Shown here: positions 1-64,000 of the stretch, in pieces
Position numbering within the stretch: the first letter of the stretch is position 1
How the letters are laid out: each line of letters opens with the position of its first letter
The notes under the pieces: generated by a model
What the model saw: the letters and a program-made list of their open reading frames with translations, nothing else
The model's database searches: none
Told to the model about the DNA's origin: nothing
From: an uncultured Bacteroidales bacterium
Lineage (GTDB): Bacteria; Bacteroidota; Bacteroidia; Bacteroidales; UBA1402
Direction of reading: 5' to 3'
Assembly (NCBI GenBank): GCA_964502355.1
Contig: CAZCWK010000005.1
Location: 19,332 to 83,331, forward strand
Length of the DNA: 64,000 nucleotides
Position numbers and translations under genes: made by a program

Positions 1-9280: not shown

Positions 9281-10105
9281 TTATTCTTTTAGTTTTACTA
9301 GCCCACTTGCATATACTGTAAACCAGACATGACTACTATCATCAACTACAATATGCTCAACAGAAGTATTGGTAAGAGGTGAGTTTTCTGTGTTAAAAAT
9401 TTTCCATGATCCGTCAGCGTCTAATTTAGCTACCCCTCCGGAGTACATGGCAATCCATTTATTGTTTTTGCCATCTATAGCGATATCTACGACAGAATTA
9501 CTTGGAAGTTCAGAGTTGTAAATAGTATAATTTTCAATATCGTTATTATTATTATTCTGTGTTGTATCCATCCTGAGAAGATTCTGGTAGCTCATTTTTT
9601 TACTTTTAATGTTGATTCCACTGTATTTATATAGACCGTCTCCCGACTCAGGTGCGACATTACTCCTTGACAAAACCCCAAACCATAAATTGTTTTCATT
9701 GTCAAAGTGCATACAAGGCACCCATTTTGCCTTTCCTGAACAAATTATAACAGTGTCCCATACGCTATAATTATACCTCATTATGACTCCAGGTTCATCA
9801 AAATCTGGCAATGTGCTGGCATATAAATTACCGTTTAAGTCAAAACATAAAGTATAAAAGGTTGAACCTTTAAAGTAGGTAGTCCAGGTACCCCTGACGT
9901 ATTTTTGTATGCCATCATCTGATGCTTTCCACGCATTTGATGCAACCCATATATCCCCATATCTATCAGTTTGACCTCTTGAAGAATGTAATTTATTTTT
10001 AAGGTTAGATACAGACCACTTGCAGCCAATATTTTCATATTTATCATAAATAAATAGAATTTTATCATTTATAAATATGTTCTTTTCAGTTATATTATTT
10101 TTCAA
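9281..10105 (-). CDS. beta-propeller (Reg_prop-like repeat) protein, probably the downstream part of a frameshifted gene
   Basis: Repeats of the two-component-regulator propeller type (NNKWIAMYSGGVAKLDADGSWKIFNTENSPL, VWFTVYASGLVKL). There is no ATG start (TTG) and no signal peptide. The frame stays open upstream into the 10102-10476 ORF region. Confidence 0.6.
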   Translation of the reverse strand: MKNNITEKNIFINDKILFIYDKYENIGCKWSVSNLKNKLHSSRGQTDRYGDIWVASNAWKASDDGIQKYVRGTWTTYFKGSTFYTLCFDLNGNLYASTLPDFDEPGVIMRYNYSVWDTVIICSGKAKWVPCMHFDNENNLWFGVLSRSNVAPESGDGLYKYSGINIKSKKMSYQNLLRMDTTQNNNNNDIENYTIYNSELPSNSVVDIAIDGKNNKWIAMYSGGVAKLDADGSWKIFNTENSPLTNTSVEHIVVDDSSHVWFTVYASGLVKLKE

Positions 10106-10419
10106 TGATATTGAAACATAATTAGAAAAAAAGCAGACGAGTCAATGGGTATAATTTTCTTATCATGTAATTGATATACCCAGGTACTATCTGTCGAGAA
10201 ATTATTTCTACGGATAAATGCCGAAAAAAAAATATCGTTATTCGAATCAGCAGTAAGTGAATTTATAGTATAATGAGTTTCAAAGTTGTCTTTATCATAA
10301 TAGTTTGTCCACTCAGAATATATTTTAATTTGAGGTGGATCGATTGTCGGATTTTCTTTACAGCAGGTGAATAGTGTGGTAAAGCATATAGTAATTATAG
10401 CTACAATTATAGGTTTCAT
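10102..10419 (-). CDS. lipoprotein N-terminal fragment (upstream part of the same frameshifted propeller gene)
   Basis: Likely start at 10419 (MKPIIVAIITICFTTLFTCCKENP, a lipobox). It terminates 8 codons after the T7 tract (coding strand) at 10126-10132. Confidence 0.55.
   Translation of the reverse strand: MKPIIVAIITICFTTLFTCCKENPTIDPPQIKIYSEWTNYYDKDNFETHYTINSLTADSNNDIFFSAFIRRNNFSTDSTWVYQLHDKKIIPIDSSAFFLIMFQYH
10126..10132 (-). repeat. 7-nt homopolymer (T7 on coding strand) separating the 10102-10419 and 9281-10105 reading frames
   Basis: With 8 T the reading is ...IPIDSSAFFSNYVSISLKNNITEKNIFINDK..., fusing both ORFs into one lipoprotein of about 380 aa. Confidence 0.7.
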
Positions 10420-10476
10420 TTTTTTAAGGTATAAAAACGGGCAAGGGATATTTTGATATTCAAATCTATTCATCAA

Positions 10477-12633
10477 TCATTGATTTAAAAAAAATATTTT
10501 TGAATAAAATTGATCTGAGTCACAAGATATTTTTAAGATATAGACCTGATTACAATGTATTCCATTCGGGCGTTTATAATGAACAATTGAGCTGCTCTGA
10601 TTTATTTTTTGACTAGGCAAAGAGCTTATTATTTTGCCGTTTAAATCATAAATCCTGGCATTGACATTTTTTTCGACAGTTGTTTTGATTTTTATATTTA
10701 TAATATCCTTTACCGGATTGGGAAATATCGTTAAAGTCTTCAAACAGTTGTCTATGTTCTCAGTAGATAATTGAAATGAATCAGGGTTAAAAACTGATAT
10801 ACCAGCATCAATATGGCCCATCCATAGATAGCCCGATTTGTCCTGTTTTATCCATTGAACGATATTGTTTGCAATTCCGGAATTGGTAACATTATAGGAT
10901 AACCACTTATCTTTTCTGTCAAAACTCATTAAACCTCCTCCGTATGTGCCAAGCCAAACCAATCCTTTTGTATCAACTAATACATCAAAAATAGTGTTCG
11001 TTAATAAACCGGAGTTGTCAGTTTTGAATGTTTTCATAGTTTGACCGTCAAAACATGTAAGACCGCCACCATAATCTCCTCCGATTATCCTATATTCGTC
11101 CATACACGAAAGCCATAGTTTATTTTCAGAGTCAAAATCCAAACCAACAACAACATTAGTTGGTATATTAGAGTTTGTCCGGTTCCAAACAGACCAGGTT
11201 TTACCATCAAATTTAAATAAGCCATATGATGAACCTCCCCAGATGTTATCGTATTTATCAATTTTTAATATACCTAGTTGATTGGATGGTATTGCACTAT
11301 TGGACGTATTGTAATTTGTAAAACTTGTCCCATCATATTTGTAAAGTCCGTTTTTTGAGGAGGAAATCCAAAGATTATCTTTATTATCAACTGCCATTCT
11401 GCATAAACCGGTTTTATTAAGATTTAAAGGCGAATTCAAGGAATCAAAAATTATTTTTTCCGATTTATCTATTTTTAGCAATGCTGTATCTCCATGACTA
11501 AAAGCCAGCCATATTGCACCATTATTAGACTGAGTTAATGTGGAGACAGGTTTGTCAATAACCGTATAAAACTGATCTTTTGTTTTTTTTACAAGGTTTT
11601 TTGTGGTTGCGATCCATTTGTGATTTTCGTTATCGATCAGAATATCACTAATATAATTGCCTTTTAATGGCGAATTAGATAAATCAATGGAAGAAAAATT
11701 ACTGCCATCAAAACATAAAAGGCTACCATTATATGTACCGCACCAGATATTTTCATTGTTGTCGGCTTTTAGGCGTAGCAAAGCTGTGTCAGGTGTGGCC
11801 GGTTTATAAAGTTGACAACCAAAAATATTAAATTTCACCAATCCTTTATCAGTTGCCAACCACATATTGTCATTAGAGTCAAAAGATATTGAGAAAATAT
11901 TATCTGTGGGTAAAGTGGAATTTGAGGTATTGTAACTAGTAAATATTGAACCATCATATTTGTATAAACCTATTCCTTCAATACCTATCCAAATATTCTT
12001 ATTATTATCCATTCCTATACATTGGTTGGTGCCTCCGTTGATACCTGAAATTATGGAATATTTATCATTTTCTATTTTTCCAAAACCATCCGTTGAACAA
12101 ATCCATACCACCCCATTTGCATCAATTAAAAAGTCTGAAATTATAGGAAATGGAGAAAGATCGCTACCTGTTATCCATGTTTTCCAATTGCTTCCATCAA
12201 ATTTTGCCATCCAACGAAAAGAAGCTATCCAAACATTTCCTTTCTTATCTACTTTAATTTTAGAATTGTATTGATCGAATGGCAAACCAGAATTTGCCTG
12301 ATTGTAAATAGTACATTGTTCTCCATTAAACTTTCCTATTCCATAATATTTACCACCCATCCAAACATTTCCACTGGCATCACAATATAAGCTTAACAAG
12401 TTATTATCAGGCAAGTTCGCATTGGCATGGTTAAAATATGTTTTTTCCCCGTTTTTTTTATTGTATTTTACCAAACCTCCTTGAGTACTAATCCAAATGT
12501 TATTATTATTATCAATGTCAATATCAGTTACCCTTTGACTAAAAGTGTAGTCTTCCCATGATATATAAGATTGCGATAGCATATTAGTCAAACTTAAAAA
12601 TGTTGTAATTATAATAATGAACAATTTTTTCAT
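10477..12633 (-). CDS. secreted multi-repeat beta-propeller protein (Reg_prop-type repeats) with T9SS C-terminal sorting domain
   Basis: Signal peptide MKKLFIIIITTFLSLTNMLSQ. There are many repeats of the type NIWISTQGGLVKYN.../NVWIASFRWMAKFDGSNW.../LWLSCMD.... The C-terminus is LTIFPNPVKDIINIKIKT...ARIYDLNGKIISSL...YILKISCDSDQFYSKIFF. Confidence 0.8.
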   Translation of the reverse strand: MKKLFIIIITTFLSLTNMLSQSYISWEDYTFSQRVTDIDIDNNNNIWISTQGGLVKYNKKNGEKTYFNHANANLPDNNLLSLYCDASGNVWMGGKYYGIGKFNGEQCTIYNQANSGLPFDQYNSKIKVDKKGNVWIASFRWMAKFDGSNWKTWITGSDLSPFPIISDFLIDANGVVWICSTDGFGKIENDKYSIISGINGGTNQCIGMDNNKNIWIGIEGIGLYKYDGSIFTSYNTSNSTLPTDNIFSISFDSNDNMWLATDKGLVKFNIFGCQLYKPATPDTALLRLKADNNENIWCGTYNGSLLCFDGSNFSSIDLSNSPLKGNYISDILIDNENHKWIATTKNLVKKTKDQFYTVIDKPVSTLTQSNNGAIWLAFSHGDTALLKIDKSEKIIFDSLNSPLNLNKTGLCRMAVDNKDNLWISSSKNGLYKYDGTSFTNYNTSNSAIPSNQLGILKIDKYDNIWGGSSYGLFKFDGKTWSVWNRTNSNIPTNVVVGLDFDSENKLWLSCMDEYRIIGGDYGGGLTCFDGQTMKTFKTDNSGLLTNTIFDVLVDTKGLVWLGTYGGGLMSFDRKDKWLSYNVTNSGIANNIVQWIKQDKSGYLWMGHIDAGISVFNPDSFQLSTENIDNCLKTLTIFPNPVKDIINIKIKTTVEKNVNARIYDLNGKIISSLPSQKINQSSSIVHYKRPNGIHCNQVYILKISCDSDQFYSKIFFLNQ

Positions 12634-12760
12634 AGCGGCAGATGTATAATAAAAGCCTTTTTGATTCCTAAACTTTAGAATTTTTTTTATTTGAGGTTGA
12701 TTCCTTAAAGGTATAAGTAAAAAGAGGACATTTCAAAATTGATTTGCCCTCTTTTACTAT

Positions 12761-15243
12761 TTATCGAACAACTATAAGATGTACATTTACATTGCTGTTT
12801 ACCAATAATTTTACGAGGCAAGTTCCTTTAAAATTTTCAGGTATATTTAGGTTAAAGATTTGGTGACCAGATGTTATCGCTTGTTTATTTAATACATCAG
12901 ATAAAACCCTACCATTTAAATCGATAATTTGTATTGATACTTTTGAATCTGTTTGCAGATTGAATGATATCTGGCTTGTTGTATTTGCAGGGTTAGGATA
13001 TACATTAAAATCATATGAATTGCTGTATATAATGCCTTTATTATCAGTTGAGTTATCTACAGTATATGGTTTTAATAATTCTTTAATGTATTTCATTGCA
13101 TAGGTTTGAGGCGATCTTACAATCACAGCTCCTGTTTCAGTTGTGGTTTTTAGACTACATTGTTTCTTTATTTTTTCAAGTATATCTTGATTTTCAATTA
13201 AAGTCAAATCTTCAAGCATATTGATAGCAAAGAAATCACCCTGTTGAAACTTTTCGAAAATCATCGGCCATATTGTTTTGCCTTGATCTTTACAATAAAC
13301 AATAAGTTCTTGGTATTCGTTACTCTTTGCATACATTCTAGGGTCGCTTTGTATAGCTATCTCTGGGTTTTTCCATGTTTGTTTCCATGCCGAGTATTTA
13401 TTCTCGAATTCCGATTGCTGATTGCTTGTTAACGAATTTATTCTTTTAGAAATGATGCTTTTTTCGGCTTCCGTAAGCTCAATATTTTCAATAACTGAAT
13501 GCCCCCTTGCTATAGATTCATCAAGTAACATGGCTGACCTTAAGGGTGAAGTTAGCCTGTAATATTGGCTTACATAGCCATAACCTCTTATCTGTGTATT
13601 GTTTAAAGAATTTCTTGGATGAAATGATCGCATCATATTACCAGGTTTACTTTCCCAATCATAACCATGAGGTTGGTTATTCCCTGGTTTAGTGACAGAA
13701 CCGTGAGTATAACTACCGTTACCTATATCATAGTAGTTAGGATTATACCATAAATCAACAGCACTATTTGAAGATGTAGCCCCTGTACGGGAATATGTCA
13801 TTGCTTCACCATCAAATCCATATCTAGGATTAGCTGCATAAAAATTGTCAAATGAAGCTAATGGATTTCCAACCACATAATACATTGAAAATGTATTAAG
13901 AGGCCATTCCCAGTAATCTGTAATACCTCCAGACCAACTGATACAATTATATGTATTGGATGACGGTGCAGATTGTATCGCATCATCGGCATTTAGATTA
14001 GGGAATACTGACATGATATCACTATTCTGGCACATTATATACAAGTCACAGGTATCAATAGGGTGTGCTGAGCTATTGGCCGAAACCAAGACACTACCTA
14101 TAGTTGTAGAAAAATCTTTTTTAACCCTTGAGTCTGAACCCCAGGAGAAGTCACCCCCACCATTAGAATAATCGTCATTAAATGCACGGATTATCCCTGG
14201 TATACCGCTATTATCTTCAATCCATATACGACTATCACCGGTTGATTTACAAGTAAAATAGTTGTAAGTTGTCGGAGTATCATGAACATGTCTAAAACCA
14301 GAGCCTGAAACTGCGCAATCTGTGAAATAGTATTGCCCGTTAATATTTAGATTAACCAATCCCTCTGTTTCCTGATGATACGCTCTTACTCTAGCGTAAT
14401 AAAAACCATTTGCTGGGATACTAACATTTATGGAAGCTAAACCGTTAGAGTTAGATAAAGCTGACCATGAATATGTTTCAGAATCGGACGATTTGAAAAA
14501 TTCCAAAACATGTTCATATCCATCGGAGGCATTTGTGGTAATAAAGACTTGGGAACCTGACCTGAAGTAATACAATCTCCACGTAGTATATTTGAAAGTG
14601 ATACCAATATGATGATAATAGTTTCCTTCTGGATTAGATAAAACAACTCCACTTCTAAGTGCCGAAGTCAAAGTGTCCTTTTTTACTATTGGATTATTAA
14701 TCCTGTCCTGAATATCTGTTTTTATTTGATTAATAAAAAGGTTATAGCTATTCTCGGATATTTCGGCTTTAAGCTTATCTTTGGAAAGTCTTACAAACTC
14801 AATTTCCGGAGTTTCGGGAATATCACATGAAAAAATAATCTGATTTAAACCTTTTTTAAGAAGTACAAATTTTTTCTCTTTAGATTTACTATCTATAAAA
14901 GGTGCATTGTGCCAGTCCCTTTTTATAGGTTTAAACTTTTCTGTTTGTTCTTCATTATTTACTACTAAATCATATTCAAGGAGTTTTCCACTACCGAAGT
15001 TTTCAAGCTCGCTTCCCATCATCCAGGCATTTAGATAATAGTCTCCATTGTCAGGAGCTTCAATCTCAAAAATTTTATACGCTTTAGATCCTTCAACTTT
15101 TATTATAGATTTTAAAACGACAACATCACCACCAAGCTCTTTTTGGTTATTAAAAAATCTTTTTTCGATTATTTCCTGTGAAATAGCATTAAATGTGACA
15201 AATAATGCTAAAATTACTGTTGTTATATACTTTTTTTAAGCAT
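12761..15243 (-). CDS. large T9SS-sorted secreted protein of unknown function, 5' end out of frame as sequenced
   Basis: C-terminal T9SS CTD (FNVYPNPANTTSQISFNLQTDSKVSIQIIDLNGRVLS...). The ORF is open upstream of its first ATG (15022) to 15235 and there encodes KKYITTVILALFVTFNAISQE, a signal peptide. An ATG at 15241-15243 is one base out of frame across the A7 tract. Confidence 0.75.
15231..15237 (-). repeat. 7-nt homopolymer (A7 on coding strand) at codons 3-5 of the 12761-15243 gene
   Basis: As sequenced, ATG CTT AAA AAA AGT ATA TAA stops after 6 codons. With A8 the reading is MLKKKYITTVILALFVTFNAISQEIIEKRFF..., contiguous with the 753-aa ORF. Confidence 0.8.
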
Positions 15244-15651
15244 TTTCGTTTCTTTAAAAGTTAAACTTTGTGTTTGACTGCCTCATCCCAATGTTGATTT
15301 TGCGATTATTCTGAGGGATGGGGCTTTTTTGTTACTATCAGATTTTATTAAGAGAGATAACCTTTTGTAACGTGTAACTCCCCTGAAAAAGAGTATCACA
15401 GTATTCTTTTTCGGATCTACCATTTTTGATAGATGTTAATTACTAATTATTCTATCATAGGCAAAAAGGATAAAAATTTACATTCTATATGGCTATTGAC
15501 AAATTTAATATTTTATTTAATTTATAATTTGTGTTTTATTTGTTAATTATTAGCCGTATTGCTTGTTTTAATATTATTTAACACATTATTGATTGATTAA
15601 TTATATTTATCAGTGTTGGTTACTTTAACATAGGATATATCTAGAGATATG

Positions 15652-15855
15652 TTGATTGTAAATCTGTTTTTATTCACTTTCATTAATGTTGAAGGTGCAA
15701 CTCTGGACACTCTTTCGATAAGTCCTGAGCATAATATTTTTTTAAAGAGTTGATACTGCGATATTCAGACAAATTTGCCCGGTTATCGACAAAGTGATAC
15801 TATCCTTGCGGGTCAGGCAGTAGGACTGGGTGGAAGAACCGGAAGGGCGACTCAT
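15652..15855 (+). pseudogene. decayed fragment of an M23 peptidase gene (paralogous to 17431-18228)
   Basis: 15652-15800 aligns with 17462-17611, with 4 mismatches in the first 85 nt by manual count. 15808-15855 aligns more loosely with 17828-17880, implying an internal deletion of roughly 215 nt. The reading frame from the ATG at 15649 stops after 34 codons. Confidence 0.75.
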
Positions 15856-15978
15856 TTTTTGGTTTCCTAAAAATGCGTATTTACGCAAAATAATTAACTG
15901 TATTATTGCATATCTAAAAGATAATGCTTATTCTTGCTGCACAAAAAAGCGTAAAAAACGCAAAAATAGCAATCAGGA

Positions 15979-17232
15979 ATGGAAATAAATCGTGACATAC
16001 ATCTTAAAAAGATTATCGCAAGCAAGCATAACGGAATGATAAAAATCATAACGGGAGTCAGGCGTTGCGGTAAGTCATATCTTTTGTTCAACTTGTTTTA
16101 TAATCATCTAAAAGAGTGTGGAGTGGCAAGTGATCACATTGTAAAAGTGGATTTGGAAGACCGCAGAAACAAAGATTTGCGTGACCCCGATGCATTGCTG
16201 AACTATATCGACAGAAAAATGACAGACAAAGAGATGTACTATATCCTTCTGGATGAGGTTCAGCACGTAAATGAATTTGAGGATGTTCTAAACAGTTATT
16301 TGAAGATTGAGAATGCGGATATATACGTAACAGGAAGTAATTCTAAATTCTTGTCGAAAGATGTAATTACTGAATTTCGCGGGCGAGGTTATGAAATAAA
16401 GATAGCTCCGCTTTGTTTCCGTGAGTTTATATCCGTATTTAACGGAACCCGTGAGCAGGCATTGGAAGAATACCTTACTTTCGGTGGTCTTCCAAAAATT
16501 GTTACGTTTGCGGACGACAGGCAAAAGATTGAATATCTGAAAGGCTTGTTTGCAAAGACGTATATCACAGATATTAAAGAACGGTATAAAATCAAGAATG
16601 ATGCGGAATTGGAAGAACTCATTGATATTGTGGCATCTTCCATCGGTGGGCTTACAAATCCGACCAAATTGGAGAATACGTTTAAAAGTGTAAAGAACAT
16701 CTCCATCTCGAAACATACCATAAAATCATATCTTAACATTCTTGAAGACGTGTTTCTGGTGGAGAAGTCCATTCGCTACGACATCAAGGGAAAAAGGTAT
16801 ATAGATACCCCTGCCAAATATTATTTTTCGGATGCAGGACTACGTAATGCACGCATCAATTTTCGCCAGTATGAGGTGACACATTTGATGGAGAATATGA
16901 TATACAACGAACTGCGTTTGCGTGATATGTCGGTTGACGTTGGTGTCGTTGTCCTAAACACGAAAGATGAAAAAGGTTTGAGCCAGCGAAAGCAACTTGA
17001 GGTTGATTTTGTTTGTAATCAGGGAAGCAAACGGTGCTATATACAGTCTGCCCTCAGGCTTCCGAATGAAGAAAAACGTGAACAGGAGTTGCGCTCATTG
17101 AAAAACATAGACGACAATTTTTTGAAATTCGTGATTACAGAAGATCCCATAAAGAAGTATCAGGACAATAATGGTGTTGTATTCATGAATATATATGATT
17201 TTTTGCTTGATGAAAATAGCCTGGTGATATAA
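15979..17232 (+). CDS. AAA+ ATPase of the AAA_14/DUF4143 (COG1373-like) type
   Basis: Walker A GVRRCGKSYLL and Walker B ILLDEVQ. The C-terminal segment ...QLEVDFVCNQGSKRCYIQSA resembles a PD-(D/E)xK-like motif. The architecture call is from memory. Confidence 0.75.
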   Translation: MEINRDIHLKKIIASKHNGMIKIITGVRRCGKSYLLFNLFYNHLKECGVASDHIVKVDLEDRRNKDLRDPDALLNYIDRKMTDKEMYYILLDEVQHVNEFEDVLNSYLKIENADIYVTGSNSKFLSKDVITEFRGRGYEIKIAPLCFREFISVFNGTREQALEEYLTFGGLPKIVTFADDRQKIEYLKGLFAKTYITDIKERYKIKNDAELEELIDIVASSIGGLTNPTKLENTFKSVKNISISKHTIKSYLNILEDVFLVEKSIRYDIKGKRYIDTPAKYYFSDAGLRNARINFRQYEVTHLMENMIYNELRLRDMSVDVGVVVLNTKDEKGLSQRKQLEVDFVCNQGSKRCYIQSALRLPNEEKREQELRSLKNIDDNFLKFVITEDPIKKYQDNNGVVFMNIYDFLLDENSLVI

Positions 17233-17430
17233 AATCAAAACAAGTCAATTTTTTATTTTGCAGACTTTACGGGTTTTCTTTATATTTGTCTTTAGCAAAA
17301 AAACGGCATTTTTTCGATAACGATTTCTTTTGCAGATTTTCTTTGCTTTAGTCGCGTCAAGTCGGATAACTGTCAATAATTGACTGATTATTATCGCCGG
17401 AAAAATATAGAGGAAAATAAAGTCTTTATC

Positions 17431-18228
17431 ATGACAAGAAAACACTTGTTCAGGAATATTCTGATTGTAAATCTGTTTTTATTCACTTTCATTACAGTTG
17501 AAGGTGCAACTCTGGACACTCTTTCGATAAGTCCGGAGCATAATAGTATCTTTTTAAGAGTTGACACTTCGATATGCAGACAAATTTGCCCGGTTATCGG
17601 CAAGGTGATAAGTCCGTTTGGTTACAGAGGGCGGCACAGACATACAGGTGCGGATATTAAACTACACAGAGGAGATACTGTGGTTTCGACATTAAATGGT
17701 ACTGTTACGATGTCATGCCGATATTATGGCTATGGAAATCTCATTATTATAAAACATGATGAAGGTGTTGAAACATATTATTCTCACCTGAGCAAATGTC
17801 TGGTCGAAAAAGGTGATAAAGTCTTTGCTGGTCAGGCAATAGGATTAGGCGGAAGAACAGGTAGAGCTTCAACAGACCATCTGCATTTTGAAGTCAGGAA
17901 GAATAAGAAACCCCTTAATCCTGAAAGCTTTTTTAATTTTTCATGCAATACTATAAAGAAACCATTGCTTGGTAAGGCAACTGAATTATTTTTCAGCTCA
18001 AATATCAAGAGTGAAACAAAAGAACAAAAATTAAAAGACGAACTAACTGATAATATTATAAATGCTGAAGGTGATTCAGGTAGTTCTGATAATATTATTA
18101 CTGTTCAAAAAGGAGACACTCTTTATGCATTGGCAAAACGACACGGAACTACAATAAAACAGCTACAGGAAATAAACGGATTAAAAGGTTCTGCATTAAA
18201 AATCGGACTTAAACTTAAAATCAAATAA
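17431..18228 (+). CDS. M23 family metallopeptidase with C-terminal LysM domain
   Basis: HRHTGADIKL...YYSHLS...GRASTDHLHFEV (M23 H/D/H motifs). LysM is ITVQKGDTLYALAKRHGTTIKQLQEINGLKGSALKIGLKLKI. The start was chosen at MTRKHLFRNILIV (signal peptide), not the upstream ORF-track start. Confidence 0.85.
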   Translation: MTRKHLFRNILIVNLFLFTFITVEGATLDTLSISPEHNSIFLRVDTSICRQICPVIGKVISPFGYRGRHRHTGADIKLHRGDTVVSTLNGTVTMSCRYYGYGNLIIIKHDEGVETYYSHLSKCLVEKGDKVFAGQAIGLGGRTGRASTDHLHFEVRKNKKPLNPESFFNFSCNTIKKPLLGKATELFFSSNIKSETKEQKLKDELTDNIINAEGDSGSSDNIITVQKGDTLYALAKRHGTTIKQLQEINGLKGSALKIGLKLKIK

Positions 18229-18239
18229 TATATTTGGTT

Positions 18240-18998
18240 ATGGCAGGAATTAATAAAAGCTCAAATCAACTTTTTAGAGTAATTATTTTACTCATTTTGA
18301 TTTTTTCAACAAATCTTTTGTCGCTTTCCGCACAGTCATTACCAACTGACACATTCAAAACAAAGAGTGGAAAAAACGTACAGATATCATTTATAAAGCA
18401 TTCCAGTCTTATGATTACTTACGACAAAAAGATCATTATGATTGATCCGGTTTCAAGATATGCAGATTTTAAAACATACCCCAAGGCTGACTTTATACTG
18501 GTTACTCATGAACACGGAGATCATCTGGATAATTCTGCGATAGATTTGTTAAGCAAAAATGAGACTATGATAGTTGCAAACGAGGCAAGTATCAAAAAAT
18601 CAGGTAAAGGTAAATCTGTTAAGAACGGCGAAACCATAAAATTATCTGATAGGATTTCTGTAGAAGCTGTACCGGCATACAACACGACTCCGGAAAACCA
18701 GAAATTTCACCCACAAGGAAGAGACAACGGATATATATTAAACATTGATGGTTTGAAAATATATATTGCCGGAGACACGGAGTTTTACCCTGAGATGAAA
18801 AATATTAAAAATATAGATATTGCTTTCCTGCCAATTAATCTTCCATACACGATGTCGGTTGATCAGGCTATTACTGCCGCAAAAACTATTTCCCCGAAAG
18901 TATTTTACCCCTATCATTTCAGTAATACTGATCTGAAACCACTCATAAAAGGTTTGGAAAACACGGGGATTGATATTAGAATCAGAAAAATGGAGTAA
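18240..18998 (+). CDS. MBL-fold metal-dependent hydrolase
   Basis: The THEHGDH motif is present (FILVTHEHGDHLD), with a later GDT. Signal peptide present. Confidence 0.7.
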   Translation: MAGINKSSNQLFRVIILLILIFSTNLLSLSAQSLPTDTFKTKSGKNVQISFIKHSSLMITYDKKIIMIDPVSRYADFKTYPKADFILVTHEHGDHLDNSAIDLLSKNETMIVANEASIKKSGKGKSVKNGETIKLSDRISVEAVPAYNTTPENQKFHPQGRDNGYILNIDGLKIYIAGDTEFYPEMKNIKNIDIAFLPINLPYTMSVDQAITAAKTISPKVFYPYHFSNTDLKPLIKGLENTGIDIRIRKME

Positions 18999-19042
18999 AT
19001 CCACACAGATTATTAATCACTTGCCCGGGATACGGATACAAA

Positions 19043-19083
19043 GATTACTTTTCAATCTTTAAGTAATCTCATTTGTGTTTTTT
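19043..19083 (+). terminator. possible terminator after the MBL hydrolase gene
   Basis: 9-bp stem AGATTACTT / AAGTAATCT (19042-19050 / 19061-19069) with a T-rich tail a few nt later. The stem is AT-rich, so support is weak. Confidence 0.3.
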
Positions 19084-19100
19084 ATAAGGATGTTTATCAT

Positions 19101-19108
19101 TATTTTTG
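19101..19108 (+). promoter_or_regulatory. Bacteroidota -7 promoter box (TAnnTTTG)
   Basis: TATTTTTG lies 38 nt upstream of the ATG at 19146. Confidence 0.4.
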
Positions 19109-19145
19109 TCTGAAATCGTCTAAACGCATATATAAACACAAACAT

Positions 19146-19799
19146 ATGAAGAAGATCCTGTTTTTACTTTTTACAGCCTTGCTTTGTCAGGTTGCTGTAT
19201 CACAAAAGAATACATTCAAAGTTGCTGTTGCTACCAATATTGACACTACATTTTCATTAGTAGGGAATTTTTCAGTAAGAGATATTGATGTAAATCTATC
19301 CAAAGGTATATTCAATTATCTTAATGATTTTATTGATACTGCAACCTATCAGCTTTCTGAAGTTAAACTGCCTGAAGAATTCAGAATGAATGGCTCTGCA
19401 ATGGTAAAAATGCCTGGCATTATGACTTTGAAACCGTGGTTGTCTAAACTTAAAAATAACGGCTATGATTTGCTGGTTTTTATATACAAACCGATACTTG
19501 ATGATAAGGCAAACGCAGGTGTTATGGGTTTCTCTTACGGCATGACGGTATCTGAAAATAAGGTGTTTTCTATAAATGATGCTTACATAGTTGATTTAAA
19601 GACACCTGAAATCCTGTCCAATATCAATATGAATTCTGAATCCGATTACATTTTCAGACAGGATCCAAAGAGCAAGATTGTAAAGTCGATAAGAAAGTAT
19701 GACTTAAAGGATATTTCTAAAGCCTGTGACATAATCAACGAACTAAACAGGAATTTCGCTTTGAGGATTTGTCAGAAGCTGGTGATTATAAATAAGTAG
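19146..19799 (+). CDS. hypothetical secreted protein
   Basis: Signal peptide MKKILFLLFTALLCQVAVSQ. No family recognised. Confidence 0.5.
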   Translation: MKKILFLLFTALLCQVAVSQKNTFKVAVATNIDTTFSLVGNFSVRDIDVNLSKGIFNYLNDFIDTATYQLSEVKLPEEFRMNGSAMVKMPGIMTLKPWLSKLKNNGYDLLVFIYKPILDDKANAGVMGFSYGMTVSENKVFSINDAYIVDLKTPEILSNINMNSESDYIFRQDPKSKIVKSIRKYDLKDISKACDIINELNRNFALRICQKLVIINK

Positions 19800-19822
19800 T
19801 AGTTTTCCTGAAAAATAATTAT

Positions 19823-21745
19823 ATGAAATCCAAATTGCTGATAATATTTTCATTGGTACTTATGTCCTTTAGCGTGAAGGATAGTAAGTATTCGGATTAC
19901 CCTATTGAGGCAATCGGTGTTAAAGATGTAAAACTGTCTGATGGTTTCTGGCTACAGAAAATTAAGACCATAAAGGATTCCACAATAAGCTATTCTTTTA
20001 AAAAGTGTGAGGAAGAAGGGCGAATGGACAATTTCCTGATTGCAGGAGGTAAGTTGCCAGGTAAAACCAAAGGTAAAATGCCTTTTGATGATACTGATTT
20101 GTATAAGATTATTGAAGGTGCATCTTTGTCATTAATAAGTGATCCTGATCCTGAACTGGATGCATATATTGATTCGATTATTGAAATTATTAAGGTAGGG
20201 CAGGAGCCCGATGGTTACATTACGACCTGGTTTACGATAGACAGGACAACTCCTCCGGCTGAATGGGTGAAACCGTCAAAGGAAAGATGGGAAAATGAAA
20301 TTTCAAGTCATGAGCTTTATAACAGTGGACATCTTTTTGAAGCCGCTGCTACTCATTTTCTGGCAACAGGCAAAAGAAACCTTCTGGATATAGCTTTAAA
20401 AAATGCCGATTTATTGGTTTCAAAATTTGGTTCCGGGAAGCTTCAGGTGCCTCCGGGTCATGAAATAATCGAAACCGGATTGGTTAAATTGTACAGGATT
20501 ACACACAAACCGGAATATCTTGAATTATCTAAATTTTTTCTTGATATAAGGGGTGATGCATCGACTCATAAACTTTACGGAGCATACAATCAGGATCATT
20601 TAAAAGTAACTGAGCAGTCTGAAGCTGTTGGGCATGCCGTAAGAGCTGTTTATATGTACGCAGGAATGACTGATATAGCAGCTTTATATAAGGATAGCAA
20701 TTACCTTGATGCCGTAAAAAGAATTTGGGATAATGTGGTAAACGCTAAAACTTATATCACAGGCGGACTTGGAGCAAGACATGACGGAGAATCTTTCGGT
20801 GATGATTATGAGCTGCCAAATCTCACGGCATATAGTGAAACCTGCGCGGCAATCGGTAGTGTTGGCTGGAATCAAAGACTCTTTCAGTTAACGGGAGACT
20901 CAAAGTTTTATGATGTGATTGAAAGAACTCTTTACAACGGGCTTATTTCCGGCATCTCACAGGACGGTAAGACTTTCTTTTATCCGAATCCTCTGGAATC
21001 AGATGGCAAGTATAAATTCAATATGGGTGCAGCGACCCGTAAGCCCTGGTTTGATTGCTCATGTTGCCCGACAAATCTGATAAGGTTTATACCTTCTGTT
21101 CCCGGTCTGATTTACGCAAAAAGGGCTGACAGTGTTTATGTCAATCTTTTTATTGGCAGTAATGTCAATATGAAAATCGGGAAAAAGGATCTGAATATTG
21201 TCCAAAAGACAGATTATCCCTGGAAGGGTATAGTCTCTTTGGTTGTAAATCCCAAAAAGAAGCTAAAATGTACTCTTAAGATACGTGTCCCCGGTTGGGT
21301 GATGAATAAACCATTGCCCGGAAATCTGTATAGTTATCAGGAACCGGTTTCAGAAAAGTATTATCTCGGAGTCAACGGGAGCGAAGTCAGTGCTGATATG
21401 AAAAACGGTTATCTGGAAATTTCCAGAGAATGGAATAAGGGTGATGAAGTTGAAATACACTTTCCGATGAGCGTGCGCAGAGTCATAACCAGCGATAAAG
21501 TCAAGATTGCAATAGAGTATGGTCCTGTCGTTTATTGTGCTGAGTCGGTTGATAATGGCAAGCTTTCGGGCCTGATTGTTTCGCCTGCTACCAAATTTGA
21601 ACCTGTAAATGAAAAGTTGCTATCAGATGACGTAGTGGTTCTGAAAAATAAATTCAGAGGGCATGAGATAACTCTTATACCTTATTATCTTTGGTCAAAT
21701 CGTGGTGTCGGAGAGATGAAAGTCTGGTTCAATAAGGGTAAATAA
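19823..21745 (+). CDS. glycoside hydrolase family 127 (beta-L-arabinofuranosidase-like, DUF1680)
   Basis: Motifs HELYNSGHLFEAA, YSETCAAIG and WFDCSCCPTNLIRF (the Cys cluster of GH127). Length ~640 aa. Confidence 0.85.
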   Translation: MKSKLLIIFSLVLMSFSVKDSKYSDYPIEAIGVKDVKLSDGFWLQKIKTIKDSTISYSFKKCEEEGRMDNFLIAGGKLPGKTKGKMPFDDTDLYKIIEGASLSLISDPDPELDAYIDSIIEIIKVGQEPDGYITTWFTIDRTTPPAEWVKPSKERWENEISSHELYNSGHLFEAAATHFLATGKRNLLDIALKNADLLVSKFGSGKLQVPPGHEIIETGLVKLYRITHKPEYLELSKFFLDIRGDASTHKLYGAYNQDHLKVTEQSEAVGHAVRAVYMYAGMTDIAALYKDSNYLDAVKRIWDNVVNAKTYITGGLGARHDGESFGDDYELPNLTAYSETCAAIGSVGWNQRLFQLTGDSKFYDVIERTLYNGLISGISQDGKTFFYPNPLESDGKYKFNMGAATRKPWFDCSCCPTNLIRFIPSVPGLIYAKRADSVYVNLFIGSNVNMKIGKKDLNIVQKTDYPWKGIVSLVVNPKKKLKCTLKIRVPGWVMNKPLPGNLYSYQEPVSEKYYLGVNGSEVSADMKNGYLEISREWNKGDEVEIHFPMSVRRVITSDKVKIAIEYGPVVYCAESVDNGKLSGLIVSPATKFEPVNEKLLSDDVVVLKNKFRGHEITLIPYYLWSNRGVGEMKVWFNKGK

Positions 21746-22864
21746 TCATTTCATATTCATAAATATCAAACAGACGGGTGATCCCACATTAATCTGCATT
21801 CCTGTATTTGTCATTTTGCCTGTTTCAGCGTCACGTGTGAAAATCGTGATGTTATCAGAGAACTGATGACCGATGAAAATGTATTTACCGTCAGGAGTGA
21901 TTGCAAAATTACGCGGGCCGTCACCTTCGGTTTTTGTCTGACTTACAAAATCTATCTTCCCGTTTTTTGAGACCCTGAAGCATGTAATATCGTTGGCTGG
22001 TGCTCTGTTGGTTACGTACAAATATTTGTTGTCAGGTGAGAGGTGTATGTCTGCAACCCATGGCTTCGGGTTATTATCTCTGATAACAGTATTTTCCAGT
22101 ATAAGTTTTATAATGCCATTCTTATAACTGAAAGCTGAAACCGTTCCGTCAAGTTCATGCGCCAGATAAAAGTACTTTCCGTTTTTGCTGAATACAGAAT
22201 GCCTTGGTCCGCTTCCTTTCTTAACATCAGAAGCTTTTCCATCGTAAAGGACATTATCTATTGAAGCAGGATTATACTTATAAATCCATACTTTGTCAGT
22301 ACCCAGATCGTTCGTTACAATATGCTTGTGGTCAGGTGCAATTACTACCTGATGTATATGCGATACGGTTTTGGAAGACTTATCATTATCCGAAGGTGTG
22401 AAACCTATTGTTTGTTTGGTTTCCGTCAGTGAACCATCTTTATTAATGCCAAAAACTGACAAAAAACCGCCATTGTAAATGGATGTAAATGCATTTTTAT
22501 CATCAACGACTATGTGACATGGTCCCTTGGTGCTGGTCTTGAATTTGTTTATCAGCTTGATGCTATCATGACTGTCATTAATTGACAATGCAGCGACGGT
22601 ACCCGAATTATAATTTTCACTGAATGTATAAATCCTGGTTTGGTCATTTGACAAAGCAAGAAAACTGGGATTTGCAAGGCCATCGTATAATGCTTTTTGA
22701 GAAATCATCCTGCTGTCTGTGTCTATCTCAAACAGATAAATACCCTTGCTTTTTCCTGTATTTGTGTATGTTCCGGTGAGCAGTTCGTACTTTTCTGCAT
22801 TTAAAACAGATGATGACAAAACTAAAACAGACAATAAGTACAACCTTAATCGTATCAATCTCAT
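21746..22864 (-). CDS. lactonase-type 7-bladed beta-propeller protein (6-phosphogluconolactonase-like)
   Basis: Repeated GPRH/GPRN blades (GSGPRHSVFSKNGKYFYLAHELDGTVSAF; GDGPRNFAITPDGKYIFIGHQFSDNITIF). Signal peptide present. Confidence 0.75.
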   Translation of the reverse strand: MRLIRLRLYLLSVLVLSSSVLNAEKYELLTGTYTNTGKSKGIYLFEIDTDSRMISQKALYDGLANPSFLALSNDQTRIYTFSENYNSGTVAALSINDSHDSIKLINKFKTSTKGPCHIVVDDKNAFTSIYNGGFLSVFGINKDGSLTETKQTIGFTPSDNDKSSKTVSHIHQVVIAPDHKHIVTNDLGTDKVWIYKYNPASIDNVLYDGKASDVKKGSGPRHSVFSKNGKYFYLAHELDGTVSAFSYKNGIIKLILENTVIRDNNPKPWVADIHLSPDNKYLYVTNRAPANDITCFRVSKNGKIDFVSQTKTEGDGPRNFAITPDGKYIFIGHQFSDNITIFTRDAETGKMTNTGMQINVGSPVCLIFMNMK

Positions 22865-22979
22865 ACCTTTAAATATTAATATTTATGATCAAAAATACTA
22901 AAAAAAACAGTTTTTAACTATAATGTTTGCATTAGTATTAAATATATACATACTTTTATAGTTGTAAGATTAATATTGT

Positions 22980-25589
22980 ATGAAGCCATTATATGTCCGG
23001 TTTTTAATAATAACCGGTTTAGCCCTGCAGTTATCTTTTGCTAACGTATCTGAAATTTTTGCAGCAGGTAAAACACAAGACGAGAAGACCTTAAGTCGTG
23101 AAAAATCAGGTAAATCATCTGAAGCATTAAGCATATTGTCCCTGAGCAAAAATGTCTCAGAGTTCTATAAATCAAATCCTCAGGAAAAGGTTTATCTGCA
23201 TTTTGATAATACTGCTTACTTCCTTGGTGAAACCATTTGGTTTAAAGCATATCTCGCACAGGTTAACAGGAATTCATTAAGTCAGATAAGCAAAACTCTT
23301 TATGTCGAGTTATTAAGTCCGGAAGGAAATGTTATTGAGACAAAGAAGTTTAAAATAAATGACGGGCTTTGCCACGGCGAAATATTTTTGCGTGATTCAT
23401 TGAAAAATGGTTTTTATGAAGTAAGGGCATACACAAGGCATATGCTCAACTTTGATAATGCTGCAATATTTTCAAGAGTATTCCCTGTTTATGACAAACC
23501 GCTAAAGAGTGGCCTTTATTCATCCAGGAAAATTACTGAGAAACCAAGATCACAAAGAGTTCCGGGGCCGAGAGCAGAGACTAAACCCGACAAATTTTCA
23601 ATAAACTTTTTCCCTGAAGGAGGCAACATGGTTGATGGTTTAACTTCACGTATAGCTTTTCAGGCTTTCAGCAATAAAGCGGAGCATCCTGTTATTGAGG
23701 GTTTTGTTTTATCGAAAAATGGAGATACCACTGCCGTATTCAGTACTTCTCATTTTAATATGGGCTCATTCTTTATGAAACCGGATATAAAAGAATCGCC
23801 ATATAAAGCTGTCGTAAATAATAATGGGTCTGCTTATAAATTTGAACTTCCTGAAATTTTGCCTGTTGGATATACTATGACGACAGATGTTTCAGATGCA
23901 GATGTACTGTCAATTTTAATAAGAAAATCTCCCGGTTTACCATCTCAGCCAATTGGTCTTAATATTGTTTCCAAAGGTCAGCTTTACGGCTCTGACAGTA
24001 TTGTGGTTGGCGAAGAAAATGTGGTTTCACTATCATTTCCAAAAAGAATGATTCCATCGGGAGTTTCACAGATAACTTTGTTCGACAAAAAAGGAAATGT
24101 TCTGGCAGAAAGAAAAGTGTTTGTAAATCACATGAGTCAGATAAAGATTGTTTCGAAGTTTGACAAAAAGAACTACAAGCCAAACGAAAAAATCAAGATG
24201 GATTTTTTGATAAATGATAATAAGGGAAATCCCGTCGAAACCGGTTTCTCCGTATCTGTAAGGGATGCATCGACAACTTCTGTAGAACCTTACACTGATA
24301 ATGTTCTGACCAATCTTTTGCTTTCTTCAGATCTTAAAGGTTTTGTGGAATCTCCCGGATATTATTTTAGTTCCAGTGATGTTCAGACTATGGCTGATGC
24401 CGATTTATTGATGCTTACTCAGGGTTGGAGCCGTTATGTCTGGAGGCAGATGGCAGGAGTGGAGCCGTTTGTATATAATTATCCCTATGAAAAAAGTTTG
24501 CTGATTGAGGGTAACGTATTTGCAGTTGGAGATAGCAGAAAACCGAAGAAGGATGTAGAAGTAAATATGATTTTGCTTGGAGACAGTGTTTCTCAACAGG
24601 GTAAATGTTTTACTGATGAGTCGGGAAGATTCAATTTTGCACCCAAAGATTTTTTTGGAAAGTCAAATCTGACTCTTGAAACCAAATCGGATGGCAAATA
24701 TATGGAGTCCGCTGTAAGACTTGACCGTTTTTTTAGTCCTGCAGTTAAAAAATATAACTGGCTTGAAAAAAGAAAGCCTGAGATTACAGAAATTAAGGTT
24801 GAAGAAGATACCATAACAGATGAGAAACAGGATGATGTTGTAATCAAAGAAAAAGAAAAAAAACTCACAATGTCTGAAAAAGATCATATGTTGAAGCAGG
24901 TAGAAATTATTGGAAAGAACTCTGATGAAAGGATCAGGGATGGGCTTAGAAAAGCCAACGTAGTTATAGATGTTGAAAATACTGTCGATAAAATGATTGA
25001 TACAGGTGATTTTGTTCCGGAATCCATGCTTGAATTTCTTTCCAGGACGAATCAGTATTTTACTTATCATACTCAGGTAATTAATAATAGAGTTAAGTTA
25101 ATACCCAGATATAAATCCCAGCCGGCATTTTTTGTTATAAATAATTTTGAAGTTTTTGACCGTGGTGAGATAGAAAGCTTAATGACTAATGAGATTAGAT
25201 TAATCTCAATAAGTGAGGATCCTGCTGAACATCTGAAGTTTGCGATGGCGGGAACCAAAAGTCAGTCAGCTCATCTTGACAGAGATACTGTTGTTATTTA
25301 TGTCTTTACATATCAGGACAGACATTTACGTACTTCTCCTGAAGGTATACGCCAGACTTCATTGCAGGGATATTCGCTCTCAAGGGAGTTTTATAGTCCG
25401 GATTATACTGAAGGTGTATTACCCGGTTTAGTCGATGTTCGCAGAACTTTATACTGGAATCCTGATATTAATACGGGAAAAGACGGGAAGGCTTCAGCTA
25501 CTTTTTTTAATAATTCGAACTGTAAATCAATGAATATCAGCGCTGAAACCGTGACGCCAAATGGAATGATCGGTGTCGGGAGCGACTGA
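22980..25589 (+). CDS. large secreted protein with macroglobulin(MG2)-like N-terminal region and a plug-like segment
   Basis: The motif VYLHFDNTAYFLGETIWFKAYL is typical of MG2-type Bacteroidota proteins. The later segment LKQVEIIGKNSDERIRDG...VIDVEN...MLEFLSR is plug-like. Assignment is tentative. Confidence 0.45.
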   Translation: MKPLYVRFLIITGLALQLSFANVSEIFAAGKTQDEKTLSREKSGKSSEALSILSLSKNVSEFYKSNPQEKVYLHFDNTAYFLGETIWFKAYLAQVNRNSLSQISKTLYVELLSPEGNVIETKKFKINDGLCHGEIFLRDSLKNGFYEVRAYTRHMLNFDNAAIFSRVFPVYDKPLKSGLYSSRKITEKPRSQRVPGPRAETKPDKFSINFFPEGGNMVDGLTSRIAFQAFSNKAEHPVIEGFVLSKNGDTTAVFSTSHFNMGSFFMKPDIKESPYKAVVNNNGSAYKFELPEILPVGYTMTTDVSDADVLSILIRKSPGLPSQPIGLNIVSKGQLYGSDSIVVGEENVVSLSFPKRMIPSGVSQITLFDKKGNVLAERKVFVNHMSQIKIVSKFDKKNYKPNEKIKMDFLINDNKGNPVETGFSVSVRDASTTSVEPYTDNVLTNLLLSSDLKGFVESPGYYFSSSDVQTMADADLLMLTQGWSRYVWRQMAGVEPFVYNYPYEKSLLIEGNVFAVGDSRKPKKDVEVNMILLGDSVSQQGKCFTDESGRFNFAPKDFFGKSNLTLETKSDGKYMESAVRLDRFFSPAVKKYNWLEKRKPEITEIKVEEDTITDEKQDDVVIKEKEKKLTMSEKDHMLKQVEIIGKNSDERIRDGLRKANVVIDVENTVDKMIDTGDFVPESMLEFLSRTNQYFTYHTQVINNRVKLIPRYKSQPAFFVINNFEVFDRGEIESLMTNEIRLISISEDPAEHLKFAMAGTKSQSAHLDRDTVVIYVFTYQDRHLRTSPEGIRQTSLQGYSLSREFYSPDYTEGVLPGLVDVRRTLYWNPDINTGKDGKASATFFNNSNCKSMNISAETVTPNGMIGVGSD

Positions 25590-25603
25590 TAGATTCAAAT
25601 TAT

Positions 25604-25611
25604 TACCTTTG
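25604..25611 (+). promoter_or_regulatory. Bacteroidota -7 promoter box (TAnnTTTG)
   Basis: TACCTTTG lies 26 nt upstream of the ATG at 25637. Confidence 0.45.
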
Positions 25612-25636
25612 CAGTATTATTATTAATCGTGTAAAT

Positions 25637-26230
25637 ATGATTGGTTACTGTAAGAAGTTGTTTTTATCTCTGATTTTTGTTTTCATAGCTCACAGTACTT
25701 ATTCTGAAGAACCGCATAAGAATATTTATAGTGGTGGAATGTTAATGCTTCAACCCGGTTTCACAATTACTGATAATAGTTATCAGAAGGTTTCAGACAT
25801 GAGTTCCGGACTTGGCGGTATACTCAGATTGTATTTTTCTAAAAATCTGACTGCGGGCATTTATGGAGGTACTATAAATACTAATTATAAATCATCGGGA
25901 TCTGATAATTCATATATGAGTGCCGGTTATGGCGGTCCTTTTTTTGGTTACAGCAAAAAATCAGGGAAAGTAAGATACACTGCTTCAGCTTTTGCCGGAA
26001 TGGGTTCGATAAAAAACCTTCACATAGAAAGTCAGACTTCTGAGGTTTTAAATGAAGCCTATCTCAGGAAGTATCCGGCCTTTTTGGTTTCACCGTTATT
26101 GAGTATGGATTATGCGATGACAAGTAAAATTTCCGTTACATTGCAGGGGGTATTTATTGTGGGTAAATACGATAGCGATAAATATTTATATAATCCTATG
26201 TTACAGCTGGGAATATTGTTTAACAGATGA
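25637..26230 (+). CDS. small outer-membrane beta-barrel-like protein, hypothetical
   Basis: Signal peptide, Gly/Tyr/Ser-rich alternating strands, and C-terminal ...QLGILFNR. Confidence 0.45.
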   Translation: MIGYCKKLFLSLIFVFIAHSTYSEEPHKNIYSGGMLMLQPGFTITDNSYQKVSDMSSGLGGILRLYFSKNLTAGIYGGTINTNYKSSGSDNSYMSAGYGGPFFGYSKKSGKVRYTASAFAGMGSIKNLHIESQTSEVLNEAYLRKYPAFLVSPLLSMDYAMTSKISVTLQGVFIVGKYDSDKYLYNPMLQLGILFNR

Positions 26231-26264
26231 GAGTTAAACAAAAACGATTTGGCTTTTGATTTTG

Positions 26265-26272
26265 TAAATTTG
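26265..26272 (+). promoter_or_regulatory. Bacteroidota -7 promoter box (TAnnTTTG)
   Basis: TAAATTTG lies 38 nt upstream of the ATG at 26310. Confidence 0.4.
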
Positions 26273-26309
26273 TGAAATTAGATATACTAATTTTTTAAAC
26301 CTTAATATA

Positions 26310-27173
26310 ATGAAACGACCACTATTTTTACTGATGTTTGCACTTATTGCAGGCATTGTTTCTGCTGAAAACATGACTGACATACATTTGCAGTGGAAAG
26401 ATTCCACTAAACTGGAATCTTCAATCTCTTCTGAAACAGGAAATCTTTATAACAAGTTAAATCATCACGGCCCTGCCATCGAAAATCAATGGATTGGTCT
26501 CAGGTATTATTTTGATTATAAATGTGCTATAGATATTTATAATAAAACGCGTCCGGGTCTTGAACTTGCCGCTGCTGCCTGGTATCCAACCAAGGAACAA
26601 CAGAAAAAAGGGTGGGGGGCTGATCAATACAAAGTGGGAACCACTGTTGGTTGTGGAGGTGTCCGTCTTTGGGATGGTGAAAAAGTTGTATATCTTGATC
26701 CTGTGTCCAAAAGGACTGCAAGAGTTAAAAAAGAAGCTAATATCTCCTATCTGGAAATGTTGTCAGAGGGCATTCCTTATAAAGGTAAGAAGATCGATGT
26801 ACTTGTCAGAGTTACTGTATTTTCCAGCACTCGTGAGGCTAAGGTTGAGGCTTTTGCCTTGTGTGATGAGCCTGTACAGTTTGTAACTGGTATTAATTAT
26901 TTCCCTGCTACCAAAACTACTGAAGGTAAAAACTTCATTTCTACCTGGGGTATTCATCCTGAAGATGTTGCAGCTTTTCAGGTAGCTATTGGTGCTGCAA
27001 TTATCTATAATCCCGATGATTATGTTTCAAAAAGCAAACTGGAAAAAGAGTTTCAGCTTATTTCAAAGCCGACTAAATATCTCTCAACATGGGTGTCATC
27101 AGCTTGTGAAAAGGAAAAGAAGCTAAAGAATAATGAAGCTTTCAATAAATATCTTGAGCAGTTAAAATTTTAG
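26310..27173 (+). CDS. DUF4861-like protein (family commonly found in pectin utilisation loci)
   Basis: Signal peptide. The motif NHHGPAIENQWIGLRYYFDYKCAIDIYNK matches my recollection of DUF4861. Not searched. Confidence 0.5.
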   Translation: MKRPLFLLMFALIAGIVSAENMTDIHLQWKDSTKLESSISSETGNLYNKLNHHGPAIENQWIGLRYYFDYKCAIDIYNKTRPGLELAAAAWYPTKEQQKKGWGADQYKVGTTVGCGGVRLWDGEKVVYLDPVSKRTARVKKEANISYLEMLSEGIPYKGKKIDVLVRVTVFSSTREAKVEAFALCDEPVQFVTGINYFPATKTTEGKNFISTWGIHPEDVAAFQVAIGAAIIYNPDDYVSKSKLEKEFQLISKPTKYLSTWVSSACEKEKKLKNNEAFNKYLEQLKF

Positions 27174-27195
27174 TTTTCAACTGAACTTTTAAAAA

Positions 27196-27267
27196 GCTGC
27201 TTTGCAGCGGGGGAGGTTTAATTCTGGTTAGCGCAATTCAGGTAGCTCTGCAACGGAGAATTTAAAT
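27196..27267 (+). repeat. GC-rich intergenic repeat, partial copy
   Basis: Hairpin GCTGC-ttt-GCAGC, then GGGGGAGG...CTGGTTAGCGCAA (compare TGGGTTAGCGCAA at 1079-1091) and AGCTCTGCAACGGAGAATTTAAATA (compare GGCTGCTTGCGGTGAGGAGATTCAATAT at 1127-1154). Confidence 0.45.
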
Positions 27268-27300
27268 AACCTGAAGCCGGTCATTGTAAATTAAAATAAA

Positions 27301-27334
27301 AGCGGGTGTTTCAATTAAATTTGAAACACCCGCT
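27301..27334 (-). terminator. intrinsic terminator of the CE8 gene
   Basis: Perfect 14-bp stem AGCGGGTGTTTCAA / TTGAAACACCCGCT. On the minus strand it is followed by TTTTATTTTAATTT and lies 20 nt past the stop at 27355. Confidence 0.75.
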
Positions 27335-27354
27335 TCGCGTTAGAGATTGGATGA

Positions 27355-30300
27355 TTATTTCACGATTATTTTAGTCATTTGGTTTCCCTGGTCGGAACTT
27401 ATTCTGACTAACCATAAACCCTGACCCATTTCAAATTGAGTATTTTCTGATACTTTCAGTGTCTTTACTAAAGATCCATTCATGTTGTAAACACTAATAA
27501 CAGAATTATCATTAATACCGTATAACGAAACAAGCTTGCCATCAACGGCAATTATTGTTTTCACTTTATCAGCACCATTAAGATCTGAGATTGTATTAGG
27601 AGATGTAAGACCACCTTTTTCAATCAAATCCTTGATCGGATCCCAGCTGTCAGCTCCCTTAGTGAAATTGAAACAGTTAATATCTGTTCCATCAGTTAGT
27701 TTTGGAGTTGTCAAAACATGTGACCATGTAGCACGGGCCGAAAGATTATTCTCACCTGATAATTCTGTTGTTCCATATTCAAAACATTTATCAGAAGCTC
27801 CTCCAAGTGTGTTTAACCATGCTAAAGGACTGATCATTGATTTATTTTCAAATCCTGTGCTGTTGGTTTTTTCAATAGTTGTATTGTAATAAACAACTTC
27901 ACTTGTAACTCCCTGCCATGGTCTGCCTAAATATCCGGGTTTTGCTTTCTGTGCAGAGGCAGTTTCAATATCTGGTACAGCTGATGTTACTTTACATTCA
28001 TACATCAAATATCCGCGAGCAGATGTCTGTTGAGCAGCAGTTATGTAAGCTACATCATCTTTATGATCGCTGATGTTCATTGACAAATCGCTCTTATAGG
28101 CTACAAGAGTCATGCCTCCGAAAATATAATCACAAGCACCCATCAATACACCTTTATAAGCGACTACTCTTGCACCTTCTGCTCCGTAGAATGAATCCTG
28201 ACGACCAACAACCCTGCAATTGTCAAGAACAGCTTTATCTCCGCTCTTTGTAAACGCTATCGCTGCAGCTCTTTCAACAAAACTTCTACCTTGAACGGCT
28301 GTGTTACCTACATCTTTTGGTCTTGTGCCTTTACCACCTGTAGCCCATTCGACTACAACATCTTCAGATTCTTTTTTAGAAATATACTGGTTGTATGAAT
28401 TTTCGAAAATTACATTCTTCGCTTCGAAACCTGAAGCTGAAACCATTACAGTAGTATTCCAGTATGAGTTGTTTGTAGTACCGCTACCTGTGTTTGAATA
28501 TGTTGTATATCCGTTTTCTTTATTAACACGAAGAGCGTCTGCACTCCATTTCTGGTCAGTGCCCATACTGTAATAATTGTACCCGTGACCATAGTATGAA
28601 GTTATTCTTACGGCATTTGCATTGATATCAACACCTTTGTTAGCTAATGCTATACTTGGACTTGTTGAAGCGTTGACAAGAGAAACGTTCTTAATATCAA
28701 TTGTCAGCATTTCTTCATAGTTGCCCGGATCAATCATGATTTTAACACGTTCATCATTAGGTCTGGCCATAGAACGTACAGCGTTAAGCGCATCATTTAT
28801 CGTCTGATATGTTTTATTCTTCCCAACTGTTATCGTTGAGGAATAAGGTATAGTTTTATTTATGACCATATCAGTGAAGTATGTTGTACCACTACCATTA
28901 GTAATAGTTACATATCCTGCAGCATTACCCGTATATGCGTATGATGTGGTTTCAAACGTACTGGTACTACCTGATGAAGATGTTATAGCGGTACCGTTTT
29001 CAATCGTAAAGTCGGCCGAATAATAATATGTTATAGTGAGTTTTTCGCCGGCATTCATCGGAACCTTTATTGTTGCTCCACTTTTTGCAACCAAATGACT
29101 TTTAGCCTTTTCGTTGTAAATATTTCCGGTTAATAACAATCCCTTATATGAAGTTGTAGTGCCGTTTGTTATAGTAGCATCATCAAATGGCCAGTATGTA
29201 CATGCTTTAAAATCTATGTTTTTTGAAACCGCAGCACCGTTAACTTTTAGATTTGAAGTTGCTCCGAGAGCCAGAGGATAATCATTAAGCCCTGCACATG
29301 AAATACTGTAAACTCCGTTTCTTAATTTGATTCCGCTAACTCCGGTGAAAGTATAAGAATAACCGGTTTCATTAAGGTTGGTGAATGTTGTTACAAGTTT
29401 TGATTTTTGCTCAGCATTTAATCCAGCAGAGTTTAATGTAATATCATATTTCGGTTTCTCGGCAAATTGAAAATCTACAGTTTTAGTTTGAGTAATATTT
29501 ATACTGTCGTTTTTCAGATAATAATCATTAACTCCGGCTGCAGATATTGCATAAACCACACTTGGCTCAATTTGTACTGAATATGTGCCCTTAACGGCGT
29601 CTATCACAGGCTGTGGTACAAAAATTCTGGTTGAGACTACAGGTTTGAAAGTCAATCCTAGTTTAGAAATATTATTTCCGAGACCGGTAATTGAACCTGA
29701 TAAGGTAACCAGCTGTACTTTTTGTACTTTAACTGAAACCGAAGTGTCAGTAGATATGCTGATATCAGTTGAACTTGATATTATAAATCCGTTTGCATTT
29801 GAGAGGCTGAGTTTGTATAAGTTGTTTGCAGGTACAACAAGTCTTTGAGCTCCGTTTGTTAGTGTTGAACTCCATGATTTCCCTGCTTCATTTGTAAATA
29901 CAACTTTGTAGTTATCAGGTATGCCTGATGCAGCTGCAAGATCCATTGCACAACTTACTGTGACATATTTTGCATCTTTTCTGGTAACTCTGAAATATGA
30001 AGGTTTGTCTGCAGAGTCAAAAATATGATAAGAACCTGCATATTTTGCAACAAACTTAGTTACTACACCTGTTGAATTAAGGTTAGCAATATCTGTCTGG
30101 TCAGCAGGAGAGGGGACATACTGGAAGTTGAGTTTCCCGCTTCCGTTTTGAGATTTGGCATAAATGACAACTTCGTCGTCTTCGCTGAGAGTTAATCCAA
30201 TATATCTGTTTGTTGCAGCACTTCCATTGACATATAGTGAACCGTTTAATGTGTCAGTACCAATTATACCGGTACCGTTAGCATCATAACGGGTAAGATT

Positions 30301-32241
30301 AGTGTTAGAAGTTCTTAATCTGTCGTTTGATCCGCCAACCCAGTTAAGAACACCGGCTGTAAAAGTCTTTGGCAATACATTACCGGATGAAGCGACAGTT
30401 ATTGATGCATCATACCATGCATTTATTGAAGAAACCGTAAGCTGATTATTGTATAATGTTGTATCCAGTGTTGCGGCTCCGAAATCCCAGACATCAGTTT
30501 TGCTGGTTTTAATAACTTTAGCCGCATTTTCTACTGATACACTGTGAATATATACTTCTGCTGTTGGATATTCGACACTTTTAAGTGTGGCAGTGATAAT
30601 GCCTGCTCCGCCGAAAAATGAAAAACTTCCTGTTCCGCATGCACCTGTTCCAATATTTTGAGCAGTACAAGTTCCAAGCAATTTTCCTTCTGCATTAGTA
30701 AACTCAAAAACAGCATCTTTGGCACTTCCATACTGACAGGTACCGAATGTAATTGTGGAATTACCGGCTACATTAATATTGAATGAGTTTCCGGGGAAGC
30801 AAACTAACCCGTGTGCTGTATCATGAAATCCAAATTGCTTTGAGGTAGTCTCGGTGTTGCTGTTTATCGTTATAAGTCCATCAGGGGTTATGTATGTGGC
30901 ATATCTAAGGGCGCTATATGATGTTTGTGGCAAAATACTTCCGTTTGCAAAATCATATGAATAGGATTTACCGGGTTCGGCACTATAAACTTTACTGTCA
31001 TCAGCAATCAGGAATTTGTAATTGTATGGTTTGGAATTTTTATCATTATATCTGATAAACATAGTGTCATATAATACCCAACCGCATTCTACATCACCTG
31101 AAGTGACTATGGCTGTTGTTCCCAGTATTTTACCTTGCAGATTAAGCCTTACTGAAGCAATTTCAGGAGTTGCACTGATTACAGTGCCTTTTTCTACCGT
31201 TACTACAGGATTCGCTGTCGCGTTTTCTCCTGCAGTTAAGTTTATACCTACACCATTAAGCATGATTTTACCGGACTTTTTAACCCAGGGTGTCAGTTCA
31301 ATATCATAAGGGACTGGTAATATCTGTATGTTTGGAATATAATTTGTACCTGTAAAATTAAATGTAACCGTACCTGCTCCACCCGCGTAAATGAAGTCAA
31401 CAGTTGAGTTATCCTGATGATAGCATTTTGCTGTTTTTGATGATTGGGAAGCTTTGTCAAAAGACCCTGTTGTACTTGTTGCTGCAATTGTTCCGTTGGA
31501 GTACTGACATCCTCCAAATCTAATTGTTGAGTTGCCGGCAACTTTTAATGTAATTGAATTACCCGTTTTTAAAATTGATCCATGTGTAGCTCCGTTATAC
31601 CCGTAAGCGTTTGCATTACCAACTGCCAGACTGAATAATCCCAGGTTAATAGCTGTCTTACCTGTTGTGTTTGTTGGAATTATACTGCCGTCTGTCAAAT
31701 CAAAATTATATATCACATTATTTACAGGAGATTCAGTTACTGCACCATTTTTAGGTGCAATTACATTTATAGATGGTACATAAGTTTTGTTTTCTTTAAA
31801 TTCAATTTTAAGAGTGGTGGCAGCTCCGCTATAAACAAAATCAAGGGTTTCAGTACATGATTTTGTCTTTGAGTTTTTTGTGAGAGTATAGGATCCGTTT
31901 TTGTCAGATACTGTAATTTTTGAAGTGCTTGCAGAATACTGACATCCGCCAATTTTTAATGTTACACTGCCGGCAACATCGATTTCAATATAGTTCCCGA
32001 CTTTAAATTCCATGCCGTGTTGAGCATCATTCCAGCGATAAGCATTAGAAGGGCCAACAAAGAGGCGAAAGATACCATAGTCAAGATTTGACTTACCGTC
32101 AGTCGTAGTTGGTATTATACTACCGTCTGCGAGGTTGAAGCTGTAGTCTGTACCTGTTACAGGCACACTGACTTTATCTGCTCTTGTTGCAAAAATACAA
32201 GAGAAATAAAGAAATAATAAGAATAAGATTTTTTTTGGCAT
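27355..32241 (-). CDS. 1628-aa multidomain pectin methylesterase (CE8) with three N-terminal copies of an unrecognised ~140-aa module and a T9SS C-terminal sorting domain
   Basis: CE8 motifs lie at aa ~1135-1530 (YQTINDAL, VVGRQDSFYG, GACDYIFGG, GYLGRPWQ). The CTD is ...VISVYNMNGSLVKTLKVSEN...GLWLVRISSDQGNQMTKIIVK. Signal peptide MPKKILFLLFLYFSCIFATRA. Confidence 0.85.
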   Translation of the reverse strand: MPKKILFLLFLYFSCIFATRADKVSVPVTGTDYSFNLADGSIIPTTTDGKSNLDYGIFRLFVGPSNAYRWNDAQHGMEFKVGNYIEIDVAGSVTLKIGGCQYSASTSKITVSDKNGSYTLTKNSKTKSCTETLDFVYSGAATTLKIEFKENKTYVPSINVIAPKNGAVTESPVNNVIYNFDLTDGSIIPTNTTGKTAINLGLFSLAVGNANAYGYNGATHGSILKTGNSITLKVAGNSTIRFGGCQYSNGTIAATSTTGSFDKASQSSKTAKCYHQDNSTVDFIYAGGAGTVTFNFTGTNYIPNIQILPVPYDIELTPWVKKSGKIMLNGVGINLTAGENATANPVVTVEKGTVISATPEIASVRLNLQGKILGTTAIVTSGDVECGWVLYDTMFIRYNDKNSKPYNYKFLIADDSKVYSAEPGKSYSYDFANGSILPQTSYSALRYATYITPDGLITINSNTETTSKQFGFHDTAHGLVCFPGNSFNINVAGNSTITFGTCQYGSAKDAVFEFTNAEGKLLGTCTAQNIGTGACGTGSFSFFGGAGIITATLKSVEYPTAEVYIHSVSVENAAKVIKTSKTDVWDFGAATLDTTLYNNQLTVSSINAWYDASITVASSGNVLPKTFTAGVLNWVGGSNDRLRTSNTNLTRYDANGTGIIGTDTLNGSLYVNGSAATNRYIGLTLSEDDEVVIYAKSQNGSGKLNFQYVPSPADQTDIANLNSTGVVTKFVAKYAGSYHIFDSADKPSYFRVTRKDAKYVTVSCAMDLAAASGIPDNYKVVFTNEAGKSWSSTLTNGAQRLVVPANNLYKLSLSNANGFIISSSTDISISTDTSVSVKVQKVQLVTLSGSITGLGNNISKLGLTFKPVVSTRIFVPQPVIDAVKGTYSVQIEPSVVYAISAAGVNDYYLKNDSINITQTKTVDFQFAEKPKYDITLNSAGLNAEQKSKLVTTFTNLNETGYSYTFTGVSGIKLRNGVYSISCAGLNDYPLALGATSNLKVNGAAVSKNIDFKACTYWPFDDATITNGTTTSYKGLLLTGNIYNEKAKSHLVAKSGATIKVPMNAGEKLTITYYYSADFTIENGTAITSSSGSTSTFETTSYAYTGNAAGYVTITNGSGTTYFTDMVINKTIPYSSTITVGKNKTYQTINDALNAVRSMARPNDERVKIMIDPGNYEEMLTIDIKNVSLVNASTSPSIALANKGVDINANAVRITSYYGHGYNYYSMGTDQKWSADALRVNKENGYTTYSNTGSGTTNNSYWNTTVMVSASGFEAKNVIFENSYNQYISKKESEDVVVEWATGGKGTRPKDVGNTAVQGRSFVERAAAIAFTKSGDKAVLDNCRVVGRQDSFYGAEGARVVAYKGVLMGACDYIFGGMTLVAYKSDLSMNISDHKDDVAYITAAQQTSARGYLMYECKVTSAVPDIETASAQKAKPGYLGRPWQGVTSEVVYYNTTIEKTNSTGFENKSMISPLAWLNTLGGASDKCFEYGTTELSGENNLSARATWSHVLTTPKLTDGTDINCFNFTKGADSWDPIKDLIEKGGLTSPNTISDLNGADKVKTIIAVDGKLVSLYGINDNSVISVYNMNGSLVKTLKVSENTQFEMGQGLWLVRISSDQGNQMTKIIVK

Positions 32242-32278
32242 TGGTATTAATGTTTAAGGTTTTAAAATGTTTTAGCAA

Positions 32279-32286
32279 CAAATATA
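32279..32286 (-). promoter_or_regulatory. Bacteroidota -7 promoter box (TAnnTTTG on minus strand)
   Basis: The minus strand reads TATATTTG, 38 nt upstream of the CE8 ATG at 32241. Confidence 0.4.
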
Positions 32287-32463
32287 TCTGTGAAGTAATA
32301 GTTGCTTGTGTAAAAAATGATAGATTTTGTAAAAAAAATGACGTTTTATAATGATTTAGTAAAGCTTTAATTTTGTAGTGTATATTAACCGTTGGTTGCG
32401 GCAGTGATCTTTAAGACTGACAATAAAATGCTGTGTTTTCTTTTAAAAATCAATTAAAACCTT

Positions 32464-32471
32464 TATATTTG
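32464..32471 (+). promoter_or_regulatory. Bacteroidota -7 promoter box for the thr leader/operon
   Basis: TATATTTG lies 30 nt upstream of the leader ATG at 32501. Confidence 0.5.
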
Positions 32472-32500
32472 CAGTAATTTATTTGTATCACAATTACACT

Positions 32501-32551
32501 ATGCTGTATTTCAATTACATGCGAACTACCACGACCCCTTGGGGGGTATAA
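32501..32551 (+). promoter_or_regulatory. candidate thr operon leader peptide (MLYFNYMRTTTTPWGV)
   Basis: A 16-codon ORF with four consecutive Thr codons (ACT ACC ACG ACC, 32525-32536), 200 nt upstream of thrA. The Thr/Pro codons overlap a C-run that can pair with either of two downstream G-runs. Confidence 0.55.
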
Positions 32552-32751
32552 TTTTCACCTTTTCACGCAGGGGTTATCGGAGTGTATCCTTTGCTTATTC
32601 TTTTCAAAGTTGATTTTTCACTAATAATTTTATAGATTTTGACAGAAATTGTGCGATGCACTAGGGATGTTGTATGTCCGACGTTTTTGTCAGAGTTAAT
32701 TAATAACAAAACCTGATTTGATTTATTAATCAGGCCTAAAAATAATAACAC

Positions 32752-35187
32752 ATGAAAGTAATGAAATTCGGCGGAACATCCGTAGGTTCCGTGAACAGCA
32801 TTCTGACAATCAAACAAATCGTAAGTTCTGTTGAGGAACCTGTAGTTGTAGTTGTCTCAGCTGTAGGTGGTGTAACAGATTTGTTGATTAAAACATCAAA
32901 ATTAGCATCGGAAGGTAATAGTGAGTATATCAAAAGTTTCCAGCAAATCAGGGAAATTCATGAGAAACTGTTGAATGGTTTATTCTCTGACACAGAGCTT
33001 GAGGCCGTCCAGTTCTCCGTTGATCAATTACTGGATGAACTGGGGAATATACTTAAGGGGATTTATCTCTTACAGGATTGTTCGACAAAGACACATGATG
33101 CCGTATTAAGCTATGGTGAGAGGATTTCTTCATTTTTTATTTCAAAAGTGCTGAATGCCGGGCATCTTGATTCAAGGGAATTTATAAAGACCGACGAGCA
33201 ATTCGGAAAGCATATAGTTAATTTTAAAGTAACCGCTGAAAAAATCAAAGAAAAATTCGCGGATGCCCCTAAGGTTACTGTAGTTGGTGGTTTCATCTCA
33301 AGCAGTGCTAAAACGGGTGAAACTACAAATTTAGGACGTGGTGGCTCTGACTATTCTGCTGCTATTATTTCAGCAGATCTCAATGCCTCGATTCTCGAAA
33401 TATGGACTGATGTTGATGGTTTCATGACTGCCGACCCCAAGGTCATAGATAACGCATATGTAATAAATAATCTTACATATGTTGAGGCAATGGAATTGTG
33501 CAATTTTGGCGCAAAAGTCATTTATCCTCCCACGATTTTCCCGGTTTTTCATAAGAATATTCCTATAAAAATTAAAAATACTTTTAATCCTGATTATCCC
33601 GGAACTTTAATTACTAAAGAGAAATCACCTAATGGTGAGAACAAGTCCATTAAGGGAATATCTTCTATTAATGATACAAGCCTGATTACCATCGAAGGTT
33701 TGGGTATGGTTGGCGTTATTGGTGTTAATTACAGGATATTCAAAGCTTTGGCAAAAGCCGGAATTTCTGTGTTTATGGTTTCTCAGGCATCTTCTGAAAA
33801 TACAACTTCGATTGGTGTCAGATCTGCTGATGCTGACGATGCTGTAGAGGTTTTACTTGAAGAATTCAGCAAAGAAATAGAGATGGGTGAAATCAATCAT
33901 ATTTTTGCTGAAAACGATCTTGCAACAGTGGCAATCGTTGGAGAAAATATGAAAAGAACCCCGGGTATCGCAGGTAAACTTTTTGGAACATTAGGACGAA
34001 ATGGTATTAATGTGATTGCTTGTGCTCAGGGTGCTTCTGAAACAAATATATCTTTTGTTACCAATAACTCTTCACTGCGTAAAGCATTGAATGTTATTCA
34101 TGATTCTTTCTTCCTTTCAGATTATCAGGTTCTCAATATTTTCCTAACCGGGATTGGCACTGTAGGTGGAAGTTTACTTGATCAGATAAAGCAGCAACAG
34201 CCGCTTTTGATGAAACAAAATGCATTAAAACTCAATGTTGTTGGTATAGCTGATATTGATAAAGCCATTTTCAACAGAGAAGGGATTGATCTTGAAAATT
34301 ATAAAGAAAAACTTTATAGTGAAGGTATTAATACATCTCCTGAATTATTGAGAGATGAAATACTGAAAATGAATATTTTCAATTCGGTATTTGTCGATTG
34401 TACAGCAAGCGGCAAGATTGCTGATCTTTATAAAGAACTATTGGAAAACAACGTATCTGTTGTTGCCGCAAATAAGATTGCGGCTTCTTCTGATTATAAC
34501 AATTATCAGTCATTAAAAAATATTGCCAGAAAGAAAGGTATTAAGTTCTTGTTTGAAACTAATGTAGGTGCCGGACTCCCGATTATAAATACAATGAATA
34601 ATCTGATTAACTCCGGTGACAGGATTTTAAAACTGGAAGCGGTACTTTCAGGTACACTGAATTTTATATTTAATACTATAAGTTCTGAAATACCTTTAAG
34701 CAAAGCTATTAAAATGGCGCAGGAAGCCAGATATTCAGAACCTGATCCGAGAATTGACCTTAGTGGTAAGGATGTAATCAGAAAGCTTGTCATATTGGCA
34801 AGGGAAGCAGGTTACAAGGTTGAACAGGATGATGTTGTCAAGAATCTTTTCGTACCGGATAAATATTTCCAGGGTACTCTTGAAGATTTCTGGTCAACGA
34901 TTTCTGAAATGGACAATGATTTTGAAAATAAGAGAAAGATTCTTGAAGATCAGTCTAAACGCTGGAGATTTGTTGCAACCATGGATAATGGTGCATGTTC
35001 AGTTGGTTTGAAAGAGGTTTCATCATCACATCCTTTTTATGATTTGGAGGGAAGCAATAATCTTATCATGATTACTACCGAACGATATTTACAATATCCG
35101 ATGATGATAAAAGGATATGGTGCAGGTGCAAGTGTAACTGCTGCCGGTGTATTTGCCGATATTATAAGTATTGCCAATATTCGCTAA
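32752..35187 (+). CDS. thrA: bifunctional aspartokinase / homoserine dehydrogenase
   Basis: N-terminal aspartokinase (MKVMKFGGTSVGS...), ACT region, and C-terminal homoserine dehydrogenase (NIFLTGIGTVGGSLL...GAGLPII...). Length 811 aa. Confidence 0.9.
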   Translation: MKVMKFGGTSVGSVNSILTIKQIVSSVEEPVVVVVSAVGGVTDLLIKTSKLASEGNSEYIKSFQQIREIHEKLLNGLFSDTELEAVQFSVDQLLDELGNILKGIYLLQDCSTKTHDAVLSYGERISSFFISKVLNAGHLDSREFIKTDEQFGKHIVNFKVTAEKIKEKFADAPKVTVVGGFISSSAKTGETTNLGRGGSDYSAAIISADLNASILEIWTDVDGFMTADPKVIDNAYVINNLTYVEAMELCNFGAKVIYPPTIFPVFHKNIPIKIKNTFNPDYPGTLITKEKSPNGENKSIKGISSINDTSLITIEGLGMVGVIGVNYRIFKALAKAGISVFMVSQASSENTTSIGVRSADADDAVEVLLEEFSKEIEMGEINHIFAENDLATVAIVGENMKRTPGIAGKLFGTLGRNGINVIACAQGASETNISFVTNNSSLRKALNVIHDSFFLSDYQVLNIFLTGIGTVGGSLLDQIKQQQPLLMKQNALKLNVVGIADIDKAIFNREGIDLENYKEKLYSEGINTSPELLRDEILKMNIFNSVFVDCTASGKIADLYKELLENNVSVVAANKIAASSDYNNYQSLKNIARKKGIKFLFETNVGAGLPIINTMNNLINSGDRILKLEAVLSGTLNFIFNTISSEIPLSKAIKMAQEARYSEPDPRIDLSGKDVIRKLVILAREAGYKVEQDDVVKNLFVPDKYFQGTLEDFWSTISEMDNDFENKRKILEDQSKRWRFVATMDNGACSVGLKEVSSSHPFYDLEGSNNLIMITTERYLQYPMMIKGYGAGASVTAAGVFADIISIANIR

Positions 35188-35297
35188 ATTGATCAGTATG
35201 ATTTTCCGTACACATTAACAGTTGCTTGTGGTCAGAAGATTTTATCCTGACCACAAAGCTGTATTGAAGAAAGGATTCATACTAAAAAATTAAAGAC

Positions 35298-36539
35298 ATG
35301 AAGTATATTATAATACTTGGCGATGGAATGGCAGATGAGCCAATAATTTCATTAGGAGGCAGAACTCCTCTGCAGGTTGCATTAACACCCTATATGGATA
35401 AGCTGGCTAAAATGGGACGTAGTGGTATGTTATCAACTGTTCCTGATGGTTTTGCTCCCGGCAGTGAAATCGCAAACATGAGTCTGCTGGGATATGATGT
35501 AAAAACTGATTATGAAGGTCGTGGTTCTCTGGAGGCAGCAAGCATAGGAGTCGATATTTTGCCCGGAGAAATGGCGATGAGATGCAATTTAATATGCATT
35601 GAAAATGAAAAAATCAAGAACCATTCAGCGGGTCATATTTCAAATGAAGAAGCATCTGAATTAATCGCAGCTTTACAGGAAAAGCTTGGCTCTGAAAAGG
35701 TGAGGTTTCACGAAGGTATATCTTACAGGCATCTTCTGGTAATTAAGGGAGGTAATAAGCATATTTCCTGCACACCACCACATGATGTGCCTGGAACGCC
35801 GTTTATGGATGTACTGATAAAATCAGATTCTTTAATTGAGTTTTCAAAAACAGAGCTGAGTCCTGTAGAAACTGCTCAGTTCCTGAATAAACTTATCCTG
35901 GATTCACAGAAAATTCTTTCTGATCATCCTGTAAATATTAAAAGGGTAGCTGAAGGTAAAGACCCTGCCAATAGTATCTGGCCATGGTCGCCTGGTTATA
36001 AACCTGTTATGAAGACTTTGATGCAAAGGTTTCCTCAGATTAAAAACGGAAGCGTCATCTCTGCTGTTGATCTTATAAAGGGCATCGGAAAGTATGCAGG
36101 TTTAAAGTCCATTAATGTTGAAGGGGCTACAGGACTTTATGATACTAATTATGAAGGTAAAGCACAAGCAGCTATAGATGAGCTTAAAAATAATGATTTT
36201 GTTTTTTTGCATGTTGAAGCATCTGATGAAGCCGGTCATGAAGGAAATGTTGATTTGAAAATCAGGACAATTGAGTATCTTGACAGCAGGATTATTGGTC
36301 CGCTATTTGAAGCTGTTAAAGACTGGGAAGAGCCTGTGGCATTTGCTGTCCTGCCTGACCATCCGACTTATTGCAGAACTAAAACTCATGTTTCGGAGCC
36401 GGTTCCTTTTCTGATTTATAAGCCGGGTACTGAGCCTGATTCCGTTGATAGTTTTGATGAGTCTGAGGCGGCCAAAGGAATGTACGGATTAATGAAAGAA
36501 GATGATTTCATCGTTGAATTTTTAAATAGTGTTAATTGA
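35298..36539 (+). CDS. cofactor-independent phosphoglycerate mutase (apgM)-family protein; likely the homoserine kinase substitute of the thr operon
   Basis: MKYIIILGDGMADEP...SEIANMSLLGYD... and ...FLHVEASDEAGHEG... (alkaline-phosphatase-superfamily metal sites). It sits between thrA and thrC. Confidence 0.7.
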   Translation: MKYIIILGDGMADEPIISLGGRTPLQVALTPYMDKLAKMGRSGMLSTVPDGFAPGSEIANMSLLGYDVKTDYEGRGSLEAASIGVDILPGEMAMRCNLICIENEKIKNHSAGHISNEEASELIAALQEKLGSEKVRFHEGISYRHLLVIKGGNKHISCTPPHDVPGTPFMDVLIKSDSLIEFSKTELSPVETAQFLNKLILDSQKILSDHPVNIKRVAEGKDPANSIWPWSPGYKPVMKTLMQRFPQIKNGSVISAVDLIKGIGKYAGLKSINVEGATGLYDTNYEGKAQAAIDELKNNDFVFLHVEASDEAGHEGNVDLKIRTIEYLDSRIIGPLFEAVKDWEEPVAFAVLPDHPTYCRTKTHVSEPVPFLIYKPGTEPDSVDSFDESEAAKGMYGLMKEDDFIVEFLNSVN

Positions 36540-36593
36540 ATGGTTCATAAGGTGCGAATCATTTAAACATAAACTTTATAATTATACTTTAAA

Positions 36594-37895
36594 ATGCAAT
36601 ATTACAGTACAAATAAAAGTGTTGAACATGCTTCTTTACAGGAAGCTGTTGTCAAAGGTCTTGCAGGAGATAAAGGTTTGTTTATGCCTTTAAACGTACC
36701 TGTACTGCCAAAATCTTTCTTCGATGAAATCGGGAATCTTGACTTTAAGGAAATGTCATATCGTGTTGCTGATGCTTTTTTTGGAGAAGATATTGATGCT
36801 GAAACCCTGAAAAATATAGTATATGAAACCCTGAACTTTGATGTGCCTTTAGTCCATGTTAAAGATGATATTTATAGTCTTGAACTGTTTCATGGACCGA
36901 CTTGTGCTTTTAAGGATGTAGGTGCCCGTTTTATGGCAAGACTTCTTTCTTATTTCATCAAAAAACAAGGTCAGGAAAAAGTCAATGTTCTGGTAGCAAC
37001 ATCAGGAGATACCGGCTCTGCTGTTGCAAACGGTTTCCTCGGAGTAGAGGGTATTCATGTTTATGTGCTTTATCCTAAAGGACTTGTAAGCGATATTCAG
37101 GAAATGCAGTTTACAACATTGGGTCAAAATATTACAGCTGTTGAAGTTGACGGTACATTTGATGATTGTCAGGCTCTGGTAAAATCCTCGTTTATGGATA
37201 AGGAGTTAAATGCTCATATGAATCTGACATCAGCCAATTCAATAAACGTAGCAAGGTTTCTGCCACAGGCTTTCTACTATTTTAATGCTTATGCTCAGGC
37301 TAAAAAGGCCGGAAAATCAGATAAAATAGTTTTTTGTGTGCCAAGCGGAAACTTTGGAAATATTACAGCAGGTCTGTTTGCATGGCAGATGGGTTTGCCT
37401 GTTAAGCGCTTCATCGCCTCAAACAATCGTAATGATATTTTCTATAATTATCTTAAAACAGGCAAATACAATCCCAAACCTTCGGTAGCAACAATAGCCA
37501 ATGCTATGGATGTTGGTGATCCGAGTAACTTTGCCCGTATTCTGGAGCTTTACGGAAATTCACACGAAACTATTTCAGCTCATATTAGTGGTGCTACCTA
37601 TAATGATGAGCAGATTGCTGAAACAATTAAGAAAGTATTCGATGAAACCGGATATTTGTGTGATCCCCACGGAGCTTGCGGATACCGTGCTCTTGAAGAA
37701 AAAATTCAACCCGGTGAAACCGGAATTTTCCTTGAAACTGCACATCCGGCAAAATTTAAGGATACAGTTGAAAAAATAATTAAAGCTGAGGTTGCTGTAC
37801 CGGAAACTCTTAAAGCATTTATGGGAAAGGAGAAACAATCAGTTCCTATGCAAAAAGATTTTGCATCATTCAAAAGCTATTTACTTTCGGAATGA
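36594..37895 (+). CDS. thrC: threonine synthase
   Basis: ELFHGPTCAFKDVGARFM contains the PLP-lysine motif. Length 433 aa, last gene of the thr operon. Confidence 0.9.
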   Translation: MQYYSTNKSVEHASLQEAVVKGLAGDKGLFMPLNVPVLPKSFFDEIGNLDFKEMSYRVADAFFGEDIDAETLKNIVYETLNFDVPLVHVKDDIYSLELFHGPTCAFKDVGARFMARLLSYFIKKQGQEKVNVLVATSGDTGSAVANGFLGVEGIHVYVLYPKGLVSDIQEMQFTTLGQNITAVEVDGTFDDCQALVKSSFMDKELNAHMNLTSANSINVARFLPQAFYYFNAYAQAKKAGKSDKIVFCVPSGNFGNITAGLFAWQMGLPVKRFIASNNRNDIFYNYLKTGKYNPKPSVATIANAMDVGDPSNFARILELYGNSHETISAHISGATYNDEQIAETIKKVFDETGYLCDPHGACGYRALEEKIQPGETGIFLETAHPAKFKDTVEKIIKAEVAVPETLKAFMGKEKQSVPMQKDFASFKSYLLSE

Positions 37896-37910
37896 TGCAA
37901 TAATCAGTTA

Positions 37911-37956
37911 TTTGAAGTTCACCGCCGCAAGCAGCGGGGATTGAGTGAACTGGATT
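37911..37956 (-). repeat. GC-rich intergenic repeat, partial copy (3' half, inverted relative to copy 1)
   Basis: The plus strand TTGAAGTTCACCGCCGCAAGCAGCGGGGATTGAGTGAACTGGATT matches the reverse complement of 1110-1152 (ATTGAATCTCCTCACCGCAAGCAGCCAGGAATCTTTGATTCCG). Hairpin CCGC-aagca-GCGG lies at 37925-37937. Confidence 0.45.
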
Positions 37957-38003
37957 AAAAAAAAGCGGATATTATCGGTGAAATGGTAATATCCGCTTTT
38001 TTT
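37957..38003. terminator. bidirectional intrinsic terminator between thrC and tyrA
   Basis: A8, then a 10-bp stem GCGGATATTA / TAATATCCGC (37965-37974 / 37987-37996), then T7. Confidence 0.8.
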
Positions 38004-38775
38004 ATTCAATATTCTCACGAACTGCTTTCAGGAAGGATTGCATCCTTTCAGCATCTTTTTCTTTGATTATATCGAGCAAATCTCCCAATTTTCCCATTAT
38101 TCTCTCTATTTGTTCGGGTGCAAAAGGGTTGAATAGTATTTCCTGGAGCAGATAATCATCTTCTGACATTAGACCCTGAGCTATGGACATATGTTTTTTA
38201 AAAGTAGTACCCGGTGCTTCCTGATGCTCCATAACAGATCCGAAAACCAGGGTTGAGGCAAATGGTATTGACAGCGAGTATGCAGTGGTTTGGTCATGCT
38301 TTTCAAAGCTGTATTCGAATATTCTCAAATGTAGTGAATTGTAAACATCTTTGAAAAAAGCTTTTCCCAAAAAATCGGATTCCTCAATTATTATGGCACT
38401 TTGTGTGCTGAGATCACTCAGACTGGCAAAAGTCGGACCAAACATCGGGTGAGTGGAAACAAACCTGAAACCACTTTTCTCGTAAAAATCTTTAAGTCCG
38501 GTCTTGACAGAAGCTATATCTGAGAGAATGCAACTGGCAGGAAGATAAGGAATTACTTTTTGGAAGGCTTCAATAGTATATTTTATTGTGACAGCATTTA
38601 TCATCAGTTCAGGTTTAAATGACCTGACTTCTTCCAGATCATCTGTTCTGATGGCATTATAAACATATCTAAGCTGTTTTGGATTAGTATCATATAAGCA
38701 GACTTCATGATGAAAGCTTAACGCATCAGCAAAAAATCTGCCCATTTTACCGGCACCCATTATAAGTATCTTCAT
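38002..38775 (-). CDS. tyrA: prephenate dehydrogenase
   Basis: N-terminal Rossmann motif MKILIMGAGKMG. Size and position match the last gene of the aromatic amino-acid operon. Confidence 0.75.
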   Translation of the reverse strand: MKILIMGAGKMGRFFADALSFHHEVCLYDTNPKQLRYVYNAIRTDDLEEVRSFKPELMINAVTIKYTIEAFQKVIPYLPASCILSDIASVKTGLKDFYEKSGFRFVSTHPMFGPTFASLSDLSTQSAIIIEESDFLGKAFFKDVYNSLHLRIFEYSFEKHDQTTAYSLSIPFASTLVFGSVMEHQEAPGTTFKKHMSIAQGLMSEDDYLLQEILFNPFAPEQIERIMGKLGDLLDIIKEKDAERMQSFLKAVRENIE

Positions 38776-38788
38776 TTTTTTACAATTT

Positions 38789-39892
38789 TCAGATGTCTGT
38801 ATTATTTTTGTTCATTACTTCCATCTGCTGTCTGATAGATTCTTCGTGAATGGCTTCAAGTATTTTCTGCATGCAATCTCCGTCAATTCCAAAACTAACA
38901 GCCTGCTTAATCCTGTCTTCTAGAATCTCGCTGTATCTTGCCGTCTGTAAAATCTGCATATTATGTTCTTTTTTGAAAGTTCCGATTTCACGGGATATTC
39001 TCATACGTTTGGACAGTATTGAGAGCATTTCATCATCTATTTCATCAATTTGCTTTCTCAATTCACTTAAACTTTCAGTAGTTTGGTTCATATCTCTGAT
39101 TACAAGCAGATTGAGTATATAGTCAAGGATATCAGGTGTTACCTGTTGGTCCTTGTCGCTCCATGCGTTGTCAGGGTCACAGTGAGATTCAATAATCAAA
39201 CCATCAAAATTCAGATCCATTGCTTGCTGGGAAATCGATGAAATCAGTTCTCTTTTACCTCCTATATGACTTGGGTCACAGAACATGGGAATATTTTCAA
39301 ATCTTCTTCTTAGTTCAATTGGTATATGCCACATAGGTAGATTCCTGTAAATCTTTTTATCTGAAGAGCTGAATCCTCTGTGTATAACACCAAGTTTTCT
39401 TATTCCGGCCAGATAAAGTCTTTCAATACCTCCAATCCACAAGTCAAGATCCGGATTTACAGGATTTTTTATAAGCACCGGCATGTCTGATCCTTCAAGA
39501 GCATCTGCTATCTCCTGAACGGCAAAAGGATTTGCAGATGTGCGTGCTCCAATCCAAAGAATGTCAACGCCATATTTTATTGCTTCAGCGACATGTTTAG
39601 CAGTTGCTACTTCTGTCGCTGTGTACATTCCCAGTTCATTTTTTACTCTTTTAAGCCAAACCAATCCTGGGGTACCAATACCTTCAAATGCTCCCGGTCT
39701 TGTCCTTGGTTTCCATATGCCTGCTCTGAATATTTTAACTCCCCTGTCATGAAGTTGCTTAGCAGTAGTCATTACCTGTTCTTCTGTTTCAGCACTACAT
39801 GGTCCTGAGATTACTATCGGTCTTTTTGGATCAATACCCGGCAGGAGTATCGATTCGAATTGCATTTTTTCCATATATATGATTTTTATCAA
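38789..39892 (-). CDS. bifunctional 3-deoxy-7-phosphoheptulonate (DAHP) synthase / chorismate mutase type II
   Basis: Type I-beta DAHP/KDO8P-like barrel (VISGPCSAE...FRAGIWKPRT...CDPSH). The C-terminal chorismate mutase helix is LRKQIDEIDDEMLSILSKRMRISREIGTFK. The start may be an internal Met (MEKMQFES). Confidence 0.85.
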   Translation of the reverse strand: MIKIIYMEKMQFESILLPGIDPKRPIVISGPCSAETEEQVMTTAKQLHDRGVKIFRAGIWKPRTRPGAFEGIGTPGLVWLKRVKNELGMYTATEVATAKHVAEAIKYGVDILWIGARTSANPFAVQEIADALEGSDMPVLIKNPVNPDLDLWIGGIERLYLAGIRKLGVIHRGFSSSDKKIYRNLPMWHIPIELRRRFENIPMFCDPSHIGGKRELISSISQQAMDLNFDGLIIESHCDPDNAWSDKDQQVTPDILDYILNLLVIRDMNQTTESLSELRKQIDEIDDEMLSILSKRMRISREIGTFKKEHNMQILQTARYSEILEDRIKQAVSFGIDGDCMQKILEAIHEESIRQQMEVMNKNNTDI

Positions 39893-39908
39893 TTAGTATT
39901 CGTTTTTT

Positions 39909-41072
39909 TTAAAGTATCGCTTTAATTCTTTCCAAAGCTTTGTTCAGATTATCTTCTTTACAGCATAATGAAAGTCTTATATACCGGTTTCCATTACTTC
40001 CAAAAATAAATCCGGGTGTGATAAATACTTTCGCGTCATATAAGATTTTATCGGCTACTTCGCCGGCATCATTGTATTTATCGGGTATTTTACCCCACAG
40101 GAACATTCCTGATTGTTTAGGATCCCATGTACAGCCAAGCGCAATAAAGATTTCTTCGGCAATTTTTCTCCTTTTTGAATAAACTTCATTCATTTTCTGA
40201 AACCAGGATTCATCAGCTTTCAAAGCTTCCACTGCAGCAACCATCATAGGCCTGAACTGACCTGAATCAACATTACTTTTAACTTTTACTATCCATTGCA
40301 GGAATTCAGGATTAGTAGCAACCATTCCCAACCTCCAGCCCGGCATATTATGAGACTTACTCATTGAGTTTAGTTCAATACAAATATCTTTAGCTCCGGG
40401 AACGCTTAATATGCTGAGATATTCATTACTTAAGATGAAACTGTATGGATTATCATTACAAATAACAATGCCATTTTGCTTACCAAAATCAACCAGTTTC
40501 TTAAATAAATCCAATGTAGCCCTGCCGCCTGTCGGCATATTAGGATAATTTACCCACATAAGTTTTACATTGCTCAAATCCAACTTCTCAAGCGCGTCAA
40601 AATCAGGTTGCCACCCTTTTTTTTCATCAAGATCGTATGAAACAATATTTGCCTGAACCAGATTGCTTACTGATGTATAGGTCGGATATCCGGGATTAGG
40701 TACAAGTACTCCATCCCCGGGATTAAGGAAGGCCATGGAAATGTGGAGTATTCCTTCTTTTGAGCCTATTAATGGCTGAATTTCTTTTTCAGGATCAAGT
40801 ATAACATCAAACCATCTTTTATACCACTCAGCATATGATTTTCTTAATTGAGGCAAACCCTGAAATGGTTGATAACCATGAGCGTCATGTTTAGCGGCAT
40901 CTTCATTTAAAGCTTTAATTGTCTCTTCAGAAGGAGGGAGGTCGGGACTGCCTATACCGAGACTAATTACATTCAGGCCCGCAGAGTTCATTTCTGCGAC
41001 TTCCTTGAGTTTCTTTGAGAAATAGTATTCAGAGACATTGTTTAGTCTTTCTGATGGTCTTATTTGCTTCAT
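39909..41072 (-). CDS. class I/II PLP-dependent aminotransferase (probable aromatic/prephenate aminotransferase)
   Basis: NPGYPTY, NYPNMPTG and the SMSKSHNMPGWRLG PLP-lysine motif. Operon context with pheA and tyrA. Confidence 0.8.
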   Translation of the reverse strand: MKQIRPSERLNNVSEYYFSKKLKEVAEMNSAGLNVISLGIGSPDLPPSEETIKALNEDAAKHDAHGYQPFQGLPQLRKSYAEWYKRWFDVILDPEKEIQPLIGSKEGILHISMAFLNPGDGVLVPNPGYPTYTSVSNLVQANIVSYDLDEKKGWQPDFDALEKLDLSNVKLMWVNYPNMPTGGRATLDLFKKLVDFGKQNGIVICNDNPYSFILSNEYLSILSVPGAKDICIELNSMSKSHNMPGWRLGMVATNPEFLQWIVKVKSNVDSGQFRPMMVAAVEALKADESWFQKMNEVYSKRRKIAEEIFIALGCTWDPKQSGMFLWGKIPDKYNDAGEVADKILYDAKVFITPGFIFGSNGNRYIRLSLCCKEDNLNKALERIKAIL

Positions 41073-41118
41073 TTTGTAGTGTAATCAGAGTTTATTATTG
41101 CCGGGTAATATTTAGGAA

Positions 41119-41961
41119 TCAAACTAGTTGCTGACCTATTTTGTATTCTCCAAGTATCCTCAGATTTTTGGTAAGAGGTCGTATAGCATCAAGACTTTGT
41201 CTGTATTTCATATAATCCAGATATGAAAGATCTATAAAAAATAAGTATTCCCATTCATGACCTATTATTGGCATTGATTGAATTTTTGTCAGATTATCAT
41301 GGTAGAATGAGAGAACAGACAATACCTGTGATAATGTCCCTTCTTCGTGTTTCGTCATGAAAACTATTGATGACTTGTTTGTATCGGTTGGCTCGATGTA
41401 CTGATCGGCAGTCCATCTGTCAGCTATAATCAGAAATCTGGTGAAATTTCTTTTGTTGGTTTCTATGCCGGCCTCAAGTATTTCAAGTCCGTATATTTCA
41501 GCAGCTAGTTTACTGCATATGGCAGCTCTCCCCGTAATGTTACCTTCAGAAATTGCTTTAGCGCTTAATGCTGTATCTTCACTTTCTTCTATTTTTATCC
41601 ATGAATGATCCTTCAGATAATCTTCGCATTGCATCAATGCAATGGGGTGAGAATGAACCTCTGTAATATCTTCTATCTTTTGACCCGGCAATACAGCTAT
41701 AACATGACTTATCCTTAGTTTTATTTCTCCGATAATACAGGTTTCACTCTCGCGCAGAAGGTTGTGGTTGGCTAAAAGATTTCCTGCAATCGTGTTTTCT
41801 ATAGCAATAATACCCAGTATGTTGTTGTCTTTTCTCATAGTGGAAAAGACGTCTTTAAAAGTATGACATGCCACAATTTCTACTTCTTCACCGTTGAAAT
41901 ACTTTCTGGCAGCAATATCATGATATGCTCCTGCTACTCCCTGGATTGCTATTCGTTTCAT
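41119..41961 (-). CDS. pheA: prephenate dehydratase
   Basis: MKRIAIQGVAGAYHDIAA...ENTIAGNL...TRFLII. The C-terminal ACT region is GTLSQVLSVLSFYHDNLTKIQSMP. Confidence 0.85.
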   Translation of the reverse strand: MKRIAIQGVAGAYHDIAARKYFNGEEVEIVACHTFKDVFSTMRKDNNILGIIAIENTIAGNLLANHNLLRESETCIIGEIKLRISHVIAVLPGQKIEDITEVHSHPIALMQCEDYLKDHSWIKIEESEDTALSAKAISEGNITGRAAICSKLAAEIYGLEILEAGIETNKRNFTRFLIIADRWTADQYIEPTDTNKSSIVFMTKHEEGTLSQVLSVLSFYHDNLTKIQSMPIIGHEWEYLFFIDLSYLDYMKYRQSLDAIRPLTKNLRILGEYKIGQQLV

Positions 41962-41972
41962 ACATTAATTTT

Positions 41973-42006
41973 TAAAAAAAAGTCCCGCCTTTTTCCGGGC
42001 GGGACT
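41973..42006 (-). terminator. attenuator terminator immediately upstream of pheA
   Basis: The minus strand reads AGUCCCGCC-cggaaaaa-GGCGGGACU followed by U8, ending 11 nt before the pheA ATG (41961). Confidence 0.8.
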
Positions 42007-42053
42007 TTCTGTCAATATTTTTATTTATAAATTTTGCATACTAAATCCCGCTC

Positions 42054-42107
42054 TTACTGTTGGTAGTAAAAGTAAAAATAAAAGAATGCAAAACTGTTTT
42101 TTCTCAT
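42054..42107 (-). promoter_or_regulatory. Phe/Tyr-rich leader peptide of the pheA operon (MRKNSFAFFYFYFYYQQ)
   Basis: 17 codons plus TAA. Nine of ten consecutive codons (6-15) are Phe or Tyr. The segment right after the stop (GAGCGGGAUUU, 42053-42043) is complementary to the 5' arm of the terminator. Confidence 0.8.
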
Positions 42108-42125
42108 TGTTTAATAATTTGGCTA

Positions 42126-42133
42126 CAAAAGTA
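42126..42133 (-). promoter_or_regulatory. Bacteroidota -7 promoter box for the phe leader/operon
   Basis: The minus strand reads TACTTTTG, 19 nt upstream of the leader ATG at 42107. Confidence 0.5.
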
Positions 42134-42169
42134 TGTATTTTTTTGTAAATTGTTACAATTTCCCCTTAT

Positions 42170-44071
42170 TTATTTATAAAAAATACATTTTTCCTGATTA
42201 TAATGAATCTGCCCTTCATCACAAAGATACCTGATTACCTTGATTATCTTTTTTTTATCTCCTTCAATAGCATCTATCAGACCTGTATTTGTGAACTCTC
42301 CATTTTCAAGTTTACTTAAAACAGTTTCTTTAATTGAGTTAAATTCATATCTTTTTAATCCGGTTTCATTCTTTGACAGGCAAACATCGCAATGTCCGCA
42401 ATCATGCGTTTCTTTTTGACCGAAATAATTCAGAAGAATTCGGCTTCTGCATATATTATTTTCATTTGCATAAGATATAACTGATTCAATCCTTTTTTTT
42501 GAACGATCAAACCTTTCTTCATAAATACTTCTGGAAATTATAATTCTTTCGGTTTCCTCCCGGTTGACTTTGAAAATGATATACGGAGTTTTTTTACGGG
42601 GTATATAACTTATTACATTCATTCTGGATAATCCCAGAAGAATGTTGTATACATTATCAACTGTCAAACCAATTCTTGCTGAAATTATTTCTTCCTGAAT
42701 TGGGGTATAATCATTGAAAAGTCCGGTGTATGAACGCAACAGGATTTGCAGCACTTCATCGCTATACTTGTCGTCTGTCTTTAGTTTGTATAATTCATCT
42801 CTGTTTAGTTGAAACCATATTCTCGAAGGATTGTCAATTTCGTCAGTCAGTTCCAGATATCCGGCCTGTTCAAGAATTTTCAGAGAGTTGAAAGCCTGCA
42901 GGTAATTAAATTTGTACTTACCACAGAAATCATTTAAGTCAAATGCAAACATTGCACCTTTACCACTACCGGATCCTATCTGATAGTAATAAGCCAGTGA
43001 TTCATAGACTCTTCTGATTACATCTTTTTGTGGGAAGCTATCGCTTAAGTGTTTTTTTAGTCTGCTTGAATCAGATTTGTGATAAAGTAAAACTGCAAAA
43101 GCCTTTTCTCCGTCTCGTCCGGCTCTGCCGGCTTCCTGGAAATATGCTTCTATGGAATCAGGTATGGCCATATGTATAACCAACCTTACATCTGCTTTAT
43201 CAATTCCCATACCAAAAGCATTGGTGGCTACTATGACCCTGCATTCGCCTTTTTTCCACGCCAGTTGTTTGGAGTCTTTTGATTCATTTGTGAGTCCGGC
43301 ATGAAAATAATCTGATGAAATATCATTTTTCCTCAAAAATGATGATATTTCTCTTGCATCCTTTCTGCTGCTGACATATACTACTGCTGAACCCGGTGTT
43401 TTCTCAAGAATATGCAGGAGCTCTTTATCTTTATCTTCCGTATTCCTGACAACATATGCAAGATTTTTTCTCTCAAAGCTTTTTACAAAGACATTTTTTG
43501 TTTTAAAACTGAGTTTGTTCTGAATATCATCAACTACGGCAGGAGTAGCAGTTGCTGTCAGGGCGAGCACCGGAACATCAGGTAAAAGAACTCTGACATC
43601 TGAGATGTTTAAATAAGAAGGTCTGAAATCATATCCCCATTGTGAAATACAATGTGCTTCATCAACCGCGATCAGGTTAATGTTCATATTTATTATTCTT
43701 TCTCTGAATAGTTGAGTAGCCAGTCTTTCAGGAGAGATATAAAGGAATTTAAAATCACCATAATGACAATTGTCCAGAGTCAATACTATTTCCTGTCTTG
43801 TCATTCCTGAGTAAATGGCTGCAGCACGTATACCGGTCTTTTTCAGGTTGGAGACCTGGTCTTTCATTAAAGCAACCAAAGGTGTAATAACCAGGCACAA
43901 TCCATCCATAACCAGTGAAGGAATCTGAAAAGTCAAAGACTTTCCTCCTCCGGTCGGCATTAAGGCAAGTGTATCTTTACCTTCACAAACCGAAGCGATT
44001 ATTTCTTCCTGGAGTTCCCGGAAATTTTCATACCCCCAGTACTTTTTAAGTATTTCCTGGTATGTATTCAT
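42170..44071 (-). CDS. recQ: RecQ-family ATP-dependent DNA helicase
   Basis: MPTGGGKSLTFQIP, DEAHCISQWGYDFRPSY, TATAT, and the Zn-finger C-x-C pattern HDCGHCDVC. Confidence 0.85.
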   Translation of the reverse strand: MNTYQEILKKYWGYENFRELQEEIIASVCEGKDTLALMPTGGGKSLTFQIPSLVMDGLCLVITPLVALMKDQVSNLKKTGIRAAAIYSGMTRQEIVLTLDNCHYGDFKFLYISPERLATQLFRERIINMNINLIAVDEAHCISQWGYDFRPSYLNISDVRVLLPDVPVLALTATATPAVVDDIQNKLSFKTKNVFVKSFERKNLAYVVRNTEDKDKELLHILEKTPGSAVVYVSSRKDAREISSFLRKNDISSDYFHAGLTNESKDSKQLAWKKGECRVIVATNAFGMGIDKADVRLVIHMAIPDSIEAYFQEAGRAGRDGEKAFAVLLYHKSDSSRLKKHLSDSFPQKDVIRRVYESLAYYYQIGSGSGKGAMFAFDLNDFCGKYKFNYLQAFNSLKILEQAGYLELTDEIDNPSRIWFQLNRDELYKLKTDDKYSDEVLQILLRSYTGLFNDYTPIQEEIISARIGLTVDNVYNILLGLSRMNVISYIPRKKTPYIIFKVNREETERIIISRSIYEERFDRSKKRIESVISYANENNICRSRILLNYFGQKETHDCGHCDVCLSKNETGLKRYEFNSIKETVLSKLENGEFTNTGLIDAIEGDKKKIIKVIRYLCDEGQIHYNQEKCIFYK

Positions 44072-45800
44072 TCACTTCCTCTTCCTCAATCTTTATATCT
44101 TTGATAAATAATTGAATAGAACTGCCCCCGTTGTAATTATTTTCCTCAATTGTATAAACAATATCAAACGGGTAAAGTGCCTTTATATGATCATTATGTT
44201 CATATTGACCAAAAGCAATACCATTCATTATACTTTCAGAATGGCTGTCAACAAGTTCCAGCTTGAGGTGTTCCTGTTCCCTTCCGACCAGACGGCTTGT
44301 ACCGTAATCAAAAACATGACGTGTCCTGAATACCGGTTTATTATTGTCGGGTCCAAATGGATTGAATTGTTTCAAAACCCTGAAAAATTTTGGGGTTATA
44401 TCCTGAAATCTTATTTCGGCATCAATATCAATAGTAGGGATAAGTTGCTCAGGCAAAATATTGTCGGCAACATATTTTTCAAAACGTTTAGTGAATTCAG
44501 GTACATTTTCGACTTTCATGGATAAACCTGCTGCATACGTATGTCCTCCGAAATTTTCAAGAAGATCACGGCAATTATCAATAGCTTTATAAATATCAAA
44601 ACCGGGAACAGAACGGGCTGAACCTGTAGCAAGATTGTCTGCTCTTGTAAGCACTATTGCCGGTCTGTAATACTCTTCCGTAAGTCTTGAAGCTACTATA
44701 CCAATGACCCCCTTATGCCATTCTTCATTGTAAATTACAATCCCTTTTTTGTCTTTAAGATTTGTAAGGGCTTTTATGGCATTATTGGCTTCTTCAGTAA
44801 TATTTTTGTCAAGATCTTTTCTTGTTTGATTATACTGGTTGATATCTTCGCTTTTTTTCTTTGCAAAATCCAGGTCTCTGGCAATCAGCAATTCAACAGA
44901 TTCATTTCCTGTCTGTATTCTCCCGGAAGCATTGATACGCGGGCCAATCTTGAATACTATATCACTTATCGTAATTTCCTTGTCCGCAAGTCCGCAAATA
45001 TTTATGATACCTTTTAAACCAATACTTGGATTTGAATTAAGTTGTTTTAATCCGTGATATGCCAATATTCTGTTTTCACCACTGATAGGGACAATATCAG
45101 AAGCTATGCTCACGGCAACCAAATCAAGCAAAGGCATTAAAGTTGAAAAATCAATACTGTTACTGATAGCGAATGCCTGCATCAACTTGAAACCTACTCC
45201 ACAACCTGATAACTGATTATATGGGTATGTGGAATCAACACGTTTGGCATCAAGAACAGCTACGGCATCCGGGAGCTTATCATCCGGCACGTGATGGTCA
45301 CAAATAATAAAATCAACACCCTTTTGTTTCGCATATTTGATTTTTTCAACGGCCTTAATCCCGCAATCAAGAGCTATTACTAAAGTGTAATTGTTTTCAG
45401 CTGCAAAATCGATTCCGGTATAAGAAATGCCATATCCTTCGCTGTAACGATCAGGTATGTAACAACCAACATTCGTTGAATATTGATGTAAAAACTTGTA
45501 AACCAAAGCTACAGCAGTGGTTCCGTCAACATCATAATCACCGTAAATAAGGATATGCTCCTTTTTACCAAGAGCTTTGTTAATACGTGCAATAGCCAGA
45601 TCCATGTCTTTCATTAAGAAAGGATCATGCAAATCTGACAATTGTGGTCTGAAGAATTTTTTTGCTTCTTTAGATTCTGTTATCCCTCTCTTTATCAGAA
45701 GTTGGGCCAATATCGGGCTGATCCCCAGCTGTTCCGCCAGGGCTTCCTTCTTTGATTCTTCTTCCGGTGTAAGGGTTAACAATTGCCATTTGTTAGTCAT
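44046..45800 (-). CDS. recJ: single-stranded-DNA-specific exonuclease RecJ
   Basis: DHH motifs (IYGDYDVDGTT, DCG, ICDHH) and the DHHA1 motif GGHTYAAG. It overlaps the recQ start by 26 nt. Confidence 0.9.
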   Translation of the reverse strand: MTNKWQLLTLTPEEESKKEALAEQLGISPILAQLLIKRGITESKEAKKFFRPQLSDLHDPFLMKDMDLAIARINKALGKKEHILIYGDYDVDGTTAVALVYKFLHQYSTNVGCYIPDRYSEGYGISYTGIDFAAENNYTLVIALDCGIKAVEKIKYAKQKGVDFIICDHHVPDDKLPDAVAVLDAKRVDSTYPYNQLSGCGVGFKLMQAFAISNSIDFSTLMPLLDLVAVSIASDIVPISGENRILAYHGLKQLNSNPSIGLKGIINICGLADKEITISDIVFKIGPRINASGRIQTGNESVELLIARDLDFAKKKSEDINQYNQTRKDLDKNITEEANNAIKALTNLKDKKGIVIYNEEWHKGVIGIVASRLTEEYYRPAIVLTRADNLATGSARSVPGFDIYKAIDNCRDLLENFGGHTYAAGLSMKVENVPEFTKRFEKYVADNILPEQLIPTIDIDAEIRFQDITPKFFRVLKQFNPFGPDNNKPVFRTRHVFDYGTSRLVGREQEHLKLELVDSHSESIMNGIAFGQYEHNDHIKALYPFDIVYTIEENNYNGGSSIQLFIKDIKIEEEEVNEYIPGNT

Positions 45801-46063
45801 TTATTTAGGTTTTTTTCTTTCTTTCAGAAGGCCATGAAGGCCTGTATATCTGATTTAGGGCAGAAGCTTTGTTGCGCTCATCTTTGAAATCCGGTATAAC
45901 CGGAAAAGGCTTCAACTTCGTATCGTTGTTTAAACGATTAAATCAGAAATAGTAGATTAATTGTAATATATTACATTTGACTCTACAATTTATAAAACGT
46001 AAAGGTAAGTCATTTTTCCATCAAAGCCGTAAAGTCCTGTAAAGTTTTTTATTTTTTTCGGAT

Positions 46064-46071
46064 TACCTTTG
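46064..46071 (+). promoter_or_regulatory. Bacteroidota -7 promoter box (TAnnTTTG)
   Basis: TACCTTTG lies 19 nt upstream of the ATG at 46090. Confidence 0.45.
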
Positions 46072-46089
46072 CACATTAACTATTTGAAA

Positions 46090-46653
46090 ATGGAAGAAGA
46101 TATTAAAGCTGCAATCAACGTTCTCAGGGATGGTGGAATAATTTTATATCCTACCGATACTATTTGGGGTATTGGCTGTGATGCGACTAATGAGGATGCT
46201 GTAAAAAGAGTTTATGAGTTGAAAAAAAGAATTGACAGTAAAGCTATGTTGGTGCTTGTAGACAGTGCTGTTAAAGTTGATTTTTATGTCAGCGATATTC
46301 CGGAAACTGCATGGGATTTAATAGAATTATCCGATAAACCTTTGACAATTATTTATTCAAATGCAAGAAATCTGGCTTCAAACCTGTTGAGTGAAGATGG
46401 GAGTATAGGTATCAGAGTAACAAAAGAACATTTTTCCAAAAGACTATGTGAAAGGTTTAGAAAGGCCATAGTCTCAACATCTGCGAATATAAGCGGATCC
46501 CCGTCGCCGGCTTTTTTTGATGAAATATCCGATGAAATCAGAGATGGAGTGGATTATATTGTTAATTATGGAAGAGATGATAAGACCAGAAAAAGTCCTT
46601 CTTCAATTATAAAACTTGACACCAATGGTCTGGTGAAGATAGTGAGACCGTAA
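46090..46653 (+). CDS. tsaC: L-threonylcarbamoyladenylate synthase (YrdC/TsaC/Sua5 family)
   Basis: GGIILYPTDTIWGIGCDA and VSTSANISG. The start was taken at ATG 46090; the ORF-track start at 46069 is a TTG. Confidence 0.8.
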   Translation: MEEDIKAAINVLRDGGIILYPTDTIWGIGCDATNEDAVKRVYELKKRIDSKAMLVLVDSAVKVDFYVSDIPETAWDLIELSDKPLTIIYSNARNLASNLLSEDGSIGIRVTKEHFSKRLCERFRKAIVSTSANISGSPSPAFFDEISDEIRDGVDYIVNYGRDDKTRKSPSSIIKLDTNGLVKIVRP

Positions 46654-46729
46654 TTTGCCTGATATCTGTTTTGATTTATAACAAATAAACATTTATTTCG
46701 TTATAAATTATGAGGACAGAATATTGATT

Positions 46730-46737
46730 TACCTTTG
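46730..46737 (+). promoter_or_regulatory. Bacteroidota -7 promoter box (TAnnTTTG)
   Basis: TACCTTTG lies 21 nt upstream of the ATG at 46758. Confidence 0.45.
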
Positions 46738-46757
46738 TTAAAACTATTAATTTCCGT

Positions 46758-48170
46758 ATGCAGGATAAGAAAAGAATACTTTCATACTTTTGTTTGGACT
46801 ATTTGTCAGCATTATTATCCTGGCAACTTTTCAGTATTCTGCGATTTTACGTTTTTAAAAATACTACCGGTTTTTTTGATTTAAACGATTTTCTTTTTAA
46901 CGAGAAGGCAATTTTACTGGGAATTTTGGTTCCTGTATTCTGGACTGCTGAATATTTTTTCTCAGGTTATTATTCAATGCCAAGGAGAAAGACAGTTTTG
47001 GGAGATTTACAACATTCGGCAGTAAACACGTTGATAGGGGTATTATTATTATTTTTCCTTATTATTATCAATGACTATCCTGAATCACCTGAGCTTTATT
47101 ATGAGATTGTTTTAGGATTCTATATAATCCATTTTTTTGTAACGTTGGTTTTTCGTTTATCGATGACTGCGCCATTAATCAGGAAACAATCCAGGGGCGA
47201 GCTTAATGTACCGATTATTGTACTTGGTACTGGAGAAAATGCCATCAGAGTATTAGGTGAATTTAATTTAAACAGGACGAATCTGTCATATAAGCTTATT
47301 GGATTTGTGAGGACAGGTAAAGAAAAAGACCTGTTGCCAAATGAAGAAATAATCGGAGATTTAAATGATCTGCACAATCTGATAAAAATAAATAAAGTAG
47401 AAGAATTAATCATCGCAATTGATAGTCTAAATCCGGACCATAAACAATCATTGTTGAACAAGCTTTATATTCATAAATTGCCGATTAAATCAGTCGCTTC
47501 TAAAAATGATATGATTTCTGGTAACGTTTCACTTTTTTCGTTATTTGGTATTCCAATGGTCAGAATGACTCCTTTGTTAATGCCGGTCTGGCAAAAAAAT
47601 CTTAAGACGATTTTTGATGTTTTTTGTTCTTTTATTATGATGATTTTGCTTATACCTGTTTATATTTATCTTGGTATAAGGGTAAAGTCGGATTCTCCCG
47701 GTAAAATCATATATTCACAGGAACGCGTTGGCAAGAATGGTAAGAAATTCAGGATGTACAAGTTCAGAACTATGTATATAGGCTCTGAACCTGACGGGCC
47801 TTTGCTTTCTTCGTCTGAAGACGCAAGGGTAACACCTTACGGGAAAATCATGAGAAAATACAGATTGGATGAACTTCCTCAGTTTTTCAATGTTTTCAAA
47901 GGTGATATGTCTTTGGTTGGTCCAAGACCTGAAAGAGAATTTTTTGTAGAAAAAATTGTTAAGGTTGCACCACATTATTATCTGACTCAAAGTGTATTAC
48001 CCGGTATCACATCATGGGGAATGGTTAAATACGGATACGCAAATTCAGTTGAAAAGATGATAAAAAGACTTGAATATGATGTGCTTTATCTTGAAAATCA
48101 AAGCATTTTAATAGATTTTAAAATTCTTGTCTTTACATTGAAACCTCTTTTAAAGGGTAAAGGAGTTTGA
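46758..48170 (+). CDS. polyprenyl-phosphate glycosyl-1-phosphate transferase (WbaP/bacterial sugar transferase family)
   Basis: N-terminal TM helices. The C-terminal domain is SQERVGKNGKKFRMYKFRTMY...DELPQFFNVFKGDMSLVGPRPE. Confidence 0.8.
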   Translation: MQDKKRILSYFCLDYLSALLSWQLFSILRFYVFKNTTGFFDLNDFLFNEKAILLGILVPVFWTAEYFFSGYYSMPRRKTVLGDLQHSAVNTLIGVLLLFFLIIINDYPESPELYYEIVLGFYIIHFFVTLVFRLSMTAPLIRKQSRGELNVPIIVLGTGENAIRVLGEFNLNRTNLSYKLIGFVRTGKEKDLLPNEEIIGDLNDLHNLIKINKVEELIIAIDSLNPDHKQSLLNKLYIHKLPIKSVASKNDMISGNVSLFSLFGIPMVRMTPLLMPVWQKNLKTIFDVFCSFIMMILLIPVYIYLGIRVKSDSPGKIIYSQERVGKNGKKFRMYKFRTMYIGSEPDGPLLSSSEDARVTPYGKIMRKYRLDELPQFFNVFKGDMSLVGPRPEREFFVEKIVKVAPHYYLTQSVLPGITSWGMVKYGYANSVEKMIKRLEYDVLYLENQSILIDFKILVFTLKPLLKGKGV

Positions 48171-48234
48171 TTATTTTTCTTGTATCAATTATTAAGAATT
48201 GAGATATTGTTCTTCTCAATATAGATTTACATTT

Positions 48235-50013
48235 ATGAGTTTTGACGATCGTTACATAAAATTGATTCTTTGGCGTGAAAAGCATATTAAAGAGTCCAAT
48301 TTCATCCTTATTCTGAGTTTTGTTGTCGGCTTGCTTACTGCAGCTGCAGCATTGATACTGAAGTGGATGATTCATGCGATACAATTATTGCTTACATCGA
48401 CATTTTCGGTAGATAAAGCCAATTATCTTTATTTATTGTATCCGGCTATCGGTATTTTCCTGGCTTCCATGTTTGTGAGATATGTTGTAAAAGATGATAT
48501 AGGTCATGGGGTCACTCATATACTTTATGCCATATCAAGAAGACAGGGGAGGCTTAAAAAACACAATATGTGGTCTTCTATTGTTGCCAGTTCAGTAACA
48601 ATTGGTATGGGAGGTTCTGTTGGAGCTGAAGCTCCGATTGTTCTTACGGGATCTGCTATAGGCTCCAATCTTGGAAGCTTTTTTAAGATGGACCATAAGA
48701 CTTTGATGTTGCTTATGGGTTGCGGTGCTGCTGGTGCTATCTCCGGTATTTTTAAAGCACCTATTGCCGGGATGTTGTTTACTATTGAGGTTCTGATGCT
48801 TGACTTCACGGCAGCTTCGGTTTTGCCATTATTGATAAGTTCAATTACAGCTGCGACGGTTTCATATTTGTTTACAGGAACCGGATCTATTATAAAATTT
48901 TCAATGGATGAGGTTTTTCTTCTGAACCGTATTCCATGGGTAATAATACTTGGTATAACTTGTGGTATGGTTTCACTTTATATTATCAGAGGGATGAATA
49001 AAGTGGAGGGGCTATATAAGAAAGTAAAGAATCCATATGTTAAGATTTTAGTGGGAGCCATGGTTTTAGGCTCACTAATTGTGTTATTCCCTGCACTTTA
49101 TGGAGAGGGATATGATACAATTACCAGTATTGCAACGGGAGATTTTGATGCTTTGACAAAAGGAGGGCTTTTTTATTCTCACAGGAGCAGCACATGGTTG
49201 CTTTTAGGTTATGTGAGTTTAATGATTATGTTTAAGGTTATTGCGTCAGCATCTACAAATGGAGCCGGTGGTGTGGGAGGGGTGTTTGCACCCAGTTTAT
49301 TTATCGGGTCTTTGGTAGGTTTCGTTGTGGGAACTGTAATTAATAAAACTGGTATTGCTGAGGTTTCAGTTGCGAATTTTTCTCTTATGGGTATGGCAGG
49401 TGTAATGTCTGCAGTAATGCATGCTCCTTTAACCGGGGTATTCCTTATCGCCGAAATCACAGGTGGCTATGGACTGTTTCTTCCATTGATGATTGCATCG
49501 GCAATATCTTTCCTTACGATTTATCTCTTTGAAAAACATAGTATTTATTCCATGAGACTTGCACAGAAGGGAGAGTTGGTTACACATCATAAAGATAAGG
49601 CTGTTCTGACCCTGATGAAAGTTGAGAATGTTATTGAAACCGATTTTGAAGTGGTTTCTCCTAATTTTTATTTGGGAAATCTGGTTAAAACAATCTCTTC
49701 AGCTAAGCGTAATATTTTTCCGGTTGTAGATGAGAATAATATATTGTTAGGTATAGTAAGACTTGACGATATCAGAAATATTATGTTTAGAACAGACTTG
49801 TATTACAGGTTTAAGGTCGGTAAACTTATGGTTTCACCTCCTGCCAAGATCTGCATTTCTGATTCTATGGATAAAGTTATGAAGACTTTTGATGATACGA
49901 ATGCATGGAATCTTCCTGTAGTTGACGAAACAGGTCGTTATCTGGGATTTGTTTCGAAATCAAAGATTTTTAATTCGTACAGGAAGGTTCTTGTACACTT
50001 TTCTGATGAATAG
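48235..50013 (+). CDS. ClC-family chloride channel/antiporter with C-terminal CBS pair
   Basis: GGSVGAEAP and GIFKAPIAG (ClC selectivity motifs), plus two CBS-like repeats at the C-terminus. Start at ATG 48235. Confidence 0.8.
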   Translation: MSFDDRYIKLILWREKHIKESNFILILSFVVGLLTAAAALILKWMIHAIQLLLTSTFSVDKANYLYLLYPAIGIFLASMFVRYVVKDDIGHGVTHILYAISRRQGRLKKHNMWSSIVASSVTIGMGGSVGAEAPIVLTGSAIGSNLGSFFKMDHKTLMLLMGCGAAGAISGIFKAPIAGMLFTIEVLMLDFTAASVLPLLISSITAATVSYLFTGTGSIIKFSMDEVFLLNRIPWVIILGITCGMVSLYIIRGMNKVEGLYKKVKNPYVKILVGAMVLGSLIVLFPALYGEGYDTITSIATGDFDALTKGGLFYSHRSSTWLLLGYVSLMIMFKVIASASTNGAGGVGGVFAPSLFIGSLVGFVVGTVINKTGIAEVSVANFSLMGMAGVMSAVMHAPLTGVFLIAEITGGYGLFLPLMIASAISFLTIYLFEKHSIYSMRLAQKGELVTHHKDKAVLTLMKVENVIETDFEVVSPNFYLGNLVKTISSAKRNIFPVVDENNILLGIVRLDDIRNIMFRTDLYYRFKVGKLMVSPPAKICISDSMDKVMKTFDDTNAWNLPVVDETGRYLGFVSKSKIFNSYRKVLVHFSDE

Positions 50014-50026
50014 TGATCTCTAAAGA

Positions 50027-50067
50027 AAAGAGGCTATTTTAAAATTTCTCTTAAAACAGCCTCTTTT
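50027..50067. terminator. hairpin between convergent ClC and 50099-50869 genes
   Basis: Stem AAAGAGGCT / AGCCTCTTT with a 22-nt loop, an A-run before and a T-run after. Confidence 0.5.
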
Positions 50068-50098
50068 GCGAACAAATGCTTAATTATCATGAAAACCA

Positions 50099-50869
50099 TT
50101 ATTCTGTCTGATGTACATTGATTTCTCCAATTCCTCCGTTGATATCAATGTATAAAGTGTTGTCTGTCTTGCCGTATAAATCGTTTGTATACGTCCTCCC
50201 ATTTTTGTTATAAAAAGGGATATTAATTTCTCCCAGAAGCCCCGATACTGTTATTCTGACTCCAACTTTATAGGGAACATATAAATTTAGTTCTCCAACT
50301 CCGCCTTTAATATTGGCAACTAAATCGTTTTTCCATTTTCCGGAAAGATTTATTTTTGCTTCTCCGGCAGACATGCTGAAATATAAAGATGGAACAGAAG
50401 TGTTTCTAAGATTAATGTTTGACTCTCCTGCGAGCATGCGATATTCAAACCTGCTTAAATTGAAACCTTCAAGATCTATATCGGATTTACCTGCTTTGAG
50501 TTCGATAGCAACCGAATTCTGAACATTATCATTTAAATATAGATTCCAGATATTCTTTTCTCCAATGTCATCAATATCTTTGTTTCTGATGGATTCGGAT
50601 TCTATCTTCAAATATCCGGTTTTACCAACTTCATGGTAGTTTATCATAGGACGAATAAACTCGTTTTTGTAACCATAGAAACATTCGGTTAATTCTTTGG
50701 TTGAGCCCTTTATATTCAGTTCTCCTGCCAGAAATGAAATATCTGTTTTTACAGAATTGGCCTTACCTACTCCAATTGCTTTTTTGAAAACAGTTTTATC
50801 ATTATCTGCAAAGAGATTTGTAGAAAAAAGTAATCCTGCAACTAATAGCCAGATCGCATTTCGTTTCAT
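50099..50869 (-). CDS. secreted repeat protein, toast-rack/DUF4097-like (putative adhesin fold)
   Basis: Signal peptide. Recurring G(E/K)(L/I/A)N(I/L) strand repeats (LAGELNIKG, AGKSDIDL, AGESNINL, AGEAKINL, GVGELNLYV, LLGEINIP, GIGEINV). The family guess is from memory. Confidence 0.45.
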   Translation of the reverse strand: MKRNAIWLLVAGLLFSTNLFADNDKTVFKKAIGVGKANSVKTDISFLAGELNIKGSTKELTECFYGYKNEFIRPMINYHEVGKTGYLKIESESIRNKDIDDIGEKNIWNLYLNDNVQNSVAIELKAGKSDIDLEGFNLSRFEYRMLAGESNINLRNTSVPSLYFSMSAGEAKINLSGKWKNDLVANIKGGVGELNLYVPYKVGVRITVSGLLGEINIPFYNKNGRTYTNDLYGKTDNTLYIDINGGIGEINVHQTE

Positions 50870-50973
50870 AATTAGTTTTTTTGAGTGATTTCGGTTTCAG
50901 ATTAATTAAAGACAATCAAATATATGACGTACAAGGAAAAATTATGTTACATCTGCAGAATTTTTTTTTGCAG

Positions 50974-50981
50974 TATCTTTG
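50974..50981 (+). promoter_or_regulatory. Bacteroidota -7 promoter box (TAnnTTTG)
   Basis: TATCTTTG lies 84 nt upstream of the fmt ATG. Confidence 0.3.
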
Positions 50982-51064
50982 TACTCATTATCATTTACCA
51001 TTTTTGTATTGGTAAAACAGGTGAACATAGTTGAAATCATAAATCAGAAAGCTTCAAAATAGTT

Positions 51065-52033
51065 ATGGATAAGAAGTCGTTGAGAATTATTTATATGGGG
51101 ACTCCTGAATTTGCGGTTGAGCCTCTCAGAGCCCTGGTTGATGGGGGATATAACGTAGTTGCTGTGATTACTATGCCTGATAAGCCTGCAGGAAGGGGTA
51201 TGAAAATCCAGTCATCTCCTGTGAAGGTTTTTGCGGTTTCATGCAATATACCTGTTTTACAACCTGAAAAATTGAAAGATGATGGATTTATTGAAGAGTT
51301 ACGATCATATAAGGCGGATTTACAAATAGTTGTGGCTTTCAGAATGTTACCGGAAGTGGTTTGGTCAATGCCTCCGAAAGGGACTTTTAATCTCCATGCA
51401 TCTTTGCTTCCACAGTACAGAGGTGCTGCTCCTATACATTGGGCTGTTATTAACGGAGATAAAGAAACCGGTGTTACAACATTCTTTTTAAAACATGAAA
51501 TAGATACGGGAGATATTATTTATCAGGAAAAACTTCAAATCGGACCTGATGAAAATACCGGATCTGTACATGACAGGATGATGTTGCTTGGCTCAGAGCT
51601 TGTGGTTAAAACTGTTGATGCCGTAATTGAAGACAGGGTTTCGCCATTACCTCAGGATAAATTATTCCCCGGATTAATATTGAAACCGGCACCAAAGCTC
51701 ACGAAAGATAATACCAGGATAGACTGGTCTTCTGATGGAGCAAGCATTGTCAATTTTGTCAGAGGATTAACTCCTTATCCGACATCATGGACAGAATTGG
51801 CTTACCCTGATGGCTCTGCATCTACCATGAAAATACTAAAAGCCAGTTTCAGGCAAGAAAAGCATGGACTTAAATCAGGCCTGGTTTTACTGGATGGAAA
51901 AAATTATTTTTTCATTGTTGTAAAAGATGGCTTTATTAAAGTTGAACGCTTGCAACTGGCAGGAGGTAAGGCTCTTAACTCAGAGGATTTTTTAAGGGGA
52001 CACAGCTTTCCTGAAGGAACAAAAGCTGTCTGA
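51065..52033 (+). CDS. fmt: methionyl-tRNA formyltransferase
   Basis: IIYMGTPEFAV, PDKPAGRG and NLHASLLPQYRGAAPI. Confidence 0.9.
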   Translation: MDKKSLRIIYMGTPEFAVEPLRALVDGGYNVVAVITMPDKPAGRGMKIQSSPVKVFAVSCNIPVLQPEKLKDDGFIEELRSYKADLQIVVAFRMLPEVVWSMPPKGTFNLHASLLPQYRGAAPIHWAVINGDKETGVTTFFLKHEIDTGDIIYQEKLQIGPDENTGSVHDRMMLLGSELVVKTVDAVIEDRVSPLPQDKLFPGLILKPAPKLTKDNTRIDWSSDGASIVNFVRGLTPYPTSWTELAYPDGSASTMKILKASFRQEKHGLKSGLVLLDGKNYFFIVVKDGFIKVERLQLAGGKALNSEDFLRGHSFPEGTKAV

Positions 52034-52157
52034 ACGTTAAAATCTCACTATTATTTTGTTTTTTTTGAAAATTGTTATTTTATTTGCAGGAAATAACCTT
52101 TTAAAACCATTTGCCTATAGATCAACATCTACTCTTTGAATTCCAAAAATAAGAGAA

Positions 52158-52751
52158 ATGGATATGATCAAGTCTTTGACTGACGAACAGTTGATAAGTC
52201 AGTTTGCAAATGGTAACAATCAAGCTTTTGATGTATTGTTAAGCCGTCACAAGAATCGTATTTTTACGTATATTTTATATATTGTACGTAATCGTGATCT
52301 TGCTGAAGATATTTTTCAGGAATCTTTCATGAAAGTCATAATGACTATCAAGCAAGGCAGATATACCGAAAATGGCAAGTTTTATGCATTTGTAACCAGA
52401 GTTGCCCATAATTTGATTATAGATTATTACAGACGGGAAAGAAATGAAAATACTATAAGTAATGAGGAATTTAGTGAGGTTGATCTTTTCAATAACTCAA
52501 AGCTCTGTGATGAAAATATTGAAGATTTGCTGGTGAAGAATCAGGTTTATGATGATGTAACGAAACTTGTCAGACATTTACCTGAGAATCAGCAGGAAGT
52601 AGTAAAAATGCGCTTTTATGACGATTTGAGTTTCAAAGAAATTGCTGATCTTACAGGAGTCAGCATAAATACTGCTCTCGGAAGAATGCGTTATGCCGTT
52701 TTAAATATGAGAAGAATGGCAGAAGAAAATAATATCTCACTTGCTATCTGA
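52158..52751 (+). CDS. sigma-70 family (ECF-type) RNA polymerase sigma factor
   Basis: Region 2 is DLAEDIFQESFMKV...AHNLIIDYYRR. Region 4 is QQEVVKMRFYDDLSFKEIADLTGVSINTALGRMRYA. Confidence 0.85.
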   Translation: MDMIKSLTDEQLISQFANGNNQAFDVLLSRHKNRIFTYILYIVRNRDLAEDIFQESFMKVIMTIKQGRYTENGKFYAFVTRVAHNLIIDYYRRERNENTISNEEFSEVDLFNNSKLCDENIEDLLVKNQVYDDVTKLVRHLPENQQEVVKMRFYDDLSFKEIADLTGVSINTALGRMRYAVLNMRRMAEENNISLAI

Positions 52752-52780
52752 TACTTTATTTTGAGTTTGTGCAGATAAAG

Positions 52781-52893
52781 AGTTGGAATCTCTACGCCCA
52801 AAGCGGATAGGACTCTTCGATGCAGTATAGGGATAAGGCTTTTTCACTAATCCAGCTGCAAAACAGCCGGGATTGCCCGCACCGGAATTTAAG
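52781..52893 (-). repeat. GC-rich intergenic repeat, full-length copy 2 (inverted relative to copy 1)
   Basis: The reverse complement aligns along its whole length with 1041-1152. The hairpin GCTG-caaaa-CAGC (52855-52867) occupies the position of CCGC-ttctct-GCGG in copy 1. Confidence 0.55.
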
Positions 52894-52967
52894 AATATAA
52901 AATATAGGGAGGATTATATACGATTTTTAATGTTTAATCGTTTTATAATAAACCCAATATTTTGCCT

Positions 52968-53123
52968 ATGAATCAAACTTCTACACTCAAAAAAAAGCCG
53001 TCAGGAAAGATGAAAAGATTTTATGCGAAACCATCAGAATCCACAATTGATTTTCTGATGAAATTTGCCAGGGAATACGTTTCGGATGATGTATCCGCAA
53101 AAAAGAATCTTTTGTTCAATTGA
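52968..53123 (+). CDS. small hypothetical protein (51 aa) downstream of the sigma factor
   Basis: Sequence MNQTSTLKKKPSGKMKRFYAKPSESTIDFLMKFAREYVSDDVSAKKNLLFN. It is below the ORF-track size cutoff and is followed by a clean terminator hairpin. Confidence 0.4.
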   Translation: MNQTSTLKKKPSGKMKRFYAKPSESTIDFLMKFAREYVSDDVSAKKNLLFN

Positions 53124-53146
53124 TTTTTAATCTATTTTATAAACAG

Positions 53147-53176
53147 GGCTGTCAAAAATGACAGCCTTATGTTTTA
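53147..53176 (+). terminator. terminator hairpin after the 51-aa ORF
   Basis: Perfect 8-bp stem GGCTGTCA-aaaa-TGACAGCC followed by TTATGTTTTA. Confidence 0.5.
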
Positions 53177-53215
53177 TGTAATCCCTTTTTTTATTTCCTT
53201 TGTAAAAAAAATGTT

Positions 53216-53866
53216 ATGCGTCTCGTAGCACCTTCACTTTTATCTGCTAATTTTAAAAATCTTCAGAATGACATTTCATTAATTAATGATAGTCAGGCTG
53301 ATTGGTTGCATCTTGATGTTATGGATGGAGTCTTTGTCCCGAACATCTCTTTTGGCTTTCCTGTCCTTGAACATGTCGCATCTATATGTAAAAAGCCACT
53401 TGATGTACATTTAATGATTGTAGAGCCTCAGAAATTTGTAAAGGAAGTAAAAGCTCTTAATGCCGCATATATGAATGTGCATTATGAAGCATGCGCTCAT
53501 TTGCATCGTACAGTACACGAGATAATTGAAAATGGTATGAAACCGGGAGTAACACTCAATCCTCATACTTCTGTAAAACTGCTTCAGGATATTCTTCCTG
53601 ATTTGGATCTTGTTTTACTTATGTCTGTCAATCCCGGATTTGGAGGTCAGGTTTTTATTGAAAACACTTACAGAAAAATCCATGATCTGAAAGAGATGAT
53701 ACTTAAATATAACAGTAAAGCCTTGATACAGATTGATGGTGGGGTTACTGATAAAAATTCTGAGCAACTATATGAAGCAGGTGCTGATGTGCTTGTTTCA
53801 GGAAGTTATATTTTTGGAGCATCCGATCCTGCTGAAGCTGTCAGAAAATTAAAAAAATATAAATAA
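53216..53866 (+). CDS. rpe: ribulose-phosphate 3-epimerase
   Basis: APSLLSANF, HLDVMDG.FVPN, MSVNPGFGGQ.F and IDGG. Confidence 0.9.
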   Translation: MRLVAPSLLSANFKNLQNDISLINDSQADWLHLDVMDGVFVPNISFGFPVLEHVASICKKPLDVHLMIVEPQKFVKEVKALNAAYMNVHYEACAHLHRTVHEIIENGMKPGVTLNPHTSVKLLQDILPDLDLVLLMSVNPGFGGQVFIENTYRKIHDLKEMILKYNSKALIQIDGGVTDKNSEQLYEAGADVLVSGSYIFGASDPAEAVRKLKKYK

Positions 53867-53882
53867 ATATTAAATAAATGTA

Positions 53883-53890
53883 TATATTTG
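53883..53890 (+). promoter_or_regulatory. Bacteroidota -7 promoter box (TAnnTTTG)
   Basis: TATATTTG lies 20 nt upstream of the comEC ATG. Confidence 0.45.
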
Positions 53891-53909
53891 TGATTGATAA
53901 TTCAATCAC

Positions 53910-55505
53910 ATGTGGCTGCGTCTGTTTAATAAAATTCCATCTTTAAGACTTATTATTCCATATATTTCCGGAATAATCCTGATAGGAGAGGATAGAAAGC
54001 TGATTTTTTTTGCAGCTCTTTTATCTGTATGGTGTTTTATATCATATCGTTTTTTTTCTGAAAAGCTGGATACAACATGGCATCTGAGATGGTTGAACGG
54101 GATGTTTTTTGCCAGTTTATGGTTTGCGACAGGTTGTGTTTCGGGATTACATGCTATGTCGAAATCCGCTTTTCCTGAATACCATGCAGGAAATGTTATC
54201 GCCGAAGTATGTATAAAAAAAGAGCCCGTAAAAAAGAAAAAGTCTTTTCAGATATATGCTGAAACTATAAGAGTTATACCGGAAAACCTCAAAGGGAAAT
54301 TGTTTATTTTTTATTTTCAGCAATCTGAAAAGATTGAATCACTTCGTATTGGGGACAAGTTAATTGTCAGATTTAATCCGGAAAAACCAAAAAATAATTC
54401 TGCCGGTCTTTCATTTGATTACAAAAAATGGTTGAGACAAAAAGGTGTTTGCGCTACTGCTTATGTTCGTACTTCTGACTGGTTTTATTTAAAAGGACCA
54501 GAAAAGACAGATTTAATTGCCCTGGCCAATAATATATCAGGTAAGATTGTAAATATTTTCAAAGAAAGTGGTCTGGCTGGTAACAACCTTGGTCTTGCTT
54601 CAGCAATGTCTATCGGATACAGGAGTGATATTGATAAAAAGGTAGAATCTTATTTCAGGACTGCAGGTATAACACATGTGCTTTCTGTCAGTGGTCTGCA
54701 CGTGGGTGTAATATATTCATTAATTTGTTTCTGCCTTTTTTTTCTGAAATATGGTAAGACTCAAAAGGTTTTAAGGAATATAATCATCATCATATGTCTC
54801 TGGGTGTATGCATTTATAGCAGGTTTATGCCCTTCAGTTTGTCGTTCAGCACTTATGCTTTCAATGGTTTCAATCGGAGATTGTCTGGGAAGAAAGTCAC
54901 AGACATTAAATACTGTGATTTTTTCAGCATTCATATTATTACTGGTCAATCCTTTGAATATTTATGATATTGGGTTTCAACTAAGCTATGTAGCTGTTAC
55001 AGGTATAGTTGTATTATACCCTGAATTAAGAATGCTGTTTGAACCTAAATCAAACACTTTAAAATATATAAGAGACCTTATGCTGATTTCAATTGTGGCT
55101 CAGTTAGCAACATTTCCGCTTTCCGTGCATTATTTCGGGCAATTCCCCAATTATTTTTTATTGGCCAATCTTTATGCGGTTCCATTATCCGGATTATTGA
55201 TATTTGTTTCAGCAGGATGTATTGCTACCCATGAAGTGCCTTTTTTAAGTAATTTTTTTTCTTCATTACTTGATATTTTATCAACTTGTTTTCTTAAAAT
55301 CTCTGCTTTTATCGGAAACCTTCCATATTCTGTTTGTGATAACATATCCATTAATTTTTTTCAGGTTGTGCTAATATATCTGCTTATTTATTTTTTGTAT
55401 GGTTTTTTCTTCCTGAAAAAGAGAGTTTATTCATGGAGTATGCTTGCTACAATAATTTTTTTACAAATTTCTGTTCTTTTTAATCAATTGACAAATGCGT
55501 CTTAA
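53910..55505 (+). CDS. comEC: ComEC/Rec2 family competence membrane protein
   Basis: Polytopic membrane protein with the ComEC core motif GITHVLSVSGLHVG. Confidence 0.75.
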   Translation: MWLRLFNKIPSLRLIIPYISGIILIGEDRKLIFFAALLSVWCFISYRFFSEKLDTTWHLRWLNGMFFASLWFATGCVSGLHAMSKSAFPEYHAGNVIAEVCIKKEPVKKKKSFQIYAETIRVIPENLKGKLFIFYFQQSEKIESLRIGDKLIVRFNPEKPKNNSAGLSFDYKKWLRQKGVCATAYVRTSDWFYLKGPEKTDLIALANNISGKIVNIFKESGLAGNNLGLASAMSIGYRSDIDKKVESYFRTAGITHVLSVSGLHVGVIYSLICFCLFFLKYGKTQKVLRNIIIIICLWVYAFIAGLCPSVCRSALMLSMVSIGDCLGRKSQTLNTVIFSAFILLLVNPLNIYDIGFQLSYVAVTGIVVLYPELRMLFEPKSNTLKYIRDLMLISIVAQLATFPLSVHYFGQFPNYFLLANLYAVPLSGLLIFVSAGCIATHEVPFLSNFFSSLLDILSTCFLKISAFIGNLPYSVCDNISINFFQVVLIYLLIYFLYGFFFLKKRVYSWSMLATIIFLQISVLFNQLTNAS

Positions 55506-55509
55506 TCTG

Positions 55510-55517
55510 TATATTTG
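55510..55517 (+). promoter_or_regulatory. Bacteroidota -7 promoter box (TAnnTTTG)
   Basis: TATATTTG lies 14 nt upstream of the ATG at 55531. Confidence 0.4.
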
Positions 55518-55530
55518 CGAAAAAAAATAA

Positions 55531-64000: not shown

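What the first reader, a model, noticed from the sequence alone, without database searches (positions are those of the whole stretch)
10126..10132. T7 tract splits a lipoprotein beta-propeller gene into a 105-aa head and a start-less 274-aa body
The ORF at 10102-10419 has a lipobox and ends 8 codons after the tract. The downstream ORF has only a TTG start and no signal peptide, and its frame is open back across the tract. With T8 the junction reads ...DSSAFFSNYVSISLKNNITEK..., giving one lipoprotein of about 380 aa.
Basis: seen in the sequence. Interest (0 to 1): 0.55.

Follow-up and report, generated by a model that had tools for sequence, protein, structure and literature searches.

The report
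One-base frameshift splitting a lipoprotein gene
A surface lipoprotein gene of an uncultured biogas-reactor bacterium is cut in two because a run of eight T's has lost one T, a real but ordinary knock-out variant, since otherwise near-identical bacteria in other reactors still carry the intact gene.

Summary
On the minus strand, a T7 run at 10126-10132 separates a 105-aa lipoprotein head (10102-10419) from a 274-aa body that has only a TTG start (9281-10105). Adding one T gives a 379-aa protein.

- About 35 homologues are single ORFs of 330-355 aa that align straight across the junction.
- A 97%-identical relative (L023) and two near-identical contigs (L024, L025) carry T8 and an intact gene.
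- An independent Illumina assembly (L027, SRR8925805), identical to the window over 3,056 nt, carries T7.
- The AlphaFold model is one beta-propeller, and the break lies inside the fold, so T7 should be a null allele.

Best reading: a genuine, recent slippage deletion (T8 to T7) segregating in a Bacteroidales-like population from anaerobic digesters.

Two neighbouring secreted-protein genes have the same "7 where 8 is needed" lesion: the DUF7689/T9SS gene at 15231-15237 and a C10 peptidase at 8394-8400. Relatives carry other lesions in the same gene cluster (nonsense codons, other frameshifts). This favours repeated gene loss over a dedicated switch, but reversible phase variation is not excluded. 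Programmed frameshifting and a sequencing artefact are both unlikely. Interest is low to moderate.

The parts
10126..10132 (-). T7 homopolymer, the frameshift site. It is T8 in intact relatives. In frame it reads GC-U UUU UUU-C.
   Evidence: T8 in L023, L024, L025 and L034; T7 in L027.
9281..10419 (-). The whole frameshifted gene for a 379-aa lipoprotein made of one Reg_prop-type beta-propeller.
   Evidence: Fused translation; homologues; P0040; model with pLDDT 82.6 and pTM 0.81; Foldseek hits to BT4663, BT3049, BT4673 and PorZ.
10102..10419 (-). Head ORF, 105 aa: signal peptide, lipobox (LFT-C19) and the first five beta-strands of the propeller, then 7 out-of-frame codons and TGA.
10363..10365 (-). 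Codon of Cys19, the predicted lipidated cysteine.
   Evidence: C19 is conserved in at least 90% of the 19 aligned homologues; codon checked.
9281..10105 (-). Body ORF, 274 aa. Its only start is a TTG overlapping the head's stop (TTGA). It has no signal peptide and is the piece annotated in the public record (P0001).
9530..9607 (-). Lineage-specific insertion of about 24-26 aa (KSKKMSYQNLLRMDTTQNNNNNDIE), predicted to be a disordered loop. Present in the window and L023, absent from L034 and all more distant homologues.
   Evidence: (pLDDT 37).
15231..15237 (-). Second lesion of the same kind. An A7 run directly after the ATG (15241-15243) of the DUF7689/T9SS-sorting-domain gene (12761-15243). 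With A8 the gene gives an 827-aa protein with a signal peptide.
   Evidence: L023 has A8; L033 (SRR8925824) has A7.
8394..8400 (-). Third lesion of the same kind. A T7 run inside the signal peptide of a C10-peptidase lipoprotein gene (6980-8436). With T8 it reads MKKSVSYLFVLLFFLSSC... and gives 485 aa.
   Evidence: L035 (SRR8925805) is 100% identical to the window, including T7.
8681..9259 (-). DUF4943 gene, the conserved downstream partner of the lipoprotein gene.
10477..12633 (-). Intact 718-aa paralogue (Reg_prop propeller plus T9SS sorting domain) lying between the DUF7689 gene and the lipoprotein gene. Present only in the window and L023 lineage.

Best explanation
The locus is one gene for a 379-aa lipoprotein that folds into a single Reg_prop-type beta-propeller. 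In this strain an 8-T run at codons 95-98 has lost one T, most simply by replication slippage. Translation therefore ends 7 codons later.

The products should both be non-functional. The head is a 105-aa lipoprotein stub carrying about one propeller blade. The body, if made at all, has no export signal and lacks the first blade. So T7 is a null (OFF) allele.

It is a real and very recent variant that segregates among near-identical populations in different anaerobic digesters. It is not a conserved feature of the gene. It belongs to a wider pattern: the same strain carries the same type of lesion in two neighbouring secreted-protein genes, and relatives carry unrelated lesions in the same cluster. 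The simplest reading is repeated loss of a dispensable or counter-selected surface-protein cluster, with the longest A/T runs hit first because they are the most mutable sites.

Shown: single-gene ancestry, the T8/T7 polymorphism, and the position of the break inside the fold. Inferred: slippage as the cause, loss of function, and relaxed or negative selection.
For: - Single-ORF homologues align across the junction.
- T8 and an intact 379-aa ORF occur in L023, which differs from the window gene by 33 mismatches in 1,139 nt and one gap at the tract.
- T8 also occurs in L025 (0 mismatches in the 3,270 nt around the tract) and L024. T7 occurs in L027, which has 0 mismatches over 3,056 nt.
- L027 and L035 come from run SRR8925805, and L033 from SRR8925824. 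Both are Illumina HiSeq X10 PCR-free digestate metagenomes (PMC7842101), assembled by a pipeline independent of the public record.
- In all of these contigs the T9 run 100 nt upstream in the same gene is unchanged, as are the four other runs of 8 in the 4.6 kb.
- About 40 other long ORFs in the window are intact, including ones that contain A/T 8-mers.
- The model is one propeller over residues 36-378, with the junction at residues 96-98 in a well-predicted stretch (pLDDT 88) between strands. Foldseek alignments span the whole length.
- Sibling lesions in the window: A7 at 15231-15237 and T7 at 8394-8400.
- Independent lesions elsewhere: a lipoprotein frameshift in L001-L003, TCA to TAA in L034, DUF7689 CAG to TAG in L020, and a frameshift plus lost ATG in L001.
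- The body shows no further decay. Against L023 there are 16 synonymous and 14 non-synonymous codon differences and no extra stops, which fits a recent event.
Against: - No reads were available, so within-sample allele frequencies are unknown.
- The window and the SRR8925805 contigs may derive from the same reads. For T7 at 10126 the support may therefore be an independent assembler rather than an independent sample.
- Three lesions of the same type (7 for 8), all near the 5' ends of surface or secreted-protein genes within 7 kb, is also what a set of contingency loci would look like.
- Loss of function is inferred from the model, not measured.
- Low-level rescue by transcriptional or ribosomal slippage on U7 cannot be excluded.
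Confidence: 0.65

Rival explanations
1. Evolved phase variation. The A/T8 runs in the lipoprotein, DUF7689 and C10-peptidase genes are contingency tracts. They switch these surface proteins ON (8) and OFF (7) reversibly by slipped-strand mispairing, for example to escape phage or predators that recognise them.
For: - T7 and T8 occur on near-identical backgrounds in different digesters.
- Three neighbouring secreted-protein genes are all OFF through a 7-for-8 run in their 5' parts.
- No housekeeping gene in the window is affected.
- T8 is kept in four relatives with gene identity down to about 93%.
Against: - Only one switching event per tract is needed to explain the data, and no reversal is seen.
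- An 8-mer A/T run is short for a high-frequency switch (my own knowledge of Campylobacter, Neisseria and Mycoplasma tracts).
- The tracts are not conserved in homologues at 63% identity: TTT TTC TCT in L019 and L020, and no run in L021, L001 or L004. The DUF7689 N-termini differ as well.
- Other lineages inactivate the same genes by nonsense codons and non-tract frameshifts.
- Runs of 9 or more are depleted in the window: 3 observed against 8 +/- 2.8 expected.
Confidence: 0.2
2. Sequencing or assembly artefact. The organism has T8, and the assembly dropped a base in the homopolymer.
For: - Homopolymers are the classic site of indel errors.
- All three lesions in the window are contractions.
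- The exact fused proteins are not on record for this strain.
Against: - The Logan assemblies of SRR8925805 reproduce T7 at both 10126 and 8394 with 100% identity. A different run, SRR8925824, reproduces A7 at 15231.
- The data are Illumina PCR-free, and the same project's chemistry reads T8 at this site in SRR8925793.
- The longer T9 in the same gene and 28 other 8-mers in the window are read normally.
- Window-versus-L023 homopolymer differences go in both directions.
- The lesions cluster in one 7-kb region of dispensable genes rather than falling at random.
Confidence: 0.08
3. Recoding. The full-length protein is made from the T7 allele by programmed -1 ribosomal frameshifting on U_UUU_UUU, or by transcriptional slippage on the U7/A7 runs.
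For: - The T7 run lies in the exact X_XXY_YYZ phase (GC-U UUU UUU-C), and a -1 shift gives the same ...AFFSNYV... protein.
- An AU-rich hairpin starts 3 nt downstream. The 113-nt fold has z = -2.06.
- All three lesions need one extra base in the mRNA.
Against: - Orthologues and near-identical strains have T8 and a plain ORF, so the shift is not conserved.
- The hairpin is weak, made almost entirely of A-U and G-U pairs. It sits closer than the usual 5-9 nt spacer and is present in the T8 allele as well.
- The other two tracts are not in a canonical slippery phase.
- Seven-base runs give little transcriptional slippage (my own knowledge of the E. coli and Shigella work).
Confidence: 0.04
4. Two genuine genes: a small lipoprotein and a separate cytoplasmic propeller protein that starts at the TTG through stop-start (TTGA) coupling.
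For: The public annotation calls the 274-aa ORF (P0001). The TTG overlaps the head's stop codon.
Against: - No homologue has this arrangement as its normal state.
- The break lies inside one propeller domain.
- The last 7 residues of the head are out-of-frame sequence with no counterpart in homologues.
Confidence: 0.01

Closest known systems
Frameshift pseudogenes or null alleles created by slippage in mononucleotide runs (general bacterial phenomenon)
   Same: A one-base contraction of an A/T8 run inside a coding sequence truncates the product. Intact alleles exist in close relatives.
   Different: Nothing essential differs. The notable points are that it is polymorphic between near-identical populations and that two neighbouring genes carry sibling lesions.
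Homopolymer-tract contingency loci (phase-variable surface proteins of Campylobacter, Neisseria, Haemophilus, Helicobacter, Bordetella and Mycoplasma; for example PMC1891110)
   Same: A tract in the 5' part of a surface-protein gene, with ON and OFF lengths both seen in nature and several such genes side by side.
   Different: The tract is only 8 nt of A/T and is not conserved beyond close relatives. No reversal was observed, and other lineages lose the same genes by non-tract mutations. In the papers I searched, homopolymer switching in Bacteroides is only suggested, not demonstrated (PMC3090145).
Reg_prop (PF07494) beta-propellers: periplasmic sensor domains of Bacteroides hybrid two-component systems (BT4663, 4a2m; BT3049, 3v9f; BT4673, 3ott and 3va6) and the T9SS protein PorZ (5m11)
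   Same: Same repeat family by Pfam (37 bits against a cut-off of 20.4) and the best structural matches (Foldseek E 7.5e-9 to 1e-7, probability 1.0).
   Different: This is a single propeller on a lipid anchor. It has no second propeller, no Y_Y_Y, kinase or regulator domains, and no T9SS sorting domain. Sequence identity is 12-16% and TM about 0.5. It scores 34 bits against the PorZ NCBIfam model, whose cut-off is 260, so it is not PorZ.
-1 programmed ribosomal frameshifting (dnaX, IS elements) and transcriptional slippage rescue of poly(A) frameshifts (endosymbionts, Shigella T3SS genes)
   Same: A slippery heptamer in phase, where a shift of one base would restore the product.
   Different: The shift is not conserved, there is no strong stimulator, and the run is shorter than those known to slip efficiently.

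Membership tests
Single-gene ancestry (frameshifted allele of one ORF) | Orthologues encode head and body as one ORF, colinear across the junction | tested here: met
   About 35 homologues of 330-355 aa cover 91-100% of the fused protein, most at least 95%. P0040 is an intact 379-aa protein.
Single-gene ancestry (frameshifted allele of one ORF) | A closely related sequence differs only by the indel at the site | tested here: met
   L025 shows 0 mismatches and 1 gap (T8 against T7) in the 3,270 nt around the tract. L023 has T8.
Bacterial lipoprotein (signal peptidase II substrate) | Positively charged N-terminus, hydrophobic core, and a lipobox ending in a conserved Cys | tested here: met
   The N-terminus reads MKP-IIVAIITICFTTLFT-C19. 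The Cys is at least 90% conserved, and homologues read L-[IF]-S-C. Thr at position -1 in the window is unusual. No dedicated signal-peptide predictor was available.
Reg_prop beta-propeller (PF07494) | Pfam match above the gathering score | tested here: met
   37 bits against a cut-off of 20.4, E 1.9e-9.
Reg_prop beta-propeller (PF07494) | Propeller fold resembling solved members | tested here: met
   The model has pLDDT 82.6 and pTM 0.81 and is all-beta over residues 36-378. Top Foldseek hits are 4a2m, 3v9f, 5m11 and 3ott.
T9SS PorZ (NF052228) | Score above the equivalog cut-off, two propellers and a C-terminal sorting domain | tested here: not met
   33.9 bits against a cut-off of 260. There is one propeller and no Por_Secre_tail domain.
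Homopolymer phase-variable (contingency) locus | Tract-length polymorphism between otherwise near-identical genomes | tested here: met
   T7 in the window and L027 against T8 in L025 and L024.
Homopolymer phase-variable (contingency) locus | Reversible switching in both directions, with mixed lengths within a population | not testable with these tools
   No reads were available. One T8-to-T7 event explains all the data.
Homopolymer phase-variable (contingency) locus | The tract is maintained by selection across relatives | tested here: inconclusive
   T8 is kept in L023, L024, L025 and L034. In L019 and L020 the run is interrupted (TTT TTC TCT), and it is absent from L021, L001 and L004.
Programmed -1 ribosomal frameshift | X_XXY_YYZ heptamer in the zero-frame phase | tested here: met
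   The sequence reads GC-U UUU UUU-CUA.
Programmed -1 ribosomal frameshift | Stable stimulatory structure 5-9 nt downstream | tested here: inconclusive
   There is only an AU-rich hairpin 3 nt downstream. The 113-nt fold is -17 kcal/mol with z = -2.06.
Programmed -1 ribosomal frameshift | The frameshift arrangement is conserved in orthologues | tested here: not met
   All orthologues, and near-identical strains, are plain ORFs with T8 or no tract.

The most novel reading that the evidence does not exclude
An uncultured Bacteroidales-like bacterium from anaerobic digesters switches a block of neighbouring surface and secreted proteins on and off through A/T 8-to-7 mononucleotide runs. The block comprises a lipid-anchored Reg_prop propeller, a DUF7689 T9SS cargo protein and a C10 peptidase. 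This would be simple-repeat phase variation in a group where invertible promoters are the established switch. The cluster would be under recurrent selection for loss, for example as a phage or predator receptor.
Probability: 0.15. Interest if true: 0.5.

Novelty: new member of a known kind. Interest (0 to 1): 0.27.

Why it matters
- Annotation: the public record's 274-aa protein (P0001) is a fragment. The true gene product is a 379-aa lipoprotein, and two neighbouring genes are mis-called for the same reason.
- Biology: this is a small, clean example of a null allele segregating between near-identical populations in different biogas reactors. It lies in a conserved but uncharacterised three-gene cluster (DUF7689/T9SS cargo, Reg_prop lipoprotein, DUF4943) that appears to be lost repeatedly in nature.
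- That pattern marks the cluster as dispensable or counter-selected surface machinery. It also offers a candidate for testing whether Bacteroidales use homopolymer switching.
- It does not reveal a new mechanism.

Tried and rejected
- Two scans of JGI metagenome contigs for the tract with flanks gave no hit and then three unrelated chance hits. They added no alleles.
- Exact look-ups of P0001 and of the 753-aa DUF7689 product found no contig. The 752-aa variant and the neighbouring proteins did.
- The GTDB genome scan did not return the window's own genome, so the organism is named only by inference.
- Other ORF pairs that a +/-1 change in a run would merge (5299-5303 and 38805-38809) turned out to be ordinary adjacent genes: a TonB receptor with a DUF4249 protein, and a DAHP-synthase-like ORF with a prephenate-dehydrogenase-like ORF.
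- I first read L028 as showing T8 in the C10 peptidase gene of SRR8925793. That was wrong. L028 diverges from the window at 8494 and lacks that gene.
- The idea that the window's T7 arose by loss of the C in TTT TTC TCT, as in L019 and L020, was dropped once closer relatives showed a pure T8.
- A literature search found nothing on DUF7689. DUF4943 gets one passing mention, which I did not read. On homopolymer switching in Bacteroides I found only a speculative remark.

Full report
**1. What is in the sequence**

The gene lies on the minus strand. The + strand reads A7 at 10126-10132, which is T7 in the coding sense.

An ORF starts at ATG 10419 and reads MKPIIVAIITICFTTLFTCCKENP.... It runs through GCT TTT TTT and stops 7 sense codons later (LIMFQYH, TGA at 10102-10104), giving 105 aa.

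A second frame is open from 10141 to 9281. Its only start codon near the 5' end is a TTG at 10103-10105 that overlaps the head's stop (TTGA). The first ATG is 120 codons into the open frame, and there is no signal peptide.

Adding one T yields a 379-aa ORF that reads ...IPIDSSAFFSNYVSISLKNNITEK....

A T7 run alone means little. The window is 36% G+C and has 72 A/T runs of 7 or more, against 59 +/- 6.6 expected. However, this is the only homopolymer run in 64 kb where a +/-1 change joins two pieces that homology shows to be one gene.

**2. It is one gene**

A search with the fused protein returned about 35 single-ORF proteins of 330-355 aa covering 91-100% of it, most at least 95%. In the alignment the junction is colinear: the window has SSAFFSNY, P0002 has SSVFFSDY and P0003 has SSDFFSGY. 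Cys19 is nearly invariant behind a hydrophobic N-terminus, so these are lipoproteins.

Pfam finds Reg_prop repeats (37 bits against a cut-off of 20.4).

An AlphaFold model built from the alignment (pLDDT 82.6, pTM 0.81) is all-beta from residue 36 to 378. The junction at residues 96-98 sits in a short, confidently predicted helix between strands 88-91 and 102-107. The head supplies five strands of the fold.

Foldseek aligns the full length to the sensor propellers of Bacteroides hybrid two-component systems (4a2m, 3v9f, 3ott, 3va6) and to PorZ (5m11). The frameshift therefore cuts a single domain. It does not fall at a domain boundary.

**3. The predicted T8 allele exists**

The 90% identity cluster of the annotated 274-aa fragment (P0001) also contains P0040, which is 379 aa. 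Its DNA (L023, ENA ERZ15185028) differs from the window gene by 33 substitutions in 1,139 nt and one gap, which is T8 against T7.

Contigs that carry the window's exact neighbouring protein give a sharper picture:

| Contig | Run | Match to window | Tract |
|---|---|---|---|
| L025 | SRR8925793 | 0 mismatches over the 3,270 nt around the tract (9 over its full 4,638 nt) | T8 |
| L024 | SRR11845629 | 27 mismatches over 4,703 nt | T8 |
| L027 | SRR8925805 | 0 mismatches over 3,056 nt | T7 |
| L034 | SRR30464909 | about 93% nt identity (to L023, the window's 97% relative) | T8 |

T8 is therefore ancestral, and T7 is a very recent contraction.

**4. Real variant or error?**

- SRR8925805 and SRR8925824 are Illumina HiSeq X10, PCR-free, 2x150 metagenomes of biogas-plant digestate (PMC7842101). 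SRR8925793 is a pig-manure digester sample (PMC13644194).
- The Logan assemblies are independent of the public record, yet L027, L029 and L035 from SRR8925805 match the window base for base, including T7.
- In all these contigs the longer T9 run 100 nt upstream in the same gene is unchanged, as are four other 8-mers nearby.
- The window keeps 28 other 8-mers, and about 40 long ORFs are intact.
- Homopolymer differences between the window and L023 run in both directions.

An artefact is therefore unlikely, at about 8%. The window and the SRR8925805 contigs may share reads, so only read pile-ups would settle it.

**5. The lesion is not alone**

Comparing the window with L023 exposed a second case. 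The DUF7689/T9SS-sorting-domain gene starts ATG CTT AAA AAA AAG... (MLKKKYITTVILALF..., 827 aa) in L023. In the window the run is A7 (15231-15237). The ATG frame therefore stops after 6 codons, and the long frame has no start for 71 codons. L033 (SRR8925824, 4 mismatches in 3,080 nt) also has A7.

A scan for long ORFs with start-less leaders flagged only three genes in the window: these two and the C10 peptidase gene at 6980-8449. In the peptidase gene a T7 run (8394-8400) sits inside the signal peptide. With T8 the protein reads MKKSVSYLFVLLFFLSSCTQLDFNEDSF... (485 aa). This matches homologues such as P0054 (MKKSNLSLAVLFMVLASCSQLDFDADIS) and P0055, and 465-505-aa homologues cover 99-100% of it. 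L035 confirms T7.

So this strain has three secreted-protein genes within 7 kb that are each off by one base in a 7-for-8 run.

**6. The same cluster is broken in other ways elsewhere**

The triad of DUF7689/T9SS cargo, Reg_prop lipoprotein and DUF4943 is syntenic in every locus examined.

- In L001-L003 the lipoprotein gene is split about 20 codons further downstream by a different indel. The DUF7689 gene there has lost its ATG and carries a frameshift.
- In L034 the lipoprotein gene has TCA to TAA at the invariant Ser228.
- In L020 the DUF7689 gene has CAG to TAG at the end of its signal peptide.

Different mutation types at different sites indicate recurrent loss of function, not one dedicated switch.

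**7. Mechanism and rivals**

Most likely (about 0.65): replication slippage shortened T8 to T7 and created a null allele that segregates among digester populations. The cluster is dispensable or counter-selected, and its longest A/T runs fail first. The body has no further stops, and the 16 synonymous to 14 non-synonymous codon differences against L023 fit past constraint and a recent event.

Phase variation (about 0.2) fits the polymorphism and the three 5'-proximal tracts. Against it:
- only one event per tract is needed;
- 8-nt A/T runs are short for a switch;
- the tract is interrupted (TTT TTC TCT) or absent in 63%-identity homologues;
- runs of 9 or more are depleted in the window;
- non-tract lesions occur in relatives.

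Recoding (about 0.04): U_UUU_UUU is in the canonical -1 phase and would give the same protein. However, the arrangement is not conserved. The downstream hairpin is weak, AU-rich and only 3 nt away (z = -2.06). The sibling tracts are not in phase. Incidental low-level slippage remains possible.

Two separate genes (about 0.01) is refuted by the T8 alleles and the single-domain model.

**8. Comparison with known families, and novelty**

The protein belongs to the Reg_prop propeller family by Pfam and by fold. It is not PorZ (34 bits against a cut-off of 260, one propeller, no sorting domain). It is not a hybrid two-component sensor either, because it has no signalling domains.

The event is a standard homopolymer frameshift. 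I found no literature on DUF7689. For DUF4943 there is a single passing mention, which I did not read. For homopolymer switching in Bacteroides I found only a speculative remark (PMC3090145).

Verdict: the finding is correct and well explained. It is a new member of a known kind, of low to moderate interest (0.27). There is a modest chance (about 0.15) that the three-gene pattern reflects genuine simple-repeat phase variation in a Bacteroidales lineage.

Noticed in passing
window 15231-15237 (minus strand), gene 12761-15243: The DUF7689/T9SS-sorting-domain gene is cut off from its ATG and signal peptide by an A7 run that is A8 in L023 (827 aa there). The same A7 is seen in L033 from a different run (SRR8925824). 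The public record annotates a 753-aa product that starts at an internal ATG.
   Followed up: yes
window 8394-8400 (minus strand), gene 6980-8436: The C10 peptidase lipoprotein gene is frameshifted inside its signal peptide by a T7 run. T8 restores MKKSVSYLFVLLFFLSSC... (485 aa), which matches homologues. L035 (SRR8925805) is identical, including T7.
   Followed up: yes
L001-L003 (4748-5840 and 2030-2400 in L001), L034 (311-1432), L020 (about 500-530): Independent inactivating lesions hit the same gene cluster in other lineages. The lipoprotein gene is frameshifted about 20 codons downstream of the window's site (L001-L003) or carries TCA to TAA at the invariant Ser228 (L034). The DUF7689 gene has CAG to TAG (L020) or a lost ATG plus a frameshift (L001).
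   Followed up: partly
window 9530-9607 (minus strand): An insertion of about 24-26 aa, Asn-rich (KSKKMSYQNLLRMDTTQNNNNNDIE), sits in a propeller loop and is predicted disordered (pLDDT 37). It is present only in the window and L023, and absent from L034 and all other homologues.
   Followed up: partly
window 3119-8675 compared with L023 11740-11754, and L028 beyond position 968 (window 8494): There is strain-level structural variation next to the cluster. The 5.5-kb block carrying a TonB-dependent receptor, a DUF4249 lipoprotein, a 253-aa protein and the C10 peptidase is absent from L023. In L028 (SRR8925793) the C10 peptidase gene is missing, and a 78%-identical copy of the 253-aa gene follows the DUF4943 gene directly.
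   Followed up: partly
window 8681-15243; L019, L020, L021, L001, L023: A conserved, uncharacterised gene triad (DUF7689 with T9SS sorting domain, Reg_prop lipoprotein, DUF4943) is found in many metagenome contigs. The window and L023 have an extra 718-aa Reg_prop/T9SS paralogue inserted at 10477-12633.
   Followed up: partly
window 10102-10105 (minus strand): The head's TGA stop overlaps the body's TTG start (TTGA). This could in principle allow termination-reinitiation and yield a cytoplasmic, signal-less propeller fragment.
   Followed up: no
whole window: The A/T run-length spectrum shows 31 runs of 8 or more against 21 +/- 4.3 expected, but only 3 of 9 or more against 8 +/- 2.8 expected from a first-order Markov model. 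This suggests that runs longer than 8 are avoided.
   Followed up: no
L005 (DYTA01000090.1, 4.8-kb contig): A homologue of this Bacteroidota-type lipoprotein sits on a short contig of a MAG labelled Nitrosospira multiformis. This is probably a mis-binned contig.
   Followed up: no

What the first reader, a model, noticed from the sequence alone, without database searches (positions are those of the whole stretch)
32464..32751. Four-Thr leader peptide upstream of thrA, but without an obvious classical terminator
A -7 box (32464-32471) is followed by the mini-ORF MLYFNYMRTTTTPWGV (32501-32551). Its run ACT ACC ACG ACC sits on a C-tract. ACCCC (32534-32538) can pair locally with GGGGU (32543-32547). 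ACCCCU (32534-32539) can alternatively pair with AGGGGU (32569-32574).

Downstream I find only a weak candidate terminator, AGGGGU...AUCCUU followed by UGCUUAUUCUUUUC near 32569-32605. There is also a perfect 7-bp hairpin (32712-32734) 18 nt before the thrA ATG that lacks a U-tract.

The leader peptide is convincing. The read-out mechanism (termination, Rho, or translation-initiation occlusion) is unresolved.
Basis: partly seen in the sequence, partly recalled or inferred. Interest (0 to 1): 0.55.

Follow-up and report, generated by a model that had tools for sequence, protein, structure and literature searches.

The report
Threonine leader-peptide attenuator before thrA
A short threonine-rich reading frame in front of the threonine-synthesis operon is conserved in related Bacteroidales and most likely switches the operon on when threonine runs short; a second conserved folded RNA of unknown role lies just behind it.

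Summary
The 16-codon ORF MLYFNYMRTTTTPWGV (32501-32551) is real and not chance: 1 of 3000 shuffles gives such an ORF. All 12 close relatives with upstream DNA keep it. Their changes are whole-codon indels, synonymous Thr-codon changes, or Thr to Ile/Met/Ser.

The ACCCC/GGGGU hairpin that starts on the last Thr codon is the most conserved element. It closes Thr+Met-rich leader ORFs upstream of thrA in about 40 Bacteroidales loci, including B. thetaiotaomicron sORF_00195, which has a mapped TSS.

Termination-type attenuation is therefore the best reading. The antiterminator could not be shown: ribosome-mask folding gives the expected switch in the window, but no better than shuffled controls.

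The 7-bp hairpin (32712-32734) is a lineage-specific insertion. It is found in 14 loci, only upstream of thrA, has no Rfam match, and its function is unknown.

A textbook Phe/Tyr attenuator lies at about 41974-42107 on the minus strand.

The parts
32464..32471 (+). Bacteroidetes-type -7 promoter box TATATTTG (TAnnTTTG). The predicted transcription start is a few nt downstream, about 32476-32479.
   Evidence: Read. TATATTTGCA or TAnnTTTG is kept at the same place in all clade relatives. In B. thetaiotaomicron a TSS is mapped 35 nt upstream of the homologous leader ORF (PMC7366714 supplement). The TSS position in the window is inferred.
32501..32551 (+). Leader ORF MLYFNYMRTTTTPWGV plus stop. 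The regulatory Thr codons are at 32525-32536.
   Evidence: It is conserved in 12 of 12 relatives with upstream DNA. All length changes are whole codons. Thr codons change synonymously, and the third regulatory position is Thr, Ile or Met.
32503..32522 (+). Small hairpin in the 5' part of the leader ORF (GCUGUA...UACAUGC) that includes the G of the start codon.
   Evidence: It is predicted in the window (-2.5 kcal/mol). The equivalent UGUAU/AUACA hairpin is predicted in relatives. It is weak and its role is unknown.
32534..32547 (+). C4/G6 hairpin ACCCC-UUGG-GGGGU. Its 5' arm starts with the last Thr codon.
   Evidence: -8.1 kcal/mol. The 14-mer is invariant in all clade members. It is also present in Tannerellaceae, with close variants in Bacteroides, Phocaeicola and Barnesiella thrA leaders. 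It occurs once in the window.
32557..32563 (+). Pyrimidine segment ACCUUUU (UUCUUCC in relatives), just 3' of the stop codon. It can pair with the G6 arm or with AGGGGU at 32569-32574.
   Evidence: The sequence is conserved across the clade. Its pairing role is inferred.
32567..32605 (+). Candidate intrinsic terminator: an imperfect hairpin at 32567-32594 with apical loop CGGAGU, then the U-tract UUAUUCUUUUC at 32595-32605.
   Evidence: -9.9 kcal/mol; 4.4% of shuffles fold as well. The apical stem covaries in 10 sequences and the loop CGGUGY is nearly invariant. Relatives have a hairpin plus U-tract at the same position: 8 with perfect stems, plus WIN and L001 with imperfect stems.
32641..32691 (+). 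Conserved three-way-junction RNA of unknown function.
- P1: 32641-32650 with 32682-32691.
- P2: 32651-32661.
- P3: 32665-32679, with loop U-Y-G-U-A.
- Invariant core: CACU.GGG and GUCCGACGU.
   Evidence: Covariation is seen: 93% of cells are paired against 33-44% for slid controls, and 6 of 9 P1 pairs have compensatory changes. A CM built without the window finds 32642-32690 at 35.3 bits, E=1.5e-7. The motif occurs in 14 loci, always just upstream of thrA. There is no Rfam match.
32712..32734 (+). Perfect 7-bp hairpin. It is a lineage-specific insertion between the junction RNA and the thrA start.
   Evidence: It is absent from all relatives and occurs once in the window. Two other relatives (L094, L203) carry unrelated insertions at the same place.
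32752..37895 (+). The regulated operon: thrA (32752-35187), an apgM-type proposed homoserine kinase (35298-36539), and thrC (36594-37895).
   Evidence: NCBIfam matches NF006959, TIGR02535 and TIGR00260.

Best explanation
This is a Bacteroidales-type leader-peptide attenuator of the thrA-hk-thrC operon. It works like the enterobacterial thr leader.

Proposed sequence of events:
1. Transcription starts just after the -7 box (32464-32471).
2. A ribosome translates the 16-codon leader. Its four Thr codons (32525-32536) sit immediately before, and overlap, the C-rich arm of an invariant hairpin (ACCCC/GGGGU, 32534-32547).
3. With enough charged tRNA-Thr, the ribosome runs to UAA (32549-32551). There it covers the hairpin and the pyrimidine segment 32557-32563. 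The hairpin 32567-32594 then forms, and RNA polymerase terminates in the U-tract 32595-32605.
4. When Thr-tRNA is scarce, the ribosome stalls on the Thr codons and buries the C-arm. The G6 arm and the pyrimidine segment are left free to pair with the two arms of the terminator. In the window these pairings are 32540-32549 with 32582-32591, and 32557-32562 with 32569-32574. Polymerase reads through into thrA.

Relatives carry Ile or Met at the third regulatory position. The wider Bacteroidales family is rich in Thr and Met. The leader therefore probably reports several end-products of the aspartate pathway.

Shown here: the ORF, its codon-level conservation, the conserved promoter box, the conserved hairpin, and the conserved hairpin plus U-tract.

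Inferred: translation of the ORF, stalling, the identity of the antiterminator, and termination itself.

Read-through transcripts also carry a conserved three-way-junction RNA (32641-32691). It probably adds a second, unknown layer of control.
For: - Context: the ORF with TTTT lies in front of thrA, a proposed homoserine kinase and thrC. Chance probability is about 1/3000.
- Conservation in the clade: 13 members keep M-L-Y-x-x-Y-M-R-T-T-[T/I/M]-T-P-W-G-V. Length changes are whole codons only (L202 has one extra Thr; L205 reads TTTSTT). Third-position changes within Thr codons are synonymous.
- Wider family: 40 Bacteroidales thrA leaders end on the same hairpin. The 12 residues up to the hairpin Thr are 32% Thr and 17% Met.
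- Experimental support in a homologue: B. thetaiotaomicron sORF_00195 (MKYYPHTVTSMCTMTLWG) has a dRNA-seq TSS 35 nt upstream of it (PMC7366714 supplement).
- Terminator: 10 of 13 clade members (window included) have a hairpin plus U-tract at the same position. The window's hairpin is -9.9 kcal/mol and its apical stem covaries.
- Ribosome-mask folding of the window: the terminator has probability 0.30-0.32 with the A-site on Thr1-3 and 0.95-0.98 from Thr4 to the stop. The MFE in the stalled state is a nested antiterminator that sequesters both terminator arms.
- Same genome: an unambiguous Phe/Tyr leader (MRKNSFAFFYFYFYYQQ) with a 13-bp hairpin plus U8 lies upstream of pheA. This organism therefore uses the mechanism.
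Against: - The window's terminator is weak. Its lower stem is rich in G-U pairs, it has an internal mismatch, and the U-tract is interrupted.
- Three of 13 clade members (L133, L202, L203) keep the hairpin but have a poor U-tail.
- The predicted switch is not specific. Shuffling the segment exposed by a stalled ribosome lowers terminator probability just as much in 20 Bacteroides-type leaders (0.28 actual, 0.29 shuffled; 0 of 20 significant). In the window the result is 0.35 against 0.76 shuffled, with 18.5% of shuffles as low.
- A clear equilibrium switch appears in only 2 of 10 clade members, WIN and L003, with a partial dip in L201.
- No single antiterminator helix is conserved.
- There are no transcript-end or expression data for this clade.
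- In B. thetaiotaomicron a second 5' end maps 10 nt upstream of thrA. Part of thrA expression there may bypass the leader.
Confidence: 0.65

Rival explanations
1. The leader peptide is real and senses Thr-tRNA, but the read-out is not intrinsic termination. Ribosome position on the leader would instead control Rho-dependent termination, mRNA decay, or folding of the downstream leader, including the three-way junction.
For: - The terminator is weak in the window.
- The U-tail is degenerate in 3 of 13 clade members.
- No specific antiterminator was found.
- Several Bacteroides-type leaders have hairpins followed by A-rich rather than U-rich sequence.
Against: - A hairpin plus U-tract is present at the same position in 10 of 13 clade members.
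- The same genome has a canonical intrinsic-terminator attenuator upstream of pheA.
- No feature specific to Rho was identified.
- thrA starts about 145 nt beyond the U-tract, so the leader cannot directly occlude its start site.
Confidence: 0.15
2. The short ORF is incidental. The conserved element would be an RNA motif, namely the C4/G6 hairpin and its neighbours, that is bound by a protein or small molecule.
For: The hairpin is conserved at the nucleotide level, including synonymous sites. This explains the PWGV and LRG peptide ends.
Against: - All indels are whole codons.
- Thr codons vary synonymously.
- Replacements are limited to Ile, Met or Ser.
- A start and an in-frame stop are always kept.
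- The Thr+Met enrichment extends across families whose nucleotide sequences differ.
Confidence: 0.05
3. The three-way junction (32641-32691) is an independent sensor, either a riboswitch or a protein-binding operator. It would set thrA translation or transcript stability, and the leader peptide would be only the first of two controls.
For: - P1 covaries strongly while the junction and the P3 loop are invariant.
- The G-U pairs fix the strand as +.
- The motif is found only upstream of thrA, in 14 of 14 loci, always 23-86 nt before the AUG.
- There is no Rfam match.
- The P3 loop U-[U/C]-G-U-A equals positions 33-37 of tRNA-Thr anticodon loops (the tRNA comparison is from general knowledge).
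Against: - No conserved alternative pairing with the thrA start region and no terminator follows it.
- The spacing to the AUG varies.
- It is confined to one narrow clade. L208, with a similar leader, and 77 other Bacteroidales loci lack it.
- The loop is 8 nt in most members rather than the 7 nt of an anticodon loop.
- No ligand or binding protein is known.
Confidence: 0.4

Closest known systems
Enterobacterial thr operon leader (thrL; Rfam Thr_leader RF00506)
   Same: A short ORF with a run of Thr codons lies upstream of thrA and is followed by a hairpin plus U-tract. In E. coli the leader also contains codons for a second pathway product, Ile. Here the second products are Ile or Met.
   Different: - There is no sequence or structure homology: no covariance-model match even at E<=10.
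- The wider Bacteroidales family mixes Thr with Met rather than Ile.
- The regulatory codons abut an invariant C4/G6 hairpin.
- The terminator is much weaker.
- The promoter is of the Bacteroidetes -7 type and there is no Shine-Dalgarno.
Leader-peptide attenuators reported in Bacteroidetes: Flavobacterium psychrophilum hisG and ilvE leaders, and the Bacteroid-trp motif (PMC9723704 main text and supplement)
   Same: They come from the same phylum, follow the same logic, and have cognate-codon-rich short ORFs in structured 5' regions of amino-acid operons.
   Different: They serve other amino acids (His, Ile, Trp). No thr leader is described there, and they were found by inspecting transcriptome maps.
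Bacteroides thetaiotaomicron sORF_00195 (PMC7366714, supplementary sORF table)
   Same: It is a member of the same thrA-leader family. The ORF MKYYPHTVTSMCTMTLWG ends on ACCCUUUGGGGU, lies upstream of BT_2403 (thrA), and has an experimentally mapped TSS.
   Different: It is listed only as an unexplained intergenic sORF candidate. The peptide and the downstream hairpins differ from the window's clade, and there is no three-way junction.
E. coli thrS translational operator, a tRNA-Thr anticodon-arm mimic bound by ThrRS (recalled from general knowledge, not tested here)
   Same: It is a hairpin upstream of a threonine-related gene whose loop carries the Thr anticodon context. The window's P3 loop is G-U-UGU-A-U, and L205 has U-CGU-A.
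   Different: It regulates a different gene (thrS, not thrA) in a different phylum. Most loops here are 8 nt, not 7. There is no evidence of ThrRS binding, and here the hairpin is one arm of a three-way junction.

Membership tests
Ribosome-mediated (leader-peptide) transcription attenuators | A short ORF upstream of a biosynthetic operon with a cluster of codons for the pathway's end-product | tested here: met
   MLYFNYMRTTTTPWGV lies upstream of thrA, a proposed homoserine kinase and thrC. Only 1 of 3000 shuffles gives such an ORF.
Ribosome-mediated (leader-peptide) transcription attenuators | The ORF and its regulatory codons are conserved as coding sequence in relatives | tested here: met
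   13 clade members show whole-codon indels, synonymous Thr changes, and T/I/M at one position. 40 Bacteroidales leaders have 32% Thr and 17% Met.
Ribosome-mediated (leader-peptide) transcription attenuators | A promoter or TSS upstream of the leader ORF | tested here: met
   A conserved TAnnTTTG box lies 29 nt before the ATG in all clade members. An experimental TSS exists only for the B. thetaiotaomicron homologue. No TSS is mapped for this clade.
Ribosome-mediated (leader-peptide) transcription attenuators | An intrinsic terminator between the leader ORF and the first structural gene | tested here: met
   The window has the hairpin 32567-32594 (-9.9 kcal/mol) plus a U-tract. Relatives have a hairpin plus U-tract at the same position, giving 10 of 13 clade members. 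The apical stem covaries. It is weak compared with the pheA terminator in the same window.
Ribosome-mediated (leader-peptide) transcription attenuators | An antiterminator that excludes the terminator and forms only when the ribosome stalls on the regulatory codons | tested here: inconclusive
   The window model gives P(terminator) of 0.3 when stalled and 0.98 at the stop, with a nested antiterminator. This is not better than shuffled controls. A clear switch appears in only 2 of 10 clade members, with a partial dip in a third. No conserved helix was found.
Ribosome-mediated (leader-peptide) transcription attenuators | Expression responds to availability of charged cognate tRNA | not testable with these tools
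   This needs starvation, reporter or Term-seq experiments.
Rfam Thr_leader (RF00506) | A match to the family covariance model | tested here: not met
   There is no hit at E<=10 in 32000-33000. No Rfam family reaches the gathering score in 20 related loci.
Riboswitch (for the junction RNA at 32641-32691) | A conserved structured aptamer-like domain with covarying helices and an invariant core in a 5' UTR | tested here: met
Riboswitch (for the junction RNA at 32641-32691) | An expression platform, meaning a terminator or start-site-sequestering alternative coupled to P1 | tested here: not met
   No terminator follows the junction. No conserved alternative pairing with the thrA start region was seen in 13 sequences.
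Riboswitch (for the junction RNA at 32641-32691) | Direct, selective ligand binding | not testable with these tools
   This needs in-line probing or ITC.
tRNA-anticodon-arm mimic operator (thrS type), for P3 of the junction RNA | A 7-nt loop with U33, G35, U36 and A37 equivalents on a 5-bp stem | tested here: inconclusive
   U-[U/C]-G-U-A is invariant in 13 sequences. The loop is 7 nt only in the window and 8-9 nt in the others.
tRNA-anticodon-arm mimic operator (thrS type), for P3 of the junction RNA | Binding by threonyl-tRNA synthetase | not testable with these tools
   This needs a binding assay.

The most novel reading that the evidence does not exclude
The thrA leader of this uncultured Bacteroidales clade would be a two-stage regulator. 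The first stage is a Thr/Ile/Met-codon leader-peptide attenuator. The second is a previously undescribed three-way-junction RNA (32641-32691) that senses a separate signal. That signal could be a metabolite, making it a new riboswitch class for the aspartate-family pathway. Alternatively it could be threonyl-tRNA synthetase, recognising the U-N-G-U-A loop as a tRNA-Thr anticodon mimic. In the second case tRNA charging would be read twice by different means.
Probability: 0.2. Interest if true: 0.7.

Novelty: new variant of a known kind. Interest (0 to 1): 0.45.

Why it matters
Leader-peptide attenuation is textbook biology in Proteobacteria. It is poorly documented in Bacteroidota, which lack Shine-Dalgarno-guided initiation and use different promoters.

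This work defines a widespread Bacteroidales thrA leader family:
- It is rich in Thr and Met codons.
- It is closed by an invariant C/G hairpin.
- It includes the gut model B. thetaiotaomicron, where the ORF is listed as an unexplained sORF.
- It is absent from Rfam.

The family offers a ready test case for ribosome-coupled attenuation in this phylum. It also explains one orphan sORF and would improve annotation of gut and environmental Bacteroidales genomes.

The adjacent three-way-junction RNA is a well-supported new structured-RNA candidate tied to threonine and methionine biosynthesis.

Tried and rejected
- Rfam, E<=10 on 32000-33000 and gathering score on 20 related loci: nothing relevant.
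- Metagenome scan with the 14-base core TTGTANGTCCGACGT: chance hits dominated. Of the 120 stretches found, 4 were true copies.
The G-rich partner is lost in L146, L203 and L206, while the downstream hairpin is kept by compensatory changes.
- Plain MFE folding with a masked ribosome footprint on full leaders: the terminator stays formed in every state in most clade members.
- Equilibrium terminator probability against ribosome position: clear switches only in the window and L003, with a partial dip in L201.
- The same test on Bacteroides-type leaders, forbidding pairs that span the ribosome: this gave a large apparent switch of 0.29 to 0.71, p=2e-6. The shuffle control showed it to be compositional, so it is not used as evidence.
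- An alternative structure linking the junction RNA's P1 3' strand to the thrA start region: not conserved.
- Test of whether the 7-bp hairpin is a dispersed repeat: it is a single copy.
- tRNA genes in the window, for comparison with P3: none found.
- Literature searches for a described Bacteroidales thr leader: none found. The 2004 comparative-genomics paper on attenuators (Vitreschak et al.), which I recall mentions Bacteroidetes/Chlorobi, is not held.

Full report
**Observation.**
- The -7 box TATATTTG is at 32464-32471.
- The ORF at 32501-32551 encodes MLYFNYMRTTTTPWGV.
- The Thr codons ACT ACC ACG ACC are at 32525-32536.
- ACCCC (32534-32538) faces GGGGT (32543-32547).
- AGGGGT is at 32569-32574.
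- A hairpin at 32567-32594 is followed by TTATTCTTTTC (32595-32605).
- A perfect 7-bp hairpin is at 32712-32734.

The genes downstream are bifunctional aspartokinase/homoserine dehydrogenase I, an apgM-type proposed homoserine kinase, and threonine synthase. The divergent upstream gene carries a T9SS sorting domain, which places the window in Bacteroidota. An ATG-started short ORF with four consecutive Thr appears in 1 of 3000 dinucleotide-preserving shuffles of the intergenic region.

**The leader ORF is conserved as a coding sequence.**

I fetched 80 thrA loci from one-per-species genomes. A metagenome pattern scan added four loci, and looking up close ThrA homologues added nine more.

Thirteen members of the window's clade (ThrA 78% identical or more) have upstream DNA. 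All carry the promoter box and an ORF of the form M-L-Y-x-x-Y-M-R-T-T-[T/I/M]-T-P-W-G-V.
- Length differences are whole codons. L202 has five Thr, and L205 reads TTTSTT.
- Thr codons change synonymously (ACU/ACG, ACC/ACA/ACU, ACG/ACA/ACC).
- The only replacements in the run are Ile, Met or Ser.

This is the signature of selection on codon identity. Ile and Met are the other end-products that depend on ThrA.

**A wider family.**

The 14-mer ACCCCUUGGGGGGU, whose first three bases are the last Thr codon, is invariant in the clade. It recurs, exactly or as ACCC(U)-loop-GGGGU, at the end of short ORFs upstream of thrA in Tannerellaceae, Bacteroides, Phocaeicola, Barnesiella and others. That is 37 of 81 loci plus the metagenome copies.

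The encoded ends differ (PWGV, LRG, or a stop inside the loop). What is conserved there is the RNA hairpin, not the peptide. In the 12 residues up to the hairpin Thr, Thr makes up 32% and Met 17%.

Paludibacteraceae, the nearest named relatives, have a tRNA-Arg gene upstream of thrA and no leader.

The B. thetaiotaomicron member is already catalogued as sORF_00195 (MKYYPHTVTSMCTMTLWG). It has a dRNA-seq TSS 35 nt upstream and no functional comment (PMC7366714 supplement). The same data set lists a second 5' end 10 nt before BT_2403.

No Rfam family matches any of these leaders. I found no paper describing a Bacteroidales thr leader. Leader-peptide attenuation of his, ilv and trp operons has been proposed for Flavobacterium psychrophilum (PMC9723704).

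**Terminator.**

The window's hairpin at 32567-32594 folds at -9.9 kcal/mol, and 4.4% of shuffles fold as well. It is followed by a U-rich tract.

Its apical part (stem NNNNAU/GUNNNN, loop CGGUGY) is conserved in ten sequences, with compensatory changes at two pairs.

In most relatives this hairpin is followed by a second, short GC hairpin (CGCC/GGCG, GCCC/GGGC or GACC/GGUC) and then the U-tract. In the window and in L206 the U-tract follows the first hairpin directly.
- A simple scan finds a perfect-stem hairpin plus U-tract at the equivalent position in 8 of 13.
- The window and L001 have imperfect stems.
- L133, L202 and L203 keep the hairpin but have a poor U-tail.

**Antiterminator: not demonstrated.**

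The leader contains alternating complementary tracts: ACCCC, GGGGGG, a pyrimidine segment, AGGGG, and CCUUU. These allow several mutually exclusive pairings.

I folded the window RNA up to the end of the terminator stem, with a ribosome footprint masked.
- With the A-site on Thr1-3, terminator probability is 0.30-0.32.
- From Thr4 to the stop codon, it is 0.95-0.98.
- The stalled-state MFE is a nested structure. The freed G-tract (32540-32549) pairs with the terminator's 3' arm (32582-32591), and 32557-32562 pairs with 32569-32574.

This is the classical logic, but the support is soft.
- A clear switch appears in only 2 of 10 clade members, WIN and L003, with a partial dip in L201.
- In Bacteroides-type leaders there was a large apparent switch of 0.29 to 0.71. 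Shuffling the exposed segment reproduced it (0.28 against 0.29).
- In the window, 18.5% of shuffles do as well.

I conclude that termination-type attenuation is the most likely read-out (about 0.65). The identity of the antiterminator remains open.

**A second, overlooked element.**

Between the U-tract and thrA lies a three-way junction at 32641-32691.
- P1 is variable in sequence.
- P2 is GUG...CAC with a variable loop.
- P3 is GGRY...GUCC with the loop N-N-U-[U/C]-G-U-A-N.
- The junction bases CACU.G and GA-CGU are invariant.

On seven sequences excluding the window, 93% of cells pair against about 40% for slid controls, and 7 of 10 P1 pairs show compensatory changes.

A covariance model built from those seven finds the window copy at 35.3 bits, E=1.5e-7. 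It finds nothing in the 77 other Bacteroidales thrA loci.

With 13 sequences the figures hold, and P3 gains a G-C to A-U change. The G-U pairs fix the strand as +.

All 14 copies lie 23-86 nt upstream of the thrA AUG, and wherever upstream DNA is held they lie downstream of the leader. L208, with 73% ThrA identity, has a similar leader but no junction.

No terminator follows the junction and no conserved start-site-sequestering alternative exists. Its function is unknown.

The loop motif U-[U/C]-G-U-A equals positions 33-37 of tRNA-Thr(UGU/CGU) anticodon loops. This recalls the ThrRS-binding thrS operator of E. coli. That is a lead from memory, not a test, and the loop is 7 nt only in the window.

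**The 7-bp hairpin.**

The hairpin at 32712-32734 is absent from every relative and occurs once in the window. L094 and L203 carry unrelated insertions at the same spot. It is not part of the conserved mechanism.

**Independent support from the same window.**

On the minus strand, upstream of pheA, an aminotransferase, DAHP synthase/chorismate mutase and a prephenate dehydrogenase, lies a second attenuator.
- The ORF MRKNSFAFFYFYFYYQQ is at 42107-42054.
- A 13-bp GC hairpin plus U8 follows at about 42007-41974.
- The whole leader folds with z = -4.8.

This organism therefore clearly uses leader-peptide attenuation with intrinsic terminators.

**Verdict.**

The finding is real and correctly interpreted. 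It is a Bacteroidales-specific, non-homologous counterpart of the enterobacterial thr leader, so it works like that leader without being a member of the family. It probably responds to Thr together with Met or Ile. It is coupled to a new structured RNA of unknown function.

The interest is moderate. The mechanism class is classical. The family is undescribed and widespread in a major gut phylum, and the junction RNA is a solid new motif.

Noticed in passing
window 41974-42132, minus strand: A textbook Phe/Tyr leader-peptide attenuator lies upstream of the pheA operon. It has a -7 box TACTTTTG at about 42132-42125, the ORF MRKNSFAFFYFYFYYQQ at 42107-42054, then a 13-bp GC hairpin plus U8 at about 42007-41974, 12 nt before the pheA ATG at 41961. 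GCGGGA, just after the ORF, is complementary to the terminator's 5' arm UCCCGC and is a likely antiterminator.
   Followed up: partly
B. thetaiotaomicron NC_004663 3001493 and 3001616-3001707 (PMC7366714 supplement); the homologue of L028 upstream of thrA: The Bacteroides-type thrA leader is catalogued as sORF_00195 with TSS 3001707. A second TEX-enriched 5' end lies only 10 nt upstream of BT_2403. This could be a second promoter or a processing site downstream of the attenuator.
   Followed up: no
L013, L019, L020, L023, L026, L028, L030, L034 and others, about 130-200 nt upstream of thrA: Bacteroides and Phocaeicola leaders share two further conserved structures. One is a covarying helix between ORF codons 3-6 and the segment right after the stop codon (UACUAUCC/GGAUAGUA). 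The other is a hairpin GYGUNUC-UACGU-GANAYRC with an invariant loop. In some species that hairpin is the terminator stem, and in others a separate GC hairpin follows it.
   Followed up: partly
L004, L006, L010, L012, L014, L076 (Paludibacteraceae), about 150-250 nt upstream of thrA: These relatives have no leader ORF. A tRNA-Arg(TCT) gene on the opposite strand sits directly upstream of thrA.
   Followed up: partly
window 32574-32587 and the homologous positions in L002, L003, L133, L146, L201-L204, L206: The apical loop of the hairpin after the leader (AUCGGUGYGU; AUCGGAGUGU in the window) is almost invariant, although the stem covaries. That is more conservation than a plain terminator loop needs, and it is unexplained.
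   Followed up: partly
L209:570-690: One MAG (ThrA 73% identical) has no leader. Upstream of thrA it has a long inverted repeat built from CACAGATTTCACAGATT units.
   Followed up: no
proteins P0006, P0010, P0015, P0021, P0034: Several database ThrA entries of this clade are 20-180 residues longer than 811 aa. Gene callers appear to have extended the N-terminus upstream into the leader region.
   Followed up: no

What the first reader, a model, noticed from the sequence alone, without database searches (positions are those of the whole stretch)
41973..42133. Complete ribosome-mediated attenuator (Phe/Tyr leader peptide) controlling the pheA-aminotransferase-DAHPS/CM-tyrA operon
All parts are readable on the minus strand:
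- a -7 box TACTTTTG (42133-42126)
- a leader ORF MRKNSFAFFYFYFYYQQ (42107-42054)
- directly after its stop, GCGGGAUUU (42051-42043), which can form 9 bp (one G-U) with AAAGUCCCGC (42008-41999), the 5' arm of the terminator
- the terminator AGUCCCGCC/GGCGGGACU plus U8, ending 11 nt before the pheA ATG

The mix of Phe and Tyr codons matches an operon that makes both amino acids. Leader-peptide attenuation is textbook for Proteobacteria. I am unsure how well it is documented experimentally in Bacteroidota.
Basis: partly seen in the sequence, partly recalled or inferred. Interest (0 to 1): 0.6.

Follow-up and report, generated by a model that had tools for sequence, protein, structure and literature searches.

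The report
Phe/Tyr leader-peptide attenuator before pheA
A 17-codon mini-gene packed with phenylalanine and tyrosine codons, followed by two mutually exclusive RNA hairpins, very probably turns on the Phe/Tyr biosynthesis operon only when these amino acids run short; the mechanism is textbook and a matching element has been reported in a flavobacterium.

Summary
On the minus strand there is a Bacteroidetes-type -7 box (42133-42126), a leader ORF MRKNSFAFFYFYFYYQQ (42107-42054), an antiterminator arm GCGGGAUUU (42051-43), and an 11-bp terminator plus U8 (42008-41974). These lie 12 nt (not 11) before pheA.

Downstream is a pheA-aminotransferase-DAHPS/chorismate mutase-tyrA operon.

Of 80 related Bacteroidales pheA loci, 77 carry the same arrangement:
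- Promoter box: 71/72 loci, against 3% background.
- F/Y-dense ORF: found nowhere else in 757 kb.
- Terminator: 97% paired.
- Antiterminator: its 5' arm changes together with the terminator arms (40 haplotypes).
- Core codon changes: 91% still encode Phe or Tyr.

Folding with a ribosome footprint shows the antiterminator forming while the A site is on any F/Y codon. It is lost once the ribosome reaches the end of the ORF (72/74 sequences).

The element belongs to no Rfam family (Phe_leader 34 bits, threshold 55). A Flavobacterium psychrophilum transcriptome paper already lists an element with the same layout. Verdict: real and well supported, but a new member of a known kind. No experiment exists for this organism.

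The parts
42126..42133 (-). Bacteroidetes-type -7 promoter box TACTTTTG (TAnnTTTG). Its end is 18 nt upstream of the leader ATG. The TSS is inferred at about 42119-42121.
   Evidence: Sequence. TAnnTTTG lies within 60 nt upstream of the leader ATG in 71/72 related loci, against 3% of random 60-nt windows. The TSS is not measured.
42054..42107 (-). Leader ORF pheL-like, MRKNSFAFFYFYFYYQQ plus stop (5 Phe and 4 Tyr in 17 codons).
   Evidence: Translation. An orthologous F/Y-rich ORF of 16-26 codons is present in 77/80 loci.
42063..42092 (-). Regulatory codons: codons 6-15 (F A F F Y F Y F Y Y).
   Evidence: Nine core codon positions are at least 80% F/Y across 74 sequences. 160 of 176 non-consensus codons still encode F or Y, against an expected 22%.
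42086..42095 (-). P1 5' strand (region 1), AGUUUUGCAU, inside the leader ORF (codons 5-8).
   Evidence: Present in the MFE fold. A1 columns 13-22 with 81-90 are 81% paired, and 8 pairs show changes on both sides. RNAalifold did not predict it independently.
42065..42072 (-). P2 5' strand, CUUUUACU (F-Y codons), pairing with AGUAAGAG.
   Evidence: MFE fold. A1 columns 39-46 with 61-68 are 94% paired, mostly through A-U/G-U changes.
42051..42058 (-). P2 3' strand, AGUAAGAG. It includes the stop codon and the first base of the antiterminator arm.
42043..42051 (-). Antiterminator 5' arm (region 2a), GCGGGAUUU, starting 3 nt after the stop codon.
   Evidence: 9 bp with 42007-41999, -11.3 kcal/mol. 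A1 columns 66-76 with 138-148 are 83% paired, against 34-51% when slid. The core pairs switch G-C to A-U together with the terminator arm.
42030..42039 (-). P1 3' strand (region 2b), AUGCAAAAUU.
41998..42008 (-). Shared strand (region 3), AAAGUCCCGCC: the 3' arm of the antiterminator and the 5' arm of the terminator.
41979..41989 (-). Terminator 3' arm (region 4), GGCGGGACUUU. The loop CGGAAAAA lies at 41997-41990.
   Evidence: -19.9 kcal/mol. 97% paired across 74 sequences, with 6 pairs changed on both sides. RNAalifold predicted the same 12 pairs independently.
41974..41981 (-). U8 tract of the intrinsic terminator; the expected 3' end of the attenuated transcript.
   Evidence: Sequence. A T-run of at least 6 follows the hairpin in all 74 aligned sequences.
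41119..41961 (-). pheA (prephenate dehydratase), first structural gene.
   Evidence: Pfam PF00800, E = 1.2e-52.
39909..41072 (-). Class I/II aminotransferase (probable aromatic/prephenate aminotransferase).
   Evidence: Pfam PF00155, E = 1.2e-60.
38789..39892 (-). Bifunctional DAHP synthase / chorismate mutase.
   Evidence: Pfam PF00793 + PF01817.
38002..38775 (-). tyrA-like prephenate dehydrogenase, last gene of the operon.
   Evidence: Pfam PF02153, E = 2.6e-10. The gene order pheA-AT-DAHPS/CM-tyrA is kept in 57 loci, and in more where contigs are cut short.

Best explanation
This is a ribosome-mediated (leader-peptide) transcription attenuator that senses charged tRNA-Phe and tRNA-Tyr and controls the pheA-aminotransferase-DAHPS/CM-tyrA operon.

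Proposed sequence of events:
1. Transcription starts a few bases after the -7 box (inferred).
2. The 17-codon leader is translated while RNA polymerase moves on.
3. When Phe and Tyr are plentiful, the ribosome runs to the last codons or the stop codon at 42056-54. Its footprint covers GCGGGAUUU (42051-43). Region 3 (42008-41998) then has no upstream partner and pairs with region 4, so transcription ends at the U8 tract (41981-74), 12 nt before pheA.
4. When either amino acid is scarce, the ribosome stalls on one of the ten F/Y-rich codons (42092-42063). That melts hairpins P1 and P2 and leaves GCGGGAUUU free. It pairs with region 3 before region 4 is made, the terminator cannot form, and the operon is transcribed.
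5. Without any translation, P1 (42095-86 with 42039-30) and P2 form first and partly hold the antiterminator arm, which should favour termination.

Shown here: the parts, their conservation, co-variation, the codon constraint, and the in-silico switch. Inferred: the TSS, coupling of translation to transcription, and the actual response to starvation.
For: - Anatomy is confirmed.
- The operon makes both Phe and Tyr, matching the mixed codons.
- 77/80 Bacteroidales pheA loci have the F/Y leader plus terminator.
- The element follows pheA, not the upstream gene: recQ is adjacent in only about 8 of 80 loci.
- The promoter box is present in 71/72 loci against 3% background.
- The terminator is 97% paired with 6 compensatory pairs and was predicted independently by RNAalifold.
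- The antiterminator is 83% paired, against 34-51% for slid controls. Among 40 haplotypes of regions 2a/3/4, region 2a follows region 3, for example GCGGGA/UCCCGC, GCAGGA/UCCUGC, ACGGG/CCCGU, ACAGGA/UCCUGU.
- P1 is 81% paired with G-C to A-U switches.
- 91% of codon variants at nine core positions stay F or Y, with free F/Y interchange.
- With a 28-nt ribosome mask, the antiterminator is in the MFE structure of the nascent RNA for every A-site position on the F/Y codons. It vanishes at the last 1-3 codons or the stop in 72/74 sequences, and also in the F. psychrophilum element.
- In F. psychrophilum an element with the same layout has a mapped TSS, a separate 5' transcript segment, and read-through that is highest in minimal nutrient media (PMC9723704 supplement).
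Against: - There are no transcript or reporter data for this organism or for any Bacteroidales.
- The covariation counts come from related sequences, so a few events may be counted many times.
- P1 and P2 are A/U-rich and RNAalifold did not predict them.
- For the window, the ribosome-free nascent RNA is nearly iso-energetic between the P1 state (-19.1 kcal/mol) and the antiterminator state (-20.8). In 44 of 74 sequences the antiterminator forms at equilibrium without a ribosome. Termination in the absence of translation therefore depends on folding order, which was not modelled.
- The leader 5' UTR would be only about 12-14 nt and has no Shine-Dalgarno sequence. From my own knowledge this is usual for Bacteroidota, but leader translation is unverified.
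Confidence: 0.85

Rival explanations
1. The terminator/antiterminator switch is real, but a trans-acting factor sets it (an RNA-binding protein, an uncharged tRNA as in T-box leaders, or a small-molecule riboswitch). On this view the short ORF is incidental.
For: The hairpin switch alone would be compatible with this. P1 and the spacer could in principle form a binding site.
Against: - No T-box or other riboswitch family matches, even at E <= 10.
- The ORF, its ATG and its frame are kept in 77/80 loci.
- 91% of substitutions at core codons keep F or Y, and F and Y interchange freely. This fits a codon-identity constraint and does not fit a fixed binding site.
- The boundary where the antiterminator becomes blocked coincides with the end of the F/Y run.
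Confidence: 0.04
2. The hairpin plus U-tract is simply the terminator of the upstream recQ-like gene (44071-42170), and the F/Y ORF is a chance product of AT-rich sequence.
For: recQ is on the same strand and has no other obvious terminator before the hairpin.
Against: - The leader plus terminator stays with pheA in loci where the upstream gene is not recQ (about 70 of 80).
- A conserved promoter box lies between recQ and the leader.
- F/Y-dense ORFs occur nowhere else in 64 kb + 757 kb in six frames.
- A plain terminator does not explain the antiterminator co-variation.
Confidence: 0.01
3. Besides acting in cis, the terminated leader RNA of about 145 nt, or the F/Y-rich peptide, has a function of its own in trans. 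The precedent is the Sinorhizobium trp attenuator products rnTrpL and peTrpL.
For: - The precedent exists in the literature (PMC7298713 and PMC7968998, listed).
- The nucleotide stretch UUUUACUUUUAC and the N-terminal M-x-R-F-S-F-T-Y are more conserved than codon identity alone requires.
Against: - P2 pairing (CUUUUAC with GUAAGAG/GUGAAGG) already explains the extra nucleotide conservation.
- The peptide tail differs completely between the short and long leader classes.
- No target was sought or found.
Confidence: 0.07
4. The leader ORF acts mainly on translation of pheA, by reinitiation or by unmasking the start region, rather than on transcription termination.
For: In the window only 12 nt separate the U-tract from the pheA ATG. 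Short leader-to-gene distances have been proposed to favour reinitiation (PMC4833913).
Against: - The leader stop is 92 nt from the pheA ATG in the window.
- The distance from terminator to ATG ranges from 12 to 133 nt among loci.
- A canonical GC-rich hairpin plus a T-run of at least 6 is universal.
Confidence: 0.03

Closest known systems
Enterobacterial pheL-pheA attenuator (Rfam Phe_leader, RF01859)
   Same: A short leader ORF rich in Phe codons, alternative antiterminator and terminator hairpins, and a position directly upstream of pheA. It is the best Rfam match over the full model length.
   Different: - The score is 34.3 bits against a gathering score of 55, so it is not a sequence or structure member.
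- E. coli pheL carries Phe codons only and controls pheA alone (own knowledge). Here Phe and Tyr codons alternate and the operon also holds DAHPS/CM and tyrA.
- The antiterminator 5' arm lies inside the P1 loop and is occluded directly by the terminating ribosome.
[quoted passage not shown] 2021, PMC9723704, Table S7)
   Same: - Same phylum, and the same start of the operon (pheA followed by an aminotransferase).
- An F/Y(/W)-rich leader, MNTNNTFYSNNSFYFYWNIGRDCYMVI.
- GGGAUUGU pairs with ACAAUCCC, the 5' arm of a terminator AAUCCCGUC/GGCGGGAUU + U9.
- The ribosome-mask folding gives the same switch.
   Different: - The leader is longer (27 aa), with fewer and more scattered regulatory codons plus one Trp.
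- Sequence similarity to the Bacteroidales profile is weak (nhmmer 20.4 bits with a large composition bias), so common descent is plausible but not shown.
- That paper gives transcriptome evidence but no structural or covariation analysis.
Bacteroid-trp leader (Rfam RF01692; Weinberg et al. 2010, PMC2864571)
   Same: A cis-regulatory leader upstream of an aromatic amino-acid (trp) operon in Bacteroidetes. It is described as a tryptophan peptide leader RNA in PMC9723704.
   Different: It is a different operon with different regulatory codons, and there is no match to this region even at E <= 10.
Multivalent attenuators of E. coli thr (Thr+Ile) and ilvGMEDA (Ile/Leu/Val) operons
   Same: One leader carries codons for more than one end product of the operon it controls (own knowledge). 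Thr_leader is the second-best Rfam match (28.7 bits).
   Different: Different amino acids, no sequence relationship, and a score below threshold.

Membership tests
Ribosome-mediated (leader-peptide) transcription attenuators | Short translatable ORF in the 5' leader with clustered codons for the amino acid(s) made by the operon | tested here: met
   9 F/Y among 17 codons. The operon encodes Phe and Tyr branch enzymes. Conserved in 77/80 loci, and 91% of codon variants stay F/Y.
Ribosome-mediated (leader-peptide) transcription attenuators | Intrinsic terminator (GC-rich hairpin + U-tract) between the leader ORF and the first structural gene | tested here: met
   An 11-bp stem of -19.9 kcal/mol plus U8. 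97% paired with 6 compensatory pairs, and predicted independently by RNAalifold.
Ribosome-mediated (leader-peptide) transcription attenuators | Antiterminator helix that shares a strand with the terminator and is mutually exclusive with it | tested here: met
   9 bp in the window. 83% paired against 34-51% when slid. Region 2a co-varies with region 3 across 40 haplotypes.
Ribosome-mediated (leader-peptide) transcription attenuators | Geometry such that a ribosome stalled on the regulatory codons allows the antiterminator, and a ribosome at the end of the ORF prevents it | tested here: met
   Masked-footprint MFE folding of the nascent RNA gives the switch at the end of the F/Y run in the window and in 72/74 sequences. 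A terminating ribosome overlaps the antiterminator core in 73/74. This test is in silico only.
Ribosome-mediated (leader-peptide) transcription attenuators | Upstream 1:2-type hairpin that forms when the leader is not translated | tested here: inconclusive
   P1 is 81% paired with compensatory changes, but RNAalifold did not predict it. In the window it is only 1.7 kcal/mol less stable than the antiterminator state.
Ribosome-mediated (leader-peptide) transcription attenuators | Premature termination in vivo that is relieved by starvation for the cognate amino acid | not testable with these tools
   The only evidence is indirect: condition-dependent read-through of the F. psychrophilum element with the same layout (PMC9723704).
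Rfam Phe_leader RF01859 | Covariance-model score at or above the gathering threshold (55 bits) | tested here: not met
   34.3 bits, E = 0.0011. No family reaches its gathering score anywhere in the window.
Rfam Bacteroid-trp RF01692 | Match to the covariance model | tested here: not met
   Not among the 31 matches at E <= 10 for 41500-42600.
T-box leaders (RF00230) | Match to the T-box model (specifier loop, T-box sequence) | tested here: not met
   Not among the matches at E <= 10.
Flavobacteriaceae pheA 5' element (PMC9723704) | Same order of parts (F/Y leader, antiterminator arm near the ORF end, terminator + U-tract) upstream of pheA-aminotransferase | tested here: met
   Published sequence analysed. 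Sequence-level homology is weak (20.4 bits with high bias), so shared ancestry is inconclusive.

The most novel reading that the evidence does not exclude
The element represents a coherent family of bivalent Phe/Tyr attenuators that is widespread in Bacteroidales, possibly in Bacteroidota as a whole, and has not yet been catalogued. Its topology differs from the enterobacterial pheL. The antiterminator arm sits inside the loop of a P1 hairpin and is blocked directly by the terminating ribosome. Two interchangeable designs exist, with the stop codon either just before or about 16 nt after the start of that arm. In Parabacteroides the terminator is weakened by G-U pairs relative to the antiterminator. 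It would merit its own RNA-family entry and could serve as a native amino-acid-responsive switch in gut Bacteroidales.
Probability: 0.5. Interest if true: 0.35.

Novelty: new member of a known kind. Interest (0 to 1): 0.3.

Why it matters
It shows that classical leader-peptide attenuation, best known from Proteobacteria, controls aromatic amino-acid synthesis across several Bacteroidales lineages (Parabacteroides, Paludibacter and related uncultured groups). In this group translation initiation and promoters differ from E. coli, and few cis-regulatory mechanisms have been tested.

The 74-sequence alignment with co-varying helices is enough to seed an RNA-family model, which would improve annotation of gut metagenomes.

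The element also offers a compact, native Phe/Tyr-responsive switch for engineering gut commensals.

It does not change any general concept.

Tried and rejected
- The terminator scan did not list the main terminator. Its greedy stem extension probably uses up the first Us and leaves too short a tail, so I treat this as a tool artefact. The hairpin is clear.
- In one search I gave wrong coordinates for the terminator pairs. The 'T 0' counts and the 'T helix alone 0.7' value there are meaningless. One search corrects them; the dot-bracket strings do show the terminator.
- Equilibrium folding of the full transcript always gives the terminator, with or without a ribosome mask. That test is therefore uninformative, and I used the nascent transcript lacking region 4 instead.
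- The single genome-contig scan kept only the best 80 of 566 relatives, all Bacteroidales close to Parabacteroides/Paludibacter. The protein search listed only close relatives. I could not check Bacteroides, Prevotella, Cytophagia or Chlorobi.
- L071 looked like a poly-Leu leader, but it is a one-base homopolymer shift of the F/Y frame.
- I tested whether the all-Phe leader in L049 goes with loss of tyrA. The contig ends before that position, so there is no answer.
- Literature:
  - Vitreschak et al. 2004 (FEMS Microbiol Lett), which from memory predicts attenuators in Bacteroidetes/Chlorobi, is not held.
  - The B. thetaiotaomicron transcriptome paper mentions leader-like sORFs only in general terms, and its supplements contain no F/Y peptide.
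  - Other searches found nothing specific to Bacteroidales pheA.

Full report
**1. The observation**

- TACTTTTG at 42133-42126.
- An ATG at 42107 opening an ORF that translates to MRKNSFAFFYFYFYYQQ, with its stop at 42056-42054.
- GCGGGAUUU at 42051-42043.
- The hairpin AAAGUCCCGCC (42008-41998) / GGCGGGACUUU (41989-41979), with loop CGGAAAAA and U8 at 41981-41974.

The pheA ATG is at 41961, so the gap after the U-tract is 12 nt, not 11.

The 164-nt leader folds far better than shuffles (z = -4.76). The helices evaluated alone give -19.9 kcal/mol for the terminator and -11.3 kcal/mol for the 9-bp antiterminator.

Pfam identifies the four downstream minus-strand genes as prephenate dehydratase, a class I/II aminotransferase, a DAHP synthase-chorismate mutase fusion, and a prephenate dehydrogenase. 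The upstream gene is a RecQ-like helicase.

A segment with at least 9 F/Y in 11 codons occurs exactly once in the six frames of the 64-kb window.

**2. Related sequences**

One scan of species-representative genomes with the PheA protein returned 80 loci, all Bacteroidales. They include Parabacteroides, Paludibacter/Paludibacteraceae, Tannerellaceae, Ca. Enterocola, Ca. Azobacteroides, Ca. Symbiothrix and Massilibacteroides. L001 (99% PheA identity) is an uncultured Bacteroidales MAG and is probably the same species as the window.

Of the 80 loci, 77 have an F/Y-rich ORF of 16-26 codons followed by a GC-rich hairpin and a T-run upstream of pheA. The remaining cases are as follows:
- L061 is cut by a contig end but still shows the 3' half of the element.
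- L071 has the element with one extra T in a T-run, which shifts the frame to poly-Leu. This is most likely a homopolymer assembly error.
- L008 (GC-rich, with pheA not in the operon) lacks the element.
- L076 lacks it within the 200 nt available.

In 757 kb of these loci, F/Y-dense segments occur only upstream of pheA.

The operon order pheA-aminotransferase-DAHPS/CM-tyrA is kept, whereas recQ is the upstream neighbour in only about 8 loci. The element therefore belongs to pheA and is not the end of the upstream gene.

TAnnTTTG lies 18-45 nt upstream of the leader ATG in 71 of 72 loci, against 3% of random 60-nt windows.

**3. Structure and co-variation**

I aligned 74 distinct leader regions (A1).

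*Terminator.* A1 columns 137-148 with 158-169 are 97% paired, and six pairs change on both sides. RNAalifold predicted exactly these 12 pairs on its own.

*Antiterminator.* Columns 66-76 with 138-148 are 83% paired, against 34-51% when the partner is slid by 1-3 columns. The core pairs switch between G-C and A-U:
- 67-147: GC 45, AU 21.
- 68-146: GC 63, AU 8.
- 70-144: AU 54, GC 19.

Listing the haplotypes of regions 2a, 3 and 4 shows that region 2a follows region 3 whenever region 3 changes: GCGGGA/UCCCGC, GCAGGA/UCCUGC, ACGGG/CCCGU, ACAGGA/UCCUGU. There are 40 haplotypes. All have at least 6 of 8 antiterminator pairs except two sequences that MAFFT misaligned by one column. A plain terminator requires only regions 3 and 4 to co-vary, so the three-way pattern is the strongest evidence for the alternative pairing.

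- P1 pairs AGUUUUGCAU (42095-86, leader codons 5-8) with AUGCAAAAUU (42039-30). It is 81% paired, with switches such as G-C to A-U at columns 19-84 and C-G to U-A at 15-88.
- P2 pairs CUUUUACU (42072-65) with AGUAAGAG (42058-51). It is 94% paired.

P1 and P2 are A/U-rich and RNAalifold did not recover them, so I regard them as probable rather than established.

All these counts are made on related sequences, so they count sequences rather than independent events.

**4. Evidence that the ORF is read as codons**

At nine core codon positions at least 80% of residues are F or Y. Of 176 non-consensus codons, 160 (91%) still encode F or Y, where random single-base changes would give 2 in 9. At three positions F and Y are about equally frequent. 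The constraint is therefore "Phe or Tyr codon", not a particular peptide or a fixed RNA sequence.

Leaders carry a median of 5 Phe and 5 Tyr codons.

**5. How it most likely works**

I folded the nascent transcript up to the point where region 4 has not yet been made, with 28 nt masked around each possible A-site position.

*Window.* The full 9-bp antiterminator is in the MFE structure for A-site positions 1-15, which include all F/Y codons. It is reduced at codon 16 and absent at codon 17 and at the stop.

*All sequences.* The same boundary, at the end of the F/Y run, appears in 72 of 74 sequences. It also appears in the published F. psychrophilum leader.

*Two designs*:
- In 24 sequences, including the window, the stop codon lies 2-4 nt before the antiterminator core.
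- In about 50 sequences the ORF runs through the core and stops about 16 nt after the core begins.
- In 73 of 74 sequences a terminating ribosome overlaps the core.

*Without a ribosome.* In the window the P1 state (-19.1 kcal/mol) and the antiterminator state (-20.8) are nearly equal. The antiterminator forms at equilibrium in 44 of 74 sequences. Whether untranslated transcripts terminate thus depends on folding order: P1 is complete before region 3 is transcribed. I did not model this.

*Shown versus inferred.* Shown: the parts, their conservation, co-variation, the codon constraint and the thermodynamic switch. Inferred: the TSS, translation of the leader, coupling to RNA polymerase and the response to starvation.

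**6. Comparison with what is known**

The best Rfam match is the enterobacterial Phe_leader over its full length, but at 34.3 bits against a threshold of 55. Thr_leader is next at 28.7 bits. Neither Bacteroid-trp nor T-box appears even at E <= 10. No family reaches its threshold anywhere in the window. The element works like pheL but is not a member of that family.

The closest published case is in the supplement of Guerin et al. 2021 (PMC9723704). [quoted passage not shown] That element has a mapped TSS, a separate 5' transcript segment, read-through under specific conditions and highest operon expression in minimal nutrient media. The main text says such elements upstream of pheA and hisG are conserved in Flavobacteriaceae and have no Rfam hit.

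That sequence has the same order of parts and the same predicted switch. Its similarity to the Bacteroidales profile is weak (20.4 bits with high bias).

Weinberg et al. 2010 described the Bacteroid-trp leader in this phylum.

From memory, Vitreschak et al. 2004 predicted attenuators in Bacteroidetes/Chlorobi. I could not read that paper.

The B. thetaiotaomicron transcriptome paper mentions leader-like sORFs only in general terms.

I found no mutational or termination assay for any Bacteroidota attenuator.

**7. Verdict**

It is a new member of a known kind: a bivalent Phe/Tyr leader-peptide attenuator, conserved across several Bacteroidales lineages, absent from Rfam, and anticipated by a transcriptome study in Flavobacteriia.

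A specialist would not be surprised. The value is in annotation, in a ready seed alignment, and in a tractable native switch. Interest 0.3; confidence in the mechanism 0.85.

Noticed in passing
window 32502-32552 (+), upstream of 32752-35187 (+): A short ORF, MLYFNYMRTTTTPWGV, with four consecutive Thr codons lies about 200 nt upstream of an aspartokinase/homoserine dehydrogenase gene. That gene is followed by a phosphoglycerate-mutase-like gene and by threonine synthase (Pfam). A TATATTTG box at 32464-32471 precedes the ORF. This is a possible Thr leader, but no clear GC hairpin plus U-tract was seen and the region folds no better than shuffles (z = -0.78).
   Followed up: partly
L080:4688-4807 and L080:4835-4965: One Paludibacteraceae genome carries two tandem F/Y leader plus terminator units in front of pheA (MKKVFNAYYFFYFYFFRK and MKVYGRFYFYFYFYFFMVS). 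This is a doubled attenuator.
   Followed up: no
L071, about 4830-4990: In a MAG labelled Phocaeicola vulgatus, the leader has one extra T (AGCTTTTACAT instead of AGCTTTACAT), so the F/Y run reads as poly-Leu. Frame 0 downstream restores FTYYFYYFYFY. This is probably a homopolymer assembly error, and the locus looks Parabacteroides-like.
   Followed up: partly
L008 and L076, upstream of pheA: These are the two loci without the leader. L008 is GC-rich, its pheA is not followed by the other operon genes, and another coding region abuts it. L076 has pheA-AT-DAHPS/CM but no tyrA within 2.5 kb, and no leader or terminator in the 200 nt available.
   Followed up: partly
A1 columns 144-145 with 161-162 (Parabacteroides loci such as L011, L033): In most Parabacteroides sequences the terminator stem has two adjacent G-U wobbles (UG 39, GU 38), where the antiterminator uses Watson-Crick pairs with the same strand. 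This may tune the balance between the two structures.
   Followed up: no
window 1-64000: No Rfam family reaches its gathering score on either strand of the whole window, so no annotated riboswitch, tRNA-like or sRNA family is present by that criterion.
   Followed up: no
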